A model generated the notes under the pieces. The model was not told the DNA's origin, ran no database searches, and saw only the letters and a program-made list of their open reading frames with translations. Below, piece by piece: positions 1 to 13,484 of a stretch of 13,484 bases of DNA; the first letter of the stretch is position 1; the number at the start of each line of letters is the position of its first letter. This DNA comes from an uncultured delta proteobacterium. GTDB taxonomy: Bacteria > Myxococcota_A > Polyangia > Polyangiales > Polyangiaceae. A program made the translations under genes and the position numbers. The stretch is taken from the NCBI GenBank assembly GCA_903894755.1, contig CAITRH010000317.1, forward strand, positions 1 through 13,484. Direction: 5' to 3'.

Positions 1-184
1 CGACGGTGGGAGTAGCGTGGGAGCCGACTCCGTGTCAAGGGAACGTGTGCCCGGATGCCAACTCCAACGTCTCTGGGAAGTGCACTGTTGGATGGCTCCT
101 TCAAGCACGAACTTTCATGGCCCCGAGTTTGCTGCAGTCAAGGCATTGGCTAGCGTCTACGGATTGGGAGCCACGGATTGGATT

Positions 185-192
185 AAGGAGGA
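185..192 (+). promoter_or_regulatory. Shine-Dalgarno AAGGAGGA for the 196-684 ORF
   Basis: Perfect anti-SD complement 4 nt upstream of ATG 196. Confidence 0.45.
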
Positions 193-195
193 GCA

Positions 196-684
196 ATGGG
201 CCTGCACTTTATTGGGTTTACTCTGAACACTATGGAGAATCTTGGTGACCGCTTTATGCGAAGTAGACGCGAGCGGCAAAATGCAATTGGACGCATGAAG
301 CAGGAAGTCTACGATTTCCTTCAGCAGTCAGGGCGTAGGCGCGCCCAAGTACACTTGGAGCGTTGTCAGCGCGAAGGAGAGAACCGGCAAGCACGGCGTC
401 TCTTTACCAGTGAGCTCAGGGCGGGGACTCACGCACTTCTATGGCGCTTCAAGTTGTGCCGAAAGGAATTGGCGGTTGCTCGACAGAGGCCGGAATGCCG
501 CACAGTAAGTCAGGCATGGAGAAGAGTCGCTGCGTCTGTTGCGGAAACGCCCTGCGAAGTTCCTGCTATCCAAGAAACTGCCACGCCTGCGGTAAACATC
601 ACGGTACAAAGTTTTGCCATGCATGCGGCGGTGCTGGAGTTCATGGGGGAAACTCTGGTCCTGATAGGAGATACCGAGCAATGA
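196..684 (+). CDS. Hypothetical Arg-rich small protein (162 aa), translationally coupled to the downstream Get3/ArsA-like ATPase
   Basis: ORF in track. A strong Shine-Dalgarno AAGGAGGA (185-192) lies just upstream of ATG 196. Its TGA (682-684) overlaps the downstream ATG 681 as ATGA. No recognisable family motifs, and GC3 is modest (about 54%). Confidence 0.4.
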   Translation: MGLHFIGFTLNTMENLGDRFMRSRRERQNAIGRMKQEVYDFLQQSGRRRAQVHLERCQREGENRQARRLFTSELRAGTHALLWRFKLCRKELAVARQRPECRTVSQAWRRVAASVAETPCEVPAIQETATPAVNITVQSFAMHAAVLEFMGETLVLIGDTEQ

Positions 685-2600
685 TCGCTTCCAGACCCAG
701 CTTTCTGACCCGCCGTGACCTAAGGCTCCTTTTGGTTGGAGGAAAGGGAGGCGTGGGAAAGACAACTTGTGCAACATCCACCGCGATTTACCTTGCCCGG
801 CGTGGGCGATCGAGCAAGTTCTTACTGGTTTCAACCGACCCCGCCCACTCCGTGGCCGACAGTCTAGGAGCAACCACCCCTCCCGCCAATCTCGAGGTTC
901 TGGAGCTCGATGCGGCCCAACGTTTGGAGGACTTCAAACGGGAACACGGCGACAAGTTCAAGACAATCGCCGAGCGCGGGACCTTCTTGGATAAGGACGA
1001 TGTGGGCCAATTCCTGGACCGCTCTCTTCCAGGGATGGACGAATTGATGGCGTTTCTGGAGATCTCCAAACGCGTCGAAAGCAAAGCCTACCGATGTGTG
1101 GTGGTAGATACGGCTCCAACAGGTCACACACTGCGTCTTCTTGCGATGCCCGTTCTTTTGCGCAAGTGGCTTGGAGCGCTCGATGTTCTCTTGGCCAAGC
1201 ATCGGTATATGAAGAGCATCTTTTCCAGAAGCCCCCAACCCGATGAGATCGACACGTTTCTGACAGGCATGTTGGCCTCGGTGAAGAAGATGCAACGGCT
1301 TCTGCGCGATCCCAAGCGAGCGGTCTTTGTGCCGGTGATGCTCGCGGAGATGCTGAGCATTGACGAGACCAGCATGCTCCTTCGTGAGCTTGCACACAAG
1401 AAAGTGCCTGTATCCGATATCATTGTCAATCGCCTCTACCCTGCCAGCGACTGTCCGGTGTGCTCGGACATCCATGCGCGCCAGTTCCAAGAGCTCAAAC
1501 TATGTCTTCCTCAATTGAGCCAGTACGTCGTTTGGGCAGCTCCGCTCTATCCCGAGGAGGTGCAGGGGGTCACTTCGCTCAATACCTTCTGGAAAGATGT
1601 GGTGCGGGTCACAGCCGCAACTTCGGCTCCGTCTGGTGCGCTGGCCGACCTCCGTCCTCTTGTGGAATTCGCTCCCGAGCTCCCCTCTAAAGAAATCCAA
1701 CTTGTTCTTTTTGCAGGCAAAGGTGGGGTTGGAAAGACCACCCTCGCGTGCGCCACCGCTTTGCGCCTGGCCCAGGACCTATCGGAAAGGAGCGTTTTCC
1801 TCTTTTCAACCGATCCCGCCCACTCGCTATCGGCGTGCTGGGATAGGCATATAGGGTCACAGCCTACGTCCCTCACGCGCAGGCTTAGCGCGATGGAGAT
1901 TGACGCTCAAGCCGAGTTCAAAGAGCTGCGAAACGCATATGAAAAGGAACTAGCTCATTTCATCAAGTCGCTCTTGGGGAAAGTGGACCTCAAGTTCGAC
2001 CGAGAGGTGATGGAGAGAATTATGGATCTCTCCCCTCCCGGAATCGATGAAATTATGGCCCTCACCCTCGTCATGGACCTGCTCTCGGCAAAGAAATACG
2101 ATGTGTTTGTGTTGGACTGCGCTCCAACAGGGCATCTCATTCGCCTTCTGGAGCTTCCTCAGCTTATCGATGATTGGCTCAAGACCTTTTTTGGCCTCTT
2201 TGCAAAGTATGGACGCATCTTCAGACTTCCAAAGATCTTCCGTCGCATGACCCAAATATCCGCGCAGATCCAACAGTTGCGTAAGCTCTTCGCCGACCCG
2301 TCCCGCTCCACCATCTATGGCGTAAGCATCCTTACCGAGATGAGCTTTGAAGAAACCAAGGACCTCGTGGGCTCGGCAAAGCGACTCAACATTAGTTTGC
2401 CTGTGATCTTTCACAACCTTGCCACAGCCCCCTCCTCTTGCTCGTTGTGCAGTGCGCTCGTGCAACGAGAATCGAAACTTCGAAGTAAGTTTCTGGAGAC
2501 CTTCCCGTCCACTGCCCAGCCTCTCGTTTACCGAAGAGGCGAGCCGCGTGGACTGACCAACCTCGAAGCACTTGGTCAGGTGCTGTACCAAGAGCGGTGA
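681..2600 (+). CDS. Two-domain ArsA/Get3(TRC40)-family anion-transporting/targeting ATPase with a CXXC in each half
   Basis: Two P-loops (LLVGGKGGVGKTT and VLFAGKGGVGKTT), each followed by STDPAHS. Two DTAPTGH signature motifs (VVDTAPTGHTLRLL and VLDCAPTGHLIRLL). Get3-type CXXC after each half: CPVC at 1452-1463 and CSLC at 2439-2450. Start 681 is preferred because of SD AGGAGA (666-671) and the ATGA overlap with the upstream ORF. The track ORF begins at 441 with a Cys-rich extension. Confidence 0.85.
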   Translation: MIASRPSFLTRRDLRLLLVGGKGGVGKTTCATSTAIYLARRGRSSKFLLVSTDPAHSVADSLGATTPPANLEVLELDAAQRLEDFKREHGDKFKTIAERGTFLDKDDVGQFLDRSLPGMDELMAFLEISKRVESKAYRCVVVDTAPTGHTLRLLAMPVLLRKWLGALDVLLAKHRYMKSIFSRSPQPDEIDTFLTGMLASVKKMQRLLRDPKRAVFVPVMLAEMLSIDETSMLLRELAHKKVPVSDIIVNRLYPASDCPVCSDIHARQFQELKLCLPQLSQYVVWAAPLYPEEVQGVTSLNTFWKDVVRVTAATSAPSGALADLRPLVEFAPELPSKEIQLVLFAGKGGVGKTTLACATALRLAQDLSERSVFLFSTDPAHSLSACWDRHIGSQPTSLTRRLSAMEIDAQAEFKELRNAYEKELAHFIKSLLGKVDLKFDREVMERIMDLSPPGIDEIMALTLVMDLLSAKKYDVFVLDCAPTGHLIRLLELPQLIDDWLKTFFGLFAKYGRIFRLPKIFRRMTQISAQIQQLRKLFADPSRSTIYGVSILTEMSFEETKDLVGSAKRLNISLPVIFHNLATAPSSCSLCSALVQRESKLRSKFLETFPSTAQPLVYRRGEPRGLTNLEALGQVLYQER

Positions 2601-2685
2601 AGTTTTCTCCTACACTTCCCAACAAGGCACGCTACGCTACGGGTACATGGCCGCAGACCGCACCGACCGCACCAAGAGGGATCCC

Positions 2686-5196
2686 ATGGACGACCGCACG
2701 ATCAAACGCGACTTGGTTCTTGCCCCCAATGAATACGCCTATATGCAGGATGTCACCAAGGGCGTCATCAAAACGTACACCGGGCCCACCGTCATCAACC
2801 CCACCGCACAAGAACGCGCCGTTGTCTTCAACCAGGAGTCCAAGCGCTTCGACCCCTGTCCGCTCGAAGGGGCCGTGCAACTCTCGGCCATCGCTCCTGA
2901 AGGCTACTACATCATCCTCAAGAACCCCGCAGTCAAAGGGGACCGTCCCGCCACAGGCGGCGTGTATGCCACCCCAGACCTGGACATCGGCAAGAAGATC
3001 AACATCACCGGCCCTTGCATCTTTGCCCTCTGGCCGGGACAGATCTTCAAGCTCGTTCAAGGCCATCATCTGCGCTCGAACCAGTACTTGTTGGTCCGCG
3101 TCTACAATGAGGAAGAGGCGCGCAAAAACTGGGGCAAAGCCATCATCAAACCCGCATCGCCCGATACCTCCGCAGAAAGCTACGTCATCAACGCCCCCCC
3201 CTCGGACCTGAGCGTTGGCAAGCTCTTTATCATCAAAGGAACCGACGTCTCCTTCTATATCCCTCCCACCGGCGTTGGCGTTGTGCCCGACGAGCAGCGG
3301 TTGTATGTCCGTGACGCGCTCACCCTCGAACGCCTCGAATATTGCATCCTGGTCGAGCAGAACGGCAAAAAACGCTACGAACGCGGTCCACAGGTCGTGT
3401 TCCCCCAACCTACAGAGTCCTTCATCGTTCGCGACGCTCAACGTAAGTTCCGAGCGCTGGAGCTCAACGAAATCCAAGGACTCCACATCAAAGTGATCGC
3501 CCCCTACGAAGAGGCTGGACGCACCTTCAAAGAGGGAGACGAGATCTTTATCACTGGAAAAGAAACTGCAATCTACTTCCCCCGCGAGGAACACTCGTTG
3601 GTCCGCTACGATGGACGAGACAAACACTTCGCTGTCGCCGTACCAGCTGGGGAAGCGCGCTACGTCATGAACCGCAAGGCCGGCGACATCCGCATGATCC
3701 GCGGGCCTGCCATGTTGCTCCCCAACCCTGTGGAAGAAGTCATTGTCCGCCGTATCCTGTCGGACAAAGAATGCTCTACCTGGTACCCAGGCAACGACGA
3801 GGCCCTGGCCTACAATCGAAGCCTTCGTCAGCTCGCCGTGGTCACCCCCACCACCAGGTCTGGAGTGGTCTCCGAGGGGGACGTGGAGCGCAGTCGAAAG
3901 CGGGATGCCAAGGGCCATCATCAGGCGGGTCCAGTGACCATGGAGGCCAGTTTCGTCTCTCGTGACAGTACAGCCATGATGGGGGATGTCGTCGAGCGCG
4001 GTTCGAACTTCACCCAGCCGCGGACCCTTGTGTTCAACACCAAGTTTGAGGGCGTCCCCAACCTGTGCATCTGGGTCGGCTATGCAATGATGGTCGTGGA
4101 CAAGAAGGGGAGCCGAAGGGTCGAGCAGGGGCCCAAGAGCATTCTCCTCGAATACGATGAGGCTTTGGAAATCATCCACCTTTCCAAGGGACTTCCCAAG
4201 TCGTCGCAACAGCGCATACAAACCGTGTTTCTGCGTGTGCTCAACAACAAAGTGAGCGATATCTGTGAGGTCGAGACCGTCGACCACGTCCGCGTGAAGC
4301 TCACCTACTCGCTCCGCGTCAGCTTCGATGGAGACCCAAACCGTTGGTTCGAGGTCGAGAACTATGTGCAGTACCTGTGCGATCATATCCGCTCGGTGCT
4401 CAAGGGGACCACAAAGAGAACCACCATCGAGGCCTTCTACGCCAGCGCAGTCGACATCGTACGCGATACCATCCTAGGCAAGGCGCAAGACAAAGGGGAA
4501 CGTCCCGGTATGCGCTTCGCTGAGAACGGCATGCATGTGACCGATGTCGAGCTGCTTGATGTTGCCATTGGTGACGAGCGCATCGCAACGCTTCTCAACC
4601 AAGCGCAACACGAGGTGGTGCAGAGCAACATTGGGCTTCTTCGGGCAGGACGGAACCTAGAGGTCGTCAAGAAACAGGAGGACCTCCAACGGCAGGAGGC
4701 GGAGGCAAAGGCAATCACCACCAAGAGGAAAGCCGAGCTCGAGATGGACGACATTGGCGCGAAGCTTCAAGTGGAGCTCACGCGCATTGGAGCCGAGATC
4801 AAGCAACAGGAGCTCGCCGAGGGGGCCGCAAAGGCAAGGAACCTCGCGCTCGACGTGGATCACCAAGCAAAACTGTACCGAGCGCGTCTCACCGAAGGCC
4901 AACGTCAGGAAATGGAGACCAAGGATCAAACGTTGCGTCTCGAGGGGCTACGTGTCGAGGCGGAGACCATGGTGGAGCGGTTCGAGGCTGCGCAGGGGGG
5001 CTTCTCCGAGGCGTTATTGGCGCTCTCCAACCAGGAGACGTTGGTAAAGGTGGCCCAAGCCATGAGTGTACAGAGCTTCATTGGCGGCAAGACCCTAACC
5101 GACGTGATCGACAAGATCTTTGCCAATACGCCGCTGCAGGCAGTGGTCGAGACGGTCAAGGCCAAAGCAAGCCTTCCCGAGAAGCCTGCGAAGTAG
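2686..5196 (+). CDS. Major vault protein (MVP) homologue, full length (837 aa): N-terminal MVP repeats, shoulder, cap-helix coiled coil and cap-ring
   Basis: The N-terminus IKRDLVLAPNEYAYMQDVTKG..GP..ERVVF repeats the pattern of MVP repeat 1 (IIRIPPYHYIHVLDQN..GP..ERVLF), recurring at about a 50-55 aa period. The shoulder region (VETVDHVRVKLTYSLRVSF, VENYVQYLCDHIRSVLKGTTKRTTIEAFY) aligns with vertebrate MVP ([50 protein letters not shown]). A long Glu/Ala/Lys/Arg coiled coil and a terminal LTDVIDKIFAN follow, similar to MVP's ITDGSTPINLFNTA. GC3 is high. Start ATG 2686 has SD AAGAGGG (2674-2680); alternative in-frame starts are 2572 and 2647. Confidence 0.8.
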   Translation: MDDRTIKRDLVLAPNEYAYMQDVTKGVIKTYTGPTVINPTAQERAVVFNQESKRFDPCPLEGAVQLSAIAPEGYYIILKNPAVKGDRPATGGVYATPDLDIGKKINITGPCIFALWPGQIFKLVQGHHLRSNQYLLVRVYNEEEARKNWGKAIIKPASPDTSAESYVINAPPSDLSVGKLFIIKGTDVSFYIPPTGVGVVPDEQRLYVRDALTLERLEYCILVEQNGKKRYERGPQVVFPQPTESFIVRDAQRKFRALELNEIQGLHIKVIAPYEEAGRTFKEGDEIFITGKETAIYFPREEHSLVRYDGRDKHFAVAVPAGEARYVMNRKAGDIRMIRGPAMLLPNPVEEVIVRRILSDKECSTWYPGNDEALAYNRSLRQLAVVTPTTRSGVVSEGDVERSRKRDAKGHHQAGPVTMEASFVSRDSTAMMGDVVERGSNFTQPRTLVFNTKFEGVPNLCIWVGYAMMVVDKKGSRRVEQGPKSILLEYDEALEIIHLSKGLPKSSQQRIQTVFLRVLNNKVSDICEVETVDHVRVKLTYSLRVSFDGDPNRWFEVENYVQYLCDHIRSVLKGTTKRTTIEAFYASAVDIVRDTILGKAQDKGERPGMRFAENGMHVTDVELLDVAIGDERIATLLNQAQHEVVQSNIGLLRAGRNLEVVKKQEDLQRQEAEAKAITTKRKAELEMDDIGAKLQVELTRIGAEIKQQELAEGAAKARNLALDVDHQAKLYRARLTEGQRQEMETKDQTLRLEGLRVEAETMVERFEAAQGGFSEALLALSNQETLVKVAQAMSVQSFIGGKTLTDVIDKIFANTPLQAVVETVKAKASLPEKPAK

Positions 5197-5219
5197 ACGG
5201 CCCGATAGCCCGGCATCCC

Positions 5220-6389
5220 ATGCGCTTTGTCCATACAAGCGATTGGCACGCAGGACGGGTCTGGCGTGGGCTGTCGCGGCTGGCTGAACTGGAACGCGTT
5301 CTCGACCACCTTGCGCAGTACCTGGAGCGCGAACGCGTCGATCTTCTGCTGGTCACGGGTGACGTCTTCGACAACGGTGCACCGTCCGCTGAAGCCGAAC
5401 GCGTTGTGTTCCAGTTCTTCTGTCGCGTTGGCCGCGCTCGCATACCCAGCGTGGTCATTGCTGGCAATCACGACAGTCCATCACGCATGGAGGCTTGGGG
5501 AGCACTCGCCGAGCTCGTGTCGGTCCATGCCATCGCTCGTCCGCGCGGGCCTGACCAGGGGGGAGTCCTCGAGCTCACCACGAGGTCCAATGAAAAAGTT
5601 CTCGTAGCGGCTCTCCCCTTTGCCAGCGCGGGGGCTTTTGTCTCCGCAACAGCGCTTGCCGAGGACGATACACGGGCTCGTCGGTCCTATTGCATGGGGC
5701 TTGCCCAGCTGTCGCAGCAGTTGAGCGCGCGGTTTCGGGACGACGCTGTCAACTTGTTTCTTGCCCATACCCATCTGGATGGCGCTCGGCTTAGCGAATC
5801 CGAGCGTGAAGTGCATGTGACAGACGCGTGGACTGCATTGCCTTCCGCCTTTCCAGCATCCGCAACCTACGTAGCGCTAGGACACCTGCACCGTCCCCAG
5901 CGCATGGACTCGGTGGCCTCACCTGCCTACTACGCAGGGTCGCCGATGCAACTTGACTTCGGCGAGGTGGGGGATGTCAAGTCGTTTGTCGTGGTGGAAG
6001 CCGCTGCAGGGAAGGCCCCGCTCATCGAGCTTGTACGCTACGAAGGGGCGCGGGGGCTTCGCGACGTGCGTGCAACGCTTTCGGAGCTCGAGGGGTTGGC
6101 TCCAACGTTGGGCGACTTGTGGCTTCGAGTGCGGGTTCCTCTGGAACGTCGCGACCCTGATCTTTCTGCAAAGGTCCGGCTGCTTCTCCCCAATGCCATT
6201 GTCATTCAAGACGAGCTTGCTCCGGGGGGGGCTACAAAGATAGAAGACGCTGCGCAGCCTCCGTCGGGTCTGGTAGCAGGGGGAGGATTTGCGGCGTATT
6301 TTCTTGAGGCCCATGGGTGTCCCGCAGACCAGGAGCTGCTGGCCGAGTTCGAGGCGTTGAGGCTCCGTACGCTGGCGGAGGAGCCATGA
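5220..6389 (+). CDS. sbcD: SbcD (Mre11-family) dsDNA exonuclease/hairpin endonuclease subunit
   Basis: All calcineurin-like phosphoesterase motifs are intact: HTSDWHAG, VTGDVFDNG, IAGNHDSP, FLAHTHLDGA, ALGHLHRP. Starts 23 bp after the MVP stop. Its stop overlaps the sbcC start (ATGA at 6386-6389). Confidence 0.9.
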   Translation: MRFVHTSDWHAGRVWRGLSRLAELERVLDHLAQYLERERVDLLLVTGDVFDNGAPSAEAERVVFQFFCRVGRARIPSVVIAGNHDSPSRMEAWGALAELVSVHAIARPRGPDQGGVLELTTRSNEKVLVAALPFASAGAFVSATALAEDDTRARRSYCMGLAQLSQQLSARFRDDAVNLFLAHTHLDGARLSESEREVHVTDAWTALPSAFPASATYVALGHLHRPQRMDSVASPAYYAGSPMQLDFGEVGDVKSFVVVEAAAGKAPLIELVRYEGARGLRDVRATLSELEGLAPTLGDLWLRVRVPLERRDPDLSAKVRLLLPNAIVIQDELAPGGATKIEDAAQPPSGLVAGGGFAAYFLEAHGCPADQELLAEFEALRLRTLAEEP

Positions 6390-9300
6390 GACCCCTCGAA
6401 ATTGCCTTGTCTGGATTCACCTGCTTCAAGCAAGAGACGGTCATTTCACTGCGCGACCTGGACGTGTTCACCATTGCAGGAACCACGGGAGCAGGCAAGA
6501 CGAGCCTCCTCGACGCCATGTTGTTCGCGCTCTTCGGCCGTGTCCCCAGGGTGGGACGTAGTTGTGCGGACCTGATCTCCTCGGGACTTGACCGCATGTC
6601 CGTGCGTCTTGCGTTCCGCATGGGCGACAAAGAGTTTACAGTGTCGCGTATCCTGCGACGTGGTCGCGCTGCAATCGCGCAGCTCGACGACGCCAACGGC
6701 GCTGTCGCAAACGGCGTGCGCGAGGTTGACGACGCTATCGAGCGTCTTGTTGGCATGCCTTTCGACACCTTTGTGCAGGCCGCAGTGCTCCCCCAAGGGG
6801 AGTTCGCCCGATTCCTGAAGAGCACACAGTCCAACAGGACAAAAATCCTTCGCGACCTTCTCCGAGTCGAGGTCTACGAGCGGATGCGATTGGTTGCAGT
6901 CGCGTCGGAGCAGGCGCTCGCCAAGACCCTTACGTTTACCGACAATTTGCTCGCCACGGACTTCGCCGGGGCCACCCCGGAAGCCATGACCGCGCTGTCT
7001 CAGGAGTTCTCCCGTTGCATCGAGGGGAATGAGGCGCGGGCGGAACGTTCCCTCGAGGTGCGTTCCAAAGCATCCGAGCTGCGTACACTGTTTGAGAAGG
7101 GGGTGACCCTCGACAAGCTGCAAGCCGAGCGTGTGGCTCTCGAGGCCGAGCGCTCCCTGGCCGAGCGGGCCGCAACCGAGTGCGATGCTGCCGAACGGGC
7201 TCTGCGTGTGGAGCCGCTCCTGCGAGCGGTGGATGAAGCGGCCGTGGCTTTTGCCCTTCGTGAACAAGGTCGTCTCGCTAGGGGGGCGGCAGTAGGGCAA
7301 GCCGAGGTGATCCTTGGAAAGTGCCAGGCCGACTTCGAGCAAGCCAGCCATGCTGCTGAGGCTCTCCCGGGGCTTCGGGCTCGTTGCAGCGCCCTCGATG
7401 CTGTAATTGGTGTACTCGCTCCGTTGGCTTCCGAGCGTCGATCGCTCGAAGGTCTCAGGAAACGGCAGGGAAAACTGGTCGAGGAACTGGACCTACTGAG
7501 CCGAGAGCTTGCAGTGCTCGATGCACGTTGCCGTTCCGCGGAGCAGGCGTCGGCAGTCGCTCGAGCGCGGGTCACGGGGTGCGGCTACGATCCTCAGAGC
7601 ACGGAGCGTCTCGAGGCGCTTCGCCCCGCAGTGGAGCGTCTCGGGGAGCTTCGACGTGAGCTGTCCGGGGTCCAGACGGAAGCTGCAAGGGGAGAAGCCT
7701 CCGTGACCTCCAGGACTGGGGCAGTAGCCGAGGCAAGACATGGGTTGGAGGCCGCGCTGTTGGCGCATCAGGAAGCTGAAAAGGGGGCCGCACGGGCGGT
7801 TTCCGAGGTCGACGCTGGGACCCGTGTGGATCACGCGAGGGCGCTTGCAACGAGCCTGGTGGTTGGTCAGTCCTGTCCGGTCTGTGCGCAAACAGTCCTT
7901 GCGGTTCCAACGGTGCCCGAGGCTGTCGACAAAGGGGCGCTTGTCGAGCGTCGTCACCGAGCTGTCGCAGAGGAGCGGAAGGCGTTCGAGCTGCGTTTGA
8001 AGAAGCAGGCTGCACTTGGCGAGGCCGAAAGGCGGCTTGCGGAGGCGAAGGAGACGACTGCGGCGCTAGGCGGACATCGTGTGACCCTAGAGGCCGGACT
8101 GCGGGCCGCAGAAGCGAGCCTCGAGGAGCTTTCGCGTGGCCTTGTTTCTGCTGCTACGGGGACTGTAGAAGCGCGGGTTCTTGCTGCGCTCACCCGTGCC
8201 ATGGCGATGCGACGGGCTTATGACGAAGCGGTTGCAGAGCAACGTCGCGCGGACGACTCCTTGGCTCAGGGGCGCAGCGCCGTGGATGGCAGGAAGCACG
8301 GGGTGGCTGCCCTCGAGGCCCAGCGGAGCACGTTGGATGCACAGGCAGCGGCGGTCCAGCAGACCGTTGCCAGTTGGGAGCAGCAACTGCGGGCCGTGAC
8401 AGAGCATCCGGATCCTCGGCGTGAGCGACGGGAGCTTGGGGAGCGGATCGAGGGGCTTGAGGCGGCGTTGCATCAGGCGCGTAGCTCCTCTGAGCCCGCG
8501 CAGGCTGCTGCGAGCCATGCGAGGAGCCTCCTCGAGCTTGCGCTGAAGGAGGCGCTGGTTGCAGAGGCCAACGTCATCGAGGCGAGGCGAGCGGGCGAGG
8601 CTGCTGCGCTGGCGCATGGCTTTCTTTCGCTGGACCAGACGCGCGATGCTGTGAGAACTCCTACGGACTTGCAGCGACTTAGGACCACAGTGTCGTCGTT
8701 TGAACGTCGCGCCCATGCGCTGGACGGTCAGATGTCCGGGCTCGCTCTCGAGCTCGGGGACCGTCGGGTTGATGCTGCAACGCTCAGGGAGGTGGAGTCC
8801 GAGCTGGCGGAGCTGTTGGCGCTGCACGACAGCGAGAGGAAGCGCGAAGGGGGGCTTGCTGCGGAGCTTTTGGCGATGGCGCGTCGAGTCGATCGGGCAG
8901 CGGCGCTTCGTGCCGAGCACGCGATCCAGACGCGGTCGCGCGGCATATTGCATCAATTGGCTGACAACCTAGGGACCACGAAGTTCCAGCAGTACATGTT
9001 GCGGGAGACGCTGTCGGACCTGGTGGCGCGCGCGAGCACGCGGCTTTACCGGTTGTCGACGGAGCGTTACACACTGGAGCTGCGCGATGACGACTTCTTC
9101 GTAGTGGATCACGACAATGCCGAGGAGCGTCGTCCAGCGACCACGTTGAGCGGGGGCGAGACGTTTCTTGCGTCCTTGGCGCTGGCACTTGAGTTGTCCG
9201 AGCAGGTGCAGCGAGCGGCGGGGGCGATACGGCTCGACAGTTTGTTTATCGATGAGGGGTTTGCGAGTCTGGATCACGAGTTCCTCGATGCAGCGGCGGA

Positions 9301-9436
9301 GGCGATCGAGTCCTTGGAGCTTGGGGGGCGGATGGTGGGGGTGGTGACGCATTTGACTGCGCTTACGGAGCGTTTACCGGCGCGTCTATTGGTTACGAAG
9401 CATGCGGACGGCTCGCGGGTCACCAGGCAGCTTTGA
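6386..9436 (+). CDS. sbcC: SbcC (Rad50-family) SMC-like ATPase subunit
   Basis: Walker A GTTGAGKTSLLDAM. Q-loop LPQGEF. Long Ala/Arg/Glu coiled coil with a central CPVC zinc hook (7874-7885). Signature LSGGETFLASLALAL, Walker B/D-loop LFIDEGFASLD and H-loop VGVVTH. The preferred start ATG 6386 gives the N-terminus MRPLEIALSGF, typical of SbcC, with GGCGGAGGAG SD upstream. The track ORF starts at 6317 inside sbcD. Confidence 0.9.
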   Translation: MRPLEIALSGFTCFKQETVISLRDLDVFTIAGTTGAGKTSLLDAMLFALFGRVPRVGRSCADLISSGLDRMSVRLAFRMGDKEFTVSRILRRGRAAIAQLDDANGAVANGVREVDDAIERLVGMPFDTFVQAAVLPQGEFARFLKSTQSNRTKILRDLLRVEVYERMRLVAVASEQALAKTLTFTDNLLATDFAGATPEAMTALSQEFSRCIEGNEARAERSLEVRSKASELRTLFEKGVTLDKLQAERVALEAERSLAERAATECDAAERALRVEPLLRAVDEAAVAFALREQGRLARGAAVGQAEVILGKCQADFEQASHAAEALPGLRARCSALDAVIGVLAPLASERRSLEGLRKRQGKLVEELDLLSRELAVLDARCRSAEQASAVARARVTGCGYDPQSTERLEALRPAVERLGELRRELSGVQTEAARGEASVTSRTGAVAEARHGLEAALLAHQEAEKGAARAVSEVDAGTRVDHARALATSLVVGQSCPVCAQTVLAVPTVPEAVDKGALVERRHRAVAEERKAFELRLKKQAALGEAERRLAEAKETTAALGGHRVTLEAGLRAAEASLEELSRGLVSAATGTVEARVLAALTRAMAMRRAYDEAVAEQRRADDSLAQGRSAVDGRKHGVAALEAQRSTLDAQAAAVQQTVASWEQQLRAVTEHPDPRRERRELGERIEGLEAALHQARSSSEPAQAAASHARSLLELALKEALVAEANVIEARRAGEAAALAHGFLSLDQTRDAVRTPTDLQRLRTTVSSFERRAHALDGQMSGLALELGDRRVDAATLREVESELAELLALHDSERKREGGLAAELLAMARRVDRAAALRAEHAIQTRSRGILHQLADNLGTTKFQQYMLRETLSDLVARASTRLYRLSTERYTLELRDDDFFVVDHDNAEERRPATTLSGGETFLASLALALELSEQVQRAAGAIRLDSLFIDEGFASLDHEFLDAAAEAIESLELGGRMVGVVTHLTALTERLPARLLVTKHADGSRVTRQL

Positions 9437-9465
9437 CGCTGCAAAGGAAAAACAACTGGGTAGCG

Positions 9466-9490
9466 GGGATCGCGGTCGGCCCCCCCGGAA
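9466..9490. terminator. Weak candidate bidirectional terminator hairpin between convergent sbcC and the lipoprotein gene
   Basis: cggccc ... gggccg are 6-bp inverted complements around a C-rich loop in the 55-bp convergent gap. The loop is long and no T-tract is present, so this is weak. Confidence 0.2.
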
Positions 9491-9491
9491 C

Positions 9492-11426
9492 TTAGCGGGC
9501 CGTTAATGGAAGGGGCTCTTCGATCTTGATCTCGCGAATGGCTTCGCGGAAACGTACCTCGAGCTCGGTCAGCTTCATGTTGTTTTCCACCGATTGCTTC
9601 GTGAGCTCGTCGAGACGCGCCACGATCTCAGTGAGACGCGCAGTCAAACGGCGCCGGAGCGCATCGGCGTCGCGGTTCTTCTCAATGGCCTTGAGGTTGC
9701 GACGGGTCTCTTCAGAGGCGGTGCTGAGATCGTGCTTCTCCCGCTCCAACTTGAGACGCACTTCCCGCTTCTGAACAATCTCGTTGCGCAACGCCCAGGC
9801 CGCCGTCAGCTTGGCCACCGTAGCCGTGGGCGCGCGAGGATCGGCGAGGTACGCTTTGACCGCGTTGTTGGCAATTGGAGAAAACCAGTCTTCCCAACGT
9901 CGCACTGTCGCGCGCTCGTCGACAATGAGCTCGCCCGTCGTGTTCGGCGCCACCACCGTAGGGACCAGTGCGGTGCCTGTCCCCACGTTGTCTTCTGTCT
10001 CCTTGGGCGCTTCGAAAAGACGGGTGTCGCTCTGACGCGGATGTTTCACCAGCAGCTTGATGGGACGCTCTGTGCCGTTTCGAAGGCGATAGGTGGTCCT
10101 CAAGACTGCGTCGCGTTCGATCCAAAGCTGGCCGTTCTCGATCTTTGCCACCCGCTCGCCGGTTTCATCCGACTTTTGCTGATGGTCGACAGCGATGGCG
10201 CGCTCGAGTGCAAAGGGGACCGTCGCCGTTGCGCCCGCAGGGAGCGGGTCGACCATGCCTTGTCCTAGGAAAGACCCGTCCTCGAACACCGCAATGGGAC
10301 CGCGTTCGAGCATGCCTGCAGTGGCGTTGCGAAACCGTGCAACGCGGAACGGGTGGCTGCGGGAGTCGGGCACTCCACCGTCCGGCGCATAGAGGAAATT
10401 GGCCTCGCCAGGGACTTTCCGAGAAAGCATCATCACCATGGTGGCGCTCTGGTCCGGGATCGTCAGCGGCACTGGAAGATCGTAGCGGGTCGTTCCCCCT
10501 TCGACGGCCACGGCAGCAAGGGCGCGCACATCGCGAGGACCGGACGGGACAATGCGTGCGGACGGCGCGGGAGGCGGAGGAGGAGGAGGAGGAGCAGAAG
10601 GAAACATCATCCGAGGGGCAGGCACGCGAGCGGCTCTTCCCATGCCACCTCGTGTCCTGCCGCTAGGGGCTTCGGCGGCGGACTTTGGGCTGTCTTCTTC
10701 GTCGCTGTCGCGTGCCACCGCGGCGGGACTTGGCGCGGGCTCGGCAGGCGGTTCTTGACGAAGCGAGGTTTCGGAACGCGGGACCACGGCCAAGACCTCC
10801 CCCAAGTCGGTGATCACGGGACGTACTGGGACTACAGGCACGCCCAGTTGCGCCTCGAAGGCCAGCGGGGCACCAGCTACGAGCGACAACCGAACATTTT
10901 TCCAGTCCTCTCCAGAGAGATTTTGGACAATGCCCCAGGCCTGGAGGTCGGCTTCCCCCGTGCGATGCACGACCAGTCGATACGAGGGGCGCCAGACAGG
11001 GCATTCGGCGACGTAGCCGACCTGTAGGTCATGTTTCTTGCCGTCTAGAGACAGCACTATGGTCTGTAGATCGCTCTTAGGTTTGGACTCCTTGTCTTTG
11101 TCTTTGTCGTCGTCGTCAGGTTTCCTAGGACGCGGGGCTTCTTCAGGCTTGAGGGGGAATGCGGCGGAGCGCACCGAGCTTCCGCCCTGTTCCATGACGG
11201 CGAGGGTGGCAAGGAAATCGCCGACTTGTTTGCCACGCATGCGAAAGTGGACTTCGTCGGCTTCGACCTGTCCGCCGCGTTCGAAGTAGGCGATACCGTT
11301 TCGATAGATGACTACTCTTTTGAGAGGAAGATTGCTTTCGACGATGGGGCCTCGACCGCAACCCATCAAAAAGAGTCCACCGAGCAGCAGCGCTGCCCCA
11401 TTATGCTTCGTTGACCACGTACGCAT
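9492..11426 (-). CDS. Putative secreted lipoprotein, possibly DUF4140/DUF4139 (TIGR02231-like) family, with a C-terminal coiled coil and low-complexity inserts
   Basis: 644-aa ORF with an N-terminal signal peptide and lipobox-like LFLMGC. Segments resembling the DUF4140 N-terminus (RVVIYRNGIAYFERGGQV) and the DUF4139 core (TGEADLQAWGIVQNLSGEDWKNVRLSL; RGPIAVFEDGSFLGQGMV) are recalled from memory only. Acidic DDDDKDKDKE and poly-Pro PPPPPPPPAP tracts are present. The C-terminal 100 aa are predicted coiled coil. Confidence 0.55.
   Translation of the reverse strand: MRTWSTKHNGAALLLGGLFLMGCGRGPIVESNLPLKRVVIYRNGIAYFERGGQVEADEVHFRMRGKQVGDFLATLAVMEQGGSSVRSAAFPLKPEEAPRPRKPDDDDKDKDKESKPKSDLQTIVLSLDGKKHDLQVGYVAECPVWRPSYRLVVHRTGEADLQAWGIVQNLSGEDWKNVRLSLVAGAPLAFEAQLGVPVVPVRPVITDLGEVLAVVPRSETSLRQEPPAEPAPSPAAVARDSDEEDSPKSAAEAPSGRTRGGMGRAARVPAPRMMFPSAPPPPPPPPAPSARIVPSGPRDVRALAAVAVEGGTTRYDLPVPLTIPDQSATMVMMLSRKVPGEANFLYAPDGGVPDSRSHPFRVARFRNATAGMLERGPIAVFEDGSFLGQGMVDPLPAGATATVPFALERAIAVDHQQKSDETGERVAKIENGQLWIERDAVLRTTYRLRNGTERPIKLLVKHPRQSDTRLFEAPKETEDNVGTGTALVPTVVAPNTTGELIVDERATVRRWEDWFSPIANNAVKAYLADPRAPTATVAKLTAAWALRNEIVQKREVRLKLEREKHDLSTASEETRRNLKAIEKNRDADALRRRLTARLTEIVARLDELTKQSVENNMKLTELEVRFREAIREIKIEEPLPLTAR
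10570..10602. repeat. (GGA)n / (GGN)n trinucleotide microsatellite inside the lipoprotein CDS; encodes poly-Pro on the minus strand
   Basis: ggaggcggaggaggaggaggaggagcagaagga read directly. Confidence 0.8.
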
Positions 11427-11467
11427 CGAGCACCTCCGGATGCGGCGAGCATACGACCTCGCCCTGA

Positions 11468-11575
11468 GCAGCGTCGAGTACCGAACGGTGGAAACGCCCT
11501 TGTTGCGCGGTTCGGACCCGGCTCGGACCTGCGGTTTTCAAGTTTGGTTTGGTTTAGCGTGCGCATGTGGCCGGG
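11468..11575. repeat. Copy A of an imperfect direct duplication of the MCE gene promoter and 5' end, upstream of the tandem array
   Basis: gcagcgtcgag-taccgaacggtggaaacgcccttgttgcgcgg ... tagcgtgcgcatgtggccggg is about 80% identical to 11752-11826 (gcggcgttgagagtaccgaccggcggaaactcccttgtcgcgtcc ... tagcgtgcggatgtggcggcc). Copy A carries an extra 35-bp internal segment. Confidence 0.5.
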
Positions 11576-11594
11576 AGACGCGACGGGCGGACAG

Positions 11595-11722
11595 ACCCGC
11601 AGCACTTCCGAACGCACCCGCAGCACTTCCGGACGCACCCGCAGCACTTCCGGACGCACCCGCAGCACTTCCGGACGCACCCGCAGCACTTGCCGGACAG
11701 ACCCGCAGCACTTCTCGGGTGC
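11595..11722. repeat. 21-bp tandem repeat array (about 6 units, consensus ACCCGCAGCACTTCCGGACGC) in a divergent intergenic region
   Basis: Units at 11595, 11616, 11637, 11658 (four near-perfect), 11679 (22 bp, 1-nt insertion) and 11701 (degenerate). Each unit contains the palindromic TCCGGA. The array is bracketed by CGGACAG variants. Confidence 0.85.
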
Positions 11723-11751
11723 TCCCCCGGTGCGCTTCGCCATCATCTGGC

Positions 11752-11826
11752 GCGGCGTTGAGAGTACCGACCGGCGGAAACTCCCTTGTCGCGTCCGATC
11801 GCTGCTAGCGTGCGGATGTGGCGGCC
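11752..11826. repeat. Copy B of the imperfect direct duplication; includes the GTG start of the MCE gene
   Basis: See copy A. Spans the putative promoter region and the first codons of the 11818 ORF. Confidence 0.5.
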
Positions 11827-13290
11827 AAGGTCACCCATGCGGCAAAAGTAGGGCTCTTCGTGGTCCTTTCCGGAAGTGCGCTCTACGGCATCTACCGCAC
11901 GGTGAGCCGTGAGGTCGGCACCTCGTCCAGCTACACGGTCCACGGCTACGTTAAAGACGCGACCGGGCTCGCCAGCCACTCGAGGGTCACCATCGCCGGT
12001 ATCCCCGTCGGCTCCATCGACGGGATCCGTCTCGAACGCGGCCTGGCACGCATCGATGTGCGCATGCGGTCCGATACTCCCCTCTACACCAACGCGACCA
12101 TCGGCAAGCGGGCCGCGTCGCTCCTCGGAGAGAACGTCATTGTCCTGACCCCGGGCACCCCCGACACGGCCGCACTCAAGGACGGCGACGAGATCCACAC
12201 GGTCGTCGAAGAGACCTCCATGAGCCAAATCATGGAGGAGGTGAAGGAAATCGCTGACCGGGTCAAAGATGTCGCCACCCAGCTTGCCAAGTCTGTCGGC
12301 ACGGAAACCGGCGGCCAGAACATCCGGCTCATCTTGCAGAACCTGGCCGAAGCCACCGACGCCCTCAACAAGACGATCAACGAAAATAGGATCTACATCA
12401 ACACGGCGCTCAAGAACGTTGCCAGCATCACCACCCATGCGGACCCGCAGATCGCGCGAATCCTCGACAACGTGCGCGTGGTCACGGAAGACGTACGCGG
12501 GCTCACGGCCTCGGCGGGGGGCGGACGGCAATCCGGGGAGCTACGCGAAACCGTCGAGCGTATCAACCGTGCCACCAAGAGCTTGGAAAGTGCGTTAGGT
12601 CACGTCGACCGCGTTGTCGCGCGGGTGGACCGAGGCGAGGGGACCCTGGGACGACTTTCTAAGGATGACGCCTTGATCAACGAGGTCCAGGGGGCGGCCG
12701 AGGGGGTCGGCGAATTCGTCGGCGGGATTCAGCGGCTCCAGACGGTGGTGGGCCTACGCAGCGACTACAATTTCCTGGCCAACACGATCAAGAGCTACGT
12801 CGAGGTGCGTCTACAGCCACGGGAGGACAAGTATTACCTTATCGAGCTAATCAACGATCCAAGGGGTAAGACGAGTTTCTCTCAGGTTGACGTCGACACG
12901 ACCAATCCGCGCGATCCGGCGCACTACCGGACCATCATGACGACGACCACTGACGCGTTCCGCTTTTCGCTGCAGTTTGCGCGGCGCTTGGGGCCGTTTA
13001 CGGGACGGTTTGGGATCAAGGAGTCGACCGGGGGCATCGGGCTCGACATCCATCTGTTTGGCAATCGTCTCGAGGTGGTGCAGGACATCTTTGGGTTTGC
13101 CGAGGAGGTCCAGCCGCGTTACCGGATTTACTTTGGCTATGAGTTTATCAAGAGGTTGTGGCTTCTCGGAGGAGTGGACCACCTGTTTCTTGGAAACCGT
13201 CGGGACTACTTCCTGGGGCTCCAACTCCGGTTTAACGATGAAGATTTGAAGACTATCCTCCCCTTTGTGCCGACCGGAGCGGCGAAGTAG
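11818..13290 (+). CDS. MCE/MlaD-family protein (single N-terminal TM helix, MCE domain, long helical C-terminal region)
   Basis: GTG start. TM segment VGLFVVLSGSALYGIY, then the MCE-domain pattern YTVHGYVKDATGLASHSRVTIAGIPVGSIDGIRL..ARIDVRM..PLYTNATIGKRAASLLGENVIVLTPG, then about 300 aa of mainly helical sequence. Stop TAG 13288-13290. Confidence 0.8.
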   Translation: MAAKVTHAAKVGLFVVLSGSALYGIYRTVSREVGTSSSYTVHGYVKDATGLASHSRVTIAGIPVGSIDGIRLERGLARIDVRMRSDTPLYTNATIGKRAASLLGENVIVLTPGTPDTAALKDGDEIHTVVEETSMSQIMEEVKEIADRVKDVATQLAKSVGTETGGQNIRLILQNLAEATDALNKTINENRIYINTALKNVASITTHADPQIARILDNVRVVTEDVRGLTASAGGGRQSGELRETVERINRATKSLESALGHVDRVVARVDRGEGTLGRLSKDDALINEVQGAAEGVGEFVGGIQRLQTVVGLRSDYNFLANTIKSYVEVRLQPREDKYYLIELINDPRGKTSFSQVDVDTTNPRDPAHYRTIMTTTTDAFRFSLQFARRLGPFTGRFGIKESTGGIGLDIHLFGNRLEVVQDIFGFAEEVQPRYRIYFGYEFIKRLWLLGGVDHLFLGNRRDYFLGLQLRFNDEDLKTILPFVPTGAAK

Positions 13291-13320
13291 TTTCGCCGGA
13301 GCTTAAACCAACCCCATCTT

Positions 13321-13347
13321 GAAGACCGCAGGTTCGAACCGAAGACC
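13321..13347. repeat. Perfect 10-bp palindrome GGTTCGAACC flanked by direct GAAGACC repeats, just downstream of the MCE gene
   Basis: gaagacc-gca-ggttcgaacc-gaagacc read directly. Confidence 0.6.
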
Positions 13348-13358
13348 TCACCCCCCCG

Positions 13359-13484
13359 GCCCCCCTCTCCCTCGACATCTTCCTTGCCCATTCGGGCAAG
13401 GAAAATCGTCTTCGAGCGAGGGGGGAGGAGAGCCGCGGTTCCGAGCCCCCCTCTCCCTCGACATCTTCCTTGCCCATTCGGGCA
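13359..13484. repeat. Two copies (the second truncated by the window end) of an 86-bp-period repeat containing nested imperfect palindromes
   Basis: The 40-bp segment gcccccctctccctcgacatcttccttgcccattcgggca occurs at 13359-13398 and 13445-13484. The inner hairpin is ccttgccc-attc-gggcaagg (13382-13401). The outer arms ccctctccctcga / tcgagcgaggggggaggagag are imperfectly complementary. Confidence 0.7.

Follow-up and report, generated by a model that had tools for sequence, protein, structure and literature searches.

A full-length bacterial homologue of the major vault protein next to a gas-vesicle-type Get3-like ATPase in an uncultured member of the Polyangiaceae

The eukaryotic major vault protein (MVP) assembles as a 39-fold half-shell in a 78-mer barrel, and the N-terminal repeat domains of the rat protein are referred to as R1-R9. 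Bacterial homologues are also known, including those of Plesiocystis pacifica (A6FXM1 and A6FXE2), Corallococcus (H8MNI3), Microscilla marina (A1ZGE7), Saprospira (H6L4P8) and Enhygromyxa. Such proteins were predicted in silico to fold and to dock laterally like MVP (Daly et al. 2013, PMC3762200), they were again described in silico in 2019 (Sokolskyi, bioRxiv 10.1101/872010), and MVP homologues were published for phages in 2023 (10.1101/2023.11.10.566534). The bacterial homologues now comprise more than 5,000 sequences that have never been studied experimentally, and they are of interest for the origin of the eukaryotic vault and for the question whether bacteria build vault-like cages. The two-domain ArsA homologues, the second group of proteins of relevance here, have been linked with gas-vesicle (gvp) operons since 2010 (Castillo and Saier, PMC2963123; clusters 4 and 6).

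The stretch of DNA that we analysed, referred to as the window, is a contig of 13,484 nucleotides. An uninterrupted open reading frame (ORF) on its forward strand (positions 2686-5196) encodes a protein of 836 residues, which is a genuine bacterial relative of eukaryotic MVP and is full-length rather than a fragment. This view is supported by the match of residues 520-630 to nearly the whole MVP_shoulder model (Pfam PF11978; E 7e-25, 87.8 bits vs a cut-off of 25), and by the match of residues 474-516, which represent the last repeat, to the Pfam model Vault_3 (E 6e-9, 36.3 bits vs a cut-off of 28.8). Major vault proteins were the sole PDB matches in a phmmer search (E 6.5e-14, residues 467-760 of the query vs MVP 467-769). 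A family profile aligned residues 464-794 with MVP 466-828 (E 1.5e-22), and a further weak, colinear stretch was found at residues 217-347 (MVP 278-409). The N-terminal repeats are the weak point of the family assignment. Scanning of an eight-sequence alignment gave no match of the window protein to the Pfam models Vault (PF01505) and Vault_4, PF01505 being matched in two and Vault_4 in one of eight relatives. The internal-repeat signals in the N-terminus were likewise weak in pairwise hhalign comparisons of seven segments that had been cut by hand (best E 5e-4, probability 13.6%), and this result was left out of the evidence.

The AF2 model, a monomer prediction from 133 sequences including Bacteroidota homologues, has a mean pLDDT of 69 and consists of beta-rich N-terminal domains, an alpha/beta shoulder and an uninterrupted helix. 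It supersedes a model from a shallower input of 63 Myxococcota sequences (mean pLDDT 57.5), of which only the shoulder and the helix were reliable. The beta-rich repeat region (residues 1-519, positions 2686-4242), as delineated by Vault_3, the weak profile match and Foldseek, shows pLDDT values below 70 across much of residues 1-460, and it includes an insertion at about residues 360-455 that is predicted, with moderate to low confidence, to be helical and disordered. The SPFH-like shoulder (residues 520-630, positions 4243-4575) was modelled with pLDDT values of 88-97. It is followed by a single cap-helix-like helix of 136 residues (631-766, positions 4576-4983; pLDDT about 65-95), which is rich in E, A, L, R and Q and is aligned by HMM to the cap helix of MVP, with the profile reaching MVP residue 828. 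The C-terminal tail (residues 767-836 plus stop, positions 4984-5196), as judged from the model and the profile alignment, appears to form three short helices and carries a family-invariant G800-G801 pair, model confidence being low in this part. In Foldseek searches, the model matched R1-R7 of murine MVP (3gf5, E 4e-5) and its alignments to full-length MVP spanned 850-960 columns. Altogether, a preliminary description of this DNA had proposed a full-length MVP homologue with a cap-helix coiled coil and a cap-ring tail, and this is borne out by the Pfam matches, the family profile and the AF2 and Foldseek results, with the N-terminal repeats as the weakest part.

Compared to eukaryotic MVP (rat, human and rabbit; PDB 4V60, 7PKZ, 9MXV and 9Z4W), the window protein belongs to the same length class (836 vs 861-893 aa), it has the same order of parts, namely a beta-repeat region, a Vault_3-type last repeat, a shoulder, a very long cap helix and a short C-terminal tail, and its residue numbering is almost colinear from about residue 465 on. 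However, the identity amounts to only 15-18% in Foldseek structural alignments, and the missing PF01505 match and the insertion at about residues 360-455 set the window protein apart. Moreover, whereas eukaryotic MVP assembles into the vault, it is from homology that we infer an assembly and a cellular role for the window protein. Through the SPFH-type shoulder and the cap helix, the subunits would associate side by side to form a closed ring or dome, the N-terminal beta-repeat region would lengthen its wall, and the outcome would be a large homo-oligomeric cage of the vault or half-vault type. A point against this proposal is that the N-terminal half of the model is of modest confidence. Pfam and NCBIfam scans of the proteins encoded in the 13.5-kb window revealed no vPARP and no TEP1/TROVE domains, and Rfam and tRNA scans of the same window gave no Rfam family and no tRNA, and hence no vault-RNA- or Y-RNA-like partner.

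About 5,100 metagenomic relatives of the window protein were retrieved with E≤1e-3. They are about 820-860 aa long and derive mostly from metagenome-assembled genomes (MAGs) of Myxococcota and Bacteroidota, and many of them carry the JGI name 'major vault protein'. With proteins of Nannocystaceae, Kofleriaceae and other Myxococcales MAGs, the window protein shares 63-73% identity (73% for the relative nearest over the full length), and with those of Microscillaceae and Cytophagales, Microscilla marina P0253 among them, it shares 42-48%; it falls in the Myxococcota clade of the bacterial MVP-like family. It shares family and Pfam architecture with the previously reported bacterial homologues, but it stems from a lineage of lower GC content (0.605 in the window, well under the 0.67-0.75 of other Myxococcota MVP loci) and has a neighbourhood unique to this contig. 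What is new here is therefore one more family member from a lower-GC lineage in an incidental neighbourhood, while the family itself was already known, also in myxobacteria. In this respect the novelty asserted in the preliminary description was overstated, homologues having been published in 2013, 2019 and 2023, but its statement on the particle itself holds in so far as we found no experimental demonstration of a bacterial vault particle in the searchable literature.

The gene upstream of the MVP homologue (positions 681-2600, forward strand) encodes a tandem two-domain ATPase of the Get3/TRC40/ArsA family, for which the NCBI gene call also gives 639 aa. Pfam ArsA_ATPase (PF02374) matched in two stretches (E 1e-119) and TIGR00345 (GET3_arsA_TRC40) scored 384 bits vs a cut-off of 135, whereas the ArsA equivalog cut-offs were missed (164.6 bits vs 650 for TIGR04291 and 174 vs 800 for NF041417). 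Pfam and NCBIfam scans identified no ars genes in the window. P-loops of the deviant Walker A type (GKGGVGKT) lie at residues 21 and 346, and CxxC motifs, both of them invariant in 120 of 120 family members, at residues 258-261 and 587-590. The first of these, CPVC, corresponds in the alignment to the zinc-binding CxxC of Get3/TRC40, i.e. to CPQC of Schizosaccharomyces pombe Get3 and CKMC of human TRC40. The proposal of an ArsA-fold tandem ATPase with Get3-type CXXC motifs thus agrees with the TIGR00345 score and the CPVC alignment. By sequence, the protein is nearer to Get3/TRC40 and Chlamydomonas ArsA1 (E 3e-53 to 1e-40) than to Escherichia coli ArsA (2.5e-37). It differs from Get3/TRC40 in that its halves are fused in tandem instead of forming a homodimer, and in that the genomic context of its family is gas-vesicle biogenesis. 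To our knowledge, there is no known Get1/Get2-type receptor or tail-anchored client for the gas-vesicle two-domain ATPase family. The 120 best database matches, all of them proteins of about 640-720 aa, share 52-60% identity with it, and the identity to gas-vesicle relatives is 51-61%. At no more than 61% identity, the window ATPase is the most divergent family member; it keeps 156 of 166 near-invariant family positions (94%), the 10 losses comparing with a mean of 1.7 in other members.

Gas-vesicle genes accompanied five of five sampled ATPase relatives and were present, overall, in 88 of the 89 loci encoding such relatives, and the usual order is gvpA-x-gvpN-gvpF/L-gvpG-ArsA-gvpJ-gvpK, which places the ATPase family between gvpG and gvpJ/gvpK. 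Like the gas-vesicle ArsA homologues, the window ATPase has about 640 aa, a tandem ArsA fold, the conserved CxxC pair and no ars genes nearby, but it lacks gvpG upstream and gvpJ/gvpK downstream. One comparable exception, a Myxococcus xanthus homologue without gvp association, was noted in 2010 (PMC2963123). The ATPase is intact and all its motifs are kept while its usual gvp partners are gone, an observation that counts against a mere accident of gene order and would fit a new role as well as a recent stranding. In tblastn searches with GvpA, F/L, G, J, K and N from two gvp loci (L034 and L038), nothing significant was found in the window, which starts 195 nt 5' of a gene for a 162-aa protein, so that gvp genes farther upstream would lie outside the view; the best match was the similarity of the GvpN P-loop to the ATPase. 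Positions 1-195 were considered as the end of a gvpA gene and rejected, as they gave no match at all.

The 162-aa gene (positions 196-684, forward strand) has a strong ribosome-binding site, AAGGAGGA, 5 nt before its ATG. Its product was matched by no Pfam or NCBIfam model. Among 1.84 billion representatives, 23 homologues were found at E≤1e-3, with alignments over residues 1-110. The gene call of one of them, P0328, is fused to the C-terminus of GvpA (NCBIfam GvpA, 2e-19), and in locus L044 the GvpA C-terminus is followed by the 162-aa homologue and then by a GvpN-like AAA+ protein. A profile of the family detected same-strand ORFs between gvpA and gvpN in 18 ArsA/gvp loci. The window gene is a divergent member of this previously unnamed small-protein family, which can now be annotated by its position between gvpA and gvpN, the position of gvpC. 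The 162-aa gene ends and the ATPase gene starts in a shared ATGA at 681, and the two are translationally coupled. On another contig, this layout recurs, down to the overlapping downstream gene, with a copy of the 162-aa gene that is 90% identical, and the pair has therefore been maintained in at least two strains. Since the ATPase family resides in gvp loci and the 162-aa family between gvpA and gvpN, the two window genes are a fragment, stranded or reduced, of a set of gas-vesicle genes. Their occurrence without other gvp genes could mean that the cluster has been reduced or rearranged to a remnant, or that the contig edge has cut it and only its end is in view.

The preliminary description had regarded the MVP homologue and the ATPase as a functional vault-like locus, and this idea failed in both directions when gene neighbourhoods were compared. 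Within 8 kb on either side of MVP, the 33 other bacterial loci contained no ArsA, no 162-aa gene and no SbcCD, and MVP was missing from all 89 loci encoding ATPase relatives. Indeed, only MVP itself recurs across the 33 loci. Upon ORF clustering, any flanking family was represented in at most 7 of 34 sequences (the 33 loci plus the window); ORFs in the high-GC MVP loci were called by a GC3-minus-GC2 criterion, the choice of the longest ORF having favoured antisense ORFs. When 104 immediate MVP neighbours were surveyed with Pfam, no family was represented more than 5 times and ArsA was absent from the 25 most frequent families, and no gvp proteins were seen near the other MVP genes. L022, whose best tblastn segment shows 81% identity, is the closest MVP relative found in genomes; it also lacks ArsA, the 162-aa gene and SbcCD, and has an opposite-strand gene upstream of MVP; its upstream 8 kb were covered and the contig ends inside the MVP gene. 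MVP and the ATPase adjoin only on the present contig. As bacterial MVP genes are without conserved neighbours, their function must come from experiments and not from genome context. The outcome is a clear negative on the MVP-Get3 link, and because the proposed partner ATPase is a gas-vesicle gene, the contig gives no new functional clue on MVP.

We consider it probable that the window encodes a native, cytoplasmic, full-length bacterial MVP-like protein, presumably forming a cage, from a stand-alone gene with neighbours varying from genome to genome. The upstream pair of gas-vesicle genes would then adjoin it by an accident of gene order in this lineage and would not be part of a vault-Get3 system. 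It is very unlikely that the ATPase and the 162-aa protein belong to one operon with the MVP homologue and work with it in a vault-like system, the ATPase being, for instance, a chaperone or assembly factor that was taken over from the biogenesis of gas-vesicle shells for a second protein shell. Such an operon would be in line with the location of ATPase and MVP on the same strand, separated by a gap of only 85 nt (2601-2685) that contains an SD-like AGAGGGA before the MVP ATG and neither a terminator-like nor a sigma-70-like site, which confirms the strand, gap and lack of terminator noted before. It would also agree with the retention of the pair in the 90%-identical relative, with the intactness of the ATPase despite its lost gvp context, and with its exceptional divergence, which might follow a change of client. 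However, the absence of any such combination from the 33 MVP and 89 ATPase loci and the different upstream gene in L022 argue against it. The same is true for codon usage, which separates MVP (GC3 0.735, Nc 44), the ATPase (GC3 0.636, Nc 54) and the 162-aa gene with its weak codon signal (GC3 0.546, Nc 59); the high GC3 and strong codon bias ascribed to MVP are indeed the highest among the neighbours. Furthermore, eukaryotic MVP is reported to assemble without any factor of this kind upon expression in E. coli (PMC9778704). A related idea to which we give very little credence is that the Get3-like ATPase and its small partner were retained after loss of the gvp cluster and now serve the adjacent MVP homologue. 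If true, this would mean that the chaperone of one bacterial protein shell is re-used for another, and a Get3-type ATPase would for the first time be linked functionally to a vault-type cage.

A rather unlikely, but more serious, alternative concerns the shape of the assembly: in the manner of HflK/C, flotillin and prohibitin, the MVP homologue might build a dome or ring of the SPFH type, possibly attached to the inner membrane or to some other structure, instead of a free, closed vault with two halves, and its function would be that of a scaffold and not of a container. Unlike the SPFH cage proteins (HflK/C, flotillin, prohibitin, stomatin and erlin), the window protein has about 520 extra N-terminal residues of repeat domains and no membrane anchor; it contains no hydrophobic segment (maximum KD19 1.10) and is therefore probably cytoplasmic. 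Its whole-length colinearity in Foldseek is also far better with MVP (E 1e-24) than with any SPFH protein (1e-6), and lateral docking in the manner of MVP was predicted for bacterial homologues (Daly et al. 2013, PMC3762200). The low GC content of the window and the step from about 0.56-0.58 (positions 1-5000) to 0.62-0.67 beyond might point to contamination with eukaryotic DNA, to a chimera in the assembly or to an MVP gene acquired very recently from a eukaryote, but these possibilities can be regarded as refuted. The flanking genes are bacterial (SbcD, SbcC, MlaD/Mce and MuiA-like), the ORF is uninterrupted, there are, as previously described, SD sites as well as gene overlaps of the ATGA type (681 and 6386), and the nearest relatives are thousands of bacterial proteins, whereas eukaryotic MVPs are far more distant. 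In addition, an independent sample contains the junction of MVP, SbcD and SbcC with 100% identity (L043, corresponding to window positions 5098-6970).

Lastly, some features of the layout deserve mention. The 162-aa, ATPase and MVP genes lie on the same strand with short gaps and without a recognisable terminator, which speaks against an accidental adjacency, and their co-transcription on this contig is possible. An in-frame, Cys/His-rich extension of the ATPase ORF (positions 441-680) was considered as a zinc-ribbon N-terminus and rejected, because homologues leave it uncovered (coverage 82-90%), because NCBI calls the shorter protein, and because the overlapping frame encodes the conserved 162-aa protein. 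Downstream, 23 nt 3' of the MVP stop, the forward strand encodes the SbcD nuclease (positions 5220-6389; TIGR00619, 175 bits), which is a neighbour of MVP and not part of a conserved unit. It is followed by the SbcC ATPase (positions 6386-9436, forward strand; AAA_23 and SbcC_Walker_B), the true start of which is probably the ATG at 6386 in the ATGA overlap with SbcD, as judged from the sequence at 6380-6390 and the gene call in L043.

The 836-aa ORF at positions 2686-5196 of the forward strand is a major vault protein (MVP) homologue. In the comparison with vault-repeat, shoulder and ArsA HMMs, the Pfam models MVP_shoulder (residues 520-630; 87.8 bits) and Vault_3 (residues 474-516; 36.3 bits) matched the MVP homologue above their curated thresholds, and TIGR00345 matched the neighbouring ATPase above its cut-off. 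The Pfam Vault model did not match the MVP homologue itself. Major vault proteins were its sole matches among all PDB sequences: a single-sequence search aligned residues 467-760 with MVP 467-769 (E 6.5e-14), and a profile of 63 relatives aligned positions 464-794 with MVP 466-828 (E 1.5e-22) and, in a weak but colinear second match, 217-347 with MVP 278-409. The protein has no hydrophobic segment, and its gene does have the strong codon bias noted earlier, the strongest among its neighbours.

A first AlphaFold model, based on a shallow alignment, was poor. The second, built from an alignment of 133 sequences that included Bacteroidota homologues, reached a mean pLDDT of 69, with a confident shoulder, N-terminal beta domains of moderate confidence, and one single helix at residues 631-766. 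In this model the N-terminal repeats are interrupted by an insertion of about 100 residues that is helical and then disordered. The top Foldseek matches in the PDB were twelve MVP chains (E 5.6e-24 to 1.2e-20; 850-960 aligned columns), with a separate match to a murine MVP R1-R7 fragment (E 4e-5), and SPFH cage proteins ranked after the MVP chains at about 1e-6. The PDB sequence and profile matches, the second model and the Foldseek matches therefore support the end-to-end MVP architecture proposed in the preliminary description, with the qualification that the N-terminal repeats are recognised through structure and transitive homology and not by Pfam Vault. Judged by homology, the likeliest mechanism is that the MVP homologue would use its shoulder and cap helix to self-assemble into a cage of the vault-like or SPFH-like type.

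The bacterial MVP family is large and has already been described in publications. Over 5,100 relatives were returned by the database search, the best 120 of which are 63-73% identical, 801-913 aa long, and originate in MAGs of Nannocystaceae, Kofleriaceae and other Myxococcota, often with the JGI label 'major vault protein'. Genome scans added relatives in Cytophagales and Microscillaceae (43-46% identity), plus more distant forms. Bacterial homologues were reported in Plesiocystis pacifica, Corallococcus, Microscilla, Saprospira, Flexibacter and Herpetosiphon, and according to the same study their folding and docking in silico resemble those of MVP (Daly et al. 2013, PMC3762200). Their description was extended by Sokolskyi (2019; bioRxiv 10.1101/872010) and further by Santos et al. 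(2023; 10.1101/2023.11.10.566534). In line with the earlier statement that no bacterial vault particle has been characterised, the literature searched contained no experimental report of one. Three Polyangiales MAGs (L031, L032 and L033) carry a second, divergent MVP-like family of about 913 aa and 26-28% identity, which tblastn aligned only from residue 467 on, which has an insertion of about 100 residues in its N-terminal region, and for which one downstream gene family is common to all three loci. On a 22.6-kb contig of a MAG labelled Candidatus Saccharibacteria there is an MVP-like gene of 939 aa (35% identity); its presence in this reduced-genome CPR lineage is unexpected and may reflect a binning error.

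Directly upstream of the MVP homologue lies a tandem ArsA-fold ATPase (681-2600, forward strand, 639 aa), whose ATG overlaps the stop of a 162-aa ORF (196-684, forward strand). The ATPase is Get3-like, as had been claimed, since TIGR00345 scored above and the ArsA equivalog far below its cut-off. In the PDB search, Get3, TRC40 and Chlamydomonas ArsA1 ranked above E. coli ArsA. Likewise, the reported Get3-type CxxC was confirmed: the first of its two CxxC motifs lines up with the zinc site of Get3/TRC40, and neither motif varies across the family. The ATPase is intact, yet it is the outlier of its family, with 10 substitutions at 166 near-invariant positions compared to a mean of 1.7 in other members, and it has lost a conserved Cys (C566A). 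An in-frame upstream extension (441-680, forward strand) contains a Cys/His-rich stretch, CVCCG...CHACGKHHGTKFCHACGG, is not covered by ATPase homologues and lies, in a different frame, over the 3' half of the 162-aa gene; its translation is unlikely.

The 120 best ATPase homologues (52-60% identical, about 640-720 aa) come from many phyla, and all five whose loci were looked up are housed in gas-vesicle (gvp) clusters. There the genes recur in the sequence gvpA, small ORF(s), gvpN, small ORF(s), gvpF/L, gvpG, ArsA, gvpJ, gvpK and a gvpJ-like gene. A metagenome scan contributed 80 further loci, bringing the total to 89; gvp genes were present in 88 of these, the sole exception being a 2.4-kb contig, and MVP in none. 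The association of an ArsA homologue with gas vesicles, as well as a Myxococcus xanthus ArsA homologue without gvp neighbours, had already been reported (Castillo and Saier 2010, PMC2963123). Among the copies seen in this analysis, that in the window is the only one without gvp neighbours; gvpA, F/L, G, J, K and N were not found in the window. The tandem ArsA/Get3 family is near-universal in one type of gas-vesicle cluster, between gvpG and gvpJ/gvpK. Some of these clusters have a gene with a Pfam Volactin domain (PF25216) after gvpJ/gvpK, which in L039 and L040 lies at 9691-10767, downstream of the ArsA homologue.

The 162-aa ORF has a weak codon signal and a strong RBS, matches no Pfam or NCBIfam model, and defines an unnamed small-protein family. 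Its 23 homologues align from residue 1 to about 110, and this conserved N-terminal part of about 110 aa contains the motif HFxSFTPEAM...RRLFxSELRSGVHAL. Elsewhere, on a different contig, a copy that is 90% identical shows the same layout as in the window, with an upstream gap and an overlapping downstream gene. One homologue was called as a fusion to the GvpA end, another sits on a short contig (L044) flanked by a GvpA C-terminus on one side and a GvpN-like AAA+ gene on the other, and in 18 ArsA/gvp loci the family profile detected ORFs on the same strand that fall between gvpA and gvpN. These three lines of sequence evidence together locate the family within gas-vesicle clusters, always between gvpA and gvpN, which is where gvpC resides in cyanobacterial clusters.

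The preliminary description presented the MVP homologue and the ATPase as a vault-like locus and proposed a test for a conserved neighbourhood that would also include the 162-aa gene. While its sequence observation was correct, the functional inference did not hold, as MVP and the ATPase did not co-occur at any of the other loci compared. All eight window proteins were used to search 33 bacterial MVP loci together with flanks of at most 8 kb per side, and MVP was the only one to recur. The families obtained by clustering the flanking ORFs reached at most 7 loci each, and in a Pfam census the 104 immediate MVP neighbours showed at most 5 per family; ArsA_ATPase was absent from the 25 most frequent families in this census, and the commonest, sigma-54 activators and kinases, are widespread in these genomes. 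No gas-vesicle proteins were found near the other MVP genes. Among MVP relatives whose upstream sequence is available, the closest (L022; best segment 81% identical) is preceded by a gene on the opposite strand. The MVP homologue is thus a stand-alone gene of a known bacterial family, and the Get3-like ATPase forms with the 162-aa gene a coupled pair that belongs to the gas-vesicle repertoire; on this contig the pair is stranded or reduced, or its cluster is cut by the contig end. Because the pair and the MVP homologue may be co-transcribed on this contig, we assign a small probability to a re-use of the pair for an MVP shell.

The locus is plainly bacterial, as previously described. The MVP homologue is followed on the forward strand by sbcD (5220-6389) and sbcC. 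The mechanical ORF call started sbcC at GTG 6317; however, an alternative ATG at 6386 forms an ATGA overlap with the stop of sbcD, comes after GGAGGAG and was chosen as the start by the gene call on an independent contig, so that the true extent of sbcC is probably 6386-9436. Downstream of sbcC are a minus-strand DUF4139/MuiA-family gene (9492-11426), a 166-aa ORF without any family match that overlaps the start of this gene (11308-11808), and a forward-strand MlaD/Mce-family gene (11818-13290). Scans of the window found no tRNA or Rfam families. The GC content of the window is 0.605, stepping from about 0.56 up to about 0.64 near position 5000, compared to 0.67-0.75 in other Myxococcota MVP loci (L001-L024). 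Lastly, a contig of 1,878 nt that comes from another sample (L043; JGI sample 3300045716) is 100% identical to window positions 5098-6970, which confirms the junction of the MVP gene with sbcD and sbcC and indicates that the same strain was present in more than one sample.

Follow-up and report, generated by a model that had tools for sequence, protein, structure and literature searches.

A Double-Domain Get3/ArsA-Fold ATPase of Gas-Vesicle-Cluster Type Encoded Beside an MVP Homologue in a Polyangiaceae Contig

The locus described here raises the question of what a fused, two-domain ArsA-fold ATPase does when its gene is found next to a homologue of MVP. It lies on contig CAITRH010000317.1 from an uncultured delta proteobacterium (Polyangiaceae), and the window that was analyzed comprises 13,484 nt. 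A first-pass annotation of this DNA had described an ATPase with a Get3-style CXXC motif in each half, had favored a Get3-like pseudo-dimer over the arsenical-pump protein ArsA, and had suggested that the protein might be a vault cargo or assembly factor. The evidence on each of these points is evaluated below.

Gene structure and conserved motifs

The ATPase gene is a stop-free ORF at positions 681-2600 of the forward strand that translates into 639 amino acids. A GGAG ribosome binding site (RBS) is located 9 nt 5′ of the ATG, which overlaps the stop codon of the preceding ORF196 (ATGA), and this 4-nt gene overlap recurs on a related contig of 1554 nt. In the JGI gene call P0001, the 582-aa product begins only at V58 and the first P-loop is lost; position 681 is the better start. 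An in-frame N-terminal extension (positions 441-680) with three CxxCG knuckles was considered as a possible zinc-ribbon domain, but is not favored: The Pfam match to DZR_2 has an E value of 0.02, homologues and the gene call on a second contig start at the equivalent of position 681, and the overlapping frame-1 ORF is kept on another contig. The features of the locus are as follows.

196..684, + strand: ORF196, 162 aa, translationally coupled to the ATPase gene; strong AAGGAGG RBS
681..2600, + strand: double-domain Get3/ArsA-fold ATPase with CxxC in both halves, gas-vesicle-cluster type (ORF, Pfam, TIGR00345, homologues, AlphaFold)
741..767, + strand: N-half P-loop GKGGVGKTT, residues 21-29; G21-T28 largely invariant in 113 sequences
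831..851, + strand: N-half switch I STDPAHS, residues 51-57, with the catalytic Asp; S51, D53, P54, A55, and S57 invariant in 113 sequences
1107..1127, + strand: N-half switch II DTAPTGH, residues 143-149; D143, A145, P146, and H149 invariant in 113 sequences
1452..1463, + strand: N-half CXXC (CPVC), residues 258-261, opening helix 259-279 of the AlphaFold model; C258 and C261 invariant, aligned to Get3 CPQC and TRC40 CKMC
1611..1697, + strand: inter-domain linker, approximately residues 311-339; variable, with pLDDT down to 65 around residues 311-320
1716..1742, + strand: C-half P-loop GKGGVGKTT, residues 346-354; G346-T354 invariant in 113 sequences
1806..1826, + strand: C-half switch I STDPAHS, residues 376-382 (motif scan, 113-sequence alignment)
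2115..2135, + strand: C-half switch II DCAPTGH, residues 479-485 (motif scan, 113-sequence alignment)
2439..2450, + strand: C-half CXXC (CSLC), residues 587-590, opening helix 588-607 of the AlphaFold model; C587 and C590 invariant, aligned to archaeal and Giardia Get3

Two ArsA_ATPase domains are recognized by Pfam (PF02374, E = 1e-119). Membership in the Get3/TRC40/ArsA superfamily is established by model TIGR00345, whose cut-off of 135 bits is cleared with a score of 384.7, and by the presence of a deviant Walker A motif, switch I, and switch II in both halves, with the TDPAHS core at residues 52 and 377. The motif set that the first-pass annotation assigned to each half largely holds, since GKGGVGKTT, STDPAHS, and CXXC each occur twice and DTAPTGH begins at residue 143. 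Its one minor error concerns the C-half, which reads DCAPTGH at residue 479. Tandem homologues of ∼640-670 aa number in the thousands, and the best non-self match is 60% identical; among 5.8 billion proteins, no relative exceeds this value. The linker carries long insertions in homologues P0023, P0112, P0035, and P0027. A Pfam search revealed no HSP20 or ArsA_HSP20 (alpha-crystallin) domain in the protein, and a PADLOC defense scan returned matches at the level of the P-loop only.

Resemblance to Get3 and departure from ArsA

Four cysteines (C258, C261, C587, and C590) are invariant in the 113-sequence family alignment. HMMER places the CXXC motifs of the ATPase on the CPQC of Schizosaccharomyces pombe Get3, the CKMC of human TRC40, and the CEFC of Methanothermobacter thermautotrophicus Get3, and the CSLC of the C-half aligns both with this archaeal CEFC and with the CSMC of Giardia Get3. 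Moreover, the N-half and C-half are 30% identical, and their CXXC motifs align with each other. Given this invariance and these two kinds of alignment, the motifs are, on the sequence evidence, not chance matches. Among 122 diverse tandem relatives, 85 have CXXC in both halves, 30 have it in neither, and seven have it in one half. This paired presence or absence (115 of 122) is what a single site shared by four cysteines predicts, and the closed pseudo-dimer seen in the AlphaFold model lends such a site further indirect support. Both CXXC pairs together most likely bind one structural zinc ion within the same chain. The remaining cysteines of the protein are at residues 30, 139, 275, 357, 386, and 480, and a motif scan did not find a CxC redox motif. 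Our literature search recovered no experimental work that ties any family member to zinc binding or to gas-vesicle assembly.

Sequence scores likewise point toward Get3. The N-half scores ∼140-145 bits against Get3/TRC40 versus 102 bits against Escherichia coli ArsA. For the C-half the separation is less clear-cut, with 130 bits for archaeal Get3, 101-105 for ArsA, and 93-96 for the yeast and human Get3 proteins. Beyond the DTAPTGH motif, the alignment of the N-half to S. pombe Get3 runs through the insert of the latter with a gap of only four residues, and the N-half has a short helix at residues 172-181. The insert of the C-half is ∼14 residues shorter than that of M. thermautotrophicus Get3 and lacks a discrete lid helix, and for this reason the predicted groove may be asymmetric. 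In the AlphaFold model (pLDDT 84.7, pTM 0.84), the two halves pack as in closed ArsA, and a fold search indicates that each half resembles Get3. The best full-length match is the closed Leptospirillum ferriphilum ArsA (9nbw; TM 0.71 query-normalized, 0.79 target-normalized), and single halves match Get3 chains with target-normalized TM values of 0.67-0.84.

Could the protein nevertheless be a canonical arsenite-efflux ArsA? The shared fold and two-domain layout, the identity of the top full-length structural match, and the source annotations, which name the family "arsenite-transporting ATPase," would all be in keeping with such a role. However, the protein falls below the curated thresholds of both ArsA equivalog models, scoring 165.5 bits where TIGR04291 requires 650 and 175 bits where NF041417 requires 800. 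The metalloid-binding cysteines of E. coli ArsA (C113, C172, and C422) have no counterpart within ∼10 residues of the expected positions in the ATPase, where these positions derive from approximate offsets to DTAPTGH that indels could shift. Pfam detected no arsR, arsB/acr3, arsD, or arsC domain in the seven large ORFs of the window, which extends 680 nt upstream of the ATPase gene, and the relatives sit in gas-vesicle (gvp) clusters. The same loss of metalloid cysteines has been reported for gvp-associated clusters of ArsA homologues (Castillo and Saier 2010; PMC2963123). Arsenite efflux is thus an extremely improbable function for this protein.

These results bear out two central points of the first-pass annotation. 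The 639-aa ORF does encode a fused two-domain ArsA-fold ATPase with a Get3-style CXXC in each half, as its two Pfam domains and its invariant, Get3-aligned cysteines attest. Also, the placement of the CXXC motifs at the zinc-ligand positions of Get3 and the failure of the ArsA HMM favor a Get3-like fused pseudo-dimer over arsenical-pump ArsA, and the two halves of the model pack as a pseudo-dimer.

Genomic context of the ATPase and its relatives

In 61 of 62 genome loci, relatives of the ATPase (41%-61% identity) are flanked by gvp genes, usually in the order gvpF-gvpG-[ATPase gene]-gvpJ-gvpK-gvpA-like. The gene directly 5′ of the relative is GvpG-like in 54 of 55 loci, and the one directly 3′ is GvpJ-like in 53 of 54. 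The same kind of arrangement (gvpA, gvpN-like, gvpF/L, gvpG, [ATPase gene], gvpJ/K, gvpA-like) was seen each time that a closest homologue was looked up in metagenomes (five of five). The ATPase is 55%-60% identical to the gvp-embedded homologues listed, shares a 50%-identity cluster with one of them (P0095), and nests inside the gvp-associated clade in a neighbor-joining distance tree, which is crude and lacks support values. By name, one of the nearest representative clusters points to Lamprobacter/Chromatiaceae, whereas the names of the others say little about taxonomy. The strongest clue from context, which had escaped the first-pass annotation, is that this family belongs to gas-vesicle clusters.

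The ATPase belongs to a bacterial class that has already been published, which is defined by a double Get3 domain, a TRC40-type insert, and CxxC. Farkas et al. (2019; PMC6593721) described this class as Group 8, found in Myxococcales and some Proteobacteria, of unknown function, and "unique in all domains of life." Earlier, Castillo and Saier (2010; PMC2963123) had noted that gvp operons encode two-domain ArsA homologues. Consequently, the novelty implied by the first-pass annotation does not survive. Gas vesicles are not mentioned by Farkas et al. (2019), CXXC is not mentioned by Castillo and Saier (2010), and our literature search found no paper treating both "Get3" and "gas vesicle." The two sets of observations apparently have never been joined.

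The copy in this window is atypical. No gvp gene was detected in the 13.5 kb by tblastn, for which the queries were GvpA, GvpF/L, GvpG, GvpJ, GvpK, and GvpN together with two uncharacterized proteins specific to these clusters; nothing exceeded chance. ORF196 and the MVP homologue stand where GvpG and GvpJ flank the relatives, and only 680 nt of the contig precede the ATPase gene. Since the window lacks gvp genes and the GvpG and GvpJ positions are occupied in this way, a gas-vesicle role in this host is unproven. ORF196 matches no Pfam or NCBIfam family, but is weakly similar to a repeat protein encoded just after gvpA in gas-vesicle clusters of this type (17.1 bits against the "c135" profile, E = 8e-5). 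None of 2000 shuffled sequences reached this score, the maximum being 10.1 bits. One homologue of ORF196 exists on another contig, with 90% identity, equal length, and the same layout.

Of the 261 alignment columns with conservation of 90% or more, the ATPase deviates from the family consensus in 28, versus a family mean of 7 and a maximum of 21. Most of these departures are conservative (e.g., among L, I, and V), and the catalytic motifs and the four zinc-type cysteines are all kept, but the changes could reflect altered or relaxed function. ORF196 and the ATPase gene have an overall GC content of 0.55, compared with 0.58-0.64 in the other genes. Horizontal transfer was considered on this basis; the shift is modest and the GC3 of the ATPase gene (0.64) is inside the range of its neighbors, so composition is not conclusive. 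This ATPase is best described as a divergent, intact, and atypical copy apart from recognizable gvp genes, on a contig that looks Myxococcota-like to judge by its MVP homologue.

The adjacency to MVP was the basis for the proposed link to vaults. The ATPase gene and the MVP homologue are on the same strand and 85 nt apart, with no promoter or terminator signal in the gap. However, neither an ATPase relative nor an ORF196 relative occurs in any of 58 loci with an MVP homologue, 34 of which extend 2 kb or more in the upstream direction (three contexts were surveyed by look-up and 56 more by metagenome scan). Reciprocally, MVP is absent from all 62 loci of ATPase relatives. MVP neighborhoods differ across every Myxococcota genome inspected, and by Pfam the ATPase has only ArsA-fold domains and no homology with the vault partners vPARP and TEP1. 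Because the pairing recurs neither in MVP loci nor in loci of ATPase relatives, the adjacency is a local one-off rearrangement rather than a functional or conserved pairing, and the suggestion of a vault cargo or assembly factor is not upheld.

Proposed function and comparison with known systems

The wedging of this gene between gvpG and gvpJ in nearly all relatives leads us to propose that the family most likely uses ATP to chaperone hydrophobic Gvp proteins. In the mechanism that we envision, both nucleotide sites of the fused pseudo-dimer are intact, and the two CXXC pairs would coordinate one structural zinc ion on the pseudo-twofold axis, forming a hinge like that of the Get3 homodimer. 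On binding of ATP, the helical subdomains would come together to form a hydrophobic groove in which a hydrophobic client is shielded, and ATP hydrolysis would let the client go. The family client would be a very hydrophobic Gvp protein (a member of the GvpA/J/M family, or GvpG through its hydrophobic N terminus) that is held and delivered during vesicle assembly. The copy in this window travels only with the weakly gvp-cluster-like ORF196. We assign a probability of about two in three to this overall explanation, in which the protein is a single-chain Get3-like pseudo-dimer with one zinc ion and a Gvp client in its family, the present copy is divergent but intact, and the MVP pairing is a rearrangement.

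The main competitor, which we consider distinctly less probable, is a role unrelated to gas vesicles, in which the protein chaperones or targets hydrophobic proteins in general, tail-anchored ones among them. The Myxococcota copy would then act on membrane proteins by itself, as a Get3-like holdase or targeting ATPase. The window without gvp genes and the retention of all Get3-like features are consistent with this possibility, and Farkas et al. (2019; PMC6593721) noted that predicted tail-anchored proteins tend to be more numerous in bacteria with double-domain Get3. A Myxococcales member of the class, Mxa1 of Myxococcus xanthus, was published as lacking gvp neighbors, and on this ground the wider class includes a role outside gas vesicles. 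However, the ATPase does not form a lineage separate from the gvp-embedded clade, ORF196 bears a weak likeness to a gvp-cluster protein, and Pfam identified no Get1/2-like receptor or client gene nearby. Group 8 proteins also lack the residues that bind Get1/2/4 and the CxC motif (Farkas et al. 2019; PMC6593721), and CxC is missing from this ATPase as well. It is improbable, though less so than the vault-related readings, that ORF196 and the ATPase gene are a stranded remnant of a gvp cluster, brought into this genome by transfer or rearrangement, that no longer has its partners and now drifts as a functionless fragment. The missing canonical gvp neighbors, the greatest number of conserved-position departures among the 113 sequences, a long branch with a nearest relative at 60% identity, and the lower GC content would all fit such decay. 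Against it, the 1920-nt ORF is intact and its changes largely conservative, the catalytic motifs and four cysteines persist, GC3 is unremarkable, and a second contig carries the ORF196-ATPase pair with 90% identity at the protein level.

Readings that involve vaults are less probable still. A factor that assembles or loads the neighboring MVP homologue, or is itself packaged by it, would account for two co-directional genes separated by 85 nt without a terminator-like site, but not for zero co-occurrences in the surveys from either side or for the variable MVP neighborhoods among the Myxococcota genomes inspected. An equally long shot is that a Myxococcota lineage acquired a gas-vesicle-type fused Get3 and turned it to the service of an MVP/vault-like shell, for example, by holding or delivering MVP or hydrophobic cargo. 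If this were true, one assembly ATPase would be common to two protein-shelled compartments.

For the preferred explanation, a Gvp chaperone, the importance lies with the family. The locus itself changes little, as it presents an oddly placed, divergent copy of a published but uncharacterized class. In contrast, the location of a CxxC double-Get3 between gvpG and gvpJ yields the testable hypothesis that a Get3-like ATPase chaperones the extremely hydrophobic shell proteins of gas vesicles. This idea bears on the nucleation of gas vesicles and on their engineering as acoustic reporters.

Among known systems, Get3/TRC40 resembles the ATPase in its fold, deviant Walker A, switch I/II, and CXXC at the equal alignment position. 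It differs in being a single-domain homodimer with an intermolecular zinc ion, whereas the ATPase is a fused dimer whose halves are only 30% identical. We know of no GET-pathway partners in bacteria. Chlamydomonas reinhardtii ArsA1 (5zme), which acts on chloroplast tail-anchored proteins, is likewise a fused single-chain pseudo-dimer and, among sequences with solved structures, scores highest against each half (191.8 and 134.4 bits). Unlike the ATPase, it has no cysteines at the aligned CXXC positions, and its full-length superposition is poor (rmsd 16 Å, TM 0.58), which is consistent with a different open/closed state. The ArsA proteins of E. coli R773 and L. ferriphilum (9nbw) share the two-domain pseudo-dimer, and the closed state of the latter is the best full-length structural match, but the ATPase lacks the metalloid cysteines and an ars operon and has CXXC and a longer helical insert. 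Clusters 4 and 6 of Castillo and Saier are similar in size (∼640 aa), in having two domains, and in lacking the ArsA metalloid cysteines; the gvp-operon homologues in that study differ from the ATPase, which has no gvp neighbors within the available 13.5 kb. The closest correspondence is with Group 8 of Farkas et al., which also has two Get3 domains, CxxC without CxC, no alpha-crystallin domain, and a cytoplasmic location, together with a TRC40-type insert and a hydrophobic-groove region that are probable in the ATPase as well, and from which the ATPase shows no architectural difference.

The fused ATPase and its reading frame

The window encodes a fused pseudo-dimer ATPase in which both nucleotide sites are intact and a quartet of cysteines is conserved. 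Two ArsA_ATPase domains are recognized (Pfam, E 1e-119), and the protein scores 384.7 bits against the broad TRC40/GET3/ArsA subfamily, for which the cut-off is 135 (NCBIfam). The two-domain ArsA-fold ATPase with one CXXC per half described in the first-pass annotation is thus confirmed by domains and motif positions. Its report of DTAPTGH in each half is correct for the N-half (residue 143), but the C-half carries DCAPTGH (residue 479).

Features of the window and motifs of the ATPase
196-684, +, ORF196, 162 aa, preceded by a perfect AAGGAGG ribosome-binding site
681-2600, +, ATPase gene, 639 aa, no internal stop after its ATG at 681
Residues 21 and 346, GKGGVGKT, one per half
Residues 52 and 377, TDPAHS, one per half
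Residues 143 and 479, switch II
Residues 258-261 and 587-590, CXXC: CPVC (N-half) and CSLC (C-half)
2686-5196, +, major vault protein (MVP) homologue gene, 836 aa, MVP_shoulder and Vault_3 domains, a genuine bacterial homologue

The ATG at 681 overlaps the ORF196 stop codon (ATGA), and a GGAG ribosome-binding site precedes it by 9 nt. Two gene calls overlap by the same 4 nt on a related 1554-nt contig, and alignments of homologues begin at residue 2-6. The JGI gene call (P0001; 582 aa, starting at GTG/V58) was rejected as a mis-start. It cuts off the first P-loop (Walker A), and therefore automated annotation under-reports the N-terminal ATPase site.

Gas-vesicle clusters and the displaced copy

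The ATPase family is embedded between gvpG and gvpJ. The closest homologues on long contigs (55-60% identity) all lie inside gas-vesicle (gvp) clusters, ordered gvpA, an unnamed repeat protein, a gvpN-like AAA+ gene, small ORFs, gvpF/L, gvpG, the ATPase, gvpJ, gvpK and a gvpA-like gene, and the ATPase often overlaps adjoining genes by a few bases. When one genome per species was scanned, 62 loci were obtained from Desulfobacterota, Acidobacteriota, Nitrospinota, Calditrichota, Planctomycetota and others. Relatives are flanked by gvp genes in 61 of these, the exception being a 3.2-kb contig. The immediate upstream neighbor is a GvpG-like gene in 54 of 55 loci, and the immediate downstream neighbor is GvpJ-like in 53 of 54. 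The window ATPase shares a 50%-identity cluster with these gvp-embedded relatives and nests among them on a long branch of a distance tree. We regard this context as the decisive clue to the family. A gas-vesicle role appears somewhat probable for the family, and is doubtful for this ATPase in its source organism. No gvp similarity was found anywhere across the 13.5-kb window.

Also present in some clusters (loci L001, L002, L004 and L005) are genes for a CDC48-type double AAA+ ATPase, for a PAS histidine kinase together with a response regulator, and for an Hsp20/GvpH-like protein. L005 (13691-14767) and L006 have a Volactin-family (archaeal actin-like) gene immediately past the cluster.

Within the family this copy is atypical. 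Of 261 highly conserved columns, it is off consensus at 28, versus a family mean of 7 and maximum of 21; most of these changes are conservative, and no catalytic or cysteine position is affected. Composition provides a weak hint that the region is of foreign origin. ORF196 matches no Pfam or NCBIfam family. Against a profile of the repeat protein encoded after gvpA in ATPase-bearing clusters, it scores 17.1 bits, a search in which none of 2000 shuffles exceeded 10.1 bits, and members of that repeat-protein family are its top matches in the reciprocal search. There is a weak hint, from sequence similarity, that ORF196 and the ATPase may derive from a gvp-type cluster. The repeat protein, to which ORF196 is weakly similar, is apolipoprotein-like and could represent a GvpC-like analogue. 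ORF196 has one homologue at 90% identity (P0241), which occurs in an identical arrangement on the 1554-nt contig (ENA), where a further gene ends 284 nt upstream of P0241.

Upstream of its ATG, the ATPase frame stays open (441-680, +) and overlaps frame-1 ORF196. This stretch is Cys/His-rich and double-zinc-ribbon-like, with three CxxCG knuckles (CVCCG..., CHACGK... and FCHACGG); Pfam DZR_2 matches it only weakly (E 0.02), and no homologue of the ATPase was found to carry such an N-terminal extension. Two candidate coding frames, those of ORF196 and the ATPase, thus run across 525-633. In the frame overlap, ORF196 and its 90%-identical homologue differ by seven substitutions in 37 residues, versus ∼6% over residues 1-109.

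Arsenical-pump and vault readings

A canonical arsenical pump is not what the data describe. The ATPase falls far under the cut-offs of the arsenical-pump equivalogs (165.5 bits vs 650, and 175 vs 800), no ars genes were found within the window, and no cysteine lies near the ArsA metalloid-ligand positions, estimated by counting from the DTAPTGH motifs with the E. coli numbering. The N-half scores ∼140-145 bits against Get3/TRC40 and archaeal Get3, and ∼102 bits against E. coli ArsA. The C-half gives a more mixed picture (archaeal Get3, 130 bits; ArsA, 101-105; yeast and human Get3, 93-96).

Adjacency to MVP had also suggested a vault cargo or assembly factor. Many MVP relatives exist at 63-73% identity, and those with taxon names come mostly from Myxococcota MAGs (Nannocystaceae, Kofleriaceae, Myxococcales), the others bearing generic delta-/proteobacterial labels; Myxococcales homologues were already noted in a preprint. 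Three looked-up neighborhoods are mutually different, and all are without the ATPase. The genes around MVP vary from one inspected genome to the next, so context sheds no light on MVP function. Look-ups and a metagenome scan together yielded 58 loci that match MVP, of which 34 extend 2 kb or more upstream, and none carries a relative of the ATPase, of ORF196 or of SbcCD, or any gvp gene. Therefore, the adjacency is peculiar to this contig, and comparison lends the vault proposal no support.

SbcD-like (Metallophos) and SbcC-like (AAA_23/SbcC_Walker_B, 1039 aa) genes, which overlap each other, directly follow MVP on the same strand (5220-9436, +); neither accompanies MVP at the 58 other loci, and for the pair PADLOC returned only generic SMC/ABC-type matches. 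A 21-bp tandem repeat (11588-11714; six copies, 92% matches) is intergenic between a DUF4139 gene (minus) and an MlaD-domain gene.

The cysteine quartet and comparison with known ATPases

Across an alignment of 113 family members, which share 54-60% identity with the window ATPase, C258, C261, C587 and C590 never vary. In HMMER alignments the N-half CXXC matches Schizosaccharomyces pombe Get3 CPQC and human TRC40 CKMC, and the C-half CXXC matches Methanothermobacter thermautotrophicus Get3 CEFC and Giardia Get3 CSMC. The halves, 30% identical, align with their CXXC motifs in register. Of 122 diverse tandem representatives (27-59% identity), 85 carry CXXC in both halves, 30 in neither and seven in only one, an odds ratio of 212 from raw counts with kinship ignored. 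Double-negative sequences are spread over several separate clades of a distance tree. Coupled gain and loss is the expectation from one shared four-cysteine site. Judged by invariance, by both alignments and by this coupling, the motifs are meaningful. A putative intramolecular Zn site is well supported and quite likely.

The wider tandem family includes large clades without CXXC in either half, which may equate to Group 7 (cyanobacterial) as defined by Farkas et al.; the distance tree of the tandem family indicates joint loss of both motifs in at least six separate lineages.

In an AlphaFold2 model from the 113-sequence alignment (mean pLDDT 84.7, pTM 0.84), each CXXC follows a strand and marks the start of a long helix (259-279; 588-607). 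The top full-length PDB match in Foldseek is closed Leptospirillum ferriphilum ArsA 9nbw (TM 0.71 query-normalized, 0.79 target-normalized), followed by E. coli ArsA and Chlamydomonas ArsA1; taken singly, the halves reach target-normalized TM 0.67-0.84 against Get3 chains. From these matches, the chain is predicted to fold as a closed pseudo-dimer of the ArsA/Get3 type. By analogy with Get3 biochemistry, one structural Zn could act as the hinge, and ATP-driven closure would form a hydrophobic groove around a hydrophobic segment, shielding it. Genomic context suggests that family clients might be aggregation-prone GvpA/J/M-type shell proteins or the hydrophobic GvpG N-terminus.

The fused Get3-like reading proposed earlier is largely right, but the class is already published (PMC2963123, PMC6593721). 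Two-domain ArsA homologues of ∼640 aa are known from gvp operons, were noted to lack the ArsA cysteines, and were proposed to energize a step of gas-vesicle biogenesis; a Myxococcus xanthus member lacks gvp neighbors (Castillo and Saier 2010, PMC2963123). Group 8 (“Myxococcales, some Proteobacteria”) has a double Get3 domain with TRC40 insert and groove, CxxC and no alpha-crystallin domain, and was termed unique in all domains of life, with function unknown; gas vesicles are not mentioned (Farkas et al. 2019, PMC6593721). In our literature search, no paper combined “Get3” with “gas vesicle”, and no experimental work on the family came up. We assign the window ATPase to this double-Get3 CxxC class (probability about 0.9), as a divergent, displaced member of a described, uncharacterized group. 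Interest in the locus is modest; a Get3-like chaperone in gas-vesicle assembly is the more interesting hypothesis, at the level of the family. Among solved proteins, fused algal ArsA1 is the best relative of both halves, and ArsA1 lacks CXXC.

Follow-up and report, generated by a model that had tools for sequence, protein, structure and literature searches.

The 391-bp region between two divergently transcribed genes, one encoding a DUF4139 lipoprotein and the other a protein of the MlaD/MCE family, contains a tandem array of 21-bp units, which with a probability of about 0.55 represents a young, lineage-specific, non-coding minisatellite (VNTR) at a rearrangement junction. The array differs in length between assemblies, lies between two copies of a duplicated segment that includes the mlaD start, and was absent from the relatives examined; no coding or structural support for it was detected. 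It is probably neutral, or at most a spacer-tuning element.

The array and its intergenic setting

The lipoprotein gene (9492-11426, minus strand, 644 aa) was recognized by its Pfam match, a lipobox and the Shine-Dalgarno (SD) sequence GGAGGTG, and the mlaD gene downstream of the array (11818-13290, plus strand, 490 aa, GTG start) by its match to the Pfam MlaD family (9.8e-14). MlaD has 2,976 homologues, and its N-terminus aligns with those of the orthologues. The intergenic region extends from 11427 to 11817, in agreement with the divergent arrangement of a lipoprotein and an MCE gene described in the earlier note, and the contig ends 194 bp past mlaD. The window (the whole stretch of 13,484 bases that was analysed) is one complete JGI metagenome contig of a Polyangiaceae-like myxobacterium. 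Pfam searches with its six long ORFs identified an ArsA-like ATPase, an MVP-like protein, SbcD, SbcC, DUF4139 and MlaD, and no regulator gene was found among them. For the lipoprotein gene, a weak sigma70-like candidate promoter was noted by eye on the minus strand, with a -35 hexamer TCGACG (11477-11472) and a -10 hexamer TATGCT (11453-11448). This candidate lies within ~60 bp of the start and has 8/12 matches, under the threshold of the promoter scan, which found none.

Tandem Repeats Finder (TRF) placed the array at 11588-11714, with a period of 21, 6.0 copies, 92% matches, 1% indels and a score of 210. The consensus 21-mer, CGGACGCACCCGCAGCACTTC, gave six consecutive matches (≤2 mismatches) against 0 expected, and zero elsewhere in the window; in dinucleotide-preserving shuffles of the window, 0 of 200 contained any such match. 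The array claimed in the earlier note is thus real, although its limits, given there as 11595-11722, lie 7-8 nt further left. The units start at 11588, 11609, 11630, 11651, 11672 and 11694; one nucleotide is inserted at 11693, and adjacent units abut without spacers. The GC content is 69.3% in the array, 66.8% in the intergenic region and 60.5% in the window. No TAnnnT hexamer was found in the 21-bp unit on either strand, and the promoter scan was empty as well.

Units 1 and 6, at the two ends, have the same sequence (CGGACAGACCCGCAGCACTTC) and carry the variant CAGA, and the inner units 2-5 carry CGCA. Two of the inner units are identical, unit 2 differs by G3A, and unit 5 by C21G followed by the insertion at 11693. 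A 13-nt core, ACCCGCAGCACTT, is invariant in all six units, and every difference sits in the 8-nt linker containing TCCGGA. This hexamer had been proposed as a core contained in each unit; it is whole at only three unit junctions (11628, 11649 and 11670), and its place in the variable linker speaks against it as the functional core. Between 11612 and 11691 the array is perfectly periodic for 80 nt, with an exact period of 21, and this tract is the segment that gains or loses a unit (it measures 59 nt in the 5-unit assembly described below).

The array shows the uniform interior and the older, divergent edge units typical of a VNTR, and a near-identical interior combined with an older outer variant is the signature of slippage or unequal exchange. 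We propose that the array would have grown in whole 21-bp steps, through slippage during replication or through unequal exchange, inside the 80-nt periodic tract. Each step equals seven codons and two helical turns, so that both the reading frame and the rotational setting are kept; unit changes would therefore be cheap and probably nearly neutral, and this cheapness may be the reason why they are tolerated.

These properties distinguish the array from simple sequence repeat (SSR) contingency loci. In Neisseria, Haemophilus and Campylobacter, SSR contingency loci have units of 1-9 nt that shift the reading frame or the -35/-10 spacing. The array shares with them the character of a slippage-prone, promoter-near repeat of the kind that yields heritable, reversible length variants, but a 21-nt unit (a multiple of 3) located ~90 bp upstream of the -10 box, outside the promoter core, shifts neither, and the array was not assigned to this class. 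The suggestion of a phase switch in the earlier note was therefore overstated, since a gain or loss of 21 bp leaves reading frame and helical face unchanged.

The repeat does not recur as a dispersed element. Among 241 million metagenome records, a pair of cores spaced by 21 bp was found in one contig only, within an unrelated Gly/Ala/Ser-rich coding stretch; the array was not detected in viral contigs, nor by blastn in 72,556 plasmids and 50,697 phages. A dispersed repeat of the REP or MITE type was rejected, given that no further copy was found in the window or in the JGI metagenome, viral, plasmid or phage sets. The earlier note had named a dispersed repeat with an invariant copy number as the outcome contrary to its reading; this outcome was not observed, as the repeat is not dispersed and has 5 or 6 units in the assemblies compared.

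Plasmid iterons, such as the 22-bp repeats of R6K and the 17-bp repeats of RK2, resemble the array in having several direct repeats of ~20 bp with a spacing near two helical turns, an analogy that had been drawn before. It did not hold up: the array lacks a Rep initiator gene (none among the six long ORFs), an AT-rich element and DnaA boxes, has no plasmid match, and lies in a chromosomal-type context with a GC content (69%) above the window mean, so that an iteron array of a replication origin was discarded. Structured RNA, riboswitch and CRISPR readings were likewise rejected. No Rfam family reached the gathering score, the units have no spacers, and the fold was not significant against shuffles (z = +1.8 for the plus-strand DNA, -0.6 for the minus-strand RNA and -1.7 for a 334-nt transcript starting in the duplicated segment, copy A below).

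The duplicated segment with the mlaD start and its putative promoter

Two direct repeats bracket the array, D2 (32 nt, 88% identity) and D3 (17 nt, 16/17 identical, 94%). The upstream copy of the 32-nt duplicate, D2-A (GAGTACCGAACGGTGGAAACGCCCTTGTTGCG; 11476-11507, plus strand), was detected by a repeat search and gapped alignment with the promoter-proximal copy, D2-B (11762-11793, plus strand), which lies at about -56 to -25 from the mlaD start. D3-A (11555-11571, plus strand), with the sequence TAGCGT-gcgcat-GTGGC, appears as a ghost of the mlaD -10-like box and start, and D3-B (11806-11822, plus strand) includes the GTG start of mlaD itself; the consensus across both copies is TAGCGT-gcgSat-GTGGC. 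TRF and the gapped alignment of copy A with copy B also revealed an insert present only in copy A (11508-11554, plus strand), which contains an 11-bp tandem duplication (CGGCTCGGACC twice, 11508-11529) and a GTTTGG repeat. Owing to this insert, D2-A sits 35 nt further from the -10-like box than D2-B. Among 80.8 kb of related sequence, D2 and D3 were restricted to the locus of this species. These flanking repeats were absent from the earlier note.

The putative promoter core and start of mlaD (11803-11822, plus strand) comprise an extended -10-like box (TGc-TAGCGT), a 6-nt spacing and the GTG at 11818. In copy B the TGn extension is present (TGcTAGCGT) and D2 covers the -35 region; copy A has no TGn extension. 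A TAGCGT or TAGTGT box was found 11-12 nt before the mlaD start in four diverged orthologous loci (L001, L007, L009 and L016), in which MlaD is 74-76% identical and no SD precedes the mlaD start. Intergenic DNA makes up little of the window, yet three of its four plus-strand copies of TAGCGT are intergenic, upstream of plus-strand genes. From its placement before the mlaD starts and in the window, TAGCGT is read as a putative -10-type box for a leaderless or near-leaderless mlaD mRNA without SD. Since D3 comprises this -10-like box and the start of mlaD, the array would sit between a ghost and the real promoter and start. It occupies part of the 190 bp that separate the ghost copy (A) from copy B, ends 91 bp before the TAGCGT box of mlaD and spans about -100 to -230 from the mlaD start.

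Other readings of the duplicated segment were considered and set aside. A sigma54 promoter in D2 was rejected by eye, as the sequence has GG-N10-GT instead of GG-N10-GC, and an ECF promoter was dropped because no convincing ECF -10 was seen, also by eye. The idea that the DNA between the flanks was copied from the 5' coding part of mlaD and has since decayed found no support: 137 of 500 shuffles gave a local alignment at least as good.

The main rival to the VNTR reading, which we regard as possible but rather unlikely, is an operator or upstream-activator array. The 13-nt core of each unit would bind a regulator, e.g. a response regulator or an enhancer-binding protein, the 21-bp period would present the sites on one DNA face, and the number of units would determine how strongly mlaD, the lipoprotein gene or both are activated or repressed. 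The core is constant in all six units and the linker variable: the mutational differences among units (about 3-4) all fall in the linker and spare the core (about P = 0.02-0.06 for random placement), which hints at a constraint on the core, as for a binding site. However, this contrast comprises 3-4 mutational events only, and a unit pattern that is uniform inside and older at the edges can be obtained by slippage alone. Within the array the tetramer GCAC returns roughly every helical turn, at distances that alternate between 9 and 12 nt, and upstream activators usually bind in the zone that the array occupies (about -100 to -230). One relative has genes for an ECF sigma factor and a sigma54 activator after mlaD, but the window itself contains no regulator gene and, by eye, no sigma54-type -24/-12 promoter. 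The operator reading is further weakened by the absence of the array before mlaD in every relative examined (L001-L009 and L016), and of single sites beyond chance: a search of ~18 kb from the same species for the 13-nt core (≤2 mismatches) gave two matches outside the array, both intragenic, with 0.5 expected.

If the minisatellite has any effect, its copy number would at most tune the distance from the lipoprotein-side sequences or the ghost promoter to the real mlaD promoter, ~90 bp downstream.

An unlikely alternative is that the ghost promoter and start are active, producing a leaderless transcript from GTG 11567 that would encode a His/Pro/Gln-rich heptad peptide of variable length (64 aa with six units) and/or form a ~250-nt mlaD leader. 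In copy A the TAGCGT box is preserved, again exactly 6 nt from the GTG, but the missing TGn and the displacement of D2 by 35 nt argue against its activity. The array is in frame with GTG 11567, each unit being seven codons, and an ORF of 64 aa in the ORF list (11567-11761, plus strand), which exists because the ghost copy brought a GTG, would read MAGRRDGRTDPQHF(RTHPQHF)n; however, the 1-nt insertion at 11693 alters the heptad register in the last unit. The codon-position GC in this frame (71/43/100%) resembles that of real genes, but the 100% GC3 comes from seven independent positions (about P = 0.25). The array also holds 11 nt that are complementary to mlaD codons 18-21 and pair with them in the predicted fold of the transcript; this fold is not significant (z = -1.7, as given above).

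The searches for coding support also count against this alternative. The 64-aa ORF has no Pfam match, and none of ten candidate ORFs across the array, in any frame and with any start, was present among 15 billion predicted proteins (0/10). An exhaustive phmmer search against 1.84 billion representatives yielded low-complexity proteins with xPQxxxx heptads, all of them unrelated, and no true homologues. The predicted peptide has no hydrophobic or recognisable features, and the ORF was called by no pipeline. The heptad ORF was thus rejected as unsupported, and is probably not a gene. The earlier note had already stated that the ORF lacked support, which was confirmed, but had placed the heptads in the MCE frame; they belong to the frame of the GTG 11567 ORF, and the absolute mlaD frame across the array reads DAPAALP, with a stop at TAG 11806. 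The contig is present in JGI, NCBI and ENA, yet ORFs crossing the array were never called.

A more far-reaching proposal would be that the duplicated leaderless mlaD start captured an in-frame 7-codon minisatellite, giving rise to a translated leader or a newborn gene for a His/Pro/Gln-rich heptad micro-protein, with a length that slippage would alter, or that the array is a helical-phase-preserving operator dial through which some regulator would set the expression of MlaD in envelope lipid transport. We consider this an outside chance.

Unit number in different assemblies

Compared with positions 9343-13212 of the window, the sequence L011 (independent ENA assembly ERZ18656948) has no substitution along 3,849 bp and differs by one 21-bp gap, which falls in the array. 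It contains five units and an intergenic region of 370 bp, compared with six units and 391 bp in the window, which supports the VNTR idea of the earlier note within the scope of short-read assemblies. A second sequence, ERZ1426777 (an ENA/NCBI contig), has a 391-bp gap between the genes, equivalent to six units, as deduced from gene coordinates alone. All copy numbers come from short-read assemblies, and the ENA assemblies are possibly from the same or related samples. As the periodic tract measures 80 nt in the window and 59 nt in L011, a collapse during assembly with k ≤ 59 would yield precisely five units; a real copy-number polymorphism of 5 versus 6 units is therefore likely, not proven.

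In a MAG that diverges by ~1% in its coding regions, mlaD and the lipoprotein gene are split between contigs. Its mlaD contig (L012) opens with exactly 55 nt of the perfectly periodic tract, and a Logan contig (L013) opens inside the array. The break at a 55-mer would correspond to the behaviour of a de Bruijn graph with k = 55 at a recurring k-mer. Such a break would require a periodic tract of at least 76 nt, so that this MAG presumably has at least six units or derives from a mixed population. The intergenic DNA is free of SNPs, but this was rejected as evidence of constraint, as the stretch without SNPs (10576-11999) reaches far beyond it. Two partial lipoprotein proteins, P0125 and P0127, are C-terminal fragments, and their contigs point away from the array.

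The differences between assemblies (five or six units, with others broken in the array) might also suggest that the array or its unit count arose by short-read mis-assembly. This is extremely improbable: the same flanks and unit variants were found in at least four independent assemblies (JGI, ENA, NCBI MAG and Logan), and the 80-nt periodic tract is below the typical read length, so the existence of the array is secure and only the count per sample is uncertain.

The array is similar to bacterial intergenic VNTRs such as those used in MLVA typing, which have head-to-tail units of >10 bp, are non-coding, have interior units more uniform than the edge units and break or collapse in short-read assemblies; the whole-unit length differences between otherwise identical sequences that mark such VNTRs are likely here too. 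It differs from known VNTRs in being located between two copies of a duplicated promoter/start segment and in being known only from one uncultured Polyangiaceae-like lineage, with the 5 versus 6 units taken from assemblies alone.

By analogy, the array looks like a bacterial intergenic or promoter-proximal VNTR, and among well-studied systems it comes closest to the promoter tandem repeats (PTRs) of Mycobacterium tuberculosis. The PTRs of dop, lpdA and cysG have units of 54-58 bp that are themselves promoter copies, each added unit thus bringing a further promoter, and for which expression tuning has been proposed; they are hypervariable and are collapsed by short-read assembly (PMC12817950). 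Both are tandem repeats just upstream of leaderless-type starts (a putative one for mlaD), and the array has the PTR-like location directly upstream of a promoter, with a copy number that varies between short-read assemblies. In contrast to the PTRs, the 21-bp unit contains no promoter and no -10-like hexamer, and the promoter is doubled once, in the diverged D2/D3 flanks.

If the VNTR reading is correct, its significance would be modest, and the array could be used as a strain marker for this uncultured Polyangiaceae-like lineage. Short-read metagenome assemblies may misstate such arrays or break at them. The array would be more important if unit number altered the expression of the divergent lipoprotein gene or of mlaD, whose product acts in the transport of lipids at the outer membrane. 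The variation of promoter-proximal tandem repeats has so far been studied almost only in pathogens, e.g. M. tuberculosis (PMC12817950).

Relatives and the lineage-specific junction

In the relatives, an M23-peptidase gene precedes mlaD on the same strand, either directly (L001-L008 and L016) or two genes away (L009). No M23 remnant was found in the window by tblastn. An intact M23 orthologue of the same species is located on another contig (P0255 = MEI7895349.1, in MAG GCA_037141095.1), and this MAG also encodes near-identical MlaD and lipoprotein. At the same-species M23 locus (L017), the gene has a separate start, TAAGCA-N9-GTG, and a short, repeat-free tail. The nearest relatives of MlaD are 76% identical and have different neighbours, and the nearest non-self relatives of the lipoprotein are 62-64% identical (49% in the nearest representative genome), with unrelated neighbours. 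Given these distances and the different neighbours, there is no sister locus in the searched collections, and with gene order disrupted on either side relative to these genomes, the intergenic region is a lineage-specific junction.

A sequence of events can be proposed from these comparisons. The lineage would have separated mlaD from the preceding M23 gene and placed it back-to-back with the DUF4139 lipoprotein gene, creating the 391-bp intergenic region. At the junction, a piece of ~60-95 bp of the mlaD promoter and start (D2 and D3) would have been doubled, with the array arising between the copies. If so, rearrangement junctions would gather local duplications that are later expanded by slippage.

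The M23 genes also gave a lead to a different origin, in which the array would be what is left of a coding heptad repeat, a stump from the 5' end of an M23-peptidase gene. In the two nearest lineages, M23 lies directly before mlaD and carries polymorphic in-frame 21-bp arrays just past a leaderless GTG start, namely (AGPDEVR) in five copies in L003 and four in L004, and (ADAPQAA) in 8.3 copies in L016. These arrays share with that of the window the period of 21, the same-strand location upstream of mlaD and the position after a GTG without SD. However, they lie inside a long, conserved, annotated gene, while the window array lies in a 64-aa ORF without homologues, and only 2 of 120 M23 orthologues have such arrays. 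The gapped similarity of the units between the window and L016 (P = 0.011) favours a relationship, but the ungapped similarity to the M23 arrays was not significant, and the unit sequences are not demonstrably related.

The start region of copy A scored nearer to M23 starts than to mlaD starts. On the other hand, D3-A is 16/17 identical to the mlaD start and has the mlaD-type box TAGCGT, whereas the boxes of the M23 genes are TAAGGA, TAAACG and TAAGCA; the ghost start would therefore be derived from mlaD and not from M23. With this ghost start, the absence of an M23 remnant in the window and the intact, repeat-free M23 orthologue on another contig of the same species, the M23 stump was mostly rejected, and we consider it very unlikely. 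In 75.5 kb of related DNA, only three arrays scored >100, all with a period of 21 and all upstream of a same-strand mlaD, a coincidence seen in a sampling biased towards these loci. The difference between L003 and L004 (five versus four units) is itself a length polymorphism.

Period-21 arrays upstream of mlaD

The tandem repeat search of 75.5 kb returned arrays scoring above 100 only in the window (the 21-bp array at 11588-11714) and in the M23-peptidase genes of relatives (loci L003/L004 and L016), and all three have a period of 21 and lie upstream of mlaD. In the relatives the arrays are in frame and encode heptads in the N-terminal tail of the M23-peptidase gene located upstream of mlaD: (AGPDEVR)x5 at positions 435-537 of L003, (AGPDEVR)x4 in the same gene of L004, and (ADAPQAA)x8.3 at positions 4071-4244 of L016. 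These heptad arrays occur in the two nearest lineages, and their unit sequences show no demonstrable relationship.

Within the window, TCCGGAAGTGC, located in mlaD codons 18-21 (11869-11879), and GCACTTCCGGA, found at the array unit junctions, are exact reverse complements of each other over 11 nt. This complementarity was observed post hoc. Both segments base-pair in the predicted fold of the hypothetical transcript that would start at the upstream copy of the mlaD promoter and run through the array, a fold that is not significant (z = -1.7).

Other slippage-prone tracts

A (GGA)11 trinucleotide tract (10570-10602) lies inside the lipoprotein gene and codes for a poly-proline run. The lipoprotein contig of a same-species MAG (L014, 99% identical) carries 3 nt more than the window, with a lipoprotein of 645 vs 644 aa, and the lipoprotein fragments of two other assemblies (P0125 and P0127) begin right after the tract. 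The tract is a second polymorphic, slippage-prone repeat, ~1 kb from the 21-bp array. At 11508-11529, in an insert that only the upstream one of the two promoter-segment copies has, the 11-bp sequence CGGCTCGGACC is duplicated in tandem, with GTTTGGTTTGGTTT coming next; this duplication adds to the evidence for local slippage in the lipoprotein/mlaD intergenic region.

Repeats and contig ends

Downstream of mlaD, a perfect direct repeat of 40 nt (GCCCCCCTCTCCCTCGACATCTTCCTTGCCCATTCGGGCA) occupies 13359-13398 and 13445-13484, the copies being 86 nt apart. Each contains a hairpin with 13-nt arms (ATCTTCCTTGCCC and GGGCAAGGAAAAT, 92% complementary). The element resembles a REP/MITE-like sequence. 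The contig terminates within the second copy, and therefore the repeat probably broke the assembly.

The M23 gene of this species ends its contig in all three assemblies (L017, ERZ1426777 and ERZ1426779), 12-85 nt past the stop codon, suggesting an unresolved repeat directly 3' of the gene. Over the 17 nt at positions 4415-4431 of L017, GGAAACT was the sole sequence in common with the duplicated D2 segment (11476-11507 and 11762-11793). L014 ends within D3-A, the upstream one of the two D3 copies, at the equivalent of window position 11563, 25 nt short of the array; no k-mer repeat accounting for this break point was visible in the window sequence.

An MVP-like gene pair

A double ArsA/ParA-type ATPase gene (441-2600, + strand) is overlapped at its end by a gene (2572-5196, + strand) whose 874-aa product carries the shoulder domain of Major Vault Protein (E = 7.5e-25) and Vault_3 repeat domains (E = 7.3e-9), and together they constitute a putative bacterial MVP-like gene pair.
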